Part shown: one piece after another, positions 1 to 64,000 of the stretch
Layout of the letters: the number at the start of each line of letters is the position of its first letter
How positions within the stretch are numbered: position 1 is the first letter of the stretch
DNA from: Candidatus Moraniibacteriota bacterium
GTDB lineage: Bacteria > Patescibacteriota > Minisyncoccia > Moranbacterales > JAPLXC01
Direction of reading: 5' to 3'
Assembly: GCA_026396275.1 (NCBI GenBank)
Contig: JAPLXC010000002.1
Location: 10,618-74,617, forward strand
DNA: 64,000 nt
Made by a program: the position numbers and the translations under genes
Notes under the pieces: generated by a model
The model's input: only the letters and a program-made list of their open reading frames with translations
The model's database searches: none
What the model was told of the DNA's origin: nothing

Positions 1-1794
1 GTCATTGTTACCGGCCCACACGCCGACTACCAATGACGGCGTATATCCTACCGTCCAGCCGTCCCGAAACTCATTGGTCGTGCCGGTTTTAACTGCCACC
101 GGGCGGTCATCAAAACGGAGAGGGCTGTTTGAGCCGAAAACGGGGGAGCGGTAATCATTGGTGGAAAGAATATGGTCAATCATCGCCACGTATTTTTCTT
201 CAACCACTTTTTCTCCTTCTTCCTGCTTAAATTCTTCCAATACCTCGCTGTGGCTATCCTCTATTTTTAAAACCGCAGTCCGGGGATACCGAACACCTTT
301 GGTGGCTAATGTTCCAAAGGCGCTGGCGTGATCAATGAGCTTTACTTCCCCTCCGCCCAGCACCAGTGAAAGACCATAGCGTTCCGGCTGGTTCAGCCCG
401 GTAATTCCCATTCGTTTGGCAGTAGCAATTGAGTCCTTAACTCCAGCCAGGTACAACGTCTCTACTGCCGGAATGTTGAGCGACATTCCCAGTGCCTCTT
501 TCATTTTGACCGGTCCTCGGAATTTCCCATCGTAATTTCGCGGCTTATATTCTTTTCCGTCCTGGGTCTCAAATTCCGTTTCCATGTCAAAAATCATCGT
601 TTCTGGAGTATAACCCTTGGCAAAGGCAGTAAGATAAACATAGGGCTTAAACGATGATCCCGGCTGGCGATCGCGAATAGCCACGTTTACCTGCCCGTCA
701 ATTGACTTGTCAAAATAATCCTTTGAACCCACCATGGCCAGAATTTGGCCGGTTTTAGTATCAAGAGCCACCAAGGCCGCGTTCTCCGCGCCCCATGCTT
801 TTTGGTTTTTTTCGGCTCCATCTCTCACTGCTTTTTCGGCAATCGACTGCTTTTCCCAGTCCAAAGTGGTATAAACCTTGAGTCCTCCTTGTTCTACTAC
901 CTGCTGTCCGTATTTTGACTCCAGATATTCTTTCACGTACATAACAAAATGGGGGGCATCAATTCGCTCGCGATAGGGAAAAACTTTGCCAAGCACATCG
1001 GTTTTTTTGGCCTCCTCAGATTGATCCTGGGTGATGTATCCCAAATCCACCATTCTTTTCAGTGCCGCTTCCTGCCTTTTTTTCAGTTCCTCAAAATGAG
1101 ATCCGTATGGCGAGTAATAGGTCGGCGCCTTGGGAAGAGCCGCCAGGAGCGCTGCTTCATCAAGAGTCAGCTCCCGAGCGGGTTTTCCGAAATAAGTTTG
1201 CGCTGCCGCTTCAATGCCATAAGCGTTGGAACCGAAAGGAATTTCATTTAAATACATTCCCAAAATCTCATCCTTGGAAAATTTTTGCTCTATCTCAATG
1301 GCTAAAATCACTTCTTTGACTTTGCGAGTCAAAGTCCGCTCGGGGGAAAGAATGGAGTTTTTCACAAATTGCTGGGTTATAGTTGACCCTCCCTGCATCA
1401 CGTCCTGGCGCAAAATATCTTTCATGGCCGCCCGAATAATGGAGGAAAGTTTAATACCGCGATGGGAATAAAAATCCTGGTCCTCAAGAACAATGGTTGC
1501 GTATTTCACCGTATCCGGAATTTCAGAAAAAGAAATAAGAGTCCTTTTTTCTTCTCCATGAACTTCATAAAGAAGATGCTCGCCAGTGCGGTCATAAATT
1601 TTAGTGGATTCAATGATGACTCTTCTGTTTACTTTTCCAGGACTAGGCAGGTCCTTGGCAAAATAGATGAAGGTTCCGGCGACAACGAGAAAAACAAGGC
1701 CAGCCAGATAACCAGCCGCTCTTCCCGCCATTTTCCAGTGCTCTCGGGCGGAAAGGTTTTTGAAATTTTTTACGAAAATGAAGGTGGGTTTCAT
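1..1794 (-). CDS. Class A penicillin-binding protein (PBP1A family), 3' end runs off the window
   Basis: Absent from the ORF track; translated by hand from ATG at 1794 (in-frame TGA just upstream). N-terminal TM helix, transglycosylase motifs (EDQDFY, QGGSTITQQ) and transpeptidase motifs (RQPGSSFKP, SLN, KTGT). Confidence 0.95.
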   Translation of the reverse strand, partial: MKPTFIFVKNFKNLSAREHWKMAGRAAGYLAGLVFLVVAGTFIYFAKDLPSPGKVNRRVIIESTKIYDRTGEHLLYEVHGEEKRTLISFSEIPDTVKYATIVLEDQDFYSHRGIKLSSIIRAAMKDILRQDVMQGGSTITQQFVKNSILSPERTLTRKVKEVILAIEIEQKFSKDEILGMYLNEIPFGSNAYGIEAAAQTYFGKPARELTLDEAALLAALPKAPTYYSPYGSHFEELKKRQEAALKRMVDLGYITQDQSEEAKKTDVLGKVFPYRERIDAPHFVMYVKEYLESKYGQQVVEQGGLKVYTTLDWEKQSIAEKAVRDGAEKNQKAWGAENAALVALDTKTGQILAMVGSKDYFDKSIDGQVNVAIRDRQPGSSFKPYVYLTAFAKGYTPETMIFDMETEFETQDGKEYKPRNYDGKFRGPVKMKEALGMSLNIPAVETLYLAGVKDSIATAKRMGITGLNQPERYGLSLVLGGGEVKLIDHASAFGTLATKGVRYPRTAVLKIEDSHSEVLEEFKQEEGEKVVEEKYVAMIDHILSTNDYRSPVFGSNSPLRFDDRPVAVKTGTTNEFRDGWTVGYTPSLVVGVWAGNND

Positions 1795-1838
1795 AAATCA
1801 TCAGCGTTTATAATTAGCCTTCTTTTCATTAAGGAAAA

Positions 1839-2795
1839 TTAAACATTAAGTCTGCTTTTGAATATTCTTAATAATTCTTTATACAATTTAACCATGTACG
1901 GTTTTTCATTTGGGGTAAAAAATAGACCCGGCATTGAATTCAATTCCACTACCCAGGGCTTTCTCTTTTTGTCAAACATAAAATCAATGGAAAACACTCT
2001 CGGTTCAAAAGTTTCAAAAATTTTATTGGCGTAGTTTACCGCCGCAAAAACTGATTTGGGAATCTTTTTAAACGGTATAATTTTCAGTGTTCCGCCCTGG
2101 GCGAGATTAGCCAGCAAATTTCCTTTCTTGGGCTCGCGAATGTAAGCATAAATCACTTTATTATTTACAAAAACTAATCGAAGATCATGATAATAATTAC
2201 TTACACCGGGAACGCCAAAAGAAGAATCAATAAACTCCTGGGCAAGATAAACTTTGTCTAAAAGAGCTTTGGAAATTGCTTCTTTTTTATTTAGTATTTG
2301 TATATCCTTACCGCCACTTTCCAAAAGGGGCTTTAGAACGACTTTATTAGTTTTTATTTTTGGCAAAACCTTCCTTAATTCTTCCTTGTTATTCACCAGC
2401 CAGCATTTTTTGCTCCATTTTTCGAAAAAAAGACTGGTGATAAATTTGTCGTCAACGAGCTGGGTAAATTGCAAATCATTAATGAATGGATAATTTTCTT
2501 CGATTAGTTCTTTTTTATAATAGACTTCGAGGCGAGCTTTTGTTTTGTCATAAATCAAATCCGGTTTCAAATTTTTTACCTTTTTCCATTTTGCTCCTTC
2601 ACCCTCGAAAACCCAGGCGTACCTAAAAATATTCTTTTGGTAATCATACCACTCGTAGGAGGCGCGATATATCTGAATCCCATTTATTCTGCAAAGATTA
2701 TAAAAATACTCGTAAGAATATTGATATTGCTTGTTTTTAAATGGTTTAGCAGATCGCCAATCACTTTTGCCGAATAATATTAAAACTTTTTTCAT
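1839..2795 (-). CDS. ATP-grasp ligase (RimK/YheC-D-like)
   Basis: DDKF, VVLKP..ESGGKDI, QEFI, DLRLV, ANLAQGG, IDF..VVELNSMPG ATP-grasp motifs. Confidence 0.8.
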   Translation of the reverse strand: MKKVLILFGKSDWRSAKPFKNKQYQYSYEYFYNLCRINGIQIYRASYEWYDYQKNIFRYAWVFEGEGAKWKKVKNLKPDLIYDKTKARLEVYYKKELIEENYPFINDLQFTQLVDDKFITSLFFEKWSKKCWLVNNKEELRKVLPKIKTNKVVLKPLLESGGKDIQILNKKEAISKALLDKVYLAQEFIDSSFGVPGVSNYYHDLRLVFVNNKVIYAYIREPKKGNLLANLAQGGTLKIIPFKKIPKSVFAAVNYANKIFETFEPRVFSIDFMFDKKRKPWVVELNSMPGLFFTPNEKPYMVKLYKELLRIFKSRLNV

Positions 2796-2868
2796 ACTTT
2801 TCTGTCGTCTATTTATATTAACTACGACTTAGACCAACAACGTAAAGGTCTATATATAACAAAATTAG

Positions 2869-3852
2869 TTATTTAATCTTTAGCTTGGGGAAAAGATTTT
2901 TCAATATTTTTCCTGAGACATCAATTCCGGCTCCTTCTACTAAGGGACTCTCGCTCATATTGTAAAATGGATTAGAGTTTATTTCCAAAATGACATAATT
3001 TTTTTTCGAAGAAAGATTATTGGTCATCAAATCCACGCCTCCCCACGAAAGTCCGGATGCCTGGATAGATTTTACGCAAGTTTTTTTAAGAAATGCGCTC
3101 ATTTTATTGGTGCTTTCAATGGCTCTTCCGCCATCAGACATATTGAGATTATCTCTTAGCTTAAGCTTGGTATTTTTTATTAGTATGCTGTTTAAAGTAA
3201 GGTTATTTTTAGAGAGCGTTTTCTTAGCTACCTTGTCTATTTTTATCTCAAATCCTTTTTTTCTCTTTTTATTAAAAATGTTTACGAGCTCTTGAATTGT
3301 AGAAATACCATCACCCACAATGGTTGCTGGGATTTTTTTCACACAGGAAATAACCTCTCCATCAAAAACTAAGACTCGATATTCATCCCCGATATACATC
3401 TCTTCGATTAGAAATTTGTCGGATCGCAACCACTTTCTAATCTCACGACTATTAATAAGACGAACGGCTGTTTTTAGCTCTTTTTTTGATCGTACATTCC
3501 AAGTTACCCCCTTGGCACATGTTCCGTCAATCGGCTTGGCAATGAACGGATATTTTATTTTTTCTTTTCGGATTAAATTTATTGCCTCGCCATAGGAACT
3601 GGCTACAATCCCTTTGGGAGTTCGTATGTCCATAAGACCAAGAATTGTTTTAGTTAGATCTTTATTAACAACCAATCTGGCCGGATGGACCGACAATGGG
3701 ATAATTCCCATGCGAGAAAAAATAACGTCCTCTCCCAAATAAAATTTTACTAAAGAAAATCGGCCAGGATAAAATTTTACCTTAATTCCTAATTCCAGCG
3801 CTCTTTTGACAAGAGAAGCAAATCCTCCATGAGCTATTTCTTTTTTAATCAT
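2869..3852 (-). CDS. ATP-grasp ligase resembling the cyanophycin synthetase/GshAB ATP-grasp domain
   Basis: NKDLTK, IAKP.DG..AKGV, EYRVLV, PATIVGDG.STI.EL, NMSDGG, GVDL, ILEINSNP. Confidence 0.8.
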   Translation of the reverse strand: MIKKEIAHGGFASLVKRALELGIKVKFYPGRFSLVKFYLGEDVIFSRMGIIPLSVHPARLVVNKDLTKTILGLMDIRTPKGIVASSYGEAINLIRKEKIKYPFIAKPIDGTCAKGVTWNVRSKKELKTAVRLINSREIRKWLRSDKFLIEEMYIGDEYRVLVFDGEVISCVKKIPATIVGDGISTIQELVNIFNKKRKKGFEIKIDKVAKKTLSKNNLTLNSILIKNTKLKLRDNLNMSDGGRAIESTNKMSAFLKKTCVKSIQASGLSWGGVDLMTNNLSSKKNYVILEINSNPFYNMSESPLVEGAGIDVSGKILKNLFPKLKIK

Positions 3853-3869
3853 CTGGCTGTTTATAAATT

Positions 3870-5318
3870 TTATTTATTCACATCAACTAAAAATTTTCCT
3901 AAATTTCTCTTTCCTATGATTACGGGATATTTTAAATGAGACCGTTCAATTATGGAAATTTTAGCAGGAATAACCTTCTCGCCTATCATAATATCTATTT
4001 TCACCATTGGACGATAAGTTGTTCCGTGTGATGAATGGATAATGGCCGTGTCAGCTAAATCCGGTATTTCTTTAAGAAGCTGCTCTTTATTTTGATTGTC
4101 AATTTCTCTTGCTTTTTCAGGAGTTAACAGATCAGGAAAGTTTTTCCTTTGAAACTTTTCCATTACTTCTTTAAATCCTAATTGTTCTGCAATATCCTTA
4201 TCAATGGAAGAAAATCCGGCTCCAGTATCAATTCGCGCTTCCACTTCAACTTCCTTTTCCTCTTTTCCAATTAATTTTACTTTTTCAACCGTGCCAATAA
4301 CTTTTCTTCCGGAAATATCCTCGATCTCGCCTTCAATTTCTCCTCCGAAAAGGTTCATTCCGACCCGGATTCCCCGCTCGGCGGTTTTAATTTTTATATC
4401 TGCGATTCTTTCCAATCTCCTTTTCAAGCCCGCGAGATTGGCGATTTGAATGGAAAGACCCGGTCGGGCGTTGAGTTCCAGAAAAACCGGACCGCGCTCG
4501 CGATCAATAGCAATATCGGCTCCTAAAAATCCTAATCCTGAAATCTCTTGAGTACGGACTGCCAACTTCAGAATATCATTCCAGTAGGGAATTTTGATTC
4601 CTGATAAAAGCAGGCGAGTGTCCGGAACATACTCAATGATTTTCCCTTTTCCTAAAACGGCAGTGGTAGTTACGCCGGAAGCTAAGTCAATCCCGACGCC
4701 AATTGCCCCTTGTTGGAGATTGGCCTTACCTTGCGATTCCTTAGTAGGAAGCCGGAGCATTGCCATTACCGGAACTTTGTTATAGACAATTACCCGGATA
4801 TCGGGAATTCCCCGATAAGCGTAGGGCTTGAATAGTTTGAGAAGCTGAAGACGCTCTTCAAAAAAAGCCGTGTCGGGAATATTGGAAAGAGAAAATGAAC
4901 CATCAATGATATTACGAATGTGATTTTTCAGGTCCTCAATGGTAACTAACGATCCATCTGCTTTAATCCAGGTATCTTCCAGTTCCCCGCCTGCATCCTG
5001 TCCGGGGTAGGAAGCATCGCGGGCAGGCTTTTTCTTTCCATAAACAACCAGAATTCCCTCGCCGCCAAATCCGCGGTTGGGCTTCAAAGCGAAACTCGTC
5101 GGTAGGATGCTCCAGTCAAATTTTTCCAGATCCTCAAGAGTTGTTATTCTGGCAATCAGTCGGGGAACAGGAATTTCATTCTTTTTTAAAATTCTCTTAC
5201 TTAGAATCTTGTTATCAGCTATCCGCTTGGCTTTTTTGAGGTTAAAAGGGCGGATGTACTGAAGATTGCGGGAATTCATTCCCAAGATCTGGCCGGTTTT
5301 TCGAAAAAACTTGAACAT
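3870..5318 (-). CDS. Alpha-L-glutamate ligase-like ATP-grasp protein fused to a C-terminal RimK-associated retropepsin-like protease
   Basis: LGMNSRN, KPNRGFGGEGI, PDIRVIV, MAMLRLPT, ANLQQG, ELNARPGL.IQ.AN. C-terminal ARIDTGA..SSI, RP.V and IGKR.L. Confidence 0.85.
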   Translation of the reverse strand: MFKFFRKTGQILGMNSRNLQYIRPFNLKKAKRIADNKILSKRILKKNEIPVPRLIARITTLEDLEKFDWSILPTSFALKPNRGFGGEGILVVYGKKKPARDASYPGQDAGGELEDTWIKADGSLVTIEDLKNHIRNIIDGSFSLSNIPDTAFFEERLQLLKLFKPYAYRGIPDIRVIVYNKVPVMAMLRLPTKESQGKANLQQGAIGVGIDLASGVTTTAVLGKGKIIEYVPDTRLLLSGIKIPYWNDILKLAVRTQEISGLGFLGADIAIDRERGPVFLELNARPGLSIQIANLAGLKRRLERIADIKIKTAERGIRVGMNLFGGEIEGEIEDISGRKVIGTVEKVKLIGKEEKEVEVEARIDTGAGFSSIDKDIAEQLGFKEVMEKFQRKNFPDLLTPEKAREIDNQNKEQLLKEIPDLADTAIIHSSHGTTYRPMVKIDIMIGEKVIPAKISIIERSHLKYPVIIGKRNLGKFLVDVNK

Positions 5319-5321
5319 AAT

Positions 5322-5972
5322 TTATAGTTTTTTAAACACTTCCCGAAAACGCAGGTATTCAATCAAGCGTAGTCCAGTCCATTTCCCCAAAAATATATTA
5401 ATTAAAATTACAAGCAAAACAATCCAAGGGAAAGAGATAATTAGGATTCTTAAAAGCTCCCACTTTGCCAGATAATACCCTCCCAGAGAAATAAGGAGTG
5501 TTTCCAGCGCCAGAATAAAAGCTGTTCTGTTTCCTTTTTCAATCTGGGCCGCTACGAATTTTTCTACAATGGTGATCATAATAAGTAAGGGAAAAATGGA
5601 AACGGCGGCGAGACCCGTCCGATGCTGCGATCCTCCAACGACTAAAATTCCCAAGATTGCCAAGGCAACGATGCTTAATGTTATTGCTACTCGAGGCAGA
5701 TAAAGTATTCTTAATTTTTTTAGCAGGTAACGAACCAGCATTCCGACTAAAATGACGCTCACGAAAATAGCAATTCCGTATTTCAGTCCGGTTGCTAAAA
5801 AAGCAAAAATCACGATCGAAGGAGTATAAATGCCGAAGGCCTTAATTCCCACTACCTGGCGGAGAAAGGCAATGAGGGTGGCGATGATCGGAAACATCAG
5901 CAGAAGAATCACGGTATCAAGCGGAACACCTTGGGAGATAAAATATTGAGTAATTGGGCTGATATTATTCAT
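5322..5972 (-). CDS. 7TM membrane protein (7TM domain of the inactive-transglutaminase family)
   Basis: LRQVVGIKAFGIYTP, LPRVA, FPLLIM..VEKF and GKWTGLRL.EY.RF match the usual partner of alpha-L-glutamate ligase-like genes. Confidence 0.85.
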   Translation of the reverse strand: MNNISPITQYFISQGVPLDTVILLLMFPIIATLIAFLRQVVGIKAFGIYTPSIVIFAFLATGLKYGIAIFVSVILVGMLVRYLLKKLRILYLPRVAITLSIVALAILGILVVGGSQHRTGLAAVSIFPLLIMITIVEKFVAAQIEKGNRTAFILALETLLISLGGYYLAKWELLRILIISFPWIVLLVILINIFLGKWTGLRLIEYLRFREVFKKL

Positions 5973-6098
5973 ATTTTTTAGTTATTGGTTATTAGTTAAA
6001 AGCGGTTGTTTTGGTCTAAAGTTTAAGGTTATTGGACAATTTTGATCAGCAGACCATGATTAATTACTAAACCAGAAGCTAAAACTGACAACTAATGA

Positions 6099-6587
6099 CT
6101 ATCTATCTAGATTCTTGAACTTTCTACTATGTATATGGCATATGGCAATCGCCAGCGCGTCAGCAACATCATCCGGTTTGGGAATTTGTTTCAGCTTCAA
6201 AATATTTTTCACCATTAATTGAACCTGCCTCTTTTCCGCCCGGCCGTAACCAGTAATCGCTTGTTTCACCTGGAGCGGCGTGTATTCAGCAATTCTAATT
6301 TCTTGCTTTTCCAAAGTCAAGAGAATGGCGCCTCTGGCTTGGCTGACTTTCACTGCGGTCTTCAGATTTTTAAAAAAGAAAATATCTTCAACGGCCGACT
6401 CCTGAGGATTATATTTTTTTATAATTTTTTCAATGTCTTTGCTTATTTCTTTAAGCCGTTCGGCCGTTTGTTTTTTCGAGGATGTGCTAATGTGCCCCCA
6501 GGCGTCAGGAGTCAATCTCCCTTTATTTTCAGAAATAACAGCCCACCCCACTGTTGCCGTACCCGGATCTATCCCCAGTATTTTCAT
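6099..6587 (-). CDS. ruvC: Holliday junction resolvase RuvC
   Basis: ILGIDPG, E..FF.KN, YTP.QVK.A.TGYG.AEK.QV, DD.ADALA.A. Confidence 0.97.
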   Translation of the reverse strand: MKILGIDPGTATVGWAVISENKGRLTPDAWGHISTSSKKQTAERLKEISKDIEKIIKKYNPQESAVEDIFFFKNLKTAVKVSQARGAILLTLEKQEIRIAEYTPLQVKQAITGYGRAEKRQVQLMVKNILKLKQIPKPDDVADALAIAICHIHSRKFKNLDR

Positions 6588-6601
6588 ACAAAGTCGACTA
6601 T

Positions 6602-7339
6602 TTATAAATTATCAAAGATTTCTTGAACATCGTCTTGGTTATCAAGCGCTTCCAAAAGTTTTTCATAGTCCAGCTTTGTATCCTGATCTAAAGAAATTTT
6701 CTGAAGCGGGGCAAATACAAGACCGGCGTTTTCAATTGATACTTTATGCTTTTCTAAATGTTCTTTTACTTTCTGTAACTCTTCTGATTTCGTAAAAACC
6801 GTTAAAGTTCCGCCGGAATAAATTATGTCTTCTGCGCCTGCTTCAATGGCTTTCAATTCCAGCTCATATGGGTCTTCATCAGCTCCTACTGGAATATTAA
6901 TATTTCCCACTTGCTTAAAAAGATAACTTACTGAACCAGCGGGGACTAATTTGCCTCCGGCTTTAGTTAAAATATTTTTTAACTCTCCGAGTGTCCGATT
7001 TTTATTATCCGTCGCGGTTTTAATGAGCATTGCCACCTGCCCGGAACCACCCGCCTGCTGTACGGGCAGGTAGGCCTCATAAATTACTTCTTCCACTGTT
7101 TCGCCTTTAAGCTCGCCGGTTCCTCGCTTGATAGCCCGCTCAATATTTTCCTTCGGCATGTTAACACTTTTGGCTTGGTCAATGGCTAACTTTAATTTCC
7201 AGTTTGTTTCCGGATTGCTCCCGCCTTCCCGAGAAGCAATGGAAATTGCCCGTCCGAATTTGGTAAAAACATTCGCTCGCTTGGCATCCGTTATCGCCTT
7301 TTTATGTTTTATTCCCGCCCAATGGGAGTGACCTGACAT
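6602..7339 (-). CDS. yebC: YebC/PmpR family protein carrying a 7-aa palindrome-derived insertion
   Basis: Start MSGHSHW at 7339; MPKENIERAI, TDNKNRT; sits next to ruvC. Confidence 0.95.
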   Translation of the reverse strand: MSGHSHWAGIKHKKAITDAKRANVFTKFGRAISIASREGGSNPETNWKLKLAIDQAKSVNMPKENIERAIKRGTGELKGETVEEVIYEAYLPVQQAGGSGQVAMLIKTATDNKNRTLGELKNILTKAGGKLVPAGSVSYLFKQVGNINIPVGADEDPYELELKAIEAGAEDIIYSGGTLTVFTKSEELQKVKEHLEKHKVSIENAGLVFAPLQKISLDQDTKLDYEKLLEALDNQDDVQEIFDNL

Positions 7340-7544
7340 ATGATCATGAAGCATAAAACATATAACATGCGGCAGGCCTGATTTCTTAATTTGTTACATG
7401 TCTCATGTTGTATGTTATATGATACAATGATAGCATTTTAAAGGCCTAATTTCAAGAAAAAGTCGCCTCTCCTTTTTGTTTTTAATACTGTTAACTTTTG
7501 CTGCATATACAACGAAAGTTAACAGACTAATGACAAAGGAATGA

Positions 7545-9500
7545 TCACCAACTGGAAATTAATAGAATTGCTTTATTAATAAAGAAGTTTATCTCTGTTC
7601 CTAAGTTTTTGAAAAATTTTACTGCGTAGTGTTCTTCTTCCAAAATCGGAGAAGTGAAGGTGTAAATATTTTCCTCGCTTCTGACCGTTTTGGCACCCAA
7701 AACTCTGCCTTGGTTACCCTGAACATAGCTGGCCAGTTTAATATTCGTCCCATAATTGAATAGCTCGTTTTGTTTTTCCTCGCCGGATAAATCCTCCGAC
7801 TGCCCGTCCATAAATTCTTCAAAATCTTCTTCTTCAATGACTTCATTTTCCTGTGTTTCTGTTTCTACGTTTTCTTGTTCTTCTGTTTTTATGTTTTTTG
7901 GTGATTTGATCCACTGCCATCCGCTTTCCATCTTTTTGTAAACCTCGTTTTCCTCCGCTTTTTTCCCGTCCTTGTCATATTTAACTTGATAAGCTTTTTT
8001 GCCATCCGGATAGCGCAATTCTACTTTTCCTTTTTCATTATTAAGAGCAAAGCTCACGTATTTTCTGGTGATTATTCTTTCTTCTCCCGGACTAATACTA
8101 AAATCGTCCTTGATCCAATGATTGTAAAGTTTTTTGGACCCGGTGGCGATGCTCCAGCTTTTGAGATTGATTTCGTCATCCGAATAGTTTTTAACTGATA
8201 CCCATTCATTCTTGCTATCATTGCCGACGGGATTTGGGCAGATTGATTTTATCTTTACTTTATCGCGGGGAAATTTTTTGACTTTAATCTTAAAAGTTTC
8301 AATTTTTTCTTCACTACCATCAAATATCTTGAGAGTCACTTTGTATTTCCCGGCCTTTTCGTATTTGTGCTTCGTTTCCTTTTTGTAACTCTTGTGGCCA
8401 TCCCCAAAATCCCAGGTGTATTTTAACTTATCTTTATCCTTGTCCTTGGCTTTGGCGGAAAATTCGGCATAGACCCCGACATAAATTTTTTTGTCATTCT
8501 TGGACTTGGAATCAGGCAATTGATTAAATTTATTTTCTTCCCCGGGAGTCAAAAACCGGCTCCAGCGCCAAGACGCGCCGTCGAAATTGTAAGAAACACC
8601 TTCTTTGGCACTTCCCTTATATTCAACTGAGGAAACTGGGATTTTGTCCTGTGGATTATAAAGTTTTAAGATCTCTCCACTAGTATCATTAAGAGCAAGC
8701 TCACAATTTGTATTGCCTTTTCCGATTAGTAAAAAACCATTGCCTGAAATTTCTTTTCCGGAAAGATCGCATTTCTTGCCGGCTCGGTCTTCAATCCGCC
8801 AATTAGTTAATTTTTCAAGCTTATCACTGGAATTATACAGTTCAACAAATTCGTCTTGCGTCAGAGGATCATTCGGATGAGGATATATCTCATTTATACT
8901 GATTTTTTCCGTGTATACTTTTGGTTTTGAAGCTTTCTTTCCCGGTGTTCCTCCAGGATCATAGCTTTCCTGCCAGTTATAACTATTTTCCATTCTTTCA
9001 ATACTGTAATTTTTTATTGGATTTGAGAGATTATATGAACATTTTTGGGAATTTCCCCAACAAATTAAATCAATAACATCAACGTTTTTAGTCGCCGAGG
9101 TACTGATATATACCGCTCCGTTTGAAACAAGTGAAGCGGAATAAACCGTACCGATCGTCGTTTCTTGTTTATATTTTTCATAATAATCAACGGAGGAGAT
9201 CAGATAATAGTTCCCCGCTTCAATAATAGAATTTTTGAAAGAAAGCGTTTTATTAGTATCGGTTCCAGCGGAATTAACAATATGCAGTTTTAAGGGTAGG
9301 GTCTGCAGATTAATATCGTCATCGGTTGGATTGAACAGTTCAATAAATTCCTCGTTGGCTGAATTGGTGCCGATTAAAACTTCAGAGATAATTAATTGAT
9401 TAAAATTTTTCGCCAGAATAGGTTGGGAAAAACCAAAAAATCCCGCTGTAAGCAGGATTGAAAACAAAAATAAATTTACTTTTGTATTTTTGTTTTTCAC
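7545..9500 (-). CDS. Secreted lamin-tail-domain / PKD domain protein
   Basis: Signal peptide; repeated I.I.E..../EF.ELYN/TPG LTD motifs; PKD motif YTWDFGDG. Confidence 0.8.
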   Translation of the reverse strand: MKNKNTKVNLFLFSILLTAGFFGFSQPILAKNFNQLIISEVLIGTNSANEEFIELFNPTDDDINLQTLPLKLHIVNSAGTDTNKTLSFKNSIIEAGNYYLISSVDYYEKYKQETTIGTVYSASLVSNGAVYISTSATKNVDVIDLICWGNSQKCSYNLSNPIKNYSIERMENSYNWQESYDPGGTPGKKASKPKVYTEKISINEIYPHPNDPLTQDEFVELYNSSDKLEKLTNWRIEDRAGKKCDLSGKEISGNGFLLIGKGNTNCELALNDTSGEILKLYNPQDKIPVSSVEYKGSAKEGVSYNFDGASWRWSRFLTPGEENKFNQLPDSKSKNDKKIYVGVYAEFSAKAKDKDKDKLKYTWDFGDGHKSYKKETKHKYEKAGKYKVTLKIFDGSEEKIETFKIKVKKFPRDKVKIKSICPNPVGNDSKNEWVSVKNYSDDEINLKSWSIATGSKKLYNHWIKDDFSISPGEERIITRKYVSFALNNEKGKVELRYPDGKKAYQVKYDKDGKKAEENEVYKKMESGWQWIKSPKNIKTEEQENVETETQENEVIEEEDFEEFMDGQSEDLSGEEKQNELFNYGTNIKLASYVQGNQGRVLGAKTVRSEENIYTFTSPILEEEHYAVKFFKNLGTEINFFINKAILLISSW

Positions 9501-9518
9501 CCGAATTTATATTTTTTT

Positions 9519-10094
9519 CTATTGTTTTATTTTTTCCATTATTTCTCCCAGTTCATTCACCCTCTTTGCTTCCTGCTGTTTCTGCAAGTCCATAACGATG
9601 CTTTTTATGCCGTAAGGATCGGGAATCTGGCGGAAAATAAATCGCTCCTCTTCTCCAGCTGTCTGAATATGAACGTCTCCATAGTTAAGAATAGTTGGAA
9701 AAAATCCTTCCACCTCGGCTGTTACATCCTGAATTTTGGCGAATTTTAGTTCGCTTACCTGACGCATAAAAAGCCCTTTTTGCTCAATATTCACTACCCG
9801 CTCAGAGGTAATGATCCAGACGTCAAAATAGTAATCAATCCAGACAAAAAACGCATAGATCCAGATAAAGAGGACAAAAATGGTCTCTAAAAAAAGCATT
9901 AGAGCATAAAAGTTATTCTGCTGAAAAACAGAAAACAGCGCCGGCAAGACAAAAAATCCTGACGCCAGAGCCGCGACCAGAAAAATAACAATAAAAAACT
10001 GCTGAAGAATGTCAAACCAGTGGCGATGGATAACTTTAATTATCCTCTCCTGCTCGCCTATCTCTTTAAAATGAAACGCGTGCAATCTTTTCAT
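9519..10094 (-). CDS. Membrane protein with bacterial PH domain
   Basis: Two TM helices followed by IITSERVV.IEQ.GLF...KIQDV...NYG.V.IQTAG. Confidence 0.8.
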   Translation of the reverse strand: MKRLHAFHFKEIGEQERIIKVIHRHWFDILQQFFIVIFLVAALASGFFVLPALFSVFQQNNFYALMLFLETIFVLFIWIYAFFVWIDYYFDVWIITSERVVNIEQKGLFMRQVSELKFAKIQDVTAEVEGFFPTILNYGDVHIQTAGEEERFIFRQIPDPYGIKSIVMDLQKQQEAKRVNELGEIMEKIKQ

Positions 10095-10103
10095 TGTCGT
10101 GCT

Positions 10104-10325
10104 TTAGAGATTTAAGTTGGAAAATATTTCATCCCACCGCAGGGATAAAAACAGCATCAGGTTGGAAAAAAGAAGCGCGCCGAACACGGAAAGGAAAATA
10201 GTCAATGTTAAAACCATCACGCTTTTGCTAAAAGAATACTTGATAACGTGATAAACAATAAAAAGCGCGGCGATAGTGAAAAATAAAAAAAGGATGAGAT
10301 AGAAAATTCCAAAAATAGCGATCAT
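10104..10325 (-). CDS. Small 2-TM membrane protein
   Basis: Hydrophobic 73-aa ORF in operon orientation. Confidence 0.7.
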   Translation of the reverse strand: MIAIFGIFYLILFLFFTIAALFIVYHVIKYSFSKSVMVLTLTIFLSVFGALLFSNLMLFLSLRWDEIFSNLNL

Positions 10326-10468
10326 ACTAGTTTGTCTACTAATTATCCCGCTAAAGCGGGACCCCGCTGAGGCGGTGGCGAATCAAGTACTAATATACGA
10401 ATTTCAATTATGCCTAAGAAGGGTTTTGATAATTAGTATATTCGTATATGATTCGTAGTTCGTAGAGA

Positions 10469-11479
10469 TTACATCAGTTTTTGCTGATGATTACTGGGCA
10501 ACTTATGCCCCAAATGCCGAAAAGCGTTTTCGGTGACAACGCGCCCGCGGGGAGTCCTGGCTAAAAAGCCAATCTGAATGAGATACGGCTCAAATACATC
10601 TTCAATTGTTTGAATTTCCTCGGATGTCGCCGCCGCGATGGTCTGCACTCCCACCGGGCCTCCGTTGAATTTTAGAATTATTGTTTCCAGAATATGCCGG
10701 TCAATCAGTTCCAAGCCCACATCATCAATGTCCAACATTTTTAACGCCTGGCAGGTAACTTCGGCTGTTATCACATCGTGGTTGCTAATTTGAGCAAAGT
10801 CGCGCACGCGCTTTAGAATCCTGTTAGCCACCCGGGGGGTCTGCCGGCTGCGGACCGCCATTTCCCTGGCTGCGTCATTTTCCACATTCACGTCCAATAT
10901 CTTGCTGGAGCGATTAATTATTTTTTGAATTTCCTCCTCACCATAAAAGTCTAGACGGTGGATGATGCCGAACCGGTTGCGCAATGGATTGGAAATAGCG
11001 CCTAATCGGGTAGTGGCGCCAATCAAAGTAAAATGGGGAAGTTCCAGCTGAAGTGTGCGCGCTGATGGGCCCTTGCCGATGATTATATCAAGCTTGTGAT
11101 CCTCCATTGCTGGGTAAAGCACTTCTTCAATTAATTTATTAAGCCGGTGTATTTCATCAATAAAAAAAATATCTCCATCCTGAAGATTGGTAAGAATTGA
11201 TCCCAGATCTCCTACCCGCTCAATCGCCGGACCGGAAGTGATCTTGATGCTCGCTCCCATTTCCTTGGCAATAATGTAGGCCAGGGTTGTTTTCCCTAGT
11301 CCTGCCGGGCCGTAAAGGAGAACGTGTTCGATTGGCTCGCCGCGTTTTTTGGCTGCTTCAATGACAATTCGCAAATTTTTCTTTACTTTTTCCTGCCCGA
11401 CGTATTCAAAAAAGCTATTGGGCCGAAGCGTAGTGTCCAGTTTAACATCCTCAATTTTCTCACTGGAATTGGTGATCAT
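10469..11479 (-). CDS. ruvB: Holliday junction helicase RuvB
   Basis: [35 protein letters not shown]. Confidence 0.98.
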
Positions 11480-11545
11480 AAGCTGATGTAGATTTGTTCC
11501 TTAATTACCCGTTATTTGACCCCATATTAGAGAGTATACTACGAT

Positions 11546-11574
11546 TTGACAAACTTTGAAAGTCGTGCTAAACT
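11546..11574 (+). promoter_or_regulatory. Sigma70-type promoter
   Basis: TTGACA-17 nt-TAAACT with TG extension. Confidence 0.7.
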
Positions 11575-11851
11575 GGTCTGTCATCTGTAAATATGCGCTT
11601 TTGGGTGCAATTTCCGATGACTAGCAGTAAGCTGTAGACAATTGGTGGTGACTATCTTTTGCCATCAATTCAGGGAACTTTCTTGTCCAGATATGGGTGC
11701 AGGGGTTTCGGCTCTTGTTCTCCTCGACATTGTTCTCTCCCTGGGGATCACATTTCCAGGATTGTCTACAGATTAGTGATATATTCATGAAGCATGAAAC
11801 ATGCAACATGAAACAAATTAAAAAAGTTTTTTAACAAAGGAGGGAAGAAAG

Positions 11852-12019
11852 ATGGAAACGAGGTATTTAATTCAAATAATGATAACTTTCTTGGTTGGAG
11901 CGACTGTTGTTGGCTTTTCGGCTATCACAGGGATTTGGCATCCAAATAACCCTTGGGTTTTTGCTAGCGCGATGGCAATTGGGGGATTTGTTGGTTTTAT
12001 TGTTATTCCTATTTTCTGA
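11852..12019 (+). CDS. Small 55-aa two-TM protein (absent from the ORF track)
   Basis: AAGGAGG SD, then METRYLIQIMITFLVGATVVGFSAITGIWHPNNPWVFASAMAIGGFVGFIVIPIF*. Confidence 0.7.
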   Translation: METRYLIQIMITFLVGATVVGFSAITGIWHPNNPWVFASAMAIGGFVGFIVIPIF

Positions 12020-12049
12020 ACAAAAGTTTTGAGGAAGGAGGAGAAGACA

Positions 12050-12394
12050 ATGAAAATTGTTATTCTTGTGGGACTTTCAATATTAGCAGTAGGAGCTATT
12101 GGAGCAGCGATCAAATTCAGGAAAGACAAACTCGGGCTAGTGTTATTAATTCTTATGATTATAGGAGCTGCTGCAACATCCTTTGGTTTTTTAGCACTAG
12201 GTAAGCAAGACGGTTATTTGACATTACAAAATGAGTTGACAAAAGAAGTTGACCTCAACAAAGTTCCCATTAAAGGATACCATTCGTCTAATGCTAAAAT
12301 AACGATTGTTTACAAGGATGGTGAGATTGAAAAGGTTTTCCTGGTTAAAGGAACGACGGTCGAGGCGACAAAGAAATATCAACCCGGAGAATAA
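12050..12394 (+). CDS. Hypothetical membrane protein
   Basis: AAGGAGG SD before ATG 12050; two TM helices plus a soluble tail. Confidence 0.75.
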   Translation: MKIVILVGLSILAVGAIGAAIKFRKDKLGLVLLILMIIGAAATSFGFLALGKQDGYLTLQNELTKEVDLNKVPIKGYHSSNAKITIVYKDGEIEKVFLVKGTTVEATKKYQPGE

Positions 12395-12419
12395 TTGTGC
12401 TATTGCTCAAAAAAACTAT

Positions 12420-12456
12420 AAAGGGACACGGAGAAATCCATGCCCTTTATTTTTTT
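12420..12456 (+). terminator. Intrinsic terminator
   Basis: AAAGGG.CACGGA..TCCATGCCCTTT stem followed by a T tract. Confidence 0.6.
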
Positions 12457-12473
12457 ATTAAACCCAAATGAAT

Positions 12474-12532
12474 TGTCATGCTGAACTCGATTCAGCATCT
12501 AATTAGATTCCGGCTCGAAGGCCGGAATGACA
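12474..12532. repeat. TGTCA-tagged palindrome dimer (REP-like)
   Basis: TGTCATGCTGAACTCGATTCAGCATCT-AATT-AGATTCCGGCTCGAAGGCCGGAATGACA. Confidence 0.85.
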
Positions 12533-12537
12533 AATAC

Positions 12538-12828
12538 TTATCCAAGCAATGTTTCACTTAAATCTTTCCATTTGGGATTACTTTTATTGATTAAATCAAT
12601 TTTCCATTCACGTTTCCAATTTTTAAGCTGTTTTTCTCTGGTTAAGGCGCTTCTGACATCTTCAGTCTGCTCAAAATATACTAATTTTTTCAAATTGTAT
12701 CTTTTAGTAAAACCATCAACCAGTTTATTTTTATGCTCATAAATTCTTTTAGATAAATTACCAGTAACTCCGGTATAAATTACTGTATTAATTTTATTGG
12801 TCAAAATGTAAACACAATATTGTTTCAT
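12538..12828 (-). CDS. GIY-YIG nuclease (UPF0213/YhbQ-like)
   Basis: YCVYIL..IYTGVT.NL.KR.YEHK, FTKRY, REKQLK.W.R.WK..LI...NP.W.DL; likely start MKQY at 12828. Confidence 0.92.
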   Translation of the reverse strand: MKQYCVYILTNKINTVIYTGVTGNLSKRIYEHKNKLVDGFTKRYNLKKLVYFEQTEDVRSALTREKQLKNWKREWKIDLINKSNPKWKDLSETLLG

Positions 12829-12835
12829 AAAAATT

Positions 12836-12862
12836 AGATCCCGGGTCAAGCCCGGGATGACA
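12836..12862. repeat. TGTCA-tagged palindrome monomer
   Basis: AGATCCCGGGTCAAGCCCGGGATGACA immediately upstream of the GIY-YIG start. Confidence 0.85.
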
Positions 12863-12902
12863 TTAAAGCAAAACTTTTGATTTTTGCATTTTGATTTTTT
12901 AT

Positions 12903-15900
12903 TTATTCTTCCGTTACTCTCTCCACTTCCTCCAATGTCGTCTCGCCTTCCAAAACCTTAAGGATCCCGTCCTGCTGCATAGTGAGCATTCCGTTTTCAA
13001 TGGCTTTGTCGCGGATGTGGGTGGAAAGTTCGTTAGCATAAATCATTTCCTGGACGGCTTTGTCAATTACTAAGACCTCACTCACAGTGGTACGGCCTTT
13101 GTAGCCGATGCCGTTGCATTTGGCGCACCCTTTGGGCTTGTAAATGTAACTTCCGGGGGGAATTTTTACTCCCGCTTTGGGTGAAATTGACTTAATAATA
13201 TTTTTTATCTTTTCTTTTTCTTCCGCGGTGGGCTTAATTTTTTCCCGGCACTCACAAAGTTTTCGCACCAGCCGCTGCGCCATAAATCCATTGGCGGCGG
13301 TGGCTAAATCATCGGTTCTCACTCCCATATTGAGAAGGCGGGGAATAGCGCCGGGCGCGTCATTGGTATGCAAAGTTGATAAAACCAAATGTCCAGTGAG
13401 CGCCGATTGAACAGCGATGCCGGCTGTTTCCTCATCGCGGATTTCACCAATCATCATAATGTCGGGGTTTTGGCGAAGAAGCGAGCGCAGGGCCGTGGGA
13501 AAAGTGTATCCTTCTTTGTCACTAACCTGTGTTTGTAAAATCCCCGTCAGCTGGTATTCAATCGGATCCTCCACGGTGATTACTTTAACTTCGGGTTTAT
13601 TGAGCACCCGCAGCAAACTGTAAAGCGTCGTTGTTTTTCCGGATCCGGTGGGACCGGTATTGAGAAAAAATCCATTGGGCTTTTTGATTTCATGAAGGAT
13701 TTTATCCAGATTTTGTTTTCTGATCCCCAGTTTATCAACATCCAGCGCCACCGCTCCCCGATTGAGAAGGCGCATCACGACTGTTTCTCCGTAGCCGCCT
13801 AAAATTATGGAAACGCGCACGTCCACTTTTATTTCAGTTATATTTTTAAACGGCCGGTCTATGGCTATGGAAAAACGGCTGTCTTTTACTCCTTGGCGAA
13901 GTTCAGCTTTAAGCCCGGAAAGTATTTTTATCTCTCCTAAAAATGTCGGGTATTCATTGAGGGGAATCCGCCCGATGGTTTGCAAAATCCCGTCAATGCG
14001 AAGGCGCACCAAGACCTCTTTCTCTTCCGGCTCGATATGAATATCGCCGGCGGAAAGCAAAAGCGCCGCCGCGATAACGTAGCGCAGAGCGTCTTTTTGA
14101 TTAGCGCCTTTCAAAAACTCGGCGAATTTTTCGAAGGAGGATGTATTTTTAGAAACCTTTTCCAAATCTTCTTGAGGTATTTCGATCGCCCGGGAAAGCG
14201 ACTGCTCCATTAATTTTTCATAAATCTCTTCAAGGAATTCGGTTTGCCCCGTCACCCGCCATACCTCTTCCAGTGAAGTGATTCCCTCAATGGCTTTCAT
14301 GATCCCATCTTGCGCCATAGTTATCATGCCTTCTTCCAAAGCGGCTTGAGTTATTTCTCCTTCGCTGGCCATGTTTAAAATAAGTTTTTCGATTGATTCG
14401 CTCATGGTGAGAACCTCGAAAACTCCGATTCTCCCCCGATATCCCAGATTATGGCAACGGGGGCAACCTTTTGGCCGATATAATTGAAGGATATCTTTGG
14501 GGATTTCCATTTTTGACTTCGGGGAGATTATCGCCAGAATCTTTTTGATTGAGTTGGCTGTTTCCTTGGCGGGCTGATAGACCTCCCGGCAGTGAGGACA
14601 AATTTTTCGCACCAGGCGCTGGGCGATAAGAGCGCTCACCGCTGGAGCAATAAGGTTGGGTTTGACTCCCAATTCTATCAGGCGCGGAACAGCGCCAGCC
14701 GCGCTGTTGGTGTGAATCGTGGAAAGCACCAGATGCCCAGTTAGTGCGGCGTTAAGGGCAATGTCGGCCGTTTCTTCGTCGCGGATCTCGCCAACCAGAA
14801 TCACGTCCGGATCCTGTCGCACTATCGCCCGCAATCCCTTTTCGAAAGTGTACCCCCGGCTCTTGGACACCTGCGTCTGGGAGATTCCTTTTATTTCATA
14901 TTCCACCGGGTCTTCAATAGTTATTATTTTCACTCCCGGTACATTGATCCGGTTAAGAACGGCGTAAAGCGTTGTGGTTTTCCCGGATCCGGTGGGGCCG
15001 GTGTTGAGAATCATCCCATGGGGCTTTTCTGTCTGTTTTTGCACTTGCTCATAAGCTAGTCCCCGCAATCCCAGTTCCTCAACTCTCAAGAGGACATCGG
15101 CTTGATTGAGAAGACGCATCACGATGCTCTCTCCGCGGTTTCCGGGAATGATGCTGACGCGGATATTGATTAGCCCGTTTTCCAGATTGACATTGAAGTG
15201 CCCGTCCTGGGCAATATCACGGATGTTGAGTTTCATTCCTCCCATCATTTTCACCCGCGATATGATGAAGCGGTAAATATCCAGAGGCAGATATCCGACA
15301 TCCTGCAGAACTCCGTCCAGGCGATAGCGCAGACGCACTTCTTCTTCCTGCGGCTCAAAATGAATGTCGCTGGCTTTCATCTTCACCGCCCCGGCCATAA
15401 TGGTAGTGATAATCTGGGTGGTGGGAATTTCCCGGATCCTTTTTTTGAGTTCCAGCAGATCCTTGAATTCCCTTTCAAATTCTTCAAGGTCTTTTCCGCT
15501 AAGAGACAGGCGGAGAGCGTCCAGATTTTCCAAAAGCGGTGTCTCTTTATACTTATTCAGGGCTTTGCTAAGCGAAGAAAGCGAAACGACATAAAGGCGG
15601 ATGTTCCAACCATTTTCTTGCTGAAGTTTTTTGACGTAATCCAGTGTTTCACGGCTTCCGGGATTGGTCAGCGCCAGCCGGATGTTTTTCCCAGCTTTCT
15701 GAAAGACGGCCACTTGAAAACGGCGCGCCTCCTCTTCGGGAAGAGAGCGAAGCTCATCGCCGCTCAAAGGAAAGAGATTGAGATCAACGTAAAAAAGATT
15801 GTGTTTTTTGGCCAGCGCCGCGGCTTGTTCTTCTTCCGATTCCTTACGCATTCGCCGCAGGACTTGAGACGCCCTGATATCTTTTTCTTTATCAGCCGGC

Positions 15901-15926
15901 AGTGTTTTGCGGAAAACTTTAACCAT
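12903..15926 (-). CDS. Tandem double GspE/PilB-family ATPase
   Basis: Two complete modules, each with DIH.EP, R.R.DG.L, GPTGSGKTTT, EDP.EY, RQ.PD, GEIRD, TGHLVLST and Zn-binding cysteines. Confidence 0.93.
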   Translation of the reverse strand: MVKVFRKTLPADKEKDIRASQVLRRMRKESEEEQAAALAKKHNLFYVDLNLFPLSGDELRSLPEEEARRFQVAVFQKAGKNIRLALTNPGSRETLDYVKKLQQENGWNIRLYVVSLSSLSKALNKYKETPLLENLDALRLSLSGKDLEEFEREFKDLLELKKRIREIPTTQIITTIMAGAVKMKASDIHFEPQEEEVRLRYRLDGVLQDVGYLPLDIYRFIISRVKMMGGMKLNIRDIAQDGHFNVNLENGLINIRVSIIPGNRGESIVMRLLNQADVLLRVEELGLRGLAYEQVQKQTEKPHGMILNTGPTGSGKTTTLYAVLNRINVPGVKIITIEDPVEYEIKGISQTQVSKSRGYTFEKGLRAIVRQDPDVILVGEIRDEETADIALNAALTGHLVLSTIHTNSAAGAVPRLIELGVKPNLIAPAVSALIAQRLVRKICPHCREVYQPAKETANSIKKILAIISPKSKMEIPKDILQLYRPKGCPRCHNLGYRGRIGVFEVLTMSESIEKLILNMASEGEITQAALEEGMITMAQDGIMKAIEGITSLEEVWRVTGQTEFLEEIYEKLMEQSLSRAIEIPQEDLEKVSKNTSSFEKFAEFLKGANQKDALRYVIAAALLLSAGDIHIEPEEKEVLVRLRIDGILQTIGRIPLNEYPTFLGEIKILSGLKAELRQGVKDSRFSIAIDRPFKNITEIKVDVRVSIILGGYGETVVMRLLNRGAVALDVDKLGIRKQNLDKILHEIKKPNGFFLNTGPTGSGKTTTLYSLLRVLNKPEVKVITVEDPIEYQLTGILQTQVSDKEGYTFPTALRSLLRQNPDIMMIGEIRDEETAGIAVQSALTGHLVLSTLHTNDAPGAIPRLLNMGVRTDDLATAANGFMAQRLVRKLCECREKIKPTAEEKEKIKNIIKSISPKAGVKIPPGSYIYKPKGCAKCNGIGYKGRTTVSEVLVIDKAVQEMIYANELSTHIRDKAIENGMLTMQQDGILKVLEGETTLEEVERVTEE

Positions 15927-16032
15927 AGAGTTACGACTATTGTACCGCATTTTACACTGGCGAGCAAAAATAAAAAGTCAGAATATATTCTGGCTTTCTT
16001 TAATTTCTTTTTCCGAAGGCAGTTAAAAAAAT

Positions 16033-17190
16033 TTAAAACGGAGTCGGGGAGCTTTGCTCTGTTATTTTTGAAAGTTTATTCACGATTTCCTGCTCGGCTT
16101 CGATCATGTCTTTTCCGCGCAGGCGAAAAGTAACAGAGTCCTGAAAGACACTCCCGCCAAAAAGAGAAGAAATTTTACCCAGGTCCTCCGCTTTGGCGCA
16201 TTTGGCTATTCCGGCTAAAGTGTCAGTTGTTTCATTGTAAAATACTAGAAATATTCTTCCCGTTGAATAATTATCTTTAATTTTCTCTAAAATTAAAGGA
16301 AGGTCCTTAGGATTGCTTCGGCTCTGAACAAAGTCCTCTAGATACACCGGAGCCCAGACCAGCCCCAGATTTTCATCCCACTTAAGCCGGGCCATTACCC
16401 GTCCCCAGAGCTTCAAAATATGAAGCGGCTGGGTCTTATACAAGTATCTTACGATTCTCTTCTGATCGGCTCCTTTTTCCATCAGTTTAGCCGCAATGGT
16501 TAAGGCCTTGGGAGTGGTATTTCTTTTTTGAAAACTATTAGTGGCACTGATGATTCCGGCCAAAAGGCAATTGACTATCGTCTCATCCAGGGAGAAAGGA
16601 TCCAGTGACTCAATCAGTCCTGCGAGAATTTCGGCAGTTGATGAAGCGGTCATATCTACAAAATTAATCTGCCCGAAATTATCATTAGTGCTATGATGAT
16701 CAATGTTTACAATTGGAACTTCGTAAAATATGTCTGAGTTTTCTTCGTATAATTTTCCGACTGATTCCTTGTCAGGGCAGTCAAGCACCACCACGAGATC
16801 ATATTTGAACTTTGCCGGAATAAAAGAAAAATCCTGGGGATCAATCGCGCCGCGTTCGGGAGTAATATAGATTTTGAATTCTTCCCCTTCAGTGGCAGTC
16901 CGCACATTTGTTATTTTGTTCAAACGGGTGTTAAAAGACAGCATGAAATCCCGCGCGCCGGAAATACGATGGGTAATTTCTTTGGGCTGGGGAAGAAAAT
17001 GGAATTTTTGAACGCTTCCCGTATCATCGGAAAAAGCGAGAGTTGCTTCAATTCCTTTTCTTTTGAGAAAAAAATAAAAAGCCCAGCCGGAGCCGATAGC
17101 GTCTCCAGTCGGGTTTTGAGGAAGAAATATCAAGACCTGTTTGGCCTGACCTAAAAGATTTTTCAATTGCTGAATTGGCTCTAGGGCCAT
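16033..17190 (-). CDS. DHH-family phosphoesterase-like protein (degenerate)
   Basis: VVLD, NIDHH..N..FG, SSTAE; first motif altered (PQNPTGDAIG). Confidence 0.75.
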   Translation of the reverse strand: MALEPIQQLKNLLGQAKQVLIFLPQNPTGDAIGSGWAFYFFLKRKGIEATLAFSDDTGSVQKFHFLPQPKEITHRISGARDFMLSFNTRLNKITNVRTATEGEEFKIYITPERGAIDPQDFSFIPAKFKYDLVVVLDCPDKESVGKLYEENSDIFYEVPIVNIDHHSTNDNFGQINFVDMTASSTAEILAGLIESLDPFSLDETIVNCLLAGIISATNSFQKRNTTPKALTIAAKLMEKGADQKRIVRYLYKTQPLHILKLWGRVMARLKWDENLGLVWAPVYLEDFVQSRSNPKDLPLILEKIKDNYSTGRIFLVFYNETTDTLAGIAKCAKAEDLGKISSLFGGSVFQDSVTFRLRGKDMIEAEQEIVNKLSKITEQSSPTPF

Positions 17191-17282
17191 AATGATGACT
17201 TGTTAGCTTATTAACGAAAGAAAACTGTTTCTGGGTTGATATTACAAGATAGCAGGGTCGCATTTGGGTGTCAAGCCGGCGC

Positions 17283-17311
17283 TTGACTTTTCCCTTGTTT
17301 GGGTGTATAAT
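17283..17311 (+). promoter_or_regulatory. Sigma70-type promoter
   Basis: TTGACT-17 nt-TATAAT. Confidence 0.75.
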
Positions 17312-17385
17312 TGCTGGAAGATTTGGTAAAGACAGATTTGAAATAACATCTATAAATCCCTTAAATAAAGGGAAAGGAGGATGAG

Positions 17386-17757
17386 GTGAAAAGGTTAACT
17401 TTAGTTCTTTTAGTTATTTTCATTGTCGCAGTATTGTTGGTTCCCACGGCATCATTTGCCTGGGACCGGGGACATCGCGGCGGACATGGTGGCGGTTATT
17501 ACGGTGGCGGTCATTACTATCATGGTGGTGGTCATTATGGTGGTAATTTCTGGGGCGGGGTTGCTGTAGGAATTATCGGAGGAGCTGTTGCAGGTGCACT
17601 TACTTCTCCGTACTATTCTCCGTACTATTACACTCCAGCACCAGTCTACACCACGTCTTCGGATTGCCGGAGGATAATGGTAGTGGACCGGTATGGTTAC
17701 CTGGTTCGTGAATATGAAGAGTGTTACCCTAACCCTGTTTACATTCGAAGATGGTAA
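17386..17757 (+). CDS. Small secreted Gly/His/Tyr-rich protein
   Basis: AAGGAGG SD, GTG start, signal peptide (ASFA), GGHGGGYY repeats and a glycine zipper. Confidence 0.8.
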   Translation: MKRLTLVLLVIFIVAVLLVPTASFAWDRGHRGGHGGGYYGGGHYYHGGGHYGGNFWGGVAVGIIGGAVAGALTSPYYSPYYYTPAPVYTTSSDCRRIMVVDRYGYLVREYEECYPNPVYIRRW

Positions 17758-17773
17758 TACTCTATCAAAAACT

Positions 17774-17812
17774 AAAGGCAGATTGAGTTTCAGTCTGCCT
17801 TTTATCTTTTTT
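17774..17812 (+). terminator. Intrinsic terminator
   Basis: AAAGGCAGATTGA-GTT-TCAGTCTGCCTTT followed by a T-rich tail. Confidence 0.75.
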
Positions 17813-17838
17813 ACATTTCTTGTTAACATAAAAACAGT

Positions 17839-18318
17839 ATGAAATCTTATATCACCAACAGCTCCGCGGAAACCAAAAAACTGGGCGAATTACTCGCCCG
17901 CGAGCTTTACGGCGGGGAAATAATTTGTCTTTCCGGTGAACTGGGTTCCGGCAAGACCACATTTGCGCAAGGGCTTCTCAAGGGACTAAAAATAAAAGGA
18001 CCGCACACGAGCCCTACGTTTGTGATAATAAAACAATATCACGTAGCACGTAACACTAAACACATAACAAATAAGAAATCAGAGTTGTTACGTGATATGT
18101 GCTATGTGTTATGTGACATCTACCATATCGACGCCTATCGTGTTACTGCTAAAGATATCTTAAATCTTGGTTGGGGGGAAATTATAAAAGATAAAAGTAA
18201 TATAATAATCGTAGAATGGGCCGACCGGATAAGAAAAATAATTCCCAAAGGGGCCACTCGGATTAAGTTTGAGTGGGTAAGTGAAAATAAAAGAAAAATT
18301 ACCCTCATGTCATCCTGA
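17839..18318 (+). CDS. tsaE: tRNA threonylcarbamoyladenosine biosynthesis ATPase TsaE, with an internal repeat-derived insertion
   Basis: L.GELGSGKTTF, SPTF, YHIDAYR, VEWA. Confidence 0.95.
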   Translation: MKSYITNSSAETKKLGELLARELYGGEIICLSGELGSGKTTFAQGLLKGLKIKGPHTSPTFVIIKQYHVARNTKHITNKKSELLRDMCYVLCDIYHIDAYRVTAKDILNLGWGEIIKDKSNIIIVEWADRIRKIIPKGATRIKFEWVSENKRKITLMSS

Positions 18319-18334
18319 ATTCATTTCAGGATCT
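18308..18334. repeat. TGTCA-tagged palindrome monomer that supplies the tsaE stop codon
   Basis: TGTCATCCTGAATTCATTTCAGGATCT. Confidence 0.75.
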
Positions 18335-18489
18335 AATACCAACACATTAAATTACCAGTTGACTTTTTTAACCATGGCTGGAAATTTAAACCGGAATTTT
18401 TGGAAAATAAAAAAGACAGATGAATTACAAACTGCCTAAAATTTGGATTGGGGATGCTCGCGAAGATTCTCGCAAGCATTCCCGAAAAA

Positions 18490-18987
18490 TTAATCCCGCT
18501 GGAGTCTTTCTACTACTACTGCAATAGCTGGAAGAAGAGTTTCCGCTTCATCTTTTGTCCTTATCTCTTCAGAAAAAGCGATTTGCAGTCCGCAACGGTC
18601 ATCATAACTGCTTGTGTAGTTCATAACAACCGCTCCTCTCCTGATTTTTTTAACTTCCTTTTCGAGATCAGCTGTGGTAAACTTCCACGACTCATTGTGC
18701 TTCCAACCGCTTCTGTTTTCGAAACGGTTTGGATACGCAAAGAACCAATAACTGTTGATGTCGTGCGTGATCGCTACATGCCTCGATCTGATAACGGTTA
18801 TGTCGTTAACTGCATCCGTCTTGGCATGCCTGAATTCTTTTATCGGCACAGTTTTGATTTTTCCTGACCGTGCCAAATTTTCCAAACCCTTGAGAACACT
18901 GGCTAATGTTCTCTTTGCTTCTTCTGTTGGAAGGGTAAGTATCCCTTCCACAAGTTCTTCATAACTAAGCGTCTTCTTCTGGTCCAT
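18490..18987 (-). CDS. Hypothetical protein
   Basis: AAGGAGG SD and its own upstream promoter. Confidence 0.7.
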   Translation of the reverse strand: MDQKKTLSYEELVEGILTLPTEEAKRTLASVLKGLENLARSGKIKTVPIKEFRHAKTDAVNDITVIRSRHVAITHDINSYWFFAYPNRFENRSGWKHNESWKFTTADLEKEVKKIRRGAVVMNYTSSYDDRCGLQIAFSEEIRTKDEAETLLPAIAVVVERLQRD

Positions 18988-19152
18988 AATATGGCCTCCT
19001 TAAATTTTTGCTGTCCCGCCAAACTGGTCGGTAATCCTATTGATTAGGAAACAAGTTTTTTACTCTGTCCAAAGGACATTTTGGCAATTACTCAGATGAC
19101 CAAATAACCGCCAAAATGCCCTCTGGAAAATATTAATGAACTGTAACGCTTT

Positions 19153-19181
19153 ATTGTAGCAAAAAAATCAGGCGTTGTCAA
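19153..19181 (-). promoter_or_regulatory. Sigma70-type promoter
   Basis: TTGACA-17 nt-TACAAT with TG extension. Confidence 0.7.
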
Positions 19182-19368
19182 TAGCTTATTAATAATTTTT
19201 GCTTAAATAAACTATTTTAATTTGCTTCGCTTTTTATATTACTACTTAATGCCTTAATTAAAGCAAAAAAATGGAAATTTAGCTAGAATAAAAAGTGGCT
19301 TTTTAAAGCCAAAAAACAATATATTTTTAGCTATTGTAATATTTATAACAAGCTATATACTTAAAATA

Positions 19369-22071
19369 ATGACAGATAATAAGCCAAAAAAACTCGTCCT
19401 CATCGACGGTAACGCTATTATTCACCGGGCTTATCATGCCCTGCCGCCGCTTACGACCAAAAAAGGGGAACTGGTCAACGCCGTGTACGGCTTTACTAGT
19501 GTCCTTCTTAAGGTTATCAGTGAACTCAAGCCGGATTATATTCTGGCCACTTTTGACTTGAAAGGACCGACTTTCCGCCATGAAGAATACAAAGAATACA
19601 AGGCCACTCGTCCCAAGGCCCCAGATGAACTGATCAATCAAATTGAAAGGGTAAAGGAGGTAGTCCGCGCTTTTAATATTCCTGTTTATGAAAAAAAAGG
19701 GTTCGAAGCCGATGACGTTATTGGCACACTGGCAAGACAAGCCGAGGAGAGCAAAGAGGATGGAGGAATTGAAAATATTATTGTTACCGGCGATTTGGAT
19801 ACCCTGCAATTGGTAGATCTAAAAACAAAAGTATACGCCCTGCGACGGGGAATGAGCGACACGACTGTTTACGATGATCAGGCGGTGAAAGAGCGTTATG
19901 GACTGGCGCCGAATCAGATGATTGATTACAAGGGCCTGCGCGGTGATCCTTCCGACAACATTCCCGGAGTGAAGGGCATCGGCGAAAAAACAGCCATTGA
20001 GCTTTTGCAAAAATATCATTCAATTGAAAATATTTACGCGAATCTGTCTGAAATCAGAGACACCCTTCGCGAAAAACTAGAGCGGGACAAAGCCCAGGCC
20101 ATACTTTCTAAACGGCTGGCAACTATTCATAAAGACGTTCCGGTGGAATTTAACCTGAAGATTTCTGTCACCCAAGAATTTGACCGCGGAAAAATTTTAA
20201 ACCTTTTTCAGGAACTTAATTTTTTTAGCTTGATCAAAAGGATACCCGGCACGAAACAGCCAATGGAATTTGAATCCGCGAGTGCTGAAAGCGGAGGAGT
20301 TAAGGACTTTAAATTTGAATACATAAGCCCGGACAAACTGGACGAATTCGTAAAAAAATTAAAAGAGCAAAAAGAAATTGCACTGTATCTTAGAACCACC
20401 GGGGATAAATACTATAACAGCGACTTGAAAGGAATTGCCTTTGCCTATGAAGCTGGGCGGGCGGGATACGTAGACAATATTAAAAATCAAATATCAAAAA
20501 TAAAAAATGTTATTGAAGATGAGAATATAGAAAAAATTGGATATGACTTAAAATATGTCATTGAGGTTTTAAAAAAATATGACATTAAACTTAAGGGCGA
20601 ATTATCTGACATTATGCTGGCGGCTTACGTTCTTGCTCCCGGAGGAAAAATTGAATTTAAAAATCTGGTTCTGGAGGAATTAGGGGAAGAAATAACGGCT
20701 CGCGGCAAAAAGGGCCAGTTGGGACTAGAAATAGATTCAAAGGAAGAAATAGCCGAGAAAATCTGCCAGGCTGCCGATTACATTTTCAAGCTCAAGCAAA
20801 TTTACGAGCCAAAACTGGAAAAAATAAGCACTGCCCAGAGAAACGAAAACAATCTCAAAAACATCTTCCAAAATATTGAAATGCCGCTCGTTGAAATTTT
20901 AGCCCACATGGAAATGAACGGCGTAAAGTTAAACACCATAATTTTTAAAGGCATATCCAAAAACATCGAGCAGAAAATCGAAAATCTGCAAAAAAGCATT
21001 TATAAGCTGGCCGAGGGTGAATTTAATATCAACTCTCCCCAACAGTTGTCTGAAGTATTATTTTCCAAATTAAAGCTTCCGGCCGAAGATATCAAAAAAA
21101 CCAAAACTGGTTACTCTACTGCTTCCGCGGAACTGGAAAAGCTCCGCGCCAAGCACAAAATAATCGAAAAAATTGAAGAATACCGGGAACTTTTTAAGCT
21201 GAAAACTACTTATCTCGACACTCTGCCGGACCTCGTTGATAAAAATTCCCGCCTTCATACCACTTTTAACCAAGCGGTAACGGCGACTGGCCGTCTTTCA
21301 TCATCAGATCCTAATCTGCAAAATATTCCCATCCGAACAGATTTGGGACAGATTCTTCGCACCGCGTTTGTCACTGAACATGGCTTCCGATTGATAAGCG
21401 GCGATTATTCCCAAATCGATCTTCGCGTGGTCGCTCATGTCAGCGGCGATAAAAAGCTGATTGAGACATTTGCCCGGGGAGAAGATATCCATCGCGCGAC
21501 AGCTTCCGAAATTTTTAAAACTTCTCCTTCCCAGGTAACCGAAACGATGCGCCGCAGCGCTAAAGCCCTTAATTTCGGCATTATTTATGGGATGAGCATC
21601 TTTGGATTTTCGGAGGCAGCGGGAATTGATCGAGATGAGGCCAAAAAGTTCATTGATGATTATATGGAAAAATTCCCCGGCGTGGCTGCCTACATAAGAG
21701 AGACGAAAGAATTTGCCAAGAAAAATGAATATGTGGAAACGCAGCTGGGACGCCGGCGCTATATCCCGGAAATTAACTCTCCCAATTTTCAAGTGGCACA
21801 GGCCGCCGAACGTATGGCTATTAATATGCCGATTCAGGGGCTCGCCGCCGACATTATGAAGCTGGCAATGATCAATATATACAAGGAATACCAAAACGAT
21901 CCGGGGGTAAAAATGGTTCTCCAGATTCACGATGAAATACTGCTGGAAGTCAAGGAAGAAATAGCCGAAAAGGTAGCCGAAAGATTAAAAGAGATTATGG
22001 AAAATGTTTATCAGTTGAAAGTTCCTTTAGTTGCTGAAGTGAAAATAGGAGATAATTGGGGAGAAATCTGA
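19369..22071 (+). CDS. polA: DNA polymerase I
   Basis: 5'-3' exonuclease (LIDG..HRAYHA, EADD, GDPSDNIPGV.GIG.KTA) and polymerase motifs (DYSQI.LR, K.LNFG..YG, QIHDE). Confidence 0.98.
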   Translation: MTDNKPKKLVLIDGNAIIHRAYHALPPLTTKKGELVNAVYGFTSVLLKVISELKPDYILATFDLKGPTFRHEEYKEYKATRPKAPDELINQIERVKEVVRAFNIPVYEKKGFEADDVIGTLARQAEESKEDGGIENIIVTGDLDTLQLVDLKTKVYALRRGMSDTTVYDDQAVKERYGLAPNQMIDYKGLRGDPSDNIPGVKGIGEKTAIELLQKYHSIENIYANLSEIRDTLREKLERDKAQAILSKRLATIHKDVPVEFNLKISVTQEFDRGKILNLFQELNFFSLIKRIPGTKQPMEFESASAESGGVKDFKFEYISPDKLDEFVKKLKEQKEIALYLRTTGDKYYNSDLKGIAFAYEAGRAGYVDNIKNQISKIKNVIEDENIEKIGYDLKYVIEVLKKYDIKLKGELSDIMLAAYVLAPGGKIEFKNLVLEELGEEITARGKKGQLGLEIDSKEEIAEKICQAADYIFKLKQIYEPKLEKISTAQRNENNLKNIFQNIEMPLVEILAHMEMNGVKLNTIIFKGISKNIEQKIENLQKSIYKLAEGEFNINSPQQLSEVLFSKLKLPAEDIKKTKTGYSTASAELEKLRAKHKIIEKIEEYRELFKLKTTYLDTLPDLVDKNSRLHTTFNQAVTATGRLSSSDPNLQNIPIRTDLGQILRTAFVTEHGFRLISGDYSQIDLRVVAHVSGDKKLIETFARGEDIHRATASEIFKTSPSQVTETMRRSAKALNFGIIYGMSIFGFSEAAGIDRDEAKKFIDDYMEKFPGVAAYIRETKEFAKKNEYVETQLGRRRYIPEINSPNFQVAQAAERMAINMPIQGLAADIMKLAMINIYKEYQNDPGVKMVLQIHDEILLEVKEEIAEKVAERLKEIMENVYQLKVPLVAEVKIGDNWGEI

Positions 22072-22154
22072 TGCAAATTATGATTCGAATTATATTCAAA
22101 TTAAGATACGAATTTGGATTGTAATTCGAATTTAATTCGTATATAAATTCGCAT

Positions 22155-23024
22155 ATGCCGGAGCTGCCTGAAGTCCAAACAATAATTACTGATCTTAATA
22201 AGAAAATTAAAGGCGATATGATCGTCGGCTTTTGGACTGACTGGCCGAAGGCAATTAAAAATAAATCGGTTAAGAATTTTACAAGAGAAATTAAAGGAAG
22301 AAAAATTTTAGGGGCGCGAAGAATCGGGAAAAATATCTTTATTGATCTTTCCGGCGGAAAGACAATTTACATTCACCTAAAAATGACAGGGCACCTACTG
22401 GTTAAAAATCAAAAATCAAAAATCAAAAATCAAAAATATTTTAGGGAAAAAGTAAACCTGTATATTCACCACGTTTGGAAACTCAAAGCCCAAAACGCAA
22501 AACTTAAAACTTTGGAATTCTCGGATCTTAGAAAATTCGGGAAAATTTTATTAGTTGATACCGGAAAACTTAGGGAAATTAAAGAAATCAAAGAACTGGG
22601 AGTTGATATTATAAGTCCAGGCTTTACTCAAAAATTTTTTAATGCTTTACTGGATAAAAAACAGAACAAGAAAATCCGTGATATTTTAATGGATCAGCGT
22701 TTAATTTCTGGGATTGGAAATATTTACGCTTCAGAAATTCTCTATGAGGCCGGGATGCTGCCGGTAATATTAGCAAAAAATATAAACTCTCAAGAAAGAA
22801 CAAAGCTCTATAATTCCATTAAAGAAGTGCTTGAAAAAGCTATAAAACTAAGGGGAACTTCTGATTCTGATTATCGAGACACTTCCGGGGCGCCGGGAAG
22901 TTTCCAAAAAGTTCTCCGGGTGTACCGGTGCGAAGGACAGCCCTGCCGGAAATGTGGTACAATGGTAAAACGGATAAGAATGGGGCAAAGAAGTGCCTTT
23001 TACTGTCCCCGGTGTCAACATTAA
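22155..23024 (+). CDS. mutM: Formamidopyrimidine-DNA glycosylase
   Basis: MPELPEV, HLKMTG, D.RKFG, GIGNIY..E and a C4 zinc finger. Confidence 0.97.
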   Translation: MPELPEVQTIITDLNKKIKGDMIVGFWTDWPKAIKNKSVKNFTREIKGRKILGARRIGKNIFIDLSGGKTIYIHLKMTGHLLVKNQKSKIKNQKYFREKVNLYIHHVWKLKAQNAKLKTLEFSDLRKFGKILLVDTGKLREIKEIKELGVDIISPGFTQKFFNALLDKKQNKKIRDILMDQRLISGIGNIYASEILYEAGMLPVILAKNINSQERTKLYNSIKEVLEKAIKLRGTSDSDYRDTSGAPGSFQKVLRVYRCEGQPCRKCGTMVKRIRMGQRSAFYCPRCQH

Positions 23025-23138
23025 CTGGTTACTAATTACGAATTATTTACTAATATACAAATATACGAATATTTTATCCTCTCTTTCTTTTTAGAAAGAA
23101 AATTAAGAGATTAAATTCGTATATTCGTATAAAATTCG

Positions 23139-23240
23139 CCCGCCTGCTTCAAAATTAATTATATGGCGGGATTAATGAAATTATTTGCTCCGAAAAAATA
23201 ACTAACGATGGCAACTCAACAATGAAGCATTTCGGGCAGG
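23139..23240 (-). mobile_element. 102-bp CCTGCCCG...GCAGGCGGG element inserted in a TACGAAT repeat
   Basis: On the minus strand ACGAATTA|CCTGCCCGAAATGCTTCA...TGAAGCAGGCGGG|CGAAT; removing it restores the repeat. Confidence 0.75.
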
Positions 23241-23258
23241 TAATTCGTAAAGAAAATC

Positions 23259-24368
23259 ATGAGTAAAAAGCAAAAAATAGTTATCGCTCTCATCGCCATT
23301 CTGGTCGCTGGATTAATTACTTACGCCACAGTGGGGCGGAAAATGATTCGTTCCAGCAAGGTAAAACAAATTAAAGTAGATCAGCAAGAAGCGGACGCCG
23401 GCTCTGCCAATCAGGGTCCGGTTAGCCCTATTTCCGGACTTTCCTGCGACAATTGGAATCGCCGGCCGATCGCCGTAATGCAGCCAGCTGATGTTCCCGC
23501 CCGCCCGGCTGCCGGCTTATCCGATGCGGACATGGTCATTGAAATGCCGGTTATTACAGCGACAATAACCCGCCTTATGGGAGTTTACGTCTGCAACGAC
23601 CCGGATGACGTTGGTTCAATGAGAAGCGCCCGGCACGATTTTGTCCATCTGGCTAAAGGACTGGATGCTATTTTTGTCCATTGGGGAAGATCGGATTTGG
23701 AGTGGTTTAAGGAACAACTAAACAATGGGGTTATTGATCAGATTAATTGCAACGATGACGCCGGCAAACCAGGTCTTCGGCTCGGATTCTGCTATCGAAA
23801 AGAAGCTAATGGAACGATGCGGGGAGTGGATACTGGGTACGCAAAATTTTCAAAGCTTATTGAAGGGGTAAAATATTACCAATACCGCCTGGAGAATAAA
23901 TTTTCCGGTTATCCTCACCAGGCTGAGCCCCCGATAGATCAGAGGCCAAGCGGCGGGCACTTGAGAGTGGCCTTTGCCGGTCCTTTCGCCGTTGAATATG
24001 ACTATGATAGAAGCGCAAACAGTTATTTGAGGACCTGGGGGAATGTTCTTGATACTGATCGTAATAATGGAAAAAGAATAGTTCCTAAAAATGTGGCGGT
24101 TTTATTTGCCCAATCATCCCAGATTGAAGGCCAATATAATAATGTCCAGCTGGGTGATCCTTGGATGGACACTTCCGACTCCGGAGACGCTTATTATTAT
24201 TTCAACGGAAAAGAATACCGGGGAACTTGGAAAAAAGACAAGGGAAACATTGCCAGTAAATTATTCTTCTATGACACTTCTGGCCAGGAAATAAAATTTG
24301 TTCCCGGCCAAATTTGGGTGGAAATTTTAGAGCCGGGGCAGCGACTGAAATGGGAACCAGTTCAGTAA
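23259..24368 (+). CDS. DUF3048 (YerB-like) membrane-anchored protein
   Basis: RRPIAVM, ARP.AGL..AD.V.E, ITR, GS.RSAR, PGQ.WVE. Confidence 0.85.
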   Translation: MSKKQKIVIALIAILVAGLITYATVGRKMIRSSKVKQIKVDQQEADAGSANQGPVSPISGLSCDNWNRRPIAVMQPADVPARPAAGLSDADMVIEMPVITATITRLMGVYVCNDPDDVGSMRSARHDFVHLAKGLDAIFVHWGRSDLEWFKEQLNNGVIDQINCNDDAGKPGLRLGFCYRKEANGTMRGVDTGYAKFSKLIEGVKYYQYRLENKFSGYPHQAEPPIDQRPSGGHLRVAFAGPFAVEYDYDRSANSYLRTWGNVLDTDRNNGKRIVPKNVAVLFAQSSQIEGQYNNVQLGDPWMDTSDSGDAYYYFNGKEYRGTWKKDKGNIASKLFFYDTSGQEIKFVPGQIWVEILEPGQRLKWEPVQ

Positions 24369-24433
24369 TCATATAACACGCAACATATAACATGTAACAC
24401 AATAATTGGTTTCATGTTTTGGTTTCATATTTC

Positions 24434-25399
24434 ATGATAATTTTTCTTTACGGCGAGGATGCCTTTCGTTCCCGCCAAAAACTAGATGAGTTAAAAAACA
24501 GGTTTCTTACAAAGTACGGAGCCCAGGCCAGCCTTAGCGTGGTTGATGCTGAAGAGAACAGGGAAGTTAGATTGGCCGACCTGATTAATTCCCCAGGGCT
24601 TTTTTCCTCTATTTATTTAGTTATAATAAAAAATCTTATTTCTGAACTGGGAAAAGATCAGCAGGTAGAGATACTCAATCTTCTGCGGTCAAAAAAATCC
24701 CTTCTCGGGAGCAAAGACATTGTTTTAATTTTCTGGGAAAAAGAAATTCCCAATGCCAAAAGTGTTTTATTTCAGTTTCTGAAAAAAAATGCGCAGACGC
24801 AAAAGTTCGCTAAATTAGAAGGTGCTTCTCTTGCCCGCTGGATGCTTGATCAGCTGAAAGAACTGAATCCGGCGCTGGAAATCTCCCGAAAAGTCCTGGA
24901 AAAAATCGCCGCTTATACCGGAAACGACCTTTTCCAAATCAGCAGTGAATTCAAAAAACTAGCGAGCTTCAGAGAAAAAGGAAAAATAACTGAGGAAGAC
25001 GTGGATTTTCTAGTAACCTCAAAGATTAATATTAACATATTTGATACTATAGAGGCGGCTTCAGAGGGAAATAAAAAAAAGGCCTTGAAGCTCCTTCACC
25101 AACAGCTTCAGAGCGGAGAGGATCCTTTTTATGTCTTTTCTATGTATATTTATCAGTTTAGGAATCTGCTGAAAATCGGTGAGCTGCATTGGCAAGGAGT
25201 GGCAGAAAAACACAAACTGGCTAAAATTACTAAACTCCACCCTTTTGTCGTCCAAAAAACCCTGCCCCAGCTCAAAAATTTTACTCTCCAGAAACTTAAA
25301 AATATTTATCAAAAACTTCAAAAAACAGACGAGGAATTAAAGACAGGTAGAGCTGAAGATATCCAAGTAGAACTGGACAGGTTAATAATGGAGATTTGA
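24434..25399 (+). CDS. holA: DNA polymerase III delta subunit
   Basis: MIIFLYGED.F, GLF, E..KL, IFD..EA, HPFV..K; adjacent to rpsT. Confidence 0.9.
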   Translation: MIIFLYGEDAFRSRQKLDELKNRFLTKYGAQASLSVVDAEENREVRLADLINSPGLFSSIYLVIIKNLISELGKDQQVEILNLLRSKKSLLGSKDIVLIFWEKEIPNAKSVLFQFLKKNAQTQKFAKLEGASLARWMLDQLKELNPALEISRKVLEKIAAYTGNDLFQISSEFKKLASFREKGKITEEDVDFLVTSKININIFDTIEAASEGNKKKALKLLHQQLQSGEDPFYVFSMYIYQFRNLLKIGELHWQGVAEKHKLAKITKLHPFVVQKTLPQLKNFTLQKLKNIYQKLQKTDEELKTGRAEDIQVELDRLIMEI

Positions 25400-25467
25400 C
25401 TGCCACGCGAGAACATGAAAAATAAAAATTGACCCTGGAGCCAATTTTTTTTAATACAGTTAATTAT

Positions 25468-25737
25468 TTACTTTTCCCCCATATTTTTTACCAGTTTATT
25501 AAGCCGCGTTTTCTTGCGGGCGGCTGTATTTTTTTTAATAACTTTTTTTTGTACTGCCTTATCAAGGGCTTTGACGGCAATTTTTAACCATTTCTTTGCT
25601 TCTTCACTATTTCCGCTTTCGGCAGCTTCCTTTGTTCTTTTTATGGCATTTTTTAAAATCCCTTTTATTTTTTTATTTTTTTCAGTTTTCCGGCCAGTAA
25701 CCCGCATATATTTTTTAGCTGATTTTTTAATAGGCAT
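25468..25737 (-). CDS. rpsT: 30S ribosomal protein S20
   Basis: MPIKKSAKK, LDKA..K.VI.KN.AARKK.RL. Confidence 0.95.
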   Translation of the reverse strand: MPIKKSAKKYMRVTGRKTEKNKKIKGILKNAIKRTKEAAESGNSEEAKKWLKIAVKALDKAVQKKVIKKNTAARKKTRLNKLVKNMGEK

Positions 25738-25847
25738 AACATTTCCCTCAAATTCAAGATTTAAAAGTAAAAATCGAATTTGAAAATTAAAATTTATAGC
25801 TTAATATACACTTGCAAAAAATTACAGTTTTAATTATTTAGGCTCCT

Positions 25848-26132
25848 TTAATTTTTTATTTTGATTTCTTCGACTTCTTCTGTTCCTATTTCTTTATTTA
25901 TTTTCCTGATTATGTCGCGCCGGTTCATCCAGATTTCATTGGCCCAATTTGAGTTTTTGGCTTGGAGAAAAAGTGTTTTTTTCTTAAAAAATTGGGGAGT
26001 TACATTTTCAACGCCTCGGCTACCATATTCTTTTTGAACCACTTGTCGGAAAATATAGAAAATGCTTTTGTCATCTAAATTTACTTTGGCCGAGGTTTTT
26101 TTACCTTTCAATAAAAGCTTTATTCTCTTCAT
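25848..26132 (-). CDS. DciA/DUF721 family protein
   Basis: L.L...NS.WANE......I..KIN...G...V..I pattern, directly downstream of dnaN. Confidence 0.7.
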   Translation of the reverse strand: MKRIKLLLKGKKTSAKVNLDDKSIFYIFRQVVQKEYGSRGVENVTPQFFKKKTLFLQAKNSNWANEIWMNRRDIIRKINKEIGTEEVEEIKIKN

Positions 26133-26136
26133 AGCG

Positions 26137-27285
26137 CTAGCTTTTTATTGGCATAACTACATAGGCGTATTCTTTCACGGCTTTTTTTGTTTCATCACCC
26201 ATCATTTGAAGAAGAGCAGGTGAAGAATTATTATTAACGGAAAGCGCCAAAGAATAGGTGTTAATGGAATTAATTCCGTCCAGGATGTAACGGGGATTAA
26301 ATACAATTTCTTGATCCGGGCCGGATACTTCCGCGCGCAACTGACTTTTATTTTCTCCCGCTTCTTCTGATTGCGCCTGAATAACGACTTTTTTGTTTTT
26401 GGAATCAATTTTAAAATTTACCTCTCCGGATTTGCCGTGAGTGAAAATACTGGCTACTTTTACCGCCCGGGATAATTCTTCTTTACCAAGATACGCCCGA
26501 GTAGCGAATTCTTTTGGAATTATGTGTTTGTATTCCGGATATTTCCCGTTAATAAGACGGGACACAACCTTAATGGAATCAACCTGGAAGAAAATCTGGT
26601 TCTCTCCGATAGCAATTTTTACTTCCTGGGTTTCGTTGCCAATGATCCGCAATACTTCCGCAAAGGCCTGAGCCGGAATAATGAGTGAATTCACCTTGGA
26701 CATAAATACCGGATATTTTCCGTCTTTTTCCTGCTTTACGGGAAGAATAGCTTCGGCCAGGCGAAAACTGTCAGTGCCGGCTAAATGAATCTCCTTCTCA
26801 AAAAATAGCACGTTCACTCCGGTAAGTTCCGGCCTGGCATTGTCGATTGAAACGCACACAAGCAGTTTTGAAATTATATCCCTTAATTTCTGGGCAGGGA
26901 GAGAAAATAGAAAATCTCCTTCTAATTCAGGAATAATGGGAAATTCTTGGGCGCCCAGTCCTTTAATTTGAGCGTCATACTCTCCGCTAGATATTTTTAA
27001 AATAGAATTTTTAACTTCCAAGGAAATAGTGTCACTAATCGGCAAATTACTGACAAACCCACTAATAAGTTTAGCTGGGACTGTTATTTTTCCTTCTTTT
27101 TCTATTTTTGCTCCTATTTTTAATGATACTCCAATTTCTAAATTAGTAGCTGAAGCTTTCAACATGCCTTTTTCCGTCTCCAATAAAATATTTTCCAGAA
27201 TTGGAAGGGTTATTTGCCTTCCCACTACTCGCTCTGTGTTGTATATCGCTTTTTTAAAATTTTCCTGAGTGCAAATTAATTTCAT
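26137..27285 (-). CDS. dnaN: DNA polymerase III beta clamp
   Basis: LPIL.N.LL, ATNLE, RP.LTGV, TDSFRL, G.YP.Y..IIP, FN.RY, VMP. Confidence 0.98.
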   Translation of the reverse strand: MKLICTQENFKKAIYNTERVVGRQITLPILENILLETEKGMLKASATNLEIGVSLKIGAKIEKEGKITVPAKLISGFVSNLPISDTISLEVKNSILKISSGEYDAQIKGLGAQEFPIIPELEGDFLFSLPAQKLRDIISKLLVCVSIDNARPELTGVNVLFFEKEIHLAGTDSFRLAEAILPVKQEKDGKYPVFMSKVNSLIIPAQAFAEVLRIIGNETQEVKIAIGENQIFFQVDSIKVVSRLINGKYPEYKHIIPKEFATRAYLGKEELSRAVKVASIFTHGKSGEVNFKIDSKNKKVVIQAQSEEAGENKSQLRAEVSGPDQEIVFNPRYILDGINSINTYSLALSVNNNSSPALLQMMGDETKKAVKEYAYVVMPIKS

Positions 27286-27580
27286 ATGTTTATAAAATTA
27301 TTATATTATATAAATTAGATTATATTTATTACTATAAAAAGAATAAAATTAGATGTTTATTATTTTTTGCTTTAGTAAAAACAATTTTTTAATATTTAAA
27401 TTGTGGATAAATAGGTTATTAATAGAATTATTTTTTGTGGGAAAAAGTTTATAAATTAGGAGAAAATAATTTCTTAATTTAAATAAACAATTTACGACAT
27501 TCCTTCTTCACAGGTTAATTGAATAGATATTCAAGGGAAATACAAAGGAATATCCGTATTAGTACACATAATATCCACAG
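27286..27580. other. oriC: Replication origin oriC (dnaA-dnaN intergenic)
   Basis: Very AT-rich stretch near dnaN. DnaA boxes: perfect TGTGGATAA at 27402-27410, TGTGGGAAA at about 27436, ATATCCACA at 27571-27579. Confidence 0.85.
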
Positions 27581-28957
27581 CTAGATATTATAAATCCTTT
27601 CTTTTATAATTTCTATTTCCTCTTTGAGCTTTTCATTCTCCTCTACCTCTCTGGATATTTTATCAAACGCGTGAAGGGCAGTGGTATGGTTGCGGCCACC
27701 AAACCGCTCTCCGATGCTAGGATAAGAAGTATTAAGCTCGCTTCGCATCAGATACATAGCAACTTGGCGGGCGCGGGCAATTTCCTTTTTTCTTCCTTTG
27801 ATAATGAGCTTTTTGTCGTCAATGCCATAAAATTCTGAAACGGCGTCAATAATATGTTTGTGTTGTACACCCTTCTTTTTGCCGCTGGTGATTATTTCTG
27901 AAAGGGACTGCCGAACAAATTTCAAAGAAGGGGGTTTTTTATTGAACTCACTGATAGCAATAATTCTGTTTAGTGCTCCCTCAAGCTCCCGGATATTGCT
28001 TTTAATGTTCTCGGCGACAAACCTGATTGTCTCGTCATCCAGGTAAATGTCACGCTCGGCTGATTTTGCCTTTAAAATAGCCATTCTTGTCTCTAAATCT
28101 GGCTTTCCGATATCGGCTATCATACCTCCTTCAAAGCGGGACCGCAAACGCTCTTCAATGGTGGGTATGGCCTTGGGGGGTCGGTCGCTGCTGATCACAA
28201 TCTGTTTGTTAATCTGGTATAAAACGTTAAAAATATGGAAAAATTCATTTTGGGTTTTTTCTTTCCCAGAAAGAAACTGAATGTCATCGATAATTAGCAA
28301 GTCAATTTTCTGGTAATCGGCTTTAAACTGGGCAATACTTTGGTTTTTTATTGATTCAATAAGTTCATTGGCAAATCTTTCAGAAGTTATGTATTTTATT
28401 TTTTTGTGGTCGTCTTTTTTTATAATCTCATTTCCAATTGATTGAAGAAGATGGGTTTTTCCCAGGCCCACCCCGCCGTAAATAAAAAGAGGATTGTAAG
28501 CCCTTCCTAGGTTTTGGGAAACTGCGTAACAAGCAGCACGCGCCAGCTCGTTACTTTCTCCAATAATGAAATTTTCAAATAAATATCTAGGATTTAAGCT
28601 GCTATCTTGGTGGATATCATAAGAATCTGACAAAGAGGCGGACATTCTTTTGCTCTGCTTTGGTATCTGGACGGCATCTACATTTTTTACAGGACTCTGA
28701 GAAGTTCCCTGGAAATTATAAACAGCGCAACTGACTTCTTTTATATCTTGCTGCAAATTGCGAAGAGAGCGGAGAACGTAAGCGTAATACTTATTTTCCA
28801 GCCATTCTTTAGCAAACCCATTAGGAACGCCAATGATCACCCGGCCGCCTTCATTAGAAAGAATAGTGGTATTTTTAAACCAAGTGACAAAATTTGCTTT
28901 AGAAATAGAAAGCTCTATTTCACCTAAGGCAGCTTGCCATAACTCTTCATTAGTCAT
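27581..28957 (-). CDS. dnaA: Chromosomal replication initiator DnaA
   Basis: Start MTNEELW; NPLFIYGGVGLGKTHL, IDDIQF, RL.SRF..G, NIRELEGAL, RNHTT. Confidence 0.98.
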   Translation of the reverse strand: MTNEELWQAALGEIELSISKANFVTWFKNTTILSNEGGRVIIGVPNGFAKEWLENKYYAYVLRSLRNLQQDIKEVSCAVYNFQGTSQSPVKNVDAVQIPKQSKRMSASLSDSYDIHQDSSLNPRYLFENFIIGESNELARAACYAVSQNLGRAYNPLFIYGGVGLGKTHLLQSIGNEIIKKDDHKKIKYITSERFANELIESIKNQSIAQFKADYQKIDLLIIDDIQFLSGKEKTQNEFFHIFNVLYQINKQIVISSDRPPKAIPTIEERLRSRFEGGMIADIGKPDLETRMAILKAKSAERDIYLDDETIRFVAENIKSNIRELEGALNRIIAISEFNKKPPSLKFVRQSLSEIITSGKKKGVQHKHIIDAVSEFYGIDDKKLIIKGRKKEIARARQVAMYLMRSELNTSYPSIGERFGGRNHTTALHAFDKISREVEENEKLKEEIEIIKERIYNI

Positions 28958-28980
28958 ATGTTTTAGAAAACACGATTGTA

Positions 28981-29062
28981 TTATGCACAAGAAAGTATAT
29001 CACGGTCAAGTTGTTCACACCAGTCAAATTAGTTCATAAACTTGTTTATAATATGTGAATAA
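28981..29062. promoter_or_regulatory. DnaA-box cluster upstream of dnaA
   Basis: TTATGCACA (28981), TTGTTCACA (29010), TGTGAATAA (29054). Confidence 0.7.
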
Positions 29063-29173
29063 GATATCAGATTCCGGGTTCTCGTAATCACTTAATGATG
29101 TATTGACTTTTCCGGGTCTGCTGATAAACTTTCCTATAGCTGTCGTTTATAATTTTTCAAGGGTAAAATCTCG

Positions 29174-29308
29174 ATGAAGCGAACATATCAGCCCAAAAAA
29201 AGGCGAAGAAAAAAAAGACACGGGTTTTTGAAAAGGATGAAATCTAAACAGGGAAAAAAAGTTCTAAAAAACAGAAGAAGAAAAAAAAGAAAGAAGTTGA
29301 CTCCTTAG
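29174..29308 (+). CDS. rpmH: 50S ribosomal protein L34 (absent from the ORF track)
   Basis: [44 protein letters not shown]. Confidence 0.97.
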
Positions 29309-29357
29309 CGCAACTAAAATTTGGAAATGTGAATTAAATTATAGTCCCCAAAAAAGA

Positions 29358-29705
29358 ATGCTCCCGGCCAAAAACAGATTGACCAGAAAAGATGATTTTC
29401 AAAGGGTGTACCAAAAAGGAACCTTTTTTTCTTTTGGAGACATTACTCTGAAAGCGACTGAAAACAGCCAGAAAGAGACAAGAGTAGGTTTTTTAATAGA
29501 AAAAAAAACAACGAAAAAAGCGGCTAAAAGAAATAAAATAAAAAGATTACTGCGAGAAGCCTTTTCCCGACAATTAAAAAGAATAAAACCCGGATTTGAT
29601 GTTGTAGTGTTTTATAAAGGAAAAGAAAGGATCGGCAAATTTCAACAAGTCGATTTGGCAGTAAAAAAATTATTGGAAAAAAGTGGCTTAATAAAGGCAA
29701 AATAA
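29358..29705 (+). CDS. rnpA: Ribonuclease P protein component
   Basis: ML...NRL....DF..VY..G, RVGF...KK...A..RNK.KR..RE. Confidence 0.95.
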   Translation: MLPAKNRLTRKDDFQRVYQKGTFFSFGDITLKATENSQKETRVGFLIEKKTTKKAAKRNKIKRLLREAFSRQLKRIKPGFDVVVFYKGKERIGKFQQVDLAVKKLLEKSGLIKAK

Positions 29706-29711
29706 AAAACA

Positions 29712-30440
29712 ATGAGCGCAATTTTTCACGACATTTTTTATCAACCTCTGTATAATATTCTGATTACTCTTTATAATGTTCTTCCCGGACAGGATTTTGG
29801 AGTGGCTATAATAGCTTTCACTCTAATACTTCGGACGCTTCTTATTCCTATTTATAAAAAGCAGATCGAATCACAAAAACGCCTCCAAGAACTTCAGCCA
29901 AAAATTAAAGAAATTCAGCAAAAGCATAAAAACGACAAAGAAAAGCAAACCAAAGAAGTAATGGAATTTTACAAAAAGAATAAAACCAATCCTTTCTCCG
30001 GATGTTTGCCATTGATAATCCAGCTGGTTTTTTTGATTGCCATTTACCGGATTCTTATAACTATTTCCAATTCCGCTTTTGCCGTAGAAGAAAAAGAATT
30101 GTATTCTTTTGTCAATAACCCCGGGGCAATCAAGCATTTCTTTTTGGGAATCGTGGATTTAACAAGGCCCAGCATAATTTTGGCGATTCTGGCAGCGGCC
30201 GCCCAATTTTATCAAACAAAAATGCTGATGAAAAAACAACCGGAAAAAGAAAAAAGCGATTCTTCCCGGCCGGATTTTACTCAAATGATGAACAAACAAA
30301 TGCTCTATCTTGGCCCTCTTTTGACGCTATTTATTGGAATTAAATTTGCGGCTGGACTTGCCCTTTATTGGCTTGTTTCAACGATTTTTATGATTATTCA
30401 GCAAGTGTTTATTTCCCGTGAGGAGAAAAAACAATCCTAA
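29712..30440 (+). CDS. yidC: Membrane protein insertase YidC
   Basis: FG.AII..T...R, LQP.IKEIQ.K, NPFSGCLP..IQ, GL.LYW. Confidence 0.95.
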   Translation: MSAIFHDIFYQPLYNILITLYNVLPGQDFGVAIIAFTLILRTLLIPIYKKQIESQKRLQELQPKIKEIQQKHKNDKEKQTKEVMEFYKKNKTNPFSGCLPLIIQLVFLIAIYRILITISNSAFAVEEKELYSFVNNPGAIKHFFLGIVDLTRPSIILAILAAAAQFYQTKMLMKKQPEKEKSDSSRPDFTQMMNKQMLYLGPLLTLFIGIKFAAGLALYWLVSTIFMIIQQVFISREEKKQS

Positions 30441-30460
30441 CGCTTAAATATAACAATTCA

Positions 30461-30940
30461 ATGGAAAAAAAAGTTCAAGAAATTATCAAACAAACAGCAG
30501 AGAAGCTGGTAAAAGAAATGGGATTTAATCCTAAAGTGGAAATTGAAAAAATAGGAAAGGACGATGAAGAAAATCTGATCTGTAATATCATTGTTGATAA
30601 GGACTCCCATCTTCTTATCGGGCAGTACGGGGTTAATCTTCAGGCGCTTCAGCATATCATCCGGCTGTTAGTGAGAAAGAAAACAGATGAGAAGATAAGG
30701 TTTATTCTAGACGTTAATTCGTACCGCCAGCAGAAAAATCAATCGGTTATTGAACAGGCGCATGCAGCGGCAGAACAAGCTGTGACGGAAGGAAGGGTTG
30801 TAATTATGAGGCCAATGTCGGCTTACGAAAGAAGAATTATTCATTTGGAACTGGCCAACAACGAAAAGGTTATTACCGAGAGCATCGGGGAAGGAGAAAA
30901 CCGGAAAGTGGCAATAAAACCGGCAAAAACATCCTTTTAG
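30461..30940 (+). CDS. jag: Jag/KhpB RNA-binding protein (KH + R3H)
   Basis: LIG..G.NL.ALQH, LDVN.YR, PMS.YERRIIH, TES.GEG..R.V. Confidence 0.92.
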   Translation: MEKKVQEIIKQTAEKLVKEMGFNPKVEIEKIGKDDEENLICNIIVDKDSHLLIGQYGVNLQALQHIIRLLVRKKTDEKIRFILDVNSYRQQKNQSVIEQAHAAAEQAVTEGRVVIMRPMSAYERRIIHLELANNEKVITESIGEGENRKVAIKPAKTSF

Positions 30941-30960
30941 AAAAACAAGTAAAAGGTCCT

Positions 30961-32406
30961 ATGGCTATCGCGCGAAAAATTGCTTACAATATTCTCTTTA
31001 ATGTTGTAGCTAAAATCATCTCAACCGGACTGGCTTTGGTAGGAATAGGATTCATTACCCGCTATCTAGGGAAAGAAGGATTTGGAAATTACGCGACAGT
31101 GCTCGCGTTTTTCGCTTTTTTTGGGGCTTTAGCGGATCTGGGAATGTACGCAGTGGCTACTAGGGAGATTTCCCGTTCTGATGCTGATGAGCGAGGAATT
31201 ATGGGTAATGTGGTGACGTTGCGCATTGCGAGCTCATTTTTTATAGCGCTCCTCTCCCCGCTGATTGTACTGCTGCTCCCCTATCCTCAGGAAGTGAAGA
31301 TGGGAATACTTCTAGTCGCGTCGGCCTTTTTCTTTTCCTCAAGTTACATGGTGCTCAACGGGATATTTCAGAAAAACCTGGCGATGGACAAAGTGGCAAC
31401 GGCGGAACTAATCGGAAAAATGGTACAATTAGGCGTGGTTGTTTTGGCAGTTCACTACCGACTGGGATTTCTGGTTGTGATCGCGTCAATCCTTTTTTGC
31501 ATGATCGTAAATTCTACGCTGGTTTTTCTTTTGAGTCGCCGCTATCTGACTTTTCGTCTTTCTTTCGATTTTACCTATTGGAAAAAATTTCTTCGCGAGT
31601 CACTTCCAGTTGGAATTTCTGTTTTCGTCGCATTTGTTTATTTCAAAGCCGATACAATTCTACTGTCGATACTTAGAAATAGCGCCGACGTTGGAATCTA
31701 TAATGCCGCTTATAAAATTATTGAAAACATAAGCTATTTTCCCGGTATGATTATCGGACTAATTCTACCCATTATGTCACACTCTATTTTTTCCAACCGC
31801 CGGCGTTTTGAAGATGTGTCCAATAAAACCTTTAAATTATTTATTTTGCTGGTCGTGCCGTTGGTTATTGGAACCTTTTTTTTGGCCGATGACATTATTG
31901 AGCTTATCGGCGGAGCAGGATTTTCCGAGTCGGCTTTGACACTTCGCATTCTCATTATAGCGCTGGCCTGCATCTTTTTCGGTAACTTTTTTAATACCAT
32001 TCTTATCGCGGGGAATTTGCAAAAAGCGCTTATGAAGATTCTGATACTGTGCGCGGTGGTAAATGTAGGAACAAACCTGATACTTATTCCCCTTTACTCC
32101 TATACCGGAGCGGCTGTCACTTCGGCGATGACGGAAATTCTGGTAGTGGTTCTTACGTCTTACACAGTGGTGCGAAGATTGGACTATCGTCCCCGGGGTG
32201 AACATCTGGGAAGAATTATTGTTGCTGGACTGGCGATGGGAGCGGTTTTGTTTTTACTTCAGGACATGACTTTTATTATTCGAGCGGTACTAAGCGTTCT
32301 TGTTTATGCAGTCGCGCTTTGGATCACGCGAACGATTACCATCCGGGAGATTAGCAGTATTATTAGCCGGGAACCGCAAATTCCCTCCAAGGAAGTAGTA
32401 GTGTAA
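30961..32406 (+). CDS. Polysaccharide flippase (Wzx-like)
   Basis: About 14 TM helices; RYLG...FG.Y, D.G, VGIY.AA.K, LIP.Y...GAA. Confidence 0.88.
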   Translation: MAIARKIAYNILFNVVAKIISTGLALVGIGFITRYLGKEGFGNYATVLAFFAFFGALADLGMYAVATREISRSDADERGIMGNVVTLRIASSFFIALLSPLIVLLLPYPQEVKMGILLVASAFFFSSSYMVLNGIFQKNLAMDKVATAELIGKMVQLGVVVLAVHYRLGFLVVIASILFCMIVNSTLVFLLSRRYLTFRLSFDFTYWKKFLRESLPVGISVFVAFVYFKADTILLSILRNSADVGIYNAAYKIIENISYFPGMIIGLILPIMSHSIFSNRRRFEDVSNKTFKLFILLVVPLVIGTFFLADDIIELIGGAGFSESALTLRILIIALACIFFGNFFNTILIAGNLQKALMKILILCAVVNVGTNLILIPLYSYTGAAVTSAMTEILVVVLTSYTVVRRLDYRPRGEHLGRIIVAGLAMGAVLFLLQDMTFIIRAVLSVLVYAVALWITRTITIREISSIISREPQIPSKEVVV

Positions 32407-32410
32407 ATTT

Positions 32411-33268
32411 ATGGCACAGCCGAAGGTATTTATTATAATTCTTAATTACAATGCTCGCTCTACCCTCAAAGGATGCCTAGCGAGCATTTTTCAGCTTGAA
32501 TACGAGAATTTTGAAGTAGTTTTGGTTGATAATAATTCAACTGACGGATCGCTGGAAGCGGCAAAAACATTTTTTCCGCGCGCCCACATTATTAAAAACG
32601 GCGCCAATCTCGGCTTTGCGGCAGGAAGCAATGTCGGAATCCGCTATGCGCTGGAAAAAATGGCGGACTATATTTTTCTTATCAATCCCGATGCGATAGT
32701 GGAAAAAGACACTCTGCGCATACTAGTTAAAGAAGCTGAACAAAGTGCTAATGCCGGAATTTTTAGCCCTCTTATTATTAAAGAAGACCATTATTCAGTC
32801 TGGTTTGCGGGAGGAAAAATAAAGTGGCTGACAATGAAAACGGTTCATATTTTCGAGCCCCTTTCAAATAAGCCCTATGAGACCCAGTATATCTCTGGCT
32901 GTACCATGTTTGTTAAAAAAGAGATTTTTCGCCAAATCGGGCTTCTGGACGAGAGATTTTTTCTATATTACGAAGACGCTGATTTTTGCCTGCGCGCAAG
33001 AAAAGAAGGATTTAAAATTATGGTGATTCCTCAGGTCCAGGTCTACCACTATGAGAAAAGTGAAGGAAACCTAGAAAATAAAATTTACTGGCTGGTGATT
33101 TCCGGAATAATTTTCTTCAAAAAAAATGCGCCGGTGATTTTAAAGCCGTGGATAAGTTTTTACACGGCATTAAGAAGAATAAAAAATCAGCTGGATGTAA
33201 AATTCAGGAAAAATAATTTGGCTGAAGTTGTTCAAAGGGCGTACGGTGATTATAAAAATGTTAGTTAA
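32411..33268 (+). CDS. Glycosyltransferase family 2
   Basis: IILNYN, VDNNSTDGS, N.GFA.G.N.G, NPD, FLYYED.D. Confidence 0.92.
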   Translation: MAQPKVFIIILNYNARSTLKGCLASIFQLEYENFEVVLVDNNSTDGSLEAAKTFFPRAHIIKNGANLGFAAGSNVGIRYALEKMADYIFLINPDAIVEKDTLRILVKEAEQSANAGIFSPLIIKEDHYSVWFAGGKIKWLTMKTVHIFEPLSNKPYETQYISGCTMFVKKEIFRQIGLLDERFFLYYEDADFCLRARKEGFKIMVIPQVQVYHYEKSEGNLENKIYWLVISGIIFFKKNAPVILKPWISFYTALRRIKNQLDVKFRKNNLAEVVQRAYGDYKNVS

Positions 33269-33271
33269 AAA

Positions 33272-33337
33272 TGTCATTCCCGCGAAAGCGGGAATCTAGA
33301 GAATTTTCTAGATTCCGGCTCGGAGGCCGGAATGACA
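33272..33337. repeat. TGTCA-tagged palindrome dimer
   Basis: TGTCATTCCCGCGAAAGCGGGAATCT...AGATTCCGGCTCGGAGGCCGGAATGACA. Confidence 0.85.
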
Positions 33338-33343
33338 TATTAT

Positions 33344-34075
33344 ATGGTTTTATCTTTCATTATCGTCAACTATCAAAGTGAAAAATATTTAGAAAATTGT
33401 ATTTCTTCAATTAAAGAAAAAGTTTTAAGTGTGGATTATGAAATAATTGTTGTGAATAATGACAATGGCAACTTAGAAGCTAAGCTTGCAAATGAAATAA
33501 AAGTTATAAAAAGCGAGGAAAATATTGGTTTTGGAGCAGCAAATAATATTGGTGCGAGGGAAGCAAAAGGTGAAATATTATGTTTTTTAAATCCAGATAC
33601 GAAAGTTATTTCAGAAGATATTAAGAGTCTGCTGGACGAATTTGATAAAAATGACAAATTGGCAATCATTGGGCCGAAATTATTAAGCGATAAAAATGAA
33701 GTTCAATGGTGGTGCGCCGGGAAAGAAGTAACCGTTTGGAGCATTATATTAAATAACTTGGGCTATAGGCGCGACAAAAAAATTTGGGAAAGTTCTAAAA
33801 AAATCAAATGTGCCTGGGTGAGCGGCGCGGCGATGTTTATCCGGCGGGAAGTTTTTGAAAAACTCGGCGGATTCGATGAAAAATTTTTTATGTATTTTGA
33901 AGATATTGATCTTTGCAAAAAGGTGCGAATAGCTGGATATAAAGTTTTATACTATCCAAATTTTGCCATAAAGCATTTTGGCGGCAGGAGTTTTTCACTT
34001 GACAGAAAGGCACAGAAATGCTATTATTATAAATCTCAAAAATATTTTTTGAGAAAATGGCTCATTAGTCAATAA
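33344..34075 (+). CDS. Glycosyltransferase family 2
   Basis: SFIIVNY, N.GFGAANN.G, LNPD, GFDEKFFMYFED.D. Confidence 0.92.
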   Translation: MVLSFIIVNYQSEKYLENCISSIKEKVLSVDYEIIVVNNDNGNLEAKLANEIKVIKSEENIGFGAANNIGAREAKGEILCFLNPDTKVISEDIKSLLDEFDKNDKLAIIGPKLLSDKNEVQWWCAGKEVTVWSIILNNLGYRRDKKIWESSKKIKCAWVSGAAMFIRREVFEKLGGFDEKFFMYFEDIDLCKKVRIAGYKVLYYPNFAIKHFGGRSFSLDRKAQKCYYYKSQKYFLRKWLISQ

Positions 34076-34110
34076 GAGGCAAATTTATGTAAATTTGCCT
34101 CTTTCTTTTT
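34074..34110 (+). terminator. Intrinsic terminator
   Basis: AAGAGGCAAATTTA-TG-TAAATTTGCCTCTT followed by a T tract. Confidence 0.65.
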
Positions 34111-34143
34111 GCAACAAAGCCCGAAGTATGCGAGGATTATTAC

Positions 34144-35496
34144 ATGGTTTATAAACTGCTTTTATTGTTCTGCCTCTATCTTCCCTTTCAAATCGCCTTA
34201 AATCCCAGCGAAGGAATTGACCTTGCTTCAGTAAGGGTAATAATCCCAATCCTGGCTTTATTATGGATTATTTCAGGTCTCAAAAACCGGCGGATTTTTA
34301 TTCCAGCGAAAATACAGACGGTTTTAATCATATTTTTTTTGTTCATAGCTGGCCTTTCACTATTTTGGGCAGATAATCAGGATTGGGGATTCCGGAAACT
34401 TTTGTTCTTGCTTTCAATCTTTCCGGTTTATTTTGTAGTAACCAGTATTATTCAATGTCATTCCCGCGAAAGCGGGAATCCAGAAATAAATGGCGTAGAT
34501 TCCGGCTCAGGGGCCGGAATGACATATCTGAATGTCAAAATTATCAAATTTCTCGTCTGGGGCGCGGGAGTTACATCTGTAATTGGCATAATTCAATTTC
34601 TTCTGCAATTTATGATTGGGCTGGATAATACTGCTGCAATTTGGAGAAATTACGTAACACCTCTGTTTTTAGGAAAATCATTTACTCATGCTGTTTTAGA
34701 ATATCCCAGCTGGCTGGTTAATGTTTCCGGGAAAGATTTTTTAAGGGCCTTTTCGACATTTCCCGATCCGCATATGCTTTCTTTTTATTTAGGGCTTTCG
34801 CTACCTTTGGCAATAGGATTATACTATGCTTTTAAAAAAAATATTTATTTATTTTTTTCTTTAATAATTTTAATCGCGAATCTCCTTACCTTTTCCCGTG
34901 GAGGGTATATCGGCTTGGCTGCCGGCCTGATTTTTATAGTTTTATATTTTGCTGTCAATAAAAAAATATCGGCTAAAAAACTTTTAGCTTCTCTTGTGCT
35001 GACACTGATTGTTTTGGCGTCTCTGGCGCTCACGCCAATCGGGAAGCGGGCCATTACCAGCTTCAGCACTGTTGAGGGCTCAAACAAGGTAAGATTTGAA
35101 AACTGGAATCAAGCGGTTAAAGTAATCAAAAATAATCCGCTGGGAGTGGGAATCGGCAATTATTCCTATGAAATTGAGCCCAGCGCTCCCTACCGGAAGC
35201 CGATTTACGCTCATAATTTATATCTTGACATCGCGGCGGAAACAGGAATTATCAATGCCATAATCTTTATATTGCTGGTCGTTTTTTCAATTAAAGATTT
35301 TGTGAAAAAATCAAAAGATAATATTTTATATCTAGGGAGTGCGGCGGGACTTGTGATTTTTTCAATCCATTCAGTTTTTGACACCGCGCTTTATTCAGTG
35401 CAAGTTCTGCCCCTGCTTTTAGTAATAATAGCTTTATCTGCTTCGAATAATTCCGGTAACACTATACTGCGGCCGCGGCATAGTGTTACCGGATGA
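34144..35496 (+). CDS. O-antigen ligase/Wzy_C family protein with an in-frame palindrome insertion
   Basis: Multi-TM; RA.STF.DP, LTFSRGG, R..NW, P.GVG.GNY, AHNLYL....E.G. Confidence 0.85.
   Translation: MVYKLLLLFCLYLPFQIALNPSEGIDLASVRVIIPILALLWIISGLKNRRIFIPAKIQTVLIIFFLFIAGLSLFWADNQDWGFRKLLFLLSIFPVYFVVTSIIQCHSRESGNPEINGVDSGSGAGMTYLNVKIIKFLVWGAGVTSVIGIIQFLLQFMIGLDNTAAIWRNYVTPLFLGKSFTHAVLEYPSWLVNVSGKDFLRAFSTFPDPHMLSFYLGLSLPLAIGLYYAFKKNIYLFFSLIILIANLLTFSRGGYIGLAAGLIFIVLYFAVNKKISAKKLLASLVLTLIVLASLALTPIGKRAITSFSTVEGSNKVRFENWNQAVKVIKNNPLGVGIGNYSYEIEPSAPYRKPIYAHNLYLDIAAETGIINAIIFILLVVFSIKDFVKKSKDNILYLGSAAGLVIFSIHSVFDTALYSVQVLPLLLVIIALSASNNSGNTILRPRHSVTG
34456..34524. repeat. TGTCA-tagged palindrome dimer inserted in frame (23 codons)
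   Basis: 69 bp encoding CHSRESGNPEINGVDSGSGAGMT. Confidence 0.9.
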
Positions 35497-35508
35497 CCGG
35501 ATTAAAAT

Positions 35509-36777
35509 ATGGCTGCAAAAGTAAATAAAATATTGATTCCGCTGACAATACTTTTAATTCCGGCTTATCTGATCAGGTTTTCTGTTTTTGGCATCCCGAC
35601 TAATTTGCTGGAAATTTTGGTTTTGGTGGTTTTTATTTCGGCGTTTTTGAGCAAGCAAAAAATTGATTACAAAGAATTTTACAAGCAAAACAAAGTTTAT
35701 TTTTTTGGAATACTGCTGGTAATTGCCGGACTTTTTATATCAACGGTGGTGAGTGGACATTACCGAATCGGATTCGGAATAATCAAGGGATGGTTTATTA
35801 TCCCACTTGTTTTTTCTTGGGTTTTAATCAAGGAAATAAAGAAGAAAGAAGATTTAGAAAATATTTTAAAATGGCTTTATTTAGGCATTTTTGGAGTAGC
35901 TGCAATCAGTTTAATTTATTATTTTCAAGGAAATGTAACTTACGACAGCCGGCTCAAGGCCCTTTATCTTTCGCCTAATCATCTGGCGATGTATCTGACG
36001 CCGGGAATAATAATTGGAATCTACTTAATTCAAAATACAATTTCTCAACTAACGGGTGAATCTTACAAAGAGATGCGCTTACTTGCATATACAGGCAAAA
36101 GCTACCACTCGCTGTTTTTTAATACAATCTCCTTTTTAATTATTCTGTCTAGCTTGTACCTCACCTATTCCTATGCGGCGTGGGTAGCGGTGATTTTGAG
36201 TTTAATTATCACGGCGCTTTTTGGCAAAAGAAAATTAAGCAAAAAATTTGTTTTGATTGGAGCAATAATTATTTTACTTATTATTATGAGCCAGTGGAAC
36301 ACTGAAAAAATGGAAAATCTCAAAAACTTTTCCCGATCTTCTCTGGAATCAAGGGTCATCATCTGGCAATCAGCGACGAAGATTCTTAAAGATAATGTTA
36401 TCTGGGGGATCGGACCGGGAAATTTTCAAAATATTTATCTGGAATATCAAAAATATTTTCCACCCTATCTTGAATGGGCGGTTCCCCAACCCCTTAACCT
36501 ATATCTTGCTTTTTGGCTTCAGAGCGGGATTTTTGGATTTATCGGGTTTTTAATTTTAATTATTAAGTGGATGCATGAAACATTAAAAAATGAAAAAAAC
36601 AGCTTATTTTTAATAGAAGCTGTTTTATTGGGAATAATGCTTTATATATTAATTCACGGTTTCATTGACACGCCCTACTGGAAAAATGATCTGGCTGTTA
36701 TTTTTTGGATAATATTTTCTCTGAGAATAGTAGCAAGCCAACTGAAAAATCCGAAGCTATTAGCCCAAACTTCTTAA
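35509..36777 (+). CDS. O-antigen ligase/Wzy_C family protein
   Basis: RL...Y.SPN.LA, LT.S..AW, SR..IW, GIGPGNF, HG..D.PY.KNDL. Confidence 0.85.
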   Translation: MAAKVNKILIPLTILLIPAYLIRFSVFGIPTNLLEILVLVVFISAFLSKQKIDYKEFYKQNKVYFFGILLVIAGLFISTVVSGHYRIGFGIIKGWFIIPLVFSWVLIKEIKKKEDLENILKWLYLGIFGVAAISLIYYFQGNVTYDSRLKALYLSPNHLAMYLTPGIIIGIYLIQNTISQLTGESYKEMRLLAYTGKSYHSLFFNTISFLIILSSLYLTYSYAAWVAVILSLIITALFGKRKLSKKFVLIGAIIILLIIMSQWNTEKMENLKNFSRSSLESRVIIWQSATKILKDNVIWGIGPGNFQNIYLEYQKYFPPYLEWAVPQPLNLYLAFWLQSGIFGFIGFLILIIKWMHETLKNEKNSLFLIEAVLLGIMLYILIHGFIDTPYWKNDLAVIFWIIFSLRIVASQLKNPKLLAQTS

Positions 36778-37836
36778 AGATTGATTCCGTATAGCTTCCC
36801 GTCAATCCGGTTGATGAAAAAAAGTTCTTCTTCCGAAGGAGAAAGAAAAAGATGGCTAGCATCAAGGCTTCCTTTCATATCTTCCAGTTCAACAATTCGA
36901 TCCTTTTTCCCGGTGGACATGTCTACTTTCCAGAAAGTATCTTTAGTTGTAACCTTTTTTTCTTGATAGTCGTTTGGACGTGAGTGTTGGAATACTAAGG
37001 TTTTGATATCCTCCGCCGTTGCTATTAATTACAGCGAGCATTATTTTTGAGCTTCCTTTCGCTTCAGCGGAGCTAACTAGGGCCTTTTCTCCATTGGGGG
37101 ACCAAAGGTAATCCGCTCCGAATTTTTTCGAAAAGATTGTTTTTGTTTCTCCACCAGTCACTCCCACAATCTGAAGAGATGTTTCTTCAAAACCATTGGG
37201 AGCATTCCAGAAAGAAATTAGGGAGGTCTGGAGAACAGGTGTTAGAGAAATAAAGCGAAGTGTAGTGTCTGCCAATTTTTCCCAGTTGCTTCCGTCAGGA
37301 TTGGCAATATTAATACTCCGCTTTTTTGTTTGAGAATTGAAATGCTTGTAGATAATTTTATCGCCCAGATTAGTCCAAGCAATACTGTCAATTCCATCTT
37401 TAAGCCGTTTTCCTTCCTGGGTAGTGTAGTCGTAGAGATAAAAGATAGTTTTTCCTTCTTTGTTAAACACCGAAATCACTTTATTCTTATCCGGTGACCA
37501 AAAAACATTTTCCAGTCCCTTGAGATCTTCGCTTGAGGTCATTCTTTTATTAGTTCCTTTTAATGTAACTTCATAAACGTTTCCATTAGAGCGGGTGTAA
37601 TAAGTGATATGCTCACCATCTTTGCTTATCGTCGGGGAAATAACCGCTTCGTCAGTGAGAGGATAGATTTTTTCCTTTGACTTTTCTTGTTTTTTCTCCG
37701 GAGCGGCTTTTTCTTCCTTTTTAACAATCTCTGGAGAGCCGGCTTTTTTCTCTTTAAAAGCAAAATTATAAACCCCCCAGAAGAGGAGGATGACAAGAAG
37801 AGCGACGAAAGAAATTATAAAAACCTTTTTAGCCAT
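36774..37836 (-). pseudogene. Membrane-anchored beta-propeller (TolB-like) protein with a frameshift near 36975
   Basis: WSP repeats. The coding signal continues in another frame (PNDYQEKKVTTKDTFWK...FINRIDGKLYGINL*) to a stop at 36774. Confidence 0.7.
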
Positions 37837-37854
37837 CTTATATTTAAAGCTTAA

Positions 37855-38295
37855 CTAGTTTTTAAGAAGTTGTCCTCCTTCGCAAAAACTTAGCTTATAA
37901 ATACCGCCTCCAAATTTTTCGTTGACCGTATATGGTACAGTAATAGAAACTTTGAGCTTACATGCGTCTTCTTTATTAATTTTAAGAGCTCTTAAAAATT
38001 CCTGCTCTGCCGCAATCTGGGCTTTTTCAGTATCTTTGTTAAGCAGAGCTATAATAAAACCTTGATCCCCGGGATAATATTCAATTAAAAAATCTTCAGT
38101 TGATTGAAAAGTGACACCGCCCATTGAAAGTTTTTCAACAGGATTTTCGGTTATATCAGTTATTTTGACTTCGCCTTGTTCAGTTTTTATTGTTATCTTT
38201 TCCGGGCCATATCTTTCCCTAAGAATAAAAAAAGCAAATATTCCTACCGTCAAAATCACTATAATTGTAATGAGCATTGTTTTTTTTGTAAGCAT
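37855..38295 (-). CDS. Hypothetical N-terminally anchored protein
   Basis: Single TM plus a soluble domain with two Cys; start uncertain. Confidence 0.7.
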   Translation of the reverse strand: MLTKKTMLITIIVILTVGIFAFFILRERYGPEKITIKTEQGEVKITDITENPVEKLSMGGVTFQSTEDFLIEYYPGDQGFIIALLNKDTEKAQIAAEQEFLRALKINKEDACKLKVSITVPYTVNEKFGGGIYKLSFCEGGQLLKN

Positions 38296-38308
38296 ATATA
38301 AAAGAATT

Positions 38309-39163
38309 TTAGAAATTACAAACACTATTAGCGCCCCAGGCTCTCCAGCCGCTTGACTGATAAATTGAACAGGCTGCTTGAATATTTGTGCTGGCTGTTT
38401 GAGCGGCGGCGACGCACTGCTGGTATAAAGTTTGATTCGTGACAGTGCAGTTATGATTACGACCTGTATATGGGTTACTAAAAGCTGAAGGGCAATTCAG
38501 GCCAGCGACAGGATTAGCACTAATATTTATTTGAAACAGTCCCCAAGAAACTACCTCGTTGCCCGGCTGGCATCTATCTACTCCACTAGCCCTCCGTTCT
38601 ATTCCACCACTCTCTGCATTGCAGATACCAGAGGCTTGCTCGGCTACAGAAGCAAAACAAGTATTTCTTAAATTTTCTACTGAACAAGGGCCAGTAGATA
38701 GGGGCGCACAACGTACCGGAGGAGGATAAACACCGGGCGGTCGTGCGGGCGGAGCTGGCTTTGGCAATTCTACTGCTTTCAAGGTGAGATTTATCTTAAC
38801 CAAATCCGGATTAATGACATAAAGTAAGAGCCAAGCAGCCAGAGCAATAAGCAAACCAAAAAGAGCATCAAAAATCACCTTTTTGGCCGATTCCATCCGG
38901 GAGGTGTTACCGGCGCTGGTCATATACATAAACCCGCCGATAGTAATCATTAGAAGCGCGGCGATCCCGACCGTCCAGATGGCAAATTTGGTAATGGAAA
39001 GAATGTAGCTGGGAAAAGTAGTGGCTGCGGTCTCAAATCCTGGGATTTTTTCCATCGGGGTATATTCATATGCTGCTGTCTGATAAACAAAAGAAATACA
39101 AAAAACAGCCAATAGTAAGAAACCAGCGATAAAAAAAGGTAAGTAAGAATTAGCTTTTTTCAT
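38309..39163 (-). CDS. CPR pilin-like (VirB2/TrbC-type) domain fused to a lytic transglycosylase-like domain
   Basis: GG..Y.TSAGN.......AK..I..AL.GL.I.L...L.L..INP.L pilin signature; AESGG, GLFQIN, N..AA..I...GW.AW. Confidence 0.75.
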   Translation of the reverse strand: MKKANSYLPFFIAGFLLLAVFCISFVYQTAAYEYTPMEKIPGFETAATTFPSYILSITKFAIWTVGIAALLMITIGGFMYMTSAGNTSRMESAKKVIFDALFGLLIALAAWLLLYVINPDLVKINLTLKAVELPKPAPPARPPGVYPPPVRCAPLSTGPCSVENLRNTCFASVAEQASGICNAESGGIERRASGVDRCQPGNEVVSWGLFQINISANPVAGLNCPSAFSNPYTGRNHNCTVTNQTLYQQCVAAAQTASTNIQAACSIYQSSGWRAWGANSVCNF

Positions 39164-41984
39164 AAGAAGTTTCTTTAGGCCGATAGGTCTCAGGAATGAA
39201 AGCAAAGACAACTCCCGTGGTAATTAGAATAATGGCGATGGTAAGAATAATTCTTAGCAGAAACATAATCTGGGTTGGCAGATGGGAAAGAAGGCCAGCG
39301 AGAAACTTACCGCTATTTTTTAAAGTCAGTGCTTCTTCTTCACTGGATAAAGCAACTTCAACCTGAAGCGAAACCGGCATATATTTTTCCGTGGACTCAA
39401 ACTGGGAAATATTCCAGATTTTGTTGAGCGCTTTTCTTATGTCGTTTGATGTCTTATATAAAGTATTCAGTCCGATGTTATAAACATCTCCGGCCTCTTT
39501 TTCCGCCGTGAGGTTTAATCCAGCCGAGTTTGTTAAATCGCTAAAAAGTGCTCCGTCAATTGTCCATTCGGTCTTTACCCCTTTCCCAATATAGTTTTTC
39601 AACCAGGCAGGATGGAACTCGGCTTCAAGTCCTACTTCGTTTCCCGTGAGTGTTTGGAAAACTGATTCACTGGAATCAGGAAATTGATTACCATCCAGGT
39701 CAATATACATTCCTAAGTATTTTGGCCAGCAGAATTGCTCATTAGTAGAGATTATTTTCACGAAAGGGTCGATAACTTGAAAAACCCGAGTCAAATGAAT
39801 TGTCTGGCCGGTTTCCACGTCATTGGCGGTAACGTCAATAGTATATTTGTCGCCCGGGTCGCCAGTGGCCGGGAAGAAATTAATTTCTTGCTGTTCAGAA
39901 GCAAGACAATTCTTTTCTGAAATATTAGTGGAGTCGCAGAAAAGCGTCTGACCGTTAATTGTCCAGGAAAAGTTTTTAAGATTTTCTTTATCAACTTTAA
40001 GTCCGATAATCTCGTTTTTCAGGACGTAGCAGACGGCCGCTTCTTCGCGGCTGGTGCAAATTTCATTACCCTCGTTTAGTATTAAGGGTCCGCCAGTAGC
40101 GGAAAAATTCGTATCCACCGGGGAAAAAGCCCGAATCTTTTGATCGGTAGTGAAGACCTTAATGATAACATCGCTTCTTCCTTCCCGGGTTGTGTTTTCA
40201 TCCAAGCTTTCTTTCGAAGAAGGATAATTTTCATTAACTACGACGGAGACCTTCAAGTATCCATAGCCGTCGCCAGAAAAGACATTGTCATCAGTAAGAT
40301 CAAGTTTAAACTTTAATGAAGGAATATTAATTCCCTTAAGAGGAGTAGTTTTTAAAATACACTCTTCTTCATCCCCACCTTCGCAGATAGTTTGCCAGTC
40401 GGCGGGATTGGAAGAAGGAAATCCTGTCTTGCTAATAGCTATCTTCCAGGTATAAAGTAGTTGCTGGCTTTCCTGATCAGCATTGGCAATGGTTGCTTGA
40501 GTATTTACTACGTCTCCCATTTCGTCACCGCTCGAGTCATTTATCGGATTTTCCGGAGAATAGGACAGGGAAACATCCAATTTTTTCGGCTGGAGCCCTT
40601 CTTTGGGATCAACAAGATTATCTTCTAGGCAGTCATTGAAAAAATCCTCATAGTCATCGTGATCAAAAGCCGGAATTTTCACGTTGTATCCTTTTATGCT
40701 CTCGTAATAGTACGATTTGCTTGAGTCCGGAATGGAGCAGTCGTTTTTAGGCATCGCCCACATAATCATAAAAGACGAATCGTCGTGTTTGGCGGGAATC
40801 ATCGAAGTCCCTTCTACCAATACTCCGACCTTATCTCTGTCGTCATAATTCCAGGTGAAAGTAAACTGGCCCACTCCGACAGCATTGGCTTCGTCGCGGT
40901 TGCCGTTGTCGGCCGTGTCCGGATCGTGAGGATTAGTCCACCAGAATTCCTCTTCCTCTTCTTTGAAATCATTATCTCCTACTTTCTCATCGTTTAAATC
41001 TCCCTTATAGTCGGGAAAAAGATGATGAGGAAGAAGATCATAGCACTTGTTAGATACACTGGATGATTCTCCAGTAGAGCAAGTTGGTGTTTCAAACCCA
41101 AAAGAACTGCAAGCGTCAAGATTAGGGTCGGGCATATCATTGCACTCTCCTTCAAGATTGTCAGTGTCGATACATAATGGGTCGCCGGAAGAACAGACGG
41201 GGATTTGAGTGGAGGGATCGCAAGTCATAGCTGTTTCAGTATCATTGCAGGTTTTGTATTCAATGTAGTTGCCTGCCCCATCATCGCAATTAAGAGTTTC
41301 AGTTTTTACGCATTTGGCGACTGTGCCACTAGGGCAAGTAAAGCTGGTATTGGAGGTTTCGGCTAACTCATAGTTTATACCACTTACGAAATCGTGAATG
41401 TAGCAGTAAGCTGTTTCATCTTCCTGCTCTTCTTCGTTTTTATTGGCACCTCCCCAGCGGGCAAGATAGCCGTCTTTATCATCATCGGAGCTGTAGTCGG
41501 CCCTTGTTGTATCATAGCCGTTATTGGTGATATAGCGCATCGCTTCCACCTTCCAGTCATTGACAGTTATCTTTCCATTCCCGTCAGCATCGCATTTCTT
41601 CTTTGTTTCAGAGCTGGGCGAGTCGGTGGGGCCGCAGCCGCTGTGGCGCAAATACCAAGTGTAGTAAAGTTGTTCTTTGGCAATGTTGAAATACTGGGGA
41701 AGCGCTTCGGCGGTTATTTTTTCCCCCGGCCTGGGATCAGCAGGATTAAAAAAAAGCATTACTTCCGGAACATTCTTTTTCTGGTCGGACACGTTAAAAT
41801 TTTCTCCCTGATTCTGAATGCTTTCAAGGTTTAGATGATAACGCCTTTCTAATTCGGCAGCCACCGAGGAGGGAGAAGGAATAGACAAAGCAAAAGCGGG
41901 AAAAGCGCTAAGAAAAACTGCTTCAGCGGCAACCGTGAGGACTAAAAGAATTCTCTTTATGATCTTTAATATTTGTTTTTTCAT
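39150..41984 (-). CDS. Large Cys-rich, acidic surface protein
   Basis: Signal peptide, Ca-binding-like DADGNG and DPDT.DNG..D motifs, Cys-rich segment, C-terminal TM. Confidence 0.8.
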   Translation of the reverse strand: MKKQILKIIKRILLVLTVAAEAVFLSAFPAFALSIPSPSSVAAELERRYHLNLESIQNQGENFNVSDQKKNVPEVMLFFNPADPRPGEKITAEALPQYFNIAKEQLYYTWYLRHSGCGPTDSPSSETKKKCDADGNGKITVNDWKVEAMRYITNNGYDTTRADYSSDDDKDGYLARWGGANKNEEEQEDETAYCYIHDFVSGINYELAETSNTSFTCPSGTVAKCVKTETLNCDDGAGNYIEYKTCNDTETAMTCDPSTQIPVCSSGDPLCIDTDNLEGECNDMPDPNLDACSSFGFETPTCSTGESSSVSNKCYDLLPHHLFPDYKGDLNDEKVGDNDFKEEEEEFWWTNPHDPDTADNGNRDEANAVGVGQFTFTWNYDDRDKVGVLVEGTSMIPAKHDDSSFMIMWAMPKNDCSIPDSSKSYYYESIKGYNVKIPAFDHDDYEDFFNDCLEDNLVDPKEGLQPKKLDVSLSYSPENPINDSSGDEMGDVVNTQATIANADQESQQLLYTWKIAISKTGFPSSNPADWQTICEGGDEEECILKTTPLKGINIPSLKFKLDLTDDNVFSGDGYGYLKVSVVVNENYPSSKESLDENTTREGRSDVIIKVFTTDQKIRAFSPVDTNFSATGGPLILNEGNEICTSREEAAVCYVLKNEIIGLKVDKENLKNFSWTINGQTLFCDSTNISEKNCLASEQQEINFFPATGDPGDKYTIDVTANDVETGQTIHLTRVFQVIDPFVKIISTNEQFCWPKYLGMYIDLDGNQFPDSSESVFQTLTGNEVGLEAEFHPAWLKNYIGKGVKTEWTIDGALFSDLTNSAGLNLTAEKEAGDVYNIGLNTLYKTSNDIRKALNKIWNISQFESTEKYMPVSLQVEVALSSEEEALTLKNSGKFLAGLLSHLPTQIMFLLRIILTIAIILITTGVVFAFIPETYRPKETSYEKS

Positions 41985-42625
41985 TATTTTGCGAGGCCAA
42001 TAACTAAAGCATCGGCGATGATGATAAAAAATAAGCTGGTTCCGAAGGAGTAAAAAATTGAACGGCTCTGATAAGCGACAATTCCAGCAAAAGGAGAAAC
42101 GATAACATAAAGGGTGGTTGACCAGTCAAGTCCGCCAACCAGGAGGAAAAAAGTCAGAAACACGGCAAATTGCACCGCAATCGACCAGTATCCTATTGCC
42201 CGCGACAATCTCAGCATAATAAACCCCCGGAAAAAAAATTCGTAAAGCGCTGCGAACAACCCAACCAGGAGAAGTTCATACGAGATAAAAAACACAAATC
42301 GTTCGGCTATCAAGCGAGGCGGATGGTAATGTTGTGGGAGATTAGTGTAGTGGAAGAGAATGTAAAAAGTCAAAAGTGAGCCCAGTAGCATTATTCCCAT
42401 CCACAAAATACCTCTTTGCCTGTCTCCTGTCTGAAGACCAAACTTTTTAAGCGACCCTTTTAGTATTATTTTAATATATAATACCGGAATTACCAAGAGA
42501 AATGCCATGGTCGAGACAATCTGCTGGAAGATATTTTGAGTGGGGAAAACACTGTATAAAATCAGGCAAATTAAAGCCACGGCGATAGTTATCAGTAAAT
42601 TCTTGTTATTTACGATGATTCTCAT
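41984..42625 (-). CDS. CPBP/Abi-family intramembrane protease-like protein (degenerate)
   Basis: L..FGL..G, YEFFFRG, ...SRSI; multi-TM. Confidence 0.65.
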   Translation of the reverse strand: MRIIVNNKNLLITIAVALICLILYSVFPTQNIFQQIVSTMAFLLVIPVLYIKIILKGSLKKFGLQTGDRQRGILWMGIMLLGSLLTFYILFHYTNLPQHYHPPRLIAERFVFFISYELLLVGLFAALYEFFFRGFIMLRLSRAIGYWSIAVQFAVFLTFFLLVGGLDWSTTLYVIVSPFAGIVAYQSRSIFYSFGTSLFFIIIADALVIGLAK

Positions 42626-42675
42626 TAAATCTAATGTAAGTTAATCGAGAAAAAATCAATCCTGTTATTATCATA

Positions 42676-43083
42676 CTATAATTTCAAGTATTTTACTAGC
42701 AGCAAAATACCGCCGAGGACGATGAAGCTGTCGGCCAGGTTGAACGCCGGCCAAAACTTAAGGTCAATGAAGTCGATAACGCAGCCAAACATTATGCGAT
42801 CAATGATATTAGAAGTTGCTCCGGCCAGAACAGGAATTATGAATAATGAATTATGAATCACAGATTTTTTGCTAATAAAGGCAAATATTAAAATAGTAAT
42901 TGCTAAAAGCCAAAAAAGCCAAAATAAAATCTCGGGTACTTTTATTCCCCAGGCAATATTTATGTTGCAAATATAAAATCCGCCCCCTTGGCGGATTAGA
43001 TACTTAGAAAACTGGTCGAGAGGGACTAGAGCAAAAAACAACAGCGCAAAAAGTATTTTTTTGGTTTTTATTTCAGGGTCCAT
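42676..43083 (-). CDS. lspA: Lipoprotein signal peptidase
   Basis: LDQ.SK, N..IAWG, GA.SN.IDR...G.VIDFI, FNLAD. Confidence 0.9.
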
Positions 43084-43088
43084 AATGC

Positions 43089-43442
43089 CTACTTGCACCG
43101 GATGCATGTCTTGGCGGCGGGATAAGCCCGCAGTCGCTCGATGTTTATCTCTTGACCGCAATTGCCGCAGGTTCCGTAAGTTCCCTCTTCCATTCGTGCC
43201 AGAGCGTCGCCTACATCTTTCAGGCGCTTTTCAAGAGTGCTCTCCAGGGCTAAATTATCAGTGTATTCCTCAACTTCTGACGCGTTTTCATCCACATCGG
43301 TGCCAAGATCGCTAAATTTGGTTTTATAGTCCCCAGGAACTTCGGTAGGGGCGGCAAAGTTTTTCAGCTCGTTTTCAAGACGATTTTTTTCTTTGAGAAG
43401 CTTTTCTTTCAGTTCCGTTTGAATTTGAGGGTCAATGGCCAT
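43089..43442 (-). CDS. TraR/DksA C4 zinc-finger protein
   Basis: AL.R...GTYG.C..CG.EI..ERL.A.P.A..C..C. Confidence 0.92.
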
Positions 43443-43521
43443 AGCAAAAGATTGTTAGAAAATTAAAAGATGGAAAATTATTCCGTCTTGTTTTTATTGT
43501 ACTGGTAAACAGTGATATTGT

Positions 43522-43920
43522 CTAGATAAAAATGTTTTCAAGATGGCTTATTTTAAATGCTTTTCGGTTTTCTCCGATCCAAACGGAAAGAGCGTCAAAA
43601 TGATACGGCTTATCCCAGGCGTTTTCCTGCTTAATATAAAACAAGGCGATTTTGTTTAATTTGTGAAGCTTGGCTTTGGTAATATTTTCCTCGGGAAGCG
43701 ACTTATCGCCAGCGGAAAGCTCCCGCGTTTTTACTTCCACAAAAACGATCTCGCCGTTTTTTTTGGCAATAATATCAATTTCACCAAGTCTTCGCCCGAG
43801 AGGATTTTTAAAATTTTTTTCCAGAACCTTGTATCCTTTGTTTTTTAAATATTCTGCCGCAATTTTTTCGCCCAGCTGCCCGGTATTTAATTTCTCTTTT
43901 TTCCAGAATAAAAGCTTCAT
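43522..43920 (-). CDS. YraN/UPF0102 family protein
   Basis: G..GE..A..YL...GY..L..N, GEIDIIA, FVEVKTR, FD. Confidence 0.92.
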   Translation of the reverse strand: MKLLFWKKEKLNTGQLGEKIAAEYLKNKGYKVLEKNFKNPLGRRLGEIDIIAKKNGEIVFVEVKTRELSAGDKSLPEENITKAKLHKLNKIALFYIKQENAWDKPYHFDALSVWIGENRKAFKISHLENIFI

Positions 43921-43936
43921 AATCAGATTATAGCAG

Positions 43937-43966
43937 AAAAAACAAAAAACACCCTTGGCTGGTGTT
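43937..43966 (-). terminator. Intrinsic terminator of the upstream non-coding unit
   Basis: AACACC-AGCCAAG-GGTGTT followed by a T-rich tract on the minus strand. Confidence 0.65.
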
Positions 43967-44468
43967 CTTTTTCCCAATATTTATCAAACAATAACTTTAG
44001 TTATTGACTGATAGATATTGGGAACCGGGCGCTACTAACGCCCATAAAAATATAATTTTTTAGCGAGAGCGCCCGGTGTTTGTTGTATTGTCAACACACC
44101 AAGAGCACTTTTAGCCGGGTGAGAGGCATAAAATGGCATTCTTTGGGTGTGTATTTTGTACAATACCCCATGACATCCACTTCTGACTTAGTAATGTCTT
44201 TCCTCTACTATTCTCTGGCTTTTAGCCTTTTATCAAAGAACAAACTTTTTTATTTTTTGTATTTGTTTAAAAAAGTTTTTTTGTTTTTGTTTTAGGGTCT
44301 TGCTGTCAGATAGCAAGCGCCTAGTCCCGACGGGTAACTACCTTAAGAGACAGTCACTCGTTGGGGACTAGGACTTGAACAGTAGAAGAATTCCAATCAC
44401 AAATAGGGGGAAATTGTGATTGGAAATGCTTCCACCATTCGTTTTTAGGGCTTTTTAAGGTACAACCT
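43940..44468 (-). ncRNA. Putative ~530-nt structured non-coding RNA of unknown family
   Basis: Consensus promoter, terminator, no ORF in the track on this strand within the unit apart from an upstream extension of yraN, and at least six helices. Confidence 0.5.
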
Positions 44469-44474
44469 GTCCTT

Positions 44475-44503
44475 ATTATAGCAGAAAATAAACTAAGAGT
44501 CAA
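44475..44503 (-). promoter_or_regulatory. Sigma70-type promoter
   Basis: TTGACT-17 nt-TATAAT with TG extension. Confidence 0.8.
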
Positions 44504-44743
44504 TTCTCCCTAAGAAATTTTTGGCTAATCTTAGCGTTTAATCGGAAAGAAAACATCTCGGTATTATCCCAAATTGTCCTAAGAAATAAATACGGCATTC
44601 AGAAAAGTGATTTACTTTTTCCGGCTTAGTTAGGTAAAGTGTGGAAAATAAGCCGCATTCCTGACAAGTTATCAACAGGTTATTAAGAATTTTAAGCAAC
44701 TATTGTTTTTCTGAGCCTTTTTCTTGGACTTTTCCGAAGGGCT

Positions 44744-45862
44744 CTAAAGAGCTATTTTGTCCAGTATCGCCCGGATGGTATTTTTGCTTGTTCCAATAAC
44801 TAATTGGTCGGCGGTAACAGCGTAGTCAATAGAAAGTGACTCTTCTGGATTAAGATTGGCGTAACGAATCGAGAAGTCCTTGTATGTGCTGCTTTGGAAT
44901 AATTTGTCTTTTTCCTGCGGGACAGCATCGAGAAAAAGGAAAGAGAGATCATTGATAAGTGTTTTTTCCTGGTTCTTCATCGCGGCAGTGGCTCTTCCCT
45001 TGTCTTTAAGATCTGCTGCTATTCCTATTCTAACATTTTCCGAATCGGGATAAAAGAAAAGAGAAAATTCTTCTCCTAAGTTACTTAATACCGGAGAGAG
45101 CTTGAGTCCCGAAAGAACAGCAAAGATATGAAACACTATGGGGTTATTGTTGCTGTCAGTAATGATAAACTCGATGGGAGAAGTTGTTTCTGATTTTTTA
45201 ATTTCAGAAGCAGTTTGAGCAAGTGTTTGCTTAAGTGTTTCAGGAGTGGCTATTTCAGTGTCGATGGAAAGATAGTTAGGTTTCTCCGCTGAAAATTTTT
45301 CTTCGATTTTTTCAACCGCTATCGGCTCTTCAGCGGGAGAAGGAATAACTGCTTCGGGAGTAGGAGCTGGGGCAGACGCGTTTCTGGTCAACCAGAAATA
45401 GTATCCTCCGGCAGCCAAAGCAAGAAAGGAAATAATTAAAGCGCTAACCAAAAGTATTTTTTTCCAATTAAAACCGCGTTTTGGATATTGCTCAACCGGT
45501 GTTTTAGATTCCCGGCGCGGAAGAGACGGACCGCTTTTTTTAGAAAGATCGTCTGGACGAGAAGCCGGAGAGTAGAATTTGGGAGAGGGAGGAACATTTA
45601 AAAAAGGGCTGGAGGATTGAGAAGTATCAGGCCTGTACTCTGCCGAGTTGTGACGCTTGGGAGGGGCGAAAAAATCTTTTTTTCTTTCCGGGTCGCTATA
45701 TTGCCTTGCTTCTTCTGGTGGAGCAGTCAATCCTTCAATAGCATTAAGATCATCCTGCATTGTATGAAGCGGAAAGTCCTCGCCGGCCGTGCCAGATCCC
45801 CTTTTTGGAATGTCGGGACTGACGGGCTGATAATTGTTTTTGTTATTTTTAAAACCGAACAT
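44744..45862 (-). CDS. Hypothetical single-pass membrane protein
   Basis: Disordered Pro/Ser-rich N-terminus, one TM helix and a C-terminal domain (IRY.NL, SIDYA..LVIGTS). Confidence 0.8.
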   Translation of the reverse strand: MFGFKNNKNNYQPVSPDIPKRGSGTAGEDFPLHTMQDDLNAIEGLTAPPEEARQYSDPERKKDFFAPPKRHNSAEYRPDTSQSSSPFLNVPPSPKFYSPASRPDDLSKKSGPSLPRRESKTPVEQYPKRGFNWKKILLVSALIISFLALAAGGYYFWLTRNASAPAPTPEAVIPSPAEEPIAVEKIEEKFSAEKPNYLSIDTEIATPETLKQTLAQTASEIKKSETTSPIEFIITDSNNNPIVFHIFAVLSGLKLSPVLSNLGEEFSLFFYPDSENVRIGIAADLKDKGRATAAMKNQEKTLINDLSFLFLDAVPQEKDKLFQSSTYKDFSIRYANLNPEESLSIDYAVTADQLVIGTSKNTIRAILDKIAL

Positions 45863-45950
45863 AAAATTTGCTATGCTGTTAAAAATAAAAATAGAAGCAT
45901 CTCCGCTTCTATTTTACAACAAGAATGTTTTATTGCCAAGACATTGTCAA

Positions 45951-48071
45951 CTATCTCATAGTATGGGTAGCGTCTTTGAGTGAAAGATTGATTCTTCCTT
46001 GCTCGTCGATATTTTTTACTTTTACTGGAACAACATCACCTATCTGAACTATGTCCTCCACGCGGTTTACCCGATAATCAGCTAGTTCGGAAATGTGAAT
46101 CAACCCTTCCTGGCCCGGTAAAATCTCAGCGAAAGCTCCAAAATTTATGATTCGGGTAATCCGGGCATTAAAGAGTTCTCCAGGCTTGACTTCATGAGTG
46201 AGATTATCAATCCATTTTTGGGCTTTTTTAGAAGATGATTCGTCAGGTGAAGTGATAAAAACCGACCCGTCGTCCTCAATGTCGATTTCCACTCCAGTTT
46301 GTTCAATAATTTCGTTAATGATTTTGCCGCCAGCGCCAATGACGTTTCGTATTTTTTCCGGATTAATCTTCATAATAATGATGCGCGGGGCGTACTGGGA
46401 CATTTCGTTGCGGGGAGCTGAAATTGTCTCGGTGATTTTTTTAAGTATTTCCATTCGGTTTTTATGGGACTGATTCAGTGCAGCTTCGAGCATTTCCACT
46501 GTCAAGCCATCCACCTTAACATCCATCTGGAGCGCGGTGATGCCTTTTTCTGTTCCAGTTGCTTTAAAATCCATATCGCCAAAATGATCCTCCAGACCCT
46601 GAATGTCGGTCAGTATTTTGAAATTGCCGTCATGGCCAACAATAATTCCCATCGCAATGCCGCTCACCGGCCGTTTGATCGGTACGCCGGCATCCATCAG
46701 GGACAAAGTGGATCCGCAAGTGGCGGCCATTGAGGAAGATCCGTTGGAAGAGAGTATTTCAGAAACCAGAAGAATAGTGTAAGGAAACTCTTCTTTGGAA
46801 GGGATCACTGGCAAGAGCGCTCTTTCAGCCAGGAACCCATGTCCAATTTCCCGTCTTCCTACTCCCCGCATCTTTTTGATTTCGCCGGTGGAATAGGGCG
46901 GAAAGTTGTAATGGTGAATGTAGCTTTTTTTAGTGTCGGCCTCCATTGAATCAATAAGCTGCTCGTCGCCGGGAGAGCCAAGAGTGGTGACAGTAAGCGC
47001 CTGGGTCTCTCCCCGGGAAAAAAGCGCCGATCCGTGAGTGCGGGGCAAAATCCCGACTTGACAGTCAATCGGCCTGATTTCATCCAGTTTCCTGCCGTCA
47101 GGCCGCAGTTCTTTTTCCAGGATATTTTGGTGCACAATTTCGTCGGCTGCTTCTTCAAAAACCCAGTCGGCAATTTCTCCTAGTTTTTCGCTGTTTTCCC
47201 CGCCTTTGGCTGAACTGCTTTCTTTAATGTAGGTGAATACTTTTTCCCGGATAGCGCTTACTTTTTCCTCCATCACTTTTTTATCTTTTTCGTAAAGCGC
47301 TTCGGCAATTCCTTCTTTGAAAAGAATATCTCGGACTTTACCCTCAAATTCAGGAGTTCCAGTCAGCCGCACTAGTTTGGCTTTTGGCGCTCCCGCTTCT
47401 TTGGCTATGTTTTCAATAAAGGTAGCGATCTTGCGAATGGCTTCATGACCAAACTGGAAGGCCTTGACAATCTCTTCCTCGGGAACTTCCTTGGCGCCTG
47501 CTTCAATCATGTTTATTTTTTCTTTAGTTCCGGAAAGAACGAGATCCAGGTCGCTTTCGGCTAATTCCCCGTTGACCGGGTTAAGGACAAATTCTCCATT
47601 TATTCTCCCGATTCGCACGGCAGCTAGCGGACCATTCCAGGGAATGTTAGAAATAGAAAGAGCGACCGAAGCGGCAATGACGGCAACAATATCCGGATCG
47701 TTCTCACCATCAATGGAAAGAACAGTCACTATTACTTGAACTTCGTTTCGCATTCGCATATCAAAAAGCGGGCGGATAGTCCGGTCTACTACGCGACCGG
47801 TGAGAATTCCCTCGTCTGATGGCTTTCCGTCGCGTTTGATGAATTTTGAGCCCTTTATTTTTCCGGCGGCGTAATAACGCTCTTCGTAGTCAACCATCAG
47901 CGGAAAGTGATCACTGGCTTTGGCGGCGTCCTTGCTCATTACAGCCGTGGCCAGCACCATCGTGTCGCCATAGCGAACAGTTACCGCGCCGTTAGCTTGT
48001 TTAGCCAGCAATCCGGTTTCAATTTCCAAGATTCGCCCTCCGATCTGGAGAGACCATTTTTTATGCTCCAT
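45951..48071 (-). CDS. pnp: Polyribonucleotide nucleotidyltransferase
   Basis: LA.QANG, DR.IRPLF, R.DGR, RTHGS.LF.RG.TQ, RREIGHG, SNGSSSMA, GDMDFK; KH and S1 domains. Confidence 0.98.
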   Translation of the reverse strand: MEHKKWSLQIGGRILEIETGLLAKQANGAVTVRYGDTMVLATAVMSKDAAKASDHFPLMVDYEERYYAAGKIKGSKFIKRDGKPSDEGILTGRVVDRTIRPLFDMRMRNEVQVIVTVLSIDGENDPDIVAVIAASVALSISNIPWNGPLAAVRIGRINGEFVLNPVNGELAESDLDLVLSGTKEKINMIEAGAKEVPEEEIVKAFQFGHEAIRKIATFIENIAKEAGAPKAKLVRLTGTPEFEGKVRDILFKEGIAEALYEKDKKVMEEKVSAIREKVFTYIKESSSAKGGENSEKLGEIADWVFEEAADEIVHQNILEKELRPDGRKLDEIRPIDCQVGILPRTHGSALFSRGETQALTVTTLGSPGDEQLIDSMEADTKKSYIHHYNFPPYSTGEIKKMRGVGRREIGHGFLAERALLPVIPSKEEFPYTILLVSEILSSNGSSSMAATCGSTLSLMDAGVPIKRPVSGIAMGIIVGHDGNFKILTDIQGLEDHFGDMDFKATGTEKGITALQMDVKVDGLTVEMLEAALNQSHKNRMEILKKITETISAPRNEMSQYAPRIIIMKINPEKIRNVIGAGGKIINEIIEQTGVEIDIEDDGSVFITSPDESSSKKAQKWIDNLTHEVKPGELFNARITRIINFGAFAEILPGQEGLIHISELADYRVNRVEDIVQIGDVVPVKVKNIDEQGRINLSLKDATHTMR

Positions 48072-48138
48072 ATAGAACGTATCAGCTCTTCTGCTGATGA
48101 CGCTTGAAGTAAAGTCAAAAATGAAGGTTTAATATATT

Positions 48139-48201
48139 TGTCATCCCGGACTTGATCCGGGATCTAATCTAATTAGATGCTGAATCAAGTTCAGCGTGAC
48201 A
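48139..48201. repeat. TGTCA-tagged palindrome dimer at the apex of the pnp leader hairpin
   Basis: TGTCATCCCGGACTTGATCCGGGATCT...AGATGCTGAATCAAGTTCAGCGTGACA. Confidence 0.85.
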
Positions 48202-48285
48202 TTTATGCTAATTAAACTCTCATTTTTGAGCTTACCTAACGCACCAGCAAAGGACTATTTAATAAATTTGTTAAGTATTAAAACA

Positions 48286-48990
48286 TTAGCTTATTTTGAT
48301 AATTTTGTCAAAAAATAAATTGACATATTCCAATTCTTTCTTTATCTCCTTCATATCGTCACAAACACTTTCAATTATTATCGGTACTTCTTTTTTCGGA
48401 AGCATCTTGATAATTTTATTCTGCCTAGTTTTGAAGAGCGGTTCGTGATATTTTTGAAAGCCGCTTATATGGATCTCACATAGTCTGTTTTTGAAGGCCT
48501 TATAAAAATCCCAAGCCAATCTCAGCGATTTGTCGTTTGAATAGCAATGATTTAAGTCAAGAACGAAGCCATAATCGTTATTTTCAAGGACTTGTTTTAC
48601 ATCTTTGACTGTTTTTCCGAAATTTTTGCGAAAATCCATATTTTCAACTGCAATCGGAAAATTATAGTTGTCAAAAATATCCCAGTTATCAACTCGGTCC
48701 GGATGGATAACCACACATTTGAAAGAAAACCTCTCATGCGCTTCCTGAATGGAATCAAGTACTTTGACGGCTTCCTGGTTTTGACCATATATGACATTAC
48801 TGGGAGCGTGAATTGAAATATAAGAAAAGCCTTGAAAGTCCGAAACTTCAAGGTCTTTGAGTTGTTCTGCCTGGTCTGATCCTAACTCGACCGCGTTTGC
48901 CCCTGTATTTCTGATAATATCCAGCATTTCTTTGGATATCGGGTGGAAAGTGTGATGAAGAACACCGGAATTAAAGCCGATTATTTTCAT
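48286..48990 (-). CDS. Xylose-isomerase/AP-endonuclease-like TIM barrel protein
   Basis: SIHAP, VIHPD, VENMD, VLD.NH, EIH.SG..HEP, IIES metal-binding pattern. Confidence 0.75.
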   Translation of the reverse strand: MKIIGFNSGVLHHTFHPISKEMLDIIRNTGANAVELGSDQAEQLKDLEVSDFQGFSYISIHAPSNVIYGQNQEAVKVLDSIQEAHERFSFKCVVIHPDRVDNWDIFDNYNFPIAVENMDFRKNFGKTVKDVKQVLENNDYGFVLDLNHCYSNDKSLRLAWDFYKAFKNRLCEIHISGFQKYHEPLFKTRQNKIIKMLPKKEVPIIIESVCDDMKEIKKELEYVNLFFDKIIKIS

Positions 48991-48995
48991 AAAAT

Positions 48996-49493
48996 CTATA
49001 TCAAAAACTTCTTTTTACTTTCCGAAAGATTGGTAAACTCATCCGCTTTTTCGATGAGTTTGGTGCTAGCAGATTCTTTAAAAGCTATGACTTCAACTCG
49101 GCAACTGAGAGTATTTTGAATGTATTCTACTACCGGAAGATAATCTCCGTCTCCAGAAACTAGAATAATAACATCCAGATTTTTAGAAAGCTTAATCGCG
49201 TCCACCGCGATGCCAACGTCCCAGTCGCCCTTCTTTTGGCCTCCGGGGAAAATTTGAAGGTCTTTTGTTTTTACTTCAAATCCCTGTTTTGTTAACGCTT
49301 CGAAAAATTTCTCTTCCTGACCCTCGACAGTTTTTATTCCGTAGGCAATTGCCCGAATCAGTTTGCGCTCACCAACCGCTTCCTCCAGTACTTTTTTGAA
49401 GTTCACTTTTTTCCCGTGAAGCACCCGGGCGCTATAGTACATATTTTGAATGTCAACGAGAACTCCAACCCTTTGTTCTTTAAATTTGGACAT
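48996..49493 (-). CDS. NYN domain protein (LabA/DUF88)
   Basis: VD.QN.Y, K.DWDV...D, LVSGDGDY, L...ADEF. Confidence 0.92.
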   Translation of the reverse strand: MSKFKEQRVGVLVDIQNMYYSARVLHGKKVNFKKVLEEAVGERKLIRAIAYGIKTVEGQEEKFFEALTKQGFEVKTKDLQIFPGGQKKGDWDVGIAVDAIKLSKNLDVIILVSGDGDYLPVVEYIQNTLSCRVEVIAFKESASTKLIEKADEFTNLSESKKKFLI

Positions 49494-49760
49494 TTATTTT
49501 AATTCTAGTTTTTTAATTAACTTCTTATATGATTTTTCATTCGTCTTTTTTAAATACTCCATTAATTTTCTTCTTTTGGCCACCATTTTCAAAAGTCCCC
49601 GGCGGGAATGGAAATCCTTCTTATTTTTCTTGAGATGTTCAGTCAGGCGCTTGATTCTTGCGGTAAAAAGCGCAATTTGGTATTCCGGCGAGCCGGAATC
49701 TTTCTCGTGCCTTTTTACCTCTTTAGTCACTCTTTCTTTTTGCTTATGCGTTAACGCCAT
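49494..49760 (-). CDS. rpsO: 30S ribosomal protein S15
   Basis: D.GSPE.QIA..T..I..LT.HL...KD.HSRRGL. Confidence 0.97.
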
Positions 49761-49837
49761 AGTTTTTGGCTAAACACTCGCTTGGGTTTCCCGAAACCAG
49801 TGTTTGCTAGTAAATTATTAGTTTCAAAAAAATCTTA

Positions 49838-50119
49838 TTATCCACCTTCTTCAGTTCTTTCTGCTGCGAACAATTTCATATGCTGTTTTTCTACTTCTGA
49901 AAGCGATTCGGTTTCTTTTATAAAACCAACCAGTGCCTCCCTTAATTTTTCGGCATAATCAGCTTCACCCTCATCGCCAATTGCCACTCCTATCTTTTCT
50001 TGGGCGTCTAGTAATTCTTCCAGAGTTTTCAATCCCCTAATGTATCTTATCATATCCTCCTTTAAAACCTCAATTTCTTTGTTTTCTTTTTGGCCTTCAA
50101 AAAATTTTGATTCATTCAT
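49838..50119 (-). CDS. Hypothetical acidic helical protein
   Basis: 93-aa ORF co-oriented between gyrA and rpsO. Confidence 0.6.
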   Translation of the reverse strand: MNESKFFEGQKENKEIEVLKEDMIRYIRGLKTLEELLDAQEKIGVAIGDEGEADYAEKLREALVGFIKETESLSEVEKQHMKLFAAERTEEGG

Positions 50120-50177
50120 AGTTTTTTAGTTGATAATTATTCGTATATTCGTACCTAATTCGTAATTCGTAGAGAAA

Positions 50178-52619
50178 TTACAGCACTGCCGCCGCCGATA
50201 TTTTGTCTCCCGCCTCTGGGCGCATAATCCGCACTCCCTGAGTGGCTCTTCCCAGCACCGATATGCTTTTGAGAGGAATTCTGATTATCTGGCCTTTTTC
50301 CGAAGTAATAATCATATCTCCTTCAATGTCATCTACGTTAGCTATGTTAGCCCCGACTAGTTTTCCGGTCTTGGTAGTAACTTTAGCGGTTTTGATTCCC
50401 GAGCCGCCCCGGCGCTGGACCTTATAAGATCTGAGATCTGTTCTTTTGCCAAATCCGTTCTCACTGATTATCAGAAGTTGATTCCCTTTTTGCCCTTTAA
50501 GTACCGCGTTCATGCCGACGACTAAATCATCCTTTCTTAATTTAATTCCCCGTACTCCGGAAGCATTTCGCCCCATTGGCCGCACATCCGATTCTTTAAA
50601 GTGAATAGCTTGGCCGTGAGAGGTGGTAATGACAATTTCATCCGTTCCGGTCGTTGCCTTTACCCACCCCAGCGTGTCTTGTTTTTCGAGTTTGATAGCA
50701 ATAAGCCCACTGCGGCGTACATTGTCAAAATCGGAGAGGTGGATCTTTTTAACAATGCCGTGCTCGGTGGTCATAAAGAAATATTTGTAATTGTCGCTTT
50801 TGCTATAGGGGATCATTTCGGTTATTTTTTCATCCGAAGCAAGCTGCAAAAAGTTCACGATCGCCTGGCCCTTGGCTGTTCGTGTTGATTCCGGAATCTC
50901 GTATGCTTTGGTTTGATACACTTTTCCGGTATTGGTAAAAAACATTAAGTTATCGTGAGTCATCACACTGGTAACCTGTTCGATGACATCTCCTTCTTTG
51001 GTGGTGGCTCCAATCACTCCTTTTCCGCCGCGTTTTTGCACCCGGTACGCGCCCGGATTCATTCGCTTGATATAGCCATCCTGGCTCAAAGTAATAATCG
51101 CTTCATCATTGGCTATCAGATCTTCCTGCTTGAACTCGCCGATTCCCGAGCGAACCACCTTTGTTTTTCGCTCGTCGCCGTATTTTTCCTGAATTTCCCC
51201 TAGCTCCTTTTTTATGGTCTCCGAGATTTTTTTCGGGCTTTTAAGAAGTGCCTCCAATTGGACAATGAGCTGTTTCTTTTCTTTGAGCTCATCGTCTATT
51301 TTGCGACGCTCCAGCCCAGCCAGTGTTTGAAGTTTCATTTCCAAAATGGCCGTTGCTTGCTGATCAGAAAAACGGAATCGCTTAATCAAATTCTGGTGGG
51401 CTATTTCCCGGGTAGCTGATTTTTTGATGGTGCTAATAATAGCATCAATATGATCCAGCGCCTTTTTTAGTCCTTCTAAAATGTGAGCGCGTTCCTTGGC
51501 TCGAGTCAGGTCAAATTTGACTCGACGGGTTATTACAATCCGGCGGTGATCAATGAAAAAGGAGAGAATCGATTTCAGGTTAATCACTCTTGGTTCAATT
51601 CCCTCAACCAGCGCCAGCATATTGACGTTAAAATTTTTCTGAAGATCAGTGTTTGAATAAAGCGAATTCAGCACTTTTTGAGGATAAGCATCTTTTTTCA
51701 GATCAACCACGATTCTCACTCCTTCTTTGCCGGACTCGTCGCGAATGTCTTTAATTCCCTGAATTTTTCCGTCTTTTGTTAACTGGGCAATTTTTTCTAT
51801 TAGGACTGATTTATTAGTAGCATAAGTTATTTCACTGACAATGATCTGGAAACTCCCTACTTTTGTTTCGGTAATTTCAGCCTTGGCCCGGGTAATGATT
51901 TTTCCTCTTCCAGTAGAATAGGCCTCTTTAATATCTTTAGCGTTGTAAATTATTCCCCCGGTGGGGAAATCAGGTCCCTGAATGAATTTCATCAGTTCCT
52001 CGGTGCCGGCTTCCGGATTATCAATAAGGTAAATCAAAGCGCTTACGACTTCAGAAAGATTGTGGGGAGGAATGCTGGTTGCCATTCCCACCGCGATTCC
52101 CATCGTTCCATTAAGAATGAGCTGGGGAATTTTAGCCGGAAGAACTACCGGCTCCTGATGAACGCCGTCAAAATTGGGGACAAAATCAACTGTCTCTCTT
52201 TCAATGTCAGAAAGTATTTCCTCGGCAATGGGCGCAAGCTTTGCTTCAGTGTAGCGGTAGGCGGCGGCGCTGTCTCCGTCCAGAGACCCAAAGTTTCCCT
52301 GTCCCCAGACTAGCGGGTAGCGCATATTGAAATCCTGGGACAGGCGGACCATTGAATCGTAAACGGCCACGTCTCCGTGAGGGTGGTATTTCCCAATAAC
52401 TTCTCCCACAACGGTAGCGGATTTTCGGAATTTAGCTCCCGGCCGGAGGCCGCTGTTCCACATGGAATAAAGAATGCGGCGATGAACCGGTTTCATCCCA
52501 TCGCGGACATCCGGCAGGGCGCGCGAAACAATTACGCTCATGGCGTAATCCAAATATGATTGCTGAATTTCTTCAGTTATCTCTCTGGGATGGATGGTTT
52601 CCTTTTTCTTCTGTTCCAT
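50178..52619 (-). CDS. gyrA: DNA gyrase subunit A
   Basis: [33 protein letters not shown]; GyrA box QKRGGKG. Confidence 0.97.
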
Positions 52620-52649
52620 AAACTTTAATTAGGAAAAAGTATTGGCGTC

Positions 52650-52958
52650 TTAATTTTCAGGCGCCAATTCTGGCTGAGTAATTGTTCCTTCCTCTGAGGC
52701 ATTTTGCTGAAGGTCACCTTCGGATTCTCCGATAAAATCTTGAAGCGAAGGCAGCTCCTCCCGGACATTATTCCAGTCGCTCTGGAGACCGGAAGAATTT
52801 TTTTCTTCAGGCATCGCGTTTTTGAAGGATTCCTGGAGGGAAAAAATCCAGATGATAATAATAAAAACCATAACAATCACCACGCCGCCCAGGACATAGC
52901 GCATCCGAATATGCTCAGGTTGACGGCGGATATTTTCAATTTTGTCAGAAATAGACAT
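52650..52958 (-). CDS. Hypothetical single-TM protein
   Basis: E..R.QPE..R.R followed by a TM helix. Confidence 0.7.
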   Translation of the reverse strand: MSISDKIENIRRQPEHIRMRYVLGGVVIVMVFIIIIWIFSLQESFKNAMPEEKNSSGLQSDWNNVREELPSLQDFIGESEGDLQQNASEEGTITQPELAPEN

Positions 52959-53088
52959 TAGAATAAAATCTTTACGAATTACGAATCTAGTACTAATATA
53001 CGAATTTTTTTAACCAAAAATTAAGTGAAGCAATTAAACTTATCTTTGGATATTGGTATATTCGTATTAAATTAGTAATTAGTAAAGA

Positions 53089-53748
53089 TTACTCCACACT
53101 CATTATCACCACTTCCATACTTTTCTCTTCCAAATCCCTTTTCTTAAAAGACAGTTTATTTGATTTTTGGCTGGGGCAATTTCCCATTTCAGCGCAGAAT
53201 TTCTTTTCGTCAGCGATATCAATGGCCGAACCCTTGATTTTGTAGTGCATCGGAATAACAATTGCTGGCTCAATTTTTCTTACCAACTCTGCCGCTTTTT
53301 TGCCATCAAGAGTGATTTTGCCACCCACTGGAATAAACAAGACATCTATTCCGTCAATTTCTTCAAGCTGTTCCGAAGTAAGATCGGTTCCCAAGTCCCC
53401 CAAGTGGCAGATTTTCATTTCTTCCGATTCAATAACAAAAACAGTACTGTGTCCTCTTTCCTCTCCTCCCTTTTCATCATGAAATGTGTCTATCCCAACA
53501 GCGTTTATGCCTCTGGCTGAATACTCCCCCGGAAGATCAATAACAAGCGGGCCATTCTTAAGTGCAGAAGTATTGTTATGATCGTAATGATCATGGGATA
53601 CAAAAACAATATCCGCGTGCCCCTGAGGTGACCGCAGTCCAATGGAGCGATCAAAAGGGTCGGTAAAAATGACCACATCTTCAGTGGCTCTTCCTGCTGG
53701 TTTGGTTGTTATTTTAAAACAAGAATGGCCGTAATATTGGATATTCAC
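53089..53748 (-). CDS. MBL-fold metallo-hydrolase
   Basis: YYGHSCF, DPF, SHDHYDHN, PGEY, HLGDL, IPMHY; probable GTG start at 53748. Confidence 0.9.
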   Translation of the reverse strand: MNIQYYGHSCFKITTKPAGRATEDVVIFTDPFDRSIGLRSPQGHADIVFVSHDHYDHNNTSALKNGPLVIDLPGEYSARGINAVGIDTFHDEKGGEERGHSTVFVIESEEMKICHLGDLGTDLTSEQLEEIDGIDVLFIPVGGKITLDGKKAAELVRKIEPAIVIPMHYKIKGSAIDIADEKKFCAEMGNCPSQKSNKLSFKKRDLEEKSMEVVIMSVE

Positions 53749-54068
53749 GATTTCTTTACGAATTACCTGCCTGCCGGCAGGCAGGCGAATAACGTACAAA
53801 TATACGAATTATTAATTTATTCTTAATTAATATACATAAGCAGTTTATCACAAAAAAACTGTTTTGTCGAAACGGCTCTTGCCAAAAATAGGTAATTAAT
53901 ATATGATTCTCTCTAGTAGTAATTATTAAGAAAATTGAATAGAGGATAAATTAAGATCCTCATTTTTCTTAATAATTTCCTTTATTTTAAGGGAAATTTT
54001 TGTTTTATATCTCGCCCTCTTAATTATTGACTTAATAGTTAGTGTCGGCGTTGATATTTTTTAGATTT

Positions 54069-55409
54069 ATGAAAAAAGACAATAAAAAAAGCAAAGATAT
54101 TTTAGACAAACTGGCGGAAGAAGTTGACAGAATTCCAGAAGAAAAATCCGCCTTGCCGGAGCAAAAGGAGAGCAAAACAGCTGAGGTGTCTGAAGCAAGC
54201 GGCTCACCGATGGGCGATCTTTTGGAAAAGTATCCCATAAGAATTCCCAAAATTAGCGATGTTCTTGAGGGAAAAGTAATTGAGGTATCGTCCAATCACA
54301 TTTTGCTTGATCTTGGACCGCTGGGGACTGGGATTGTGCTGGGAAAAGAAGTTAAGGATGGCTTAAGCGTGACCTCTAAACTGAAAAAAGGGAATGTTGT
54401 TAGCGCGACGCTTACGGATCTTGAGAATGAAGACGGGTTTCTTGAGCTTTCCATCCGGGAGGCCTCTTATGAACGGGCTTGGGATGATCTTGAATCCAAG
54501 CGTGACACCCAGGAAATTATCATTACGAAAATACTCGATGCCAATAAAGGAGGATTGATGGCGGAGGTAAACGGCATTGCCGGGTTTCTTCCGGTGTCAC
54601 AGCTTTCCAGCGAGCACTATCCTCGAGTTGAGGATGGCGACAAAAATAAAATACTGGAATTGCTCAAAAAACTTATAGGAGAAGAAATGCAAGTGAGGAT
54701 TATTGATGCCGATCGCGAGGCGGAAAAATTAATTGTAAGCGAAAAAGCGGCATTAAGCGAAAAAGAGCATGAGGTAATTTCTCAACTCAAAGTAGGCGAT
54801 GTAATTTCCGGAGAAGTCAGTGGCGTGGTTGATTTCGGTGCTTTTGTGAAATTTCTTCCCCCCTCTAAAAAGGACTCTGAAAATGAAAAAGATAAATTAG
54901 AAGGGCTGGTTCATATTTCGGAGCTGGCCTGGCAGCTTATTGACAATCCCCGGGAAATTGTCAAAACCAGCGATCAGGTAGAAGCCCAGATTATCGGAAT
55001 TGACAATACCCGGATTTCTCTTTCCCTCAAAGCGCTCAAAAAAGATCCCTGGAGCGAGATCGAAAAGAAATACAAAGCGGGAGATGTGGTTAAGGGCAAA
55101 GTGGACAAAATAAATCCTTTCGGGGCATTTGTTTATCTTGACAAGGACATCCATGGCTTGGCTCACATCAGTGAATTCCGGGAAGCCGTCCCCGACAAAA
55201 AAATGGAGGAAGTCCTCAAAACCGGCGAGAGCTACAGCTGGAAAATTCTTTCTATTGAACCCAAAGAGCATCGAATGGGGTTGATGTTTATAAAGGATGA
55301 AGAAAAAAAGCCGGTTGATAAAAAATCAGAAGAATTAACTAAAAAAGCAGAAAAGAAAAGTAAAGAGAAAAAGGAAAAGAAAGAAAAGGATAAGGACAAA
55401 AAAGAGTAA
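54069..55409 (+). CDS. rpsA: S1 RNA-binding domain protein (ribosomal protein S1-like)
   Basis: Four S1 repeats (NKGGL, GFLP.SQ, FGAFV, GL.HISE). Confidence 0.85.
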   Translation: MKKDNKKSKDILDKLAEEVDRIPEEKSALPEQKESKTAEVSEASGSPMGDLLEKYPIRIPKISDVLEGKVIEVSSNHILLDLGPLGTGIVLGKEVKDGLSVTSKLKKGNVVSATLTDLENEDGFLELSIREASYERAWDDLESKRDTQEIIITKILDANKGGLMAEVNGIAGFLPVSQLSSEHYPRVEDGDKNKILELLKKLIGEEMQVRIIDADREAEKLIVSEKAALSEKEHEVISQLKVGDVISGEVSGVVDFGAFVKFLPPSKKDSENEKDKLEGLVHISELAWQLIDNPREIVKTSDQVEAQIIGIDNTRISLSLKALKKDPWSEIEKKYKAGDVVKGKVDKINPFGAFVYLDKDIHGLAHISEFREAVPDKKMEEVLKTGESYSWKILSIEPKEHRMGLMFIKDEEKKPVDKKSEELTKKAEKKSKEKKEKKEKDKDKKE

Positions 55410-55418
55410 AAATTCTGC

Positions 55419-55444
55419 AAAAATGGACGCCGGCGTCCATTTTT
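55419..55444. terminator. Palindromic terminator
   Basis: AAAAATGGACGCCGGCGTCCATTTTT, a perfect 26-bp palindrome. Confidence 0.7.
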
Positions 55445-55488
55445 GGTTATAATATAGTAAATAGCTAAACCTAAGCCACAAAACCATT

Positions 55489-56133
55489 ATGGAAAAATAT
55501 TCTTACGAAAAAGCTTATGAAGAAGCCGCGAAAATGCAGGAAAAAATAAAGAAAGACGAAGCGAGAAATTATTATGATGCCGAGAGACTTGTAGAAAAGG
55601 AAGATGAAGAAAAAGCAAGGCTCAAAAAATATGAGAAAAGCTTTGGTAACGAAGCAGAAATGATTATTGCGGAACTATTGAAGGAAGCTCCATTTATCAA
55701 GTCGGCAGAATTAGGAACAGACAATGAGGATAAAAAGGGTAAGTCGGACGTCTGGTTCAATTTTAGGGGAGACGAAATAACAGATCCAACAGCGCTTCAG
55801 CTTACCACATCAAGCAACCCCGAAAAAGTATCAAGTAAAAGAGAAAAATTACCACCTTTTGCAAAAAAAGAATACAGAAACGATGCTCAGATCAAATTTG
55901 ATAAAAAAGCCGATCTGGTTTTTGTTCATTGCGACAAGATTTATCTGGGAAGAAAATGGAATGAATATCTGGAGAAGAAAAAAGAAAATTCAAATACAAC
56001 CCTAACAAGTGTTTTAGGAAAAAAATTTGTAATTGATATTTTTTTACAAATTCTAAATGGGCTAGGAAAAACAAATCCTCCCAAAAAGACAATGCTTTTA
56101 AATTTTTTGAAAGAGTTTGAAAATTCTTTATAA
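55489..56133 (+). CDS. Hypothetical protein, possible PD-(D/E)xK-like fold
   Basis: G..AE, ED..GK.D.W, ALQLT. Confidence 0.65.
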   Translation: MEKYSYEKAYEEAAKMQEKIKKDEARNYYDAERLVEKEDEEKARLKKYEKSFGNEAEMIIAELLKEAPFIKSAELGTDNEDKKGKSDVWFNFRGDEITDPTALQLTTSSNPEKVSSKREKLPPFAKKEYRNDAQIKFDKKADLVFVHCDKIYLGRKWNEYLEKKKENSNTTLTSVLGKKFVIDIFLQILNGLGKTNPPKKTMLLNFLKEFENSL

Positions 56134-56168
56134 AAAACAAAAGAGCTGAAGATTATTATTCTCCAGCT

Positions 56169-56351
56169 CTATGCAACACCAGCCAGCCCTTTTTCTCTTA
56201 CGAAATTTAAAGTAAATACTGCAGAACCCTTAATTGTAAGAACATGAAACTCTCCATCCTTATATTCAACAGAAATAATTTTCGGGCTTTTTAAAAGGTA
56301 ACTAATAACCTCTTCTTTAGTTACTTCTCTGTTATTTTTATTTTTGGACAT
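56169..56351 (-). CDS. Small hypothetical protein
   Basis: AAGGAGG SD; 60 aa. Confidence 0.6.
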   Translation of the reverse strand: MSKNKNNREVTKEEVISYLLKSPKIISVEYKDGEFHVLTIKGSAVFTLNFVREKGLAGVA

Positions 56352-56407
56352 TTTCCCTCCTTTCGCAGTCGTTGTGCGAGTTCATAATTTAGCACGGGTA
56401 TAAAAAT

Positions 56408-56986
56408 ATGTCAACAACCGGTAAAAAACTCAACCTTTTCATCATCTCCGGTCCCTCCGGTGCCGGCGAGGACTCTATAATTTCCGGACTCAAGAAATAT
56501 TTTCCCATTGAGCGGGTAATAACTACCGCCACGCGCTTGATGCGTCCCGGCGAATCCCAGAGTAAACCTTATTATTTCATTTCCCGGGATGAGTTTCAGA
56601 AAAAAATAGGAAAAGGGGACTTTATTGAATATGCCAAGGAGTATAACAATAATTTTTATGGGACAGAAAAAAAGGAGCTGGAAAGGGTCAAAAATTCCGG
56701 AAGAGTTGGAATCTGGAAAATTGAATATCAAGGAGTAATTACCGCCAAAAATCTTTTCCCGGAAATCCCGGTGATTTTTATTACAGTTTCCAATCTCAAA
56801 ATCCTCGAAGACCGCATCCGCCGCCGCGACGGGGTTTCGGAGGAATATATTAAGGAACGGATGGAATATACTAAGCAGTGGATGAAGCACAAAGATATTT
56901 ATGATTACAAAGTGGTAAATGAAGAAGGAAAACTGGACGAAGCCATTGCTCAAACCGCCGAGATTATCAAAAATCATGTCAAATAA
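56408..56986 (+). CDS. gmk: Guanylate kinase
   Basis: ISGPSGAG, TR.MRPGE....YYF, FIE.A..Y...YGT. Confidence 0.93.
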   Translation: MSTTGKKLNLFIISGPSGAGEDSIISGLKKYFPIERVITTATRLMRPGESQSKPYYFISRDEFQKKIGKGDFIEYAKEYNNNFYGTEKKELERVKNSGRVGIWKIEYQGVITAKNLFPEIPVIFITVSNLKILEDRIRRRDGVSEEYIKERMEYTKQWMKHKDIYDYKVVNEEGKLDEAIAQTAEIIKNHVK

Positions 56987-57079
56987 ACCATCCTCCTTAT
57001 TAGTCGGTAACAATTCAGCTTACTTTTCTAGCGATCGCTAGAAATTTAAACTGGAAATCATTTCTTATAACCGAAATTA

Positions 57080-58033
57080 ATGAGCAAGAATCTAATTAAA
57101 AAATTCCAAAATATCTCCCATCAATATGATCTTTGGCAAAAAGGATCAAAGATTGTCTTGGGTGTTTCAGGCGGGCCGGATTCGGTGGCGATGTTTGATA
57201 TTTTTGCGAAGTTAGCGCCGAAATATAATCTTAAATTAATTATTGCCCATGTGAATTATGGTTTGAGGGGGAAAGATAGTGATTTAGACCAGAAATTGGT
57301 AGAGAAATATGCTTTGCGGAATGAGTTAAGATTAGTTGTTTATAAGCCGGTTATTAAGGGAAAACACAGTGAAGAAATATTTAGGAATATCCGGTATAAC
57401 TTCTTTGAGAAAATCCGGAAGGATAATAATTTTGACTTAGTTGCTGTTGGTCATACGCTCGACGATCAGGCGGAAACTTATCTTATGAGAATTATCAGAG
57501 GCTCGGGACTGGCGGGATTAGCTTCTATGAAATTTAAGAAAGGCAACATTATCCGCCCGCTTTTAGGAATTACCAAGAAGGAAATTTTAGAATATCTTAA
57601 GGGAAATAAGTTAAACTACCGAACCGACAAAACCAACAAAGAAATCCCATTTTTGCGAAATAAAATCAGAAACGAATTAATCCCGCTTCTGGAAAAAAAG
57701 TATAATCCCAGTATAAAAGAAACTTTGTATAAATCTTCTCTCAACATTGCCGAGGATTATGATTTGATTTCTCAAATGGCGGAAGGATATTATAAAAAGC
57801 ATAGAAATTTAAAAATCAGCGAAATCTTGAAACTTCATCCCGCCCTGCAAAAAAGAGTAATTCTGGAAGCTATCAAAAAAGAAAAAAAAAGCTTAAAAGA
57901 CATAGAAAAAACCCACTTGGACGAAATTATTAAAGTTGCCAAGAGCAATAAAAGTAAATCCCAAATAGTATTACTTAAGGGCTTGAAAATTACTAGAATT
58001 GGTGATAAGCTAACCATTAATCGTTTAACTTGA
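57080..58033 (+). CDS. tilS: tRNA(Ile)-lysidine synthetase
   Basis: GVSGGPDS, AHVNYGLR, R..RY, H..DDQAET, IRPLL, RN.IR. Confidence 0.96.
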   Translation: MSKNLIKKFQNISHQYDLWQKGSKIVLGVSGGPDSVAMFDIFAKLAPKYNLKLIIAHVNYGLRGKDSDLDQKLVEKYALRNELRLVVYKPVIKGKHSEEIFRNIRYNFFEKIRKDNNFDLVAVGHTLDDQAETYLMRIIRGSGLAGLASMKFKKGNIIRPLLGITKKEILEYLKGNKLNYRTDKTNKEIPFLRNKIRNELIPLLEKKYNPSIKETLYKSSLNIAEDYDLISQMAEGYYKKHRNLKISEILKLHPALQKRVILEAIKKEKKSLKDIEKTHLDEIIKVAKSNKSKSQIVLLKGLKITRIGDKLTINRLT

Positions 58034-58112
58034 GAATTCCTAATTCGTACATTTCCGCCAAAGAGAATCCATCTTTGGCGAGCGTCACGAAATTTGTAAT
58101 TCTTATACGAGT

Positions 58113-59993
58113 GTGAATAAATTACTCAAAAACATTATCTCTATTATTCTTGTCTTCCTTTTTGTTTCGGGACTCTTGATTCTTTATAGCACTCCGGCCC
58201 AAAAACCGGCCAATGTCGCTTTGAGCGATCTGGTTAACCAGATCAATGACGGTAAAGTAAAAAGCATTACTGTTGACGGAAGCAAACTGAATATCGAACT
58301 TCAGGACGGGACCAAAGAACAAGCTACCAAGGAATCAGAAGCATCGCTCACGGAATCGCTGGCTAACTACGGAGTCGATAAAGAAAAGCTCAAGGGAGTG
58401 GAAATAAAAGTGAAGGAGGTCTCTTCATTGGCCTTCTGGGCTGGTGCCATTTTGCCTTTTATCCTCCCTTTTATTCTTATCGGCGCTTTTATCTGGTTTA
58501 TGATGCGCCAGGCACAAAGGGGAAATACCCAGGCCCTTTCTTTTGGAATGAGCCGAGCGCGGATGATTGATCCCAAAGACAAAAAGAAACGGGTGACCTT
58601 TGCTGATGTAGCTGGCGCCCAGGAAGCCAAGGAAGAACTAAAGGAAATCGTTGACTTTCTTAAAAATCCCAAAAGGTTCTTGACCATCGGAGCACGGATT
58701 CCTAAAGGCGTGCTGCTTTTAGGACCGCCGGGAACAGGCAAAACCCTAATGGCTAAAGCCGTGGCCGGGGAAGCCGGAGTGCCATTTTTCAATATCAGCG
58801 GTTCGGAGTTCGTAGAAATGTTCGTGGGAGTAGGGGCAAGCAGGGTAAGAGATCTTTTCAAGCAAGCCAAGAAAAATGCTCCCTCCATCGTGTTTATCGA
58901 TGAAATTGACGCGGTAGGAAGACACCGAGGAGCCGGACTGGGCGGAGGCCATGATGAGCGAGAGCAAACGCTCAATCAAATTTTGGTGGAGATGGACGGA
59001 TTTGAGACCGACACCAGCGTCATCGTTGTGGCGGCCACCAACCGACCGGATGTTCTGGATCCGGCACTCCTGCGGCCTGGGCGTTTTGACCGGCGGGTAA
59101 TTCTGGACCTTCCCGATATTTCCGAACGAGAGGAAATACTCAAAATCCACACGGCTAATAAAACTCTGGAAAAAGGAGCAAATCTGCGCATTTTAGCCGA
59201 GCGCACACCGGGCTTTTCCGGGGCGGATTTATCTAATTTGGTGAATGAAGCGGCCATTCTTTCTGTTCGTCGTGGAAAAAAACAAATCGGAATGGAGGAA
59301 CTGGCTGAATCAATTGAAAAAGTAATTCTGGGGCCGGAGCGCCGCAGTAGAGTCATCAACAAAAAAGAGAAAGAAATTATCGCCTATCATGAAGCCGGAC
59401 ATGCTTTGGTTGCCTCCAATCTTCCCAATGCTGACCCGGTACAAAAAGTGTCCATAATTTCGCGCGGCCAGGCCGGGGGCTATACTCTCGCAGTTCCGGT
59501 AGAAGATAAGCGGCTTTATTCCCGCGCCTACTTTGCCGATGAACTAGCAACCCTTCTGGGAGGATATGTTAGTGAGCAGTTGACTTTCGGGGATGTGACC
59601 ACCGGAGCGGCCAATGATTTGGAACGGGCAACGCATCTGGCCAGAAACTTAGTAACTCGCTATGGAATGAGTCGGCTGGGACCAAGAACCTTTGGCAAAA
59701 AAGAAGAATTGGTGTTTCTCGGAAAAGAACTGGGCGAGGAAAGGGACTACTCCGAATTCACAGCCCAGGAAATCGACAAGGAGGTTTCCCGGCTGATTGA
59801 TGATGCCCAAAAAACCGCCGACAGAATTATCAAAGAAAAGAAAGATGTTTTGGAAAAAATCGTGAAAGTTCTGCTTGAGAAAGAGACAATTGAGAAGGAT
59901 GAATTTTCCGAATTAGTTAGCAAAAAGAGTCCTGAAAAAGTTGAAGAAGTAAAAGCACAGCCACCGGAAGGACAAAAAATCAAAATGAATTAG
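58113..59993 (+). CDS. ftsH: ATP-dependent zinc metalloprotease FtsH
   Basis: Two TM helices, [26 protein letters not shown]. Confidence 0.98.
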
Positions 59994-60013
59994 AAAAATT
60001 TAAAAGCAGGACC

Positions 60014-60982
60014 ATGAAGAAAATAAACTATCTGGAAATACTTAAAAAGTCCTGGAAAATTACCTGGAGCAACAGGTATCTCTGGTGGTTTGGATTTTTT
60101 TTGGCTCTGGGAAAAGGCGGAGTGAATTTTAATCTTCCTTTAAACTGGAACAATCAGGAAAGCAAAAAGGAAGAGGAATTTATCCGTGTTTTTAACGATT
60201 TTATGGCTGGATACTGGGAATGGCTGCTGGCGGGCCTGCTTTTTATGATAGTTCTAATGCTCGTGATAGTTGTCTTAAAAATCATCAGCCGGGCGGGACT
60301 AATTAAGGGAGCGGCGGAAATTGAAAAAGGGAAAGCATTTAGTTTTAAAGAGGGATTTCTTCAAGGAAAAAAATATTTTTGGAAGATATTCCTTACTGGT
60401 TTTCTGATTGCCTTCTTTCTGATCGGGATAATAATCACTCTTTTTTCTCCAGTGGCTTTTCTTATCTATCTTAAGTCCTATATCTTAGCTGTGATTTTAG
60501 GATTTCTGGCAGTTCTTCTGATTATCGCGCTGGCAATTTTGGTCTCTTTTATCAAGGAATACGCATATATTTACTTAGTCCTTTCCAATCTTAGCGTTAG
60601 GTCTTCACTGGAAAACGCCTACCAGCTTTTTCGCCGCAATATCTGGCCGAGTGTTATTATGATGCTGATTTTCATCCCTATCGGACTCGCGATAGGTATT
60701 GCTGCGATGCTTCTTCTTCTGACGCTGGTCTTGGTTTTCCTGATAATCGGACTTGCGGCTTATCTAATTCTGGCTAAAATTGGCGTTATTTTGACCGTTA
60801 TTCTGGGGTCTTTGGTTTTTCTGGCTCTCGTTTTGCTCCTGCAGTCGATCTTTGAGACCTTCCGCCAGGTCGCCTGGGTGCTGTTTTTCAAAGAAATTGC
60901 TTCAGTAAAAGTTGAGGAAGAAGTAACTGAAAAAGAAACAGTAAAAACCGCAGAAAAGGTCTTGGACGCGGGAGAAGCGTGA
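60014..60982 (+). CDS. Multi-pass membrane protein
   Basis: About six TM helices; W...W....LW.FG pattern. Confidence 0.8.
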   Translation: MKKINYLEILKKSWKITWSNRYLWWFGFFLALGKGGVNFNLPLNWNNQESKKEEEFIRVFNDFMAGYWEWLLAGLLFMIVLMLVIVVLKIISRAGLIKGAAEIEKGKAFSFKEGFLQGKKYFWKIFLTGFLIAFFLIGIIITLFSPVAFLIYLKSYILAVILGFLAVLLIIALAILVSFIKEYAYIYLVLSNLSVRSSLENAYQLFRRNIWPSVIMMLIFIPIGLAIGIAAMLLLLTLVLVFLIIGLAAYLILAKIGVILTVILGSLVFLALVLLLQSIFETFRQVAWVLFFKEIASVKVEEEVTEKETVKTAEKVLDAGEA

Positions 60983-61100
60983 GATCATGGAACATATAGC
61001 ATGAAACATGTAACATTAACAGGGAAAGATTTTACAAAACAGGAATTGGTAGATTAGTAAAGAAATTCATATTAAGAGCGATGAAAAGTTTAAGTAAATC

Positions 61101-61163
61101 GGGCAATTAGCTCAGTTGGTTACCCGCCCGAACGTACCGTCGTTCGGTACGGGCGGGGAGTGC
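61101..61163 (+). pseudogene. tRNA 5' part (acceptor + D arm) with a 35-bp hairpin inserted in the D loop
   Basis: GGGCAAT-TA-GCTC-AGTTGGTTA[35 bp]GAGT-GC; GGGCAAT pairs with ATTGCCC at 61657-61663. Confidence 0.75.
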
Positions 61164-61170
61164 TATATTT

Positions 61171-61431
61171 ATGTATACCGTATACGTGTTACAAGACAAA
61201 GAAGGAAAATTTTACAAAGGTGTTACAAATAATATTAAGCGCCGACTCTATGAACATAAACAGGGCAAAACAAAAACTACAAGAAAGATGGACGAGTTAA
61301 AAATTGTTTACACAGAAAAATACAAAAACTTTAAAGAAGTGAGAAGAAGAGAAGTTTATTTTAAAACTGCAGCAGGAAGAAGATTTTTAAAGAAAATATT
61401 AAATAAAAGGGCGACTAGCTCAGCTGGTTAG
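61171..61431 (+). CDS. GIY-YIG nuclease overlapping the 5' end of tRNA-Val
   Basis: YTVYVL....FYKG.T.N..RRL.EH..G....T, RE.YFK...GR. Confidence 0.88.
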   Translation: MYTVYVLQDKEGKFYKGVTNNIKRRLYEHKQGKTKTTRKMDELKIVYTEKYKNFKEVRRREVYFKTAAGRRFLKKILNKRATSSAG

Positions 61432-61482
61432 AGCGTCACATTGACATTGTGAAGGTCACAGGTTCAAGTCCTGTGTCGCCCA
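61409..61482 (+). tRNA. tRNA-Val(GAC), intact, CCA not encoded
   Basis: GGGCGAC/GTCGCCC acceptor, GCTC/GAGC D stem, TCACA-TTGACAT-TGTGA anticodon arm, ACAGG-TTCAAGT-CCTGT T arm. Confidence 0.95.
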
Positions 61483-61586
61483 CTTAGTTCAGTTGGTTAC
61501 CCGCCCGAACGTACCGTCGTTCGGTACGGGCGGGGAGCGCTTCGTTGACATCGAAGAGGTCTGCAGTTCGAGTCTGCACAAGCCCA
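61483..61586 (+). pseudogene. tRNA-Val(GAC)-like copy lacking its 5' acceptor strand, with the same 35-bp D-loop insertion
   Basis: CTTCG-TTGACAT-CGAAG anticodon arm, TGCAG-TTCGAGT-CTGCA T arm, 3' CAAGCCCA with no GGGCTTG partner. Confidence 0.8.
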
Positions 61587-61600
61587 CTTGTTTATATATA

Positions 61601-61664
61601 GGCAATTTTAGAGTGCCCCGATGTAACATCGGGGAGGTCGCTGGTTCGATTCCAGCATTGCCCA
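61601..61664 (+). pseudogene. tRNA 3' part / D-arm-deleted tRNA with an abnormal anticodon loop
   Basis: GGCAATT-TTAGAGTG-CCCCG-ATGTAACAT-CGGGG-AGGTC-GCTGG-TTCGATT-CCAGC-ATTGCCCA. Confidence 0.75.
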
Positions 61665-61672
61665 CTCAAAAT

Positions 61673-61699
61673 AAAAATCGCCACCTTTGGCGATTTTTT
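61673..61699. terminator. Bidirectional intrinsic terminator
   Basis: AAAAATCGCCA-CCTT-TGGCGATTTTTT between convergent units. Confidence 0.75.
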
Positions 61700-61730
61700 G
61701 TATTGGCAATTTAGCAATGTAACAAATCAA

Positions 61731-62873
61731 TTAATATCTCGGTTTAAACAACGACCCCGGTCCCTGTTGGTTCATTGTATTTCTAACTTGATTCATCATA
61801 TTAGCGTCAACGTTGCGAATTTCCCGGTTAATTTGGGTCTGGACCATACCCACCCCGCTGCGGATAGTGGTAGTTATGACTCGATTGATAGTTGACATCA
61901 CTATTGCCCCTAAAAGTTCAGCCGGATTAGTAGTACCGGCAATAATTTTATTCCCCAAGTCTTGGACGTTGGATTGAATATCTTTTATGGTGCTTCCGGG
62001 AGTAATTACCATTCCTCCGGAGGTCCTAGCCAGATATCCCTGATAAGCAATCGCTTGAATTTCCGCTTTTTTTCTTTCCTCCTCCAGTTTTCTTTGGTAT
62101 TCAGCTTGAGCCATTAAAGAATATCCGAAGGGATTATTGGCGGGGTTAGAGATAAAGGCACTGAAGGCCCGCCAGTTGCCTTGGGCAAACATTTGAGATG
62201 GATCAGACGTGTACTCTTGCAAAGTGACCTGTGGAATTCCGCCTCCCATCGTGGCTTGCCTGGCTTGATTCTCGAGATAAGTGAAATAGCTTCCGGTAGC
62301 AGAACCGCCCCCTATTCCTCCTCCCGAACCCGTACCGATGCATTCTCCCGCTCCCGTAACTTGATCAAATGAACAATTATTACTACAACATTCACTGGAA
62401 GCAGAGCAGCTATCACCTTCATTCTTACACATTGATTGGTTTGATATACACTCATTTCCCTCTGCATCCCAAGTATAATTGGCGGGACAGTAGTTGGATG
62501 TTGATGACCTACCGCCGGTAGTAAGTGTGAAAAAGTCGTTAAGATAAAACTCGGTATTTCTCGCGGGGTTAGTATAGAGAAACTGCTGCCAGTCAGTGAT
62601 AAACATCGCGTTTCCCATTCCGGTTCCCCCAATCAGATTTCCCACTTGGGTATTCATCATCTGAAGAGCTGTCATTTTTAAAGATCCCAAGATTGCCCCT
62701 TCAATCTCGCGCTGGATTACCTCCATAGTTTGCTTCAAAACAGCGGCTGCTATATCTTCTCCCCAAACGCCAGCTTGTGCTCGAGGAACATTATTAAAAG
62801 CAAAGAAAAAAGAAGCGAGGACTAGGACAAAAACAACAGCTGCTCCTTTTACTTTTTTGTTCGTTGGCTGCAT
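61731..62873 (-). CDS. Secreted hypothetical protein with a Cys-rich insert
   Basis: Signal peptide (AQA); FITDW, NP.NNP.G, TPG..I. Confidence 0.8.
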   Translation of the reverse strand: MQPTNKKVKGAAVVFVLVLASFFFAFNNVPRAQAGVWGEDIAAAVLKQTMEVIQREIEGAILGSLKMTALQMMNTQVGNLIGGTGMGNAMFITDWQQFLYTNPARNTEFYLNDFFTLTTGGRSSTSNYCPANYTWDAEGNECISNQSMCKNEGDSCSASSECCSNNCSFDQVTGAGECIGTGSGGGIGGGSATGSYFTYLENQARQATMGGGIPQVTLQEYTSDPSQMFAQGNWRAFSAFISNPANNPFGYSLMAQAEYQRKLEEERKKAEIQAIAYQGYLARTSGGMVITPGSTIKDIQSNVQDLGNKIIAGTTNPAELLGAIVMSTINRVITTTIRSGVGMVQTQINREIRNVDANMMNQVRNTMNQQGPGSLFKPRY

Positions 62874-62887
62874 AAGCAGAGAATTTT

Positions 62888-63901
62888 TTATAATTCAATA
62901 GGAATTTCGCTAATCCCGTAATCTTTTAATTTTTGCTGAACATCTCCGGAAAGTTGGCTAACAAATTCCATAAATCCGCCTATCTTAGAAAGAGAAACGA
63001 TATTGGCCACGGGGTCATCCTGTTCTGGTTTCACTTCTTGTTCCAATTGAGGCGCTAGAAGCGCTAGTTGCAGGCCGCGTTTGTGAATTTCAATAAGATT
63101 GGCCGGGACTTCAACCTCCTCGAGTTGTTCCAGGACTTCTGATTCCTTTTTAACCAAGGAGTCAAGATAGGAAAAGTTGCCAGATGAAATAGCAGAAGTA
63201 ACTTTGGAAGAAAACGCACTAGATGCTTCATTTAGATCGTCTGGTGATTTTATTTCCTCCGGAGAGTTGTTAACGAGAATATAAGAAAGTGCCGTCAGGT
63301 ATTCAAGAGCGTCTTGACGCTCCTTTTCCAAACGCGCCGATTCAGAAAGCTTTGAATAGTTTTGTTTTTTTATTTTAATTGTGCTTTTATCAATTTCCGG
63401 AAGATCTAACTCGTTTGTATTTTGCTGAAGAGCATTATTAATGATAGCGTCAATATTTTCAAGAGTAATTTCCTGATTTTCGGGGGTAAGATTATTCACT
63501 GAAGCAGCGATCTGCTGGGAAAGTTCCTCGGTCAAATTTTTTTCCTCATTAGTAGCAGTTATGTTGCCACTTTCTTCATTGCTGTTGCTTTCCAATTGCT
63601 TACTGCTTACCGCTTGTTGCTTGCCGCTTATCACTACTTTATCCCCCGGCGCTGGTTTCAAGGGATCATAGCCGCTTTTTACTTCCGTACCGTCGGAATA
63701 GCCATCACCGTCAGTGTCGCGATTAAAAGGATCAGTTCCATAGGATTTTTCTTCTTCATCACTTAATCCATCCTGATCAGAGTCCTGAAAAATGTTTTTA
63801 GCGCTTCCCGAATTTTCCTGAGCCACGGTAAAAAACGCGAAACTGGCAACGCACAACCCCGCAAATATCAGAAGCGTTATTTTGGTGTGATTTAATTTCA
63901 C
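62888..63901 (-). CDS. Secreted/anchored protein with bacterial TSP3-like Ca-binding repeats
   Basis: DSDQDGLSD.EE..YGTDP...DTDGDGYSD..EV..GYDP. Confidence 0.8.
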   Translation of the reverse strand: MKLNHTKITLLIFAGLCVASFAFFTVAQENSGSAKNIFQDSDQDGLSDEEEKSYGTDPFNRDTDGDGYSDGTEVKSGYDPLKPAPGDKVVISGKQQAVSSKQLESNSNEESGNITATNEEKNLTEELSQQIAASVNNLTPENQEITLENIDAIINNALQQNTNELDLPEIDKSTIKIKKQNYSKLSESARLEKERQDALEYLTALSYILVNNSPEEIKSPDDLNEASSAFSSKVTSAISSGNFSYLDSLVKKESEVLEQLEEVEVPANLIEIHKRGLQLALLAPQLEQEVKPEQDDPVANIVSLSKIGGFMEFVSQLSGDVQQKLKDYGISEIPIEL

Positions 63902-64000
63902 GCCTTTATTATATCACTAGTGAAATTATACAACAAGAAGTTTTAAAAAGAAATGAAAATCCCCGCCTTTTGAATAAGTGCTAGGCGGGGATCATTTTTT

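Follow-up and report, generated by a model that had tools for sequence, protein, structure and literature searches.

An Ssn-type GIY-YIG nuclease gene bracketed by TGTC-tagged hairpins in a Moranbacterales genome, and its likely part in the spread of these repeats

Ssn Nucleases and Tagged Hairpin Repeats

The pairing of small GIY-YIG nucleases with DNA hairpins has been described in Neisseria, where the nucleases form the Ssn family, equivalent to cd10448 (Chenal et al., 2025, Nat Commun 16:2388; PMC11893778). According to the text of that paper, Ssn proteins are 94-aa GIY-YIG proteins that bind a tagged hairpin only as single-stranded DNA (ssDNA), cleaving it a few bases to the 5' side of the tag; hairpin binding and ssDNA-only cutting are reported for Neisseria and Wolbachia homologues, and the catalytic residues of SsnA are Y6, Y17 and E64 (PMC11893778). 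The hairpin motif occurs within 5 kb of 71% of homologues, and on both sides in 42% (PMC11893778). The sole in vivo role reported there is restriction of transforming DNA in N. meningitidis; the Discussion already likens Ssn to IS200/IS605 and REP-associated transposases, a mobile origin being only hypothesised (PMC11893778). Patescibacteria are unnamed in the main text and in 12 of the 14 supplementary files, and two Nanosynbacter genomes were entered in the survey without ssnA (PMC11893778).

Di Nocera et al. (2013; PMC3733652) placed repeats of this kind in a class of CGTC-tagged REPs, whose families CGTC-1 and CGTC-2 take in Neisseria dRS3 and Rickettsia RPE-4/6. The text of that report assigns the class no dedicated transposase and describes no RAYT flanked by CGTC units, and the string "GIY" is absent from it; the text of the Ssn paper, in turn, mentions neither Di Nocera nor RAYT, REPtron or REPIN (PMC11893778). 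Joining the two reports is an inference of the present analysis. A third system, the REPtron or REPIN-RAYT system, is also described in that report (PMC3733652). As generally understood, it has one enzyme gene placed between inverted hairpins with tags, further dimers that lack the gene, repeat types specific to the enzyme and an ssDNA hairpin substrate, and these hallmarks are shared with the locus described here.

Within the literature covered, outside which subscription papers lie, no paper showing Ssn-driven spread or naming Patescibacteria members was found. For cd10448 only Chenal et al. (2025) was retrieved, papers on Ssn since 2025 included none on mobility as judged by title, and searches for GIY-YIG together with REP/RAYT or palindrome/REPIN gave only unrelated or restriction-enzyme papers. 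The string "palindrom" is absent from the accessible text of Dunin-Horkawicz 2006 (PMC1564403). The gene/hairpin pairing, the biochemistry of homologues and the analogy with REPs and their transposases are already published.

The Nuclease Gene and Its Flanking Hairpins

The window, which is the whole stretch of 64,000 nucleotides that was analysed, belongs to the 810-kb genome (22 contigs) of a Candidatus Moraniibacteriota bacterium. Positions 12538-12828 on the reverse strand hold a single-domain GIY-YIG nuclease gene that is of the Ssn type by sequence. The 96-aa ORF starts at the ATG at 12828, and a longer alternative from a TTG at 12849 is also listed. Pfam GIY-YIG is the sole domain of the protein (E 1e-15), and its predicted structure is confident (pLDDT 92) and GIY-YIG-like; the nearest folds are those of UPF0213, Slx1 and UvrC, none reaching E 0.001. 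A PDB sequence search with the protein gave 0 matches and an NCBIfam search no model above its cut-off. Y7, Y18, R28, H32 and E65 are invariant across 12 aligned proteins. The gene for a two-domain type II/IV secretion (pilus) ATPase (12903-15950, reverse strand), a neighbour outside the unit, ends 75 bp before the nuclease start.

Family membership was judged against an N. gonorrhoeae ORF that, with its 94 aa, its Y6/Y17/E64 and its NTS flanks, resembles N. meningitidis SsnA as described by Chenal et al. (2025) and was therefore used as the SsnA orthologue; a member was required to have a single GIY-YIG domain in fewer than 150 aa, and an SsnA alignment over more than 75% of the length at E below 1e-10. 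The 96-aa, one-domain protein aligns with this ORF over 88 of 94 residues at 49% identity (pairwise E 1e-32), and its Y7, Y18 and E65 keep the spacing of SsnA Y6, Y17 and E64. Among the eight small GIY-YIG genes of the genome, 12538-12828 alone passes E 1e-10 with the N. gonorrhoeae query, and it alone has TGTC units within 300 bp.

The repeat unit consists of a TGTC tag, an 8-bp stem starting with AT, a 4-6-nt loop and a CTA or CCA tail. Upstream of the gene, a unit with an 8-bp stem and a 5-nt loop (12834-12862, reverse strand) has its tag facing away from the gene and its tail 5 bp from the ATG. Downstream lies a dimer, whose inner unit (12503-12532, reverse strand) begins 5 bp past the stop codon in the same orientation as the upstream unit, and whose outer unit (12474-12502, forward strand) carries the tag with which the complete unit (12474-12862) ends on that side. 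The first-pass annotation had placed tagged hairpins within 10 bp of the ORF, which agrees with these 5-bp gaps.

The gene-less members that it listed at 18308, 33272, 34456 and 48139 are all present. The first is a single unit (18308-18336, forward strand) that overlaps the TsaE stop codon. The others are dimers: one with tags outward between two glycosyltransferase genes (33272-33337; units 33272-33299, forward, and 33308-33337, reverse), one of 69 bp that forms part of the reading frame of a Wzy_C (O-antigen ligase-like) gene (34456-34524; units 34456-34483, forward, and 34495-34524, reverse), and one with tags outward upstream of the PNPase gene (48139-48201; units 48139-48167, forward, and about 48173-48201, reverse, the latter with one stem mismatch). 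Counting the ends of the nuclease gene separately, the window has four dimers and two singles, which reproduces the earlier tally of 10 units at six loci, mostly inverted dimers; the four stems quoted with that tally were also found in the window. A simple tag pattern matches the window eight times against 0.88 expected, a number reached by 0 of 100 shuffles, and folding z-scores for three repeat stretches range from -4.0 to -5.7. As side observations, the hairpin unit itself provides the TsaE stop codon (18308-18318), and a glycosyltransferase ORF takes its first ATG from another unit (33327-33337).

Compared with the published SRM, two window units, one of them the left unit of the 33272 dimer, match exactly (and match NTS with one mismatch); of the other eight, six have one to five mismatches and two have no match within five. 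The three gene-flanking units show one mismatch, three mismatches and no match within five, respectively, with the tag, stem and post-stem C present. The locus shares with Ssn/SsnA a single GIY-YIG protein of about 95 aa, the Tyr-Tyr-Glu spacing, hairpins on both sides and many gene-less copies, but the loops of 5-6 nt and the CTAA tail of its flanking units lie outside the published SRM pattern. With CGTC-tagged REPs the repeats share the YGTC tag, the AT-starting 8-bp stem, the 4- or 5-nt loop and the CCA-like tail, as well as the occurrence of heterodimers and of both intergenic and in-frame copies. They conform to the definition of that class (tag, 8-9-bp stem from AT, 4-5-nt loop, tail), which three window units exceed with 6-nt loops, and also to its dispersal mostly as inverted heterodimers near gene ends, with 26 dimers among 38 loci in the genome. 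As in a REPtron, the gene lies within inverted hairpins and gene-less dimers occur in the genome; unlike in a REPtron, the gene between the repeats encodes a GIY-YIG hydrolase and not an HUH/Y1 tyrosine transposase such as RAYT, which both cuts and rejoins DNA, and the tags differ (YGTC here, GTAG there).

Judged from these sequence features, the gene almost certainly belongs to the Ssn family, and 12474-12862 is read as an Ssn/SRM unit (NTS, dRS3-like, CGTC-class REP). In the first-pass annotation, it was described as a REPtron-like unit in which a GIY-YIG nuclease fills the role of RAYT. The association of gene and repeat stands, but the unit is not new, as Ssn/SRM pairs have been published (PMC11893778); spread by the nuclease is likely on the comparative grounds given below.

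Gene-Less Copies in the Genome

With a stem-checked pattern, the whole genome contains about 64 units at 38 loci, which comprise 26 tags-outward dimers and 12 singles, a few of which may be chance matches, and no other arrangement. All 26 two-unit loci have the layout of the gene-bearing unit minus the gene.

Twelve of the 38 loci fall within ORFs of at least 100 codons, and seven of these were aligned with orthologues, the Xer-like, RecG and MiaB-like cases being ambiguous. The dimer at 34456-34524 is absent from 10 of 11 orthologues and brings a net gain of about 21 residues; the eleventh orthologue has a different hairpin type in the same loop. An in-frame dimer of 86 bp in the LeuRS gene (C16:8834-8919) adds a net 24 residues relative to three of five orthologues, and one relative has another type there. 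Most orthologues thus aligned lack the in-frame copies. In these in-frame copies, the residues gained, as counted by eye from the alignments, amount to less than the tag-to-tag length; because the copies lie in loops of variable length, only the statement that net gain does not exceed tag-to-tag length can be used. Units in frame within variable loops are also seen in genes for AlaRS (C20:36613), an Xer-like recombinase (C14:127193-127250), RecG (C22:28330), a MiaB-like enzyme (C16:28261) and a glycosyltransferase (C16:49662-49740), and relatives have other hairpin types at the MiaB-like site.

No target-site duplication above chance was found at the 26 dimers, the mean shared end being 0.65 nt against 0.79 nt for shuffled pairs. 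In this the dimers differ from a MITE or other transposon with terminal inverted repeats. The data suggest that insertion replaces some target bases; as the orthologues are 50-75% identical and loop lengths vary, target loss is suggested rather than proven. The two cases in which a shared site has different repeat types could reflect a single old insertion that was remodelled in place.

Hairpins around Ssn Homologues and Their Abundance in the Phylum

The flanks of 110 homologue loci were analysed, namely the best 30 from a search of 301 genomes of the phylum and the best 80 of 376 from a wider contig collection. Under a strict perfect-stem rule, a unit lies within 150 bp of the gene in 66 of 105 fully flanked loci and on both sides in 42; many of the misses are broken-stem variants with the same tag and tail. 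With a looser pattern, which was composed after inspection of the flanks and scored with the window's own locus and one duplicate left out, a unit is found within 150 bp at 91 of 103 loci and on both sides at 67, of which 51 are tags-outward, compared with 12 of 736 control windows taken from these loci. The enrichment that the first-pass annotation had proposed to check is therefore borne out.

Its further suggestion, co-phylogeny of nuclease clade and repeat type, is supported as well. A crude repeat-type label changes 31 times on a tree of 109 proteins, whereas shuffled labels change 56.6 times on average and 0 of 200 shuffles are as low; the tree was made by a quick method from 90 columns, and 62 of its 106 forks are open. 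The window protein falls in a 15-member group (support 80) in which all repeats have 8-bp stems and 5-6-nt loops and the hosts span at least four phyla. Repeat type thus clusters by nuclease clade across host phyla.

Repeat abundance was compared across 299 genomes of the phylum, the own genome and one unpublished genome being left out. Of the 85 Ssn-positive genomes (median 33 repeats), 53 have at least 20, against 11 of the 214 Ssn-negative genomes (median 3), where Ssn-negative means not found with one query in genomes that are possibly incomplete and, when related, not independent, and includes nine genomes with only weak matches. When the same genomes are divided by Y1 transposase (PF01797), the counts are 36 of 138 positive and 28 of 161 negative (medians 5 and 4). 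Within families that hold both Ssn states, repeats are higher in the Ssn-positive members in 25, lower in one and tied in one; within those that hold both Y1 states, they are higher in 11 and lower in nine. The exceptions are 11 repeat-rich Ssn-negative genomes and five of the 85 Ssn-positive genomes with fewer than five repeats. Repeat abundance thus tracks the Ssn nuclease and not Y1/RAYT-type transposases.

These comparisons bear directly on the idea that a RAYT or other Y1 HUH transposase spreads the repeats and that the GIY-YIG gene is an ordinary gene that gathered them. The genome does have two Y1_Tnp genes, and repeat-rich genomes are slightly more frequent among Ssn-negative genomes if these are Y1-positive (8 of 93) than if they are Y1-negative (3 of 121). 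However, each of the two Y1 genes has its own, different flanking repeats, a pattern match anywhere in the locus occurs at only 4 of 30 Y1 transposase loci, abundance does not track Y1, and the text of Di Nocera et al. (2013; PMC3733652) likewise reports no RAYT flanked by CGTC units. A Y1 transposase was rejected as the spreader on its specific flanks and the unrelated abundance, and this explanation is regarded as very improbable; abundance following RAYT/TnpA, an outcome that the first-pass annotation had named as refuting its reading, is not what the genomes show. The two Y1_Tnp (RAYT-like) genes, of about 220 aa, lie at C19:3261-3926 and on C7 near 68358-68603, each between short repeats of its own (GAGGACCGTCCTCGA-like and GGAGGTTCAACCTCC-like) that are unrelated to the TGTC units.

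The hairpin dimers might instead be landing pads, having spread without the gene, beside which a homing-like gene cuts and into whose spacer it is copied. The gene does occupy the position of the spacer of gene-less dimers, and some repeat-rich genomes in which no Ssn gene was found exist. Such a gene would be expected in many copies, though, whereas here there is one gene per 26 dimers and genomes with matches have one to five, and the scarcity of repeats where the gene is missing would be left unexplained. This possibility is considered improbable.

As repeats are abundant where the nuclease is present, the Ssn nuclease likely drives their spread. The correlation would be expected equally from a mobiliser and from a domesticated nuclease that exerts selection for its own targets. 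In the domesticated case, the nuclease would only trim incoming or exposed ssDNA at hairpins in a form of restriction; the hairpins would owe their spread to host recombination or to some unrelated enzyme, and would be kept as cut marks. Besides the restriction role reported in N. meningitidis, the only in vivo function given for the family in the text of Chenal et al. (PMC11893778), this agrees with the ComEC-type gene in the genome, the position of the nuclease behind a pilus-type ATPase, the presence of one Ssn gene for about 64 units of several stem types, and the natural competence reported for Saccharibacteria in the text of PMC10187176. By itself, however, it leaves unexplained why targets stand only a few bases away on either side of the gene in many phyla, why repeat type tracks clade and why close homologues occupy six sites (see below). 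It is held to be unlikely, though it is the main alternative; restriction and mobilisation by the nuclease are compatible, and both may hold.

Genomic Sites and Possible Movement

The 10 closest genes (73-100% identity) occupy six sites among the loci compared. Four are at one site, two of them flipped, and one shares the site of the window; the flipped orientation could reflect an inversion across the inverted repeats. Of 19 loci of relatives with the orthologous pilus ATPase, only one has an Ssn gene behind it (four of the 19 have fewer than 700 bases there), which speaks against the domesticated reading, and that gene is 65% identical and has hairpins of another type with 4-nt loops.

Among contigs of four sequencing runs, with fragmentary cover, no joint that skips the unit was found. 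In one contig of run X4, the end of a hairpin is connected to the start of a hairpin through 13 letters that are unlike the flanks of this locus, and this contig was read as a repeat cluster of another organism. Among 40 relatives, the nearest of which belong only to the same order, no empty site at the nucleotide level was found. A phage collection gave no match at E 1e-15, and the 30 matching records of a plasmid collection, many of them megabase replicons, gave no sign of carriage on mobile DNA. One of the records filed as plasmids, the 2.17-Mb Neisseria gonorrhoeae record NZ_CP119140.1, resembles a chromosome. Records titled Bdellovibrionales hold close homologues whose neighbours are the same as at Moranbacteria-like loci, and their labels are possibly misassigned.

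Other GIY-YIG Genes of the Genome

The first-pass annotation also assigned the same architecture, with a different palindrome family, to a second GIY-YIG gene in the window (61171-61431, forward strand). A palindrome does stand on each side of this gene, but the element (61102-61586, forward strand) is separate from the Ssn unit and of a different type, being embedded in tRNA sequences. In order, it consists of a tRNA 5' piece that carries a 35-bp palindrome (61123-61157), the gene, an intact tRNA-Val(GAC) (61409-61483), in whose D-loop the gene has its stop codon, and another tRNA-Val-like copy whose D-loop holds the palindrome again (61500-61534). Each palindrome sits within the D-loop of a broken tRNA copy, both are on one strand, and the genome has no third copy. 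A shared architecture was rejected on the tRNA embedding, the same-strand palindromes and their two genomic copies. The protein shows 35% identity to the 96-aa protein over 62 residues and falls outside Ssn as defined above, with 29 residues aligned to SsnA pairwise and E 0.008 in the genome search. After the two tRNA-Val copies, a third, degenerate tRNA-like sequence is seen at 61600-61664 (Rfam 23 bits, below the gathering score).

A tRNA gene lies within 250 bp of five of the seven non-Ssn GIY-YIG genes of the genome. Five such genes (61102-61586, C5:20625-20938, C10:2137-2447, C8:19884-20197 and C3:7497-7820) end in or at an intact tRNA (Val, Pro, Trp, Gln or Glu), mostly behind a tRNA 5' piece bearing a GC-rich hairpin. 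A GIY-YIG gene on C20 near 43489-43698 has neither a tRNA nor a TGTC unit nearby and carries the short inverted repeat CCCCCACCACTTTTA at both ends. A literature search for tRNA-embedded GIY-YIG genes in the candidate phyla radiation returned none, and this class is possibly more novel than the Ssn unit.

A Proposed Nick-and-Repair Model and Its Implications

The reading preferred here, and judged fairly probable, is that the Ssn gene is bracketed by its own hairpins and that cuts in ssDNA by the tags, together with host repair, copy units to new sites. By homology, the enzyme is predicted to cut ssDNA roughly 4 nt to the 5' side of a tag, a distance counted from the NTS75 oligonucleotide and the 20-nt product of Chenal et al. 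(2025). The outermost cuts of a tags-outward unit would then fall just beyond the element, on opposite strands. GIY-YIG enzymes are hydrolytic nucleases, which do not form the covalent tyrosine-DNA intermediate of HUH enzymes. The nuclease could thus begin but not complete transposition, and the host would have to do the joining. This would occur by recombination or microhomology repair, often at the cost of target bases. Copying in either way would leave no duplication and might remove target bases, which matches the data on the dimers and in-frame copies. Host repair would thereby copy the gene-bearing unit and gene-less hairpin pairs into new AT-rich sites, the gene-less dimers being non-autonomous copies served by one gene. 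Both the activity of the 96-aa protein and the role of its cut as the start of spread are inferred from homologues and comparative data. Trimming of incoming transforming DNA, as in Neisseria, is plausible as a side effect, given the ComEC-type gene and the pilus ATPases found in this genome.

The locus would be another Ssn/SRM pair, in a lineage that the main text and most supplementary files of the published survey (PMC11893778) did not name, and its hairpin subtype outside the published pattern is a candidate for a new ssDNA cleavage specificity. As abundance follows Ssn and not Y1, type follows clade and target duplications are absent, the nick-and-repair model is directly testable. The wider value of the locus is comparative support for the open idea that Ssn drives the spread of CGTC-class REPs. 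In its broadest form, which is put at about an even chance, Ssn proteins would be the missing dedicated propagators of the whole CGTC/TGTC REP class (dRS3, RPE-4/6 and SRM), forming a minimal selfish element without a transposase, in which a 95-residue hydrolase nicks ssDNA next to its hairpins and host repair pastes a unit or dimer over a few target bases, even in tolerant loops of essential genes.

Follow-up and report, generated by a model that had tools for sequence, protein, structure and literature searches.

The window analysed here, a 64,000-nt stretch from the genome of a Candidatus Moraniibacteriota bacterium (the source genome, G000; 810 kb, 99.7% complete), carries a single-copy RNA locus on its minus strand. 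Promoter and terminator patterns mark its ends, and protein genes lie on either side. From upstream to downstream, the features are as follows.

44744 to 45862, minus strand: conserved hypothetical membrane-anchored protein, the upstream synteny anchor, outside the RNA
44475 to 44503, minus strand: promoter of sigma-70 type with extended -10 (-35 at 44498-44503, extended -10 at 44475-44483), 11 of 12 consensus matches
44453 to 44463, minus strand: boxA-like motif 1, a label that we assume from resemblance; the rRNA leader helices of the lineage itself come after a similar motif
44427 to 44436, minus strand: strand a, whose local partner a* completes helix P1a (93% of cells paired, compensatory change in 7 of 9 pairs)
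44391 to 44425, minus strand: hairpin P1b, 12 bp with a C-rich loop at 44413-44403 (98% paired)
44377 to 44390, minus strand: strand a*, which pairs with a (local) or a' (long-range)
44320 to 44372, minus strand: hairpin P2, expanded in G000 and variable among homologues
44299 to 44317, minus strand: hairpin P3, whose loop at 44310-44305 kisses the P5 loop
44245 to 44293, minus strand: A-rich single-stranded tracts of AAAACAAAAA type, inside the long-range helix
44231 to 44241, minus strand: boxA-like motif 2, GTTC(T/C)TT, nearly invariant in a 30-row alignment
44200 to 44213, minus strand: strand a', forming a 14-bp long-range helix with a* (84% paired, 11 of 14 pairs compensatory)
44173 to 44197, minus strand: hairpin P5, with the kissing partner loop at 44187-44182
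44145 to 44169, minus strand: hairpin P6, whose 3' strand alternatively pairs with the 5' strand of P8
44114 to 44127, minus strand: hairpin P7, with the near-invariant loop YTCACCCG at 44123-44116
44075 to 44100, minus strand: hairpin P8
44024 to 44077, minus strand: 3' signature hairpin P9 (94-100% paired in the order)
43971 to 44024, minus strand: variable 3' extension hairpin
43940 to 43970, minus strand: intrinsic-terminator-like hairpin and U tract (hairpin itself 43970-43944)
43089 to 43920, minus strand: yraN (UPF0102) and a dksA/traR-type zinc-finger gene, both downstream and with promoter-like sites of their own

The initial annotation had proposed a structured non-coding RNA of a new kind at this place, enclosed by a promoter and an intrinsic terminator. 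Both signals lie on the minus strand where it had put them, as do the A-rich linker and the two boxA-like motifs, and all five helices that it named are exact inverted repeats. We infer that the RNA starts near 44468. Taken alone, promoter-like and terminator-like matches in the region are at chance level (4 against 3.9 expected and 5 against 3.1 expected, respectively). The promoter pattern stands at the 5' end of 36/36 homologues from the order, and a strict scan found a terminator pattern at most 250 nt away in 21 of these 36. The minus-strand 536-mer has a folding energy of -187 kcal/mol (z = -10.6), which none of 100 shuffles equalled, and the plus strand of the same stretch reaches z = -9.6.

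The conserved core lies at about 44463-44020 and measures 358-534 nt in the 36 homologues. The annotated helices are real but not all shared: 44372-44320 is a lineage-specific expansion and 44024-43971 a variable 3' extension. The annotated set was also incomplete, since it omitted the helices 44436-44427/44390-44381 and 44390-44377/44213-44200 and the kissing loop 44310-44305/44187-44182. The claim that the unit encloses no credible ORF stands. The plus strand offers a 71-codon TTG ORF (44080-44295). On the RNA strand the longest ORF has 19 to 85 codons, and because its length and position vary across the 36 homologues, no frame is conserved; a peptide encoded in the A tract was rejected on the same ground. 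Outside the RNA, the anchor protein has one membrane segment and matches no Pfam family over the cut-off.

Covarying folds and unpaired motifs

Covariation was scored on an alignment of 30 homologues, which are kin and not independent, against two hand-drawn folds, one local and one long-range. In the local fold 87% of the cells were paired and 55 of 66 pairs showed changes on both sides; in the long-range fold the figures were 86% and 57 of 72. For both folds, 0 of 500 shuffles scored as high, and controls in which the alignment was slid reached 35-44% paired. Strand a* covaries with the upstream strand a and also with a', 170 nt downstream, and the helices a:a* and a*:a' exclude each other. 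A second pair of local and long-range helices is found at P6/P8, where the local helices are 87% and 90% paired and the long-range helix 95%. The two halves of the P3/P5 kissing loop are 100% and 77% paired with compensatory changes; the loops are complementary in at least five sequence versions, and both hairpins are lost jointly. Compensatory and G-U changes occur throughout the RNA. We found no antiterminator and no tie between the alternative helices and terminator formation; nesting of the 3' hairpin is favoured over the tandem alternative by 11 kcal/mol on average.

At p<=0.05, a long helix spanning the A tract was obtained in 21/36 members from the order and 9/20 distant members. This test was stricter than an automatic one for the a/a*/a' switch in members from outside the order, which was loose and failed to separate them from controls (14/18 against 13.0 in controls), so the three-strand switch is shown within the order alone.

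The unpaired segments are also conserved. An A tract is present in 36/36 order homologues (1.4 in shuffled sequences), in 11/14 members from other classes (0.2 shuffled) and in 4/15 members from other orders, the shortest members having none; it is the best-conserved sequence across classes. The tract is specific to the RNA strand (4/15 against 0 on the opposite strand in other orders, 11/14 against 2 in other classes), and the 15-nt A tract occurs once in G000. The boxA-like pattern was found in 36/36 members from the order, 10/15 from other orders and 8/14 from other classes, where shuffles gave 6.1, 2.7 and 2.1. The P1b loop reads CCCCCTA in 32/36 homologues (4.6 in shuffles, for five C) and is kept on a wholly changed stem in G025 and in family f137, while the P1b stem is flipped or lost in G025, G001, G037, G005 and G032. 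The P7 loop contains TCACCC in 34/36 homologues (2.8 shuffled), with CACCC invariant in 34 rows, and in just 3/14 members from other classes. The element conserved most widely is P9, which consists of a GC-rich outer stem, an internal loop, a short inner stem and an AU-rich loop (44065-44039), and in other lineages it is often followed directly by a U tract.

Distribution and gene neighbourhood

Within Ca. Moranbacteria, BLAST found the RNA in 33/40 relatives, and profile searches combined with synteny recovered diverged copies in genomes that were negative or weak by BLAST. A covariance model of the 3' domain matched 130/151 genomes of the order, nearly always once each, and its misses were concentrated in one divergent family (6/20 matched, against 123/130 in the other families). 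A 25-nt pattern for P1b occurred in 9/20 genomes of the order and in 0/381 other genomes of the class; as judged from these searches, this near-invariant hairpin is a marker specific to the order. Among the matches listed (80 of at least 120 loci), public records that carry the P1b motif belonged mostly to Ca. Moranbacteria or unspecified Patescibacteria. The motif is also carried by a sizeable group labelled Bdellovibrionales and by one record each labelled Micavibrio, Pacearchaeota and Elulimicrobium (L204-L206, L215, L224, L239 and others), which are probably mislabelled or mixed bins. Viral contigs held no exact match to the motif, and phages gave no blastn match.

Diverged members of 115-590 nt occur in other orders and other classes, and share a core made of a promoter, a boxA-like motif, a long helix round an unpaired A-rich tract, and the AU-looped 3' hairpin. 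In other classes they were found in at least 23/144 sampled genomes from 12 families, 14 of those 23 genomes having belonged to the training set of the last model. Several searches bear on this range. Two of five weak class-level matches were syntenic units with a promoter, a boxA-like motif and the same 3' hairpin. In regions downstream of the anchor gene, the hairpin pattern appeared in 22/76 (2-4 in shuffles); about a dozen of the 76 hold a clear unit of 115-370 nt, and many have no RNA there. The hairpin model gave 32/151 class matches, and among 15 class-level loci of model R2 that lay outside its training set, inspection judged 5 real and syntenic, 1 doubtful and 9 false. In the phylum sample 14/15 matches from other classes show the architecture, and with the retrained model 10 of 11 further loci inspected looked real. 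Models R2 and R3 both missed a known carrier (G004). The phylum-level hairpin alignment is out of register (58% paired, 76% after a slide of +1), for which reason its pair counts were set aside and the R2/R3 census is taken as a lower bound. The 3' core motif of the long helix recurs in 16/24 distant members (5.1 expected). Among individual families, f123 has a nearly identical P1b hairpin, f137 the same loop on a different stem, and f153 the TCACCC loop. One genome (G655) holds two different copies of the family (L448, L503). The range is wider than the initial annotation had allowed for: the locus is no oddity of a single genome, and the family is spread through the phylum.

The gene for the anchor protein stands upstream in 27/30 loci of the order and is present in 220/301 genomes of the class. 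Downstream, yraN follows in 21/30 loci of the order, and a dksA-like gene in 14/24 loci from other classes; many genomes have a dksA-like gene with no RNA in front of it. The RNA is kept where the downstream gene is convergent (L012, L442, L443, L445) and also persists beside unrelated neighbours. Its persistence before convergent genes, together with the promoter-like sites that the downstream genes have of their own, argues that it is more than a leader and that it probably acts in trans; the linkage to dksA may be merely inherited gene order. We have very little doubt that this RNA family exists in Patescibacteria, as the comparisons of homologous loci indicate, and its members are probably stand-alone, single-copy, trans-acting stable RNAs.

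Comparison with known RNA families

With the Rfam 15 models, taking a score at or above the gathering threshold as the criterion, the 64,000-nt window yielded only a tRNA, and the best E-value in the RNA region was 0.56. The 14 distant loci likewise gave only a tRNA, and five more loci had a best E of 0.37. The initial annotation had judged by eye that the RNA fits neither tmRNA nor SRP nor canonical RNase P, and the genome bears this out. Its one tmRNA lies beside smpB (G000:C22:81366-81765), ARAGORN finds none in the window, and a full-length RNase P RNA match (83.7 bits) lies at G000:C20:2847-3232; motifs of a permuted tmRNA or of RNase P seen by eye were rejected. The small-SRP model matches nowhere in the genome, the region shows no SRP match, and tblastn found no Ffh. 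No model of a group I or group II intron or of a mobile or phage RNA matched, and no copy was found in viruses or phages. The RNase P RNA gene (G000:C20:2800-2850) is itself preceded by a boxA-like motif; complementary strands flank it, and it has a long 3' insertion.

Some well-studied RNAs share single traits with this one. 6S and Ms1 RNAs are stand-alone, single-copy and driven by strong promoters, and so is the RNA described here; 6S is a closed rod with a central bubble, whereas this RNA has neither such a rod nor a match to the 6S model, in the region or anywhere in the genome. Sponge RNAs of the CsrB/CrcZ type present repeated short unpaired motifs on a structured scaffold. The A-rich tracts are comparable, but the RNA has far more conserved tertiary structure, and none of five genomes has Hfq. 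T-boxes combine a long first stem, an A-rich linker and alternative helices, all of which are found here, at a site before a dksA-like-lspA pair. The RNA differs in having no model match and no antiterminator bulge and in persisting without the downstream gene; despite its mutually exclusive helices, a T-box or riboswitch was rejected, as the RNA is not always 5' of a co-oriented gene.

The closest likeness in arrangement is to rrn leaders and nut sites (boxB-boxA-boxC and a leader-trailer helix), which, as described in PMC10250234, have a 5' hairpin with a boxA-like motif and a second boxA-like motif downstream. In both, a local hairpin is exchanged for a long-range helix, and the P1b stem resembles the 16S leader hairpin. 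Unlike a leader, the RNA is free-standing and encloses no rRNA, and the kissing loop, the A tracts and the signature 3' hairpin are absent from leaders. OLE, ROOL, GOLLD and the raiA motif are similar in that they are several hundred nt long with many covarying helices, tertiary contacts, their own promoter and an open function. The present RNA differs from them in matching none of their Rfam models, in being chromosomal, single-copy and near-universal in an order, and in having a small core with a total length that ranges from about 115 to 590 nt.

As far as comparative sequence analysis goes, this is a new class of structured RNA, conserved and covarying, as the initial annotation had suspected; it is near-universal in Moranbacteria and spread through Patescibacteria. 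Of the outcomes that would have counted against the annotation, an Rfam match and a lack of conserved structure in homologues were both looked for, and neither was seen. The novelty concerns the RNA class, in that no tested family fits, and not the function. We found no description in the literature, where unread supplements or subscription journals could hold one, and unnamed clusters in the supplements of a 2026 genome-language-model preprint could include the RNA. It is not mentioned in the relevant passages of 10.64898/2026.10.21.760802, PMC7160235, PMC10633639, PMC8321541 and 10.1101/2022.03.25.485537, the last of which, in the part concerned, describes TM7x as having no validated small RNAs.

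Possible roles in ribosome synthesis

The rRNA genes are unlinked in G000. The lineage's rRNA leaders begin with a hairpin, followed by a boxA-like motif and then by a strand whose first, local fold gives way to pairing with the trailer; the same arrangement is described for E. coli rrn in passages of PMC10250234, and Nus factors chiefly assist rRNA folding according to sections of 10.1101/091223 and PMC10250234. The P1b stem is nearly equal in sequence to the hairpin with which, in the same genomes, the 16S leader-trailer helix begins. NusA is present. Hfq was found in none of five genomes (0 of 5), Rho and Ffh were not detected (Ffh by tblastn), and neither were Era, RbfA, RimP and SuhB by tblastn, a less sensitive single-sequence search. 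The genes nusB and rnc (RNase III) are present and adjacent in 5/5 genomes tested (G000:C16:39729-40954).

Other features of the rRNA genes were recorded alongside. Both unlinked genes have a terminator-like hairpin and U tract before boxA (G000:C12:3117-3280 and the 23S leader on G000:C7; L077-L136, L461-L487), and in 23S leaders the 5' arm of the terminator has a possible pairing partner in an upstream strand, with covariation in G031/G039; the leader terminators suggest attenuation of rRNA transcription. The 23S gene (G000:C7:59681 region) contains insertions, among them an intron-like stretch that holds an ORF. The 16S 5' fragments on C8 and C12 differ from each other, and one of them is possibly from another organism. 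At the 16S 3' end (L047-L076, L504-L521) a near-invariant trailer comes after the anti-SD and is able to fold back on it. An rpsU-like gene is among the G000 ORFs with a strong SD.

We tentatively propose, by analogy with rRNA leaders and at somewhat less than even confidence, that the RNA is a pre-rRNA-like molecule with Nus-assisted folding, serving as a protein scaffold or decoy in ribosome synthesis. It would be transcribed in the manner of pre-rRNA, with NusB-NusE loading on the boxA-like sites, and in the growing chain the local a:a* hairpin would be swapped for the long a*:a' helix of leader-trailer type. The finished fold would display the A-rich tracts, two C-rich loops and one AU-rich loop. 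Proteins are the most likely partners of these unpaired motifs, and we would guess at Nus factors and proteins with KH or S1 domains (NusA, S1, PNPase); protein binding fits because the loops stay fixed while their stems change, and no covariation with any tested RNA target was seen. Such a scaffold or decoy could help to set ribosome synthesis in cells without Rho, Hfq and several assembly factors, perhaps alongside the DksA-like protein whose gene often follows the RNA. Since the P1b stem can be flipped or lost and the shortest members have no A tracts, the 3' hairpin may carry the core function by itself.

All but one of the candidate RNA targets of the loops were rejected. For the C-rich loop, the 16S 3' trailer offers 12/13 complementarity in G000, in part by chance; past TAGGGA the trailer sequence varies with no covariation, and the mismatch at the centre stays unrepaired throughout. 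A target in 16S helix 11/12 fails in G590 and G566, which keep the loop and do not have the sequence, and 16S helix 44 offers only 5 bp in G000. No long cognate-specific duplex was found between the RNA and the rRNA leaders or trailer, cognate RNA-leader duplexes being no better than non-cognate ones (p = 0.10, 0.99 and 0.06). A U3-like trans guide for pre-rRNA was rejected, as no extended, covarying complementarity to pre-rRNA exists, and so was a genome-wide GGGTGA regulon, with 21/754 promoter-like sites, a chance level.

Among the rival explanations, the absence of a gene here (chance hairpins, a repeat or a DNA-level element) is scarcely credible in view of the compensatory and G-U changes, the covarying kissing loop, the strand-specific motifs, the conserved promoter and the single copy. 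A more specific role can be imagined for the P7 loop, whose target is the one candidate to survive. As a trans-acting nut site, the RNA would carry a Nus complex on its boxA motifs while its UCACCC loop docks on nascent 16S and 23S leaders, pairing with GGGTGA before the terminator-like hairpin and deciding read-through; this could bring in the Nus complex in trans, ahead of the synthesis of the rRNA's own boxA, and would coordinate the unlinked rRNA genes of G000. No GC-rich 6-mers besides GGGTGA/GGTGAA are conserved in both leader sets, and it is to these two that the P7 loop is exactly complementary. The motif occurs in 16/30 16S and 10/17 23S leaders, and in at least one leader in 11/15 genomes that have both; the pairing recurs in another class (f153, with loop and pre-terminator motif in G581 and G605), and 16 family-level lineages without the loop have, as read by eye, no such motif before the terminator. 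On the other hand, only 6-8 bp would form, and such a match has a chance of 8% for 6-mers and about 1% for 7-mers. Genomes with the motif in neither leader still keep the loop (G008, G021, G022 and G037, 4/15; G115 for 16S), variants in the leaders are uncompensated, cognate duplexes are no better than non-cognate, most distant members have no such loop, and part of the leader motif can pair in cis as an antiterminator. We regard this docking as quite unlikely. Our literature searches brought up no trans-acting bacterial RNA with such a part in ribosome synthesis; if the docking were real, a dedicated housekeeping RNA would gate and co-ordinate the unlinked rRNA genes in Moranbacteria and in at least one other class.

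The A tracts could also be read as imitating the A-rich, SD-less starts of messages, with no start codon, so that in the dormant cell the RNA would be a decoy or store for 30S subunits or S1. GGAG stands 4-16 nt before just 27/402 long ORFs (about 7%), regions upstream of ORFs are 40-50% A, the A tracts are better conserved across classes than any other sequence, and both invariant loops share a richness in pyrimidines with the 16S 3' end; against this, the short members have no A tracts and neither 16S target holds, helix 12 failing in two genomes and the trailer keeping its mismatch, which leaves the idea unlikely. A polymerase-binding RNA, acting with the DksA-like factor as a functional stand-in for 6S or Ms1, is by analogy rather unlikely: the genome shows no 6S match and the RNA is stand-alone and single-copy with a strong promoter and an ancient linkage to dksA/traR-type genes, but its fold has no 5'-3' closing stem or central bubble and no 6S model matches even at E 10. 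Mutually exclusive helices, and in many lineages a 3' hairpin and then a U tract just before the dksA-like gene, would suit a leader or attenuator acting in cis on a dksA-lspA operon, sensing a Nus complex or a ligand as riboswitches or T-boxes do. This is quite unlikely as well, given downstream genes with promoter-like sites of their own, convergent or unrelated neighbours, dksA-like genes that in many genomes follow no RNA, the lack of an antiterminator and the more stable nested hairpin.

Patescibacteria are a large, genome-reduced branch of the Bacteria, and 6S, SRP, Rho and Hfq were not detected here, yet almost every Moranbacterium devotes some 500 bases to this RNA, and a version of it is retained in many other lineages. 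Widespread classes of structured RNA in bacteria are few and have usually proved central in role. The RNA offers a concrete, testable handle on the control of ribosome synthesis in such cells.

Follow-up and report, generated by a model that had tools for sequence, protein, structure and literature searches.

A 35-bp hairpin in two dead valine tRNA copies around a GIY-YIG nuclease gene: a candidate miniature mobile pair in a small bacterial genome

The locus analysed here lies in a 64,000-nucleotide stretch of contig JAPLXC010000002.1 of a Candidatus Moraniibacteriota bacterium (the whole stretch is referred to as the window) and comprises three valine tRNA alleles nested around a nuclease gene. 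The outermost allele is an old valine-type tRNA gene in two parts. Its dead 5' piece (61101-61122, + strand) consists of the acceptor strand and the D arm as far as the D loop, and the 7-nt acceptor strand pairs 7/7 with 61657-61663 in a 3' remnant found 450 bases downstream (61608-61664, + strand), the anticodon arm of which is a 19-bp near-palindrome (61616-61634). The 5' piece is followed by the first copy of a 35-bp bulged hairpin (61123-61157), inserted after TA without duplication, and by GAGTGC (61158-61163, + strand), which by its sequence is the 3' strand of the D stem of the old tRNA and is repeated at the start of the 3' remnant. The host of this copy is a 28-nt 5' tRNA piece that ends 6 nt past the hairpin and is followed by the ORF of an 86-aa single-domain GIY-YIG nuclease (61171-61431, + strand; PF01541, E 1e-12). 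The last codons and the stop codon of the nuclease gene lie inside an intact tRNA-Val(GAC) (61409-61483, + strand), which is the only tRNA called in the window by ARAGORN and by Rfam at gathering scores; no other GAC valine tRNA was called anywhere in the genome. The third allele is a second tRNA-Val(GAC) copy. It has a D arm (61485-61499, + strand) without the 5' acceptor strand, the second copy of the 35-bp bulged hairpin at the same D-loop site (61500-61534) and a 3' part (61535-61587, + strand) that is 98% identical over 53 nt to the plain gene of one relative (G010) and 94% identical to that of another (G020). The locus ends at a terminator-like inverted repeat (61673-61698) identified by consensus match only, and a consensus search of the + strand found no sigma-70-like promoter at the locus. 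Ahead of the locus, a short repeat at approximately 60980-61020 matches several other places in this genome (G000) and in relatives and represents another small repeat family.

Analysis of the hairpin revealed the two identical copies that the first-pass annotation of this DNA had reported; they are in direct, not inverted, orientation, and no third copy was found in the 810,038-base genome when up to 8 substitutions were allowed. Both copies are inserted exactly at GGTTA|GAG in the D loop. Alignment to the hairpin-free tRNA-Val(GAC) at the orthologous locus of G010 and G020 showed a clean 35-nt insertion with zero bases duplicated or lost, in agreement with the duplication-free insertion that had been proposed. 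The 35-mer folds as RNA with -22.7 kcal/mol (z -3.3; 0 of 200 shuffles were equally good) into a stem with a 4-nt bulge, and the two ways of folding described earlier correspond to two alternative inner stems, which can be seen in the sequence and when either strand is folded as DNA. The host assignment of the earlier annotation was not upheld. Two different tRNA genes had been named as hosts, with possible survival of the insert in mature RNA, and the hosts proved to be dead copies beside an intact gene: the only tRNA called is 61409-61483, and the host of copy 2 is still not a tRNA after removal of the hairpin (its acceptor pairs 2/7). Since the insertions are clean and neither host is a tRNA, the hairpins plug two different dead valine alleles. 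The copies bracket the GIY-YIG gene, as had been recorded, and they bracket the intact tRNA-Val(GAC) as well, which had gone unmentioned.

The ends of the 35-mer had been assigned to a CC(T/C)GCC...GGC(A/G)GG family together with repeats at 4986, 7050, 23139 and 53766. Pairs of this type are indeed enriched genome-wide (62 strict matches vs approximately 10 expected). The idea of one family is not supported, because different nuclease clades go with different hairpins, as described below, and the repeats at 4986, 7050, 23139 and 53766 have the outer stem alone in common. The statement that five of the six copies follow TA has to be corrected to three of six, or at most four: TA is found directly before the repeats at 53766, 61123 and 61500, the repeat at 7050 has TA on the other strand, and those at 4986 and 23139 have no TA on either side.

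Comparison with 17 loci of relatives that have a flanking-gene homologue and a tRNA-Val(GAC) revealed a plain gene in 16 of the 17 (130 nt on each side). The remaining locus, that of G002, carries another hairpin at the identical GGTTA|GAG position, plus a nested tRNA. The acceptor and anticodon stems of tRNA-Val(GAC) vary widely among relatives (L001-L030) at one locus between homologues of 60014-60982 and 61731-62873. Because the stems differ so widely between relatives at the same locus, their sequence divergence suggests frequent allele replacement. A 170-nt Logan contig of the sediment run X3 (record 25; window 61068-61614; depth 2.9, no mismatches) contains one hairpin and skips 377 bases; its hairpin has the left flank of copy 1 on one side and the right flank of copy 2 on the other, and the nuclease gene and the intact tRNA-Val are missing from it. 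This structure could represent a genuine allele without the cassette, or a misjoin at low depth via a 49-nt repeat. Positions 61184-61271 are uncovered by contigs of runs X1-X3, and missing cover alone proves nothing.

In the 86-aa protein, PF01541 spans residues 1-68. Six residues (Y5, Y15, G17, R25, H29 and E61) were unchanged in 20/20 aligned sequences, and we take these to be the likely catalytic set. Three of them, Y5, Y15 and E61, would match the motif positions of Y6, Y17 and E64 of SsnA, a GIY-YIG nuclease of Neisseria, judging by sequence. The GIY-YIG fold is seen in the alignment-based structure model (pLDDT 90), which replaced a single-sequence model (pLDDT 57). The closest folds were those of At-HIGLE (Z 7.3, rmsd 4.4, 85 aligned) and Slx1 (Z 6.8, rmsd 4.1, 83 aligned), approximately tied with I-TevI (Z 6.2); since these Z scores are middling, they indicate the fold alone. 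A Foldseek search with the model gave zero matches at E <= 0.001. The top sequence matches were the UPF0213 proteins 1zg2 (E 5e-6) and 1ywl (E 6e-6). A close relative was found neither in viral contigs (59 candidate stretches) nor in annotated phages, where the matches were only distant (a Rhizobium-phage GIY-YIG protein with 37% identity). Twenty viral stretches fit a loose hairpin pattern and none of them has a tRNA or nuclease within 500 bases; most of these matches look like chance GC-rich matches. A phage origin of the cassette was considered and rejected, viral contigs having neither a relative of the protein nor a hairpin near a tRNA or nuclease.

Close relatives of the nuclease were analysed for the presence of the hairpin. 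All 23 distinct full-length close relatives examined (the window, nine genomes of the order, G094, seven metagenome loci and five genomes of the wider phylum; L104 and L169 are duplicates of L103) contain the hairpin family, located within a duplicated fragment of the tRNA next to the gene. In three partial matches to the clade (L049, L105 and L106) no hairpin was seen. Among the 200 genomes of the order sample, nine have a close relative of the nuclease (E below 1e-25) and a tenth has a frameshifted one, all with the hairpin family beside the gene. The host tRNAs belong to 10 isoacceptors (Val-GAC, Val-CAC, Asp, Ile, Met, Ala-CGC, Ala-GGC, Ala-TGC, His and Thr), and the insertion site varies (after position 7, after position 9, in the D loop or in the anticodon loop). 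Because each piece is a copy of the local tRNA and the insertion point is not constant, the hairpin has been re-inserted many times. An intact tRNA gene of the same type adjoins the hairpin-bearing piece wherever the contig is long enough. The layout with two hairpins also recurs: two identical 32-nt copies in G209, and two variant copies in G237, bracket the nuclease gene and an intact tRNA-Ala. Decayed nuclease copies, frameshifted or truncated, occur, and the clade is patchy (10/200 order genomes). The GIY-YIG enzyme, put forward earlier as the candidate mobiliser, thus belongs to the clade that the 23/23 pairing makes the strongest candidate for a partner of the hairpin.

Some loci have a more complex arrangement. 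L042 (G099:C28) consists of tandem units of a tRNA-Met 3' piece, a nuclease gene and the hairpin, and L031 of four 122-bp tandem units with a hairpin-split tRNA-Thr 5' piece. The hairpin itself is interrupted by a second, different hairpin in L168 (G420:C4), and in L098 it forms a compound with a different hairpin; hairpins land in hairpins. In L174 (G389:C3) a GIY-YIG gene has a 5' tRNA-Met-like piece on one side and, on the other, a tRNA-like gene whose anticodon arm seems to contain a long insert, possibly a true intron.

A protein tree of 73 rows and 93 columns, from which L104 (duplicate), L105 and L106 (partial) and L116 (internal stop) were omitted, split 29 Ssn-like genes from 44 others with 100/100 support and a long branch; the inner forks are poorly resolved. 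None of the 29 Ssn-like genes is located at a tRNA, vs 38 of the 44 genes in the sister clade. Of the Ssn-like genes, 28 are flanked by an SRM match (8) or a GTCA tag (20 more), and the clade is named by these flanks, not by a named SsnA sequence; the window protein falls outside it. The Gln- and Gly-linked nuclease clades have other hairpins. Tree and manual reading together indicate that the repeat type co-varies with the enzyme clade, with one counter-example, L096, where a copy of the hairpin family is found beside a Gln-clade nuclease. The other GIY-YIG gene of the window (12538-12849, minus strand) is flanked by TGTCATYCC-tagged hairpins (12480-12865) and groups with 28 similar genes, none of them at tRNAs; it looks like a member of the Ssn/NTS system.

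A hairpin pattern independent of TA and tRNA was identified in 22/201 genomes of the order and 19/301 genomes of the phylum, with 0 control matches. Copy number is low, with a maximum of 5 per genome in the 201 sample and 8 in the 301 sample. The exact hairpin core is present in Peribacteria, as a four-copy array ahead of a tRNA-Thr and a GIY-YIG gene and in a tRNA-Ile piece, and in Bacteroidetes, outside tRNAs. In one order sample the pattern was found in 9/10 genomes with the nuclease clade vs 12/190 without a detected close nuclease, kin among these genomes not being independent. Abundance of the family in genomes without this clade had been named beforehand as the observation that would speak against the link, and it was found in part: besides these 12 genomes, 18 of 24 selected hairpin-positive genomes have no intact close nuclease, two of them having truncated genes beside the hairpin, and the copy number in genomes without the nuclease is low (1-8).

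Insertion sites were counted by hand; an automatic mapper overlooked both copies in the window, along with other diverged hosts. No target-site duplication was found in 43/43 copies, the flanks sharing 0-1 nt. TA is present beside the hairpin in 14/17 distinct combinations of tRNA type and site vs 8.6% of tRNA bonds, and beside 11/11 tRNA-piece copies of a later phylum-wide sample; since TA is concentrated at tRNA stem junctions anyway, a preference for TA and a preference for TA next to a stem are indistinguishable in these counts. Overall, TA is found beside 27/43 copies, a sample that includes non-tRNA hosts, and beside 6/18 non-tRNA copies of the later sample; the hairpin is often located outside tRNAs, and such copies frequently lie within other palindromes. 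Copies occur in both orientations at many sites. The inner stem is kept paired by compensatory change in 144/145 cells, a count resting on 3-4 subtypes, and its Watson-Crick pairs number 111/116 vs a shuffle mean of 71. The fixed-register count for the alternative stem (67/116) is not meaningful, two subtypes being one base apart in register.

Analysis of the genome as a whole revealed eight small GIY-YIG genes; five of them run up to an intact tRNA (Val, Glu, Pro, Gln and Trp), and at least four of these five loci have a hairpin-split 5' piece of the same tRNA upstream. Hairpin-split pieces without a nuclease gene precede tRNA-Lys, tRNA-Ile and tRNA-Ser of this genome and are also found at L076 and L146. 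A partial sense-strand copy is present within 350 bases of 17/47 tRNAs, with 0/47 antisense and 0/235 random controls. Intact tRNAs were also seen nested in the anticodon loop of older alleles of the same type, bounded by inverted repeats with a CCCCGCAC core (G000:C14:85200-85400, C16:15200-15400, C2:9570-9900, C14:84900-85150, C14:94250-94700 and C22:25200-25500), with threefold nesting for tRNA-Ala(CGC) on C2. The CCCCGCAC core has 19 of its 28 copies within 400 bases of a tRNA, a zone of at most 5% of the genome. Two Y1_Tnp (RAYT-like, HUH) genes, at G000:C19:3480-3710 and C7:68358-68603, have their own differing short repeats, and the repeat of the C7 gene occurs in frame three times as the peptide GGSTSK. 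ComEC and DprA are present in the genome.

Because the hairpin family accompanies this nuclease at many tRNA genes of other bacteria with small genomes, the two likely form a miniature selfish element. On balance, and with no great confidence where the mechanism is included, we favour the reading that the 35-mer is the non-coding partner of the neighbouring GIY-YIG nuclease and that the two together colonise tRNA genes, with mobilisation by the nuclease suggested by analogy. The hairpin enters in the manner observed above, without target duplication, mostly beside TA, at several positions and in many tRNA types. On the precedent of Ssn and the Slx1/HIGLE-like fold, the enzyme may bind its own bulged hairpin in single-stranded DNA and nick beside it, and may also nick tRNA genes folded as single strands, where TA meets a stem. 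GIY-YIG enzymes hydrolyse DNA and to our knowledge have no strand-joining step, so the next step would need host enzymes: host recombination or repair would join the cut ends during uptake of transforming DNA or at replication forks, and the hairpin alone, or a hairpin-bounded segment with the nuclease gene and a tRNA, would be copied into a tRNA gene. An event would presumably survive only if an intact tRNA of that type remained, and this would explain the recurrent layout of a broken piece with hairpin, a nuclease gene and an intact tRNA. In the window, two old valine alleles would have been hit, either twice independently or by short-tract copying (<= 49 nt) between D loops.

The pairing could also have arisen if another enzyme, such as a RAYT/IS200-type HUH transposase, or host gene conversion moved the palindrome, and the hairpin and the GIY-YIG gene shared redundant tRNA pieces as a safe haven and then travelled together. 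Insertion without target duplication beside a short motif is a hallmark of IS200/IS605 elements, the genome has two Y1_Tnp genes, some genomes have hairpins but not the clade, and tRNA pieces split by a hairpin are common where there is no nuclease gene. We nevertheless regard this account as rather unlikely, since each of the two Y1 genes has different flanking repeats of its own, and since co-location alone hardly yields 23/23 pairing across 10 isoacceptors with a new site each time, or a hairpin type that changes with the nuclease clade. The nuclease might instead be a domesticated Ssn-like filter that trims incoming transforming single-stranded DNA at hairpins and so limits or steers replacement at tRNA loci, hairpin spread being a by-product. 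The lowered integration of NTS-bearing DNA by SsnA in Neisseria (PMC11893778), the presence of ComEC and DprA and the wide variation of tRNA-Val(GAC) alleles at one orthologous locus are in line with such a role; however, the patchy presence (10/200 order genomes) and the frameshifted and truncated copies resemble a mobile passenger, and the tandem arrays (L042 and L031) and changing host tRNAs fit a passenger better than a kept host function, which makes the filter improbable.

Less probable again is a free-standing homing endonuclease that cuts double-stranded tRNA genes, with the hairpin as a resistance plug destroying its site. The model for it is SegB of phage T4, a GIY-YIG enzyme in a tRNA cluster with a site that includes the T-loop motif (PMC2330249), and conserved tRNA motifs are indeed interrupted by the hairpin here. 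The gene has beside it, however, a tRNA of identical sequence without a plug (e.g. L040), which would be cut; the bare 86-aa domain has no space for a separate DNA-binding domain; and no close relative was found in viral contigs or annotated phages. The clean loop insertion and the strong RNA fold would suit a new type of tRNA intron, or a D-loop insert tolerated in working tRNAs, but we consider this very improbable, because removal of the hairpin restores a tRNA at neither copy, an intact gene of the same type is alongside wherever the contig is long enough, and the hairpin occurs in both orientations and at many sites. The intron reading was rejected on the findings that Rfam at gathering scores detects tRNA and no intron RNA family in the window, that copy 2 without its hairpin is not a tRNA and that the host of copy 1 is a fragment; the first-pass annotation had likewise argued against a group I/II or bulge-helix-bulge intron. 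Duplication of the hairpin during assembly is barely credible. The X3 contig that skips 377 bases and the uncovered stretch at 61184-61271 are what could be cited for it, but the flanks of the copies differ and come from different tRNA alleles, the skipped segment contains the only tRNA-Val(GAC) of the genome and an intact ORF, and G209 and G237 share the double-hairpin layout at tRNA-Ala. Overall, we are highly confident of the descriptive part of the favoured reading, that the 35-mer is a mobile palindrome in dead tRNA copies and not an intron.

More speculatively, the pair may represent a class of minimal mobile elements, each composed of an 80-residue GIY-YIG enzyme and a 30-38-nt bulged DNA hairpin in clade-specific pairs, that recognise tRNA genes in their folded single-stranded form, enter at TA sites without a transposase or integrase and carry replacement tRNAs; we hold this to be possible but doubtful. 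If such a class exists, it would imply serial replacement of essential tRNA genes, to which the nested tRNA-in-tRNA loci seen across this genome would belong, and a new set of nucleases specific for single-stranded DNA beyond Ssn. Ultra-small bacterial genomes are thought to be streamlined, yet broken tRNA copies are found near 17 of the 47 tRNA genes here. If the nuclease recognises the hairpin, the Ssn principle would extend to a further GIY-YIG clade, one that is lodged at tRNAs and offers numerous natural pairs of enzyme and hairpin. Such pairs would be candidate tools for single-stranded DNA and would bear on the spread of palindromes without a transposase, a long-open question for REP-like repeats.

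Comparison with known systems revealed partial likeness to several of them. No description of a GIY-YIG/hairpin pair in tRNA genes was found in full-text literature searches, which covered few subscription papers; GIY-YIG has 0 occurrences in the CPR ribosome paper PMC9297842. Among homing systems there is a likeness to SegB, whose gene is also located among tRNA genes and spreads with them, although this enzyme cleaves a 27-bp site in double-stranded DNA (PMC2330249) and is not paired with a hairpin. Unlike SegB, the enzyme described here is a bare domain on a bacterial chromosome with a partial tRNA duplication alongside. In fungal mitochondrial homing-endonuclease genes the nuclease ORF likewise lies between a gene and its partial copy, the genes in those cases being protein genes and having no cognate hairpin (PMC6279837). 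Palindromic elements of Rickettsia also spread into genes; they are 100-150 bp long, and the passages of PMC1779305 that describe them name no nuclease. Slx1, HIGLE and UPF0213 proteins show the best likeness in sequence and fold, and the window protein has no RING or partner domain. IS elements and MITEs with a DDE transposase differ by the target-site duplication, which is absent in 43/43 copies and in the clean gap to the orthologues.

The two systems nearest to the cassette are Ssn/NTS and REP/RAYT. SsnA of Neisseria meningitidis is a 94-aa GIY-YIG enzyme (CDD cd10448) with the partner hairpins NTS/SRM; it cuts single-stranded DNA beside its own hairpin, even when the loop is replaced by long extensions, but neither double-stranded DNA nor RNA, and a mobile-element origin is raised by its authors themselves (Chenal et al. 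2025, PMC11893778). The cassette resembles it in having a single-domain GIY-YIG enzyme of <100 aa, short hairpin repeats flanking the gene and a hairpin of the clade's own (PMC11893778). In contrast to Ssn, as recognised in the tree by its flanking repeats, the window protein appears to belong to a separate clade (100/100 support, long branch), and its hairpin has no GTC tag; the SRM pattern gave 0 matches in 61000-61750 and 9 elsewhere in the genome, a strict pattern that also misses the hairpins of the window's Ssn-like gene. Copies here number 1-8 vs hundreds for NTS, and they are lodged in tRNA pieces, whereas 'tRNA' occurs 0 times in the main text of PMC11893778. Unlike in Ssn/NTS, empty sites here document precise insertions. 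With REP/RAYT the cassette has in common that cognate palindromes of 20-40 bp flank the enzyme gene and co-vary with the enzyme (Nunvar et al. 2010, PMC2817692; Di Nocera et al. 2013, PMC3733652); GIY-YIG is unmentioned in the latter. It differs from REP/RAYT in that the flanked gene encodes a GIY-YIG enzyme and not an HUH tyrosine transposase (Y1_Tnp), the copies are direct and not inverted, the targets are tRNAs, and there are 2 copies vs often >100 per genome. As the cassette does not match the SRM motif and has no Y1 transposase of its own, it is filed under neither system, yet it would work like an Ssn/NTS or REP/RAYT pair.
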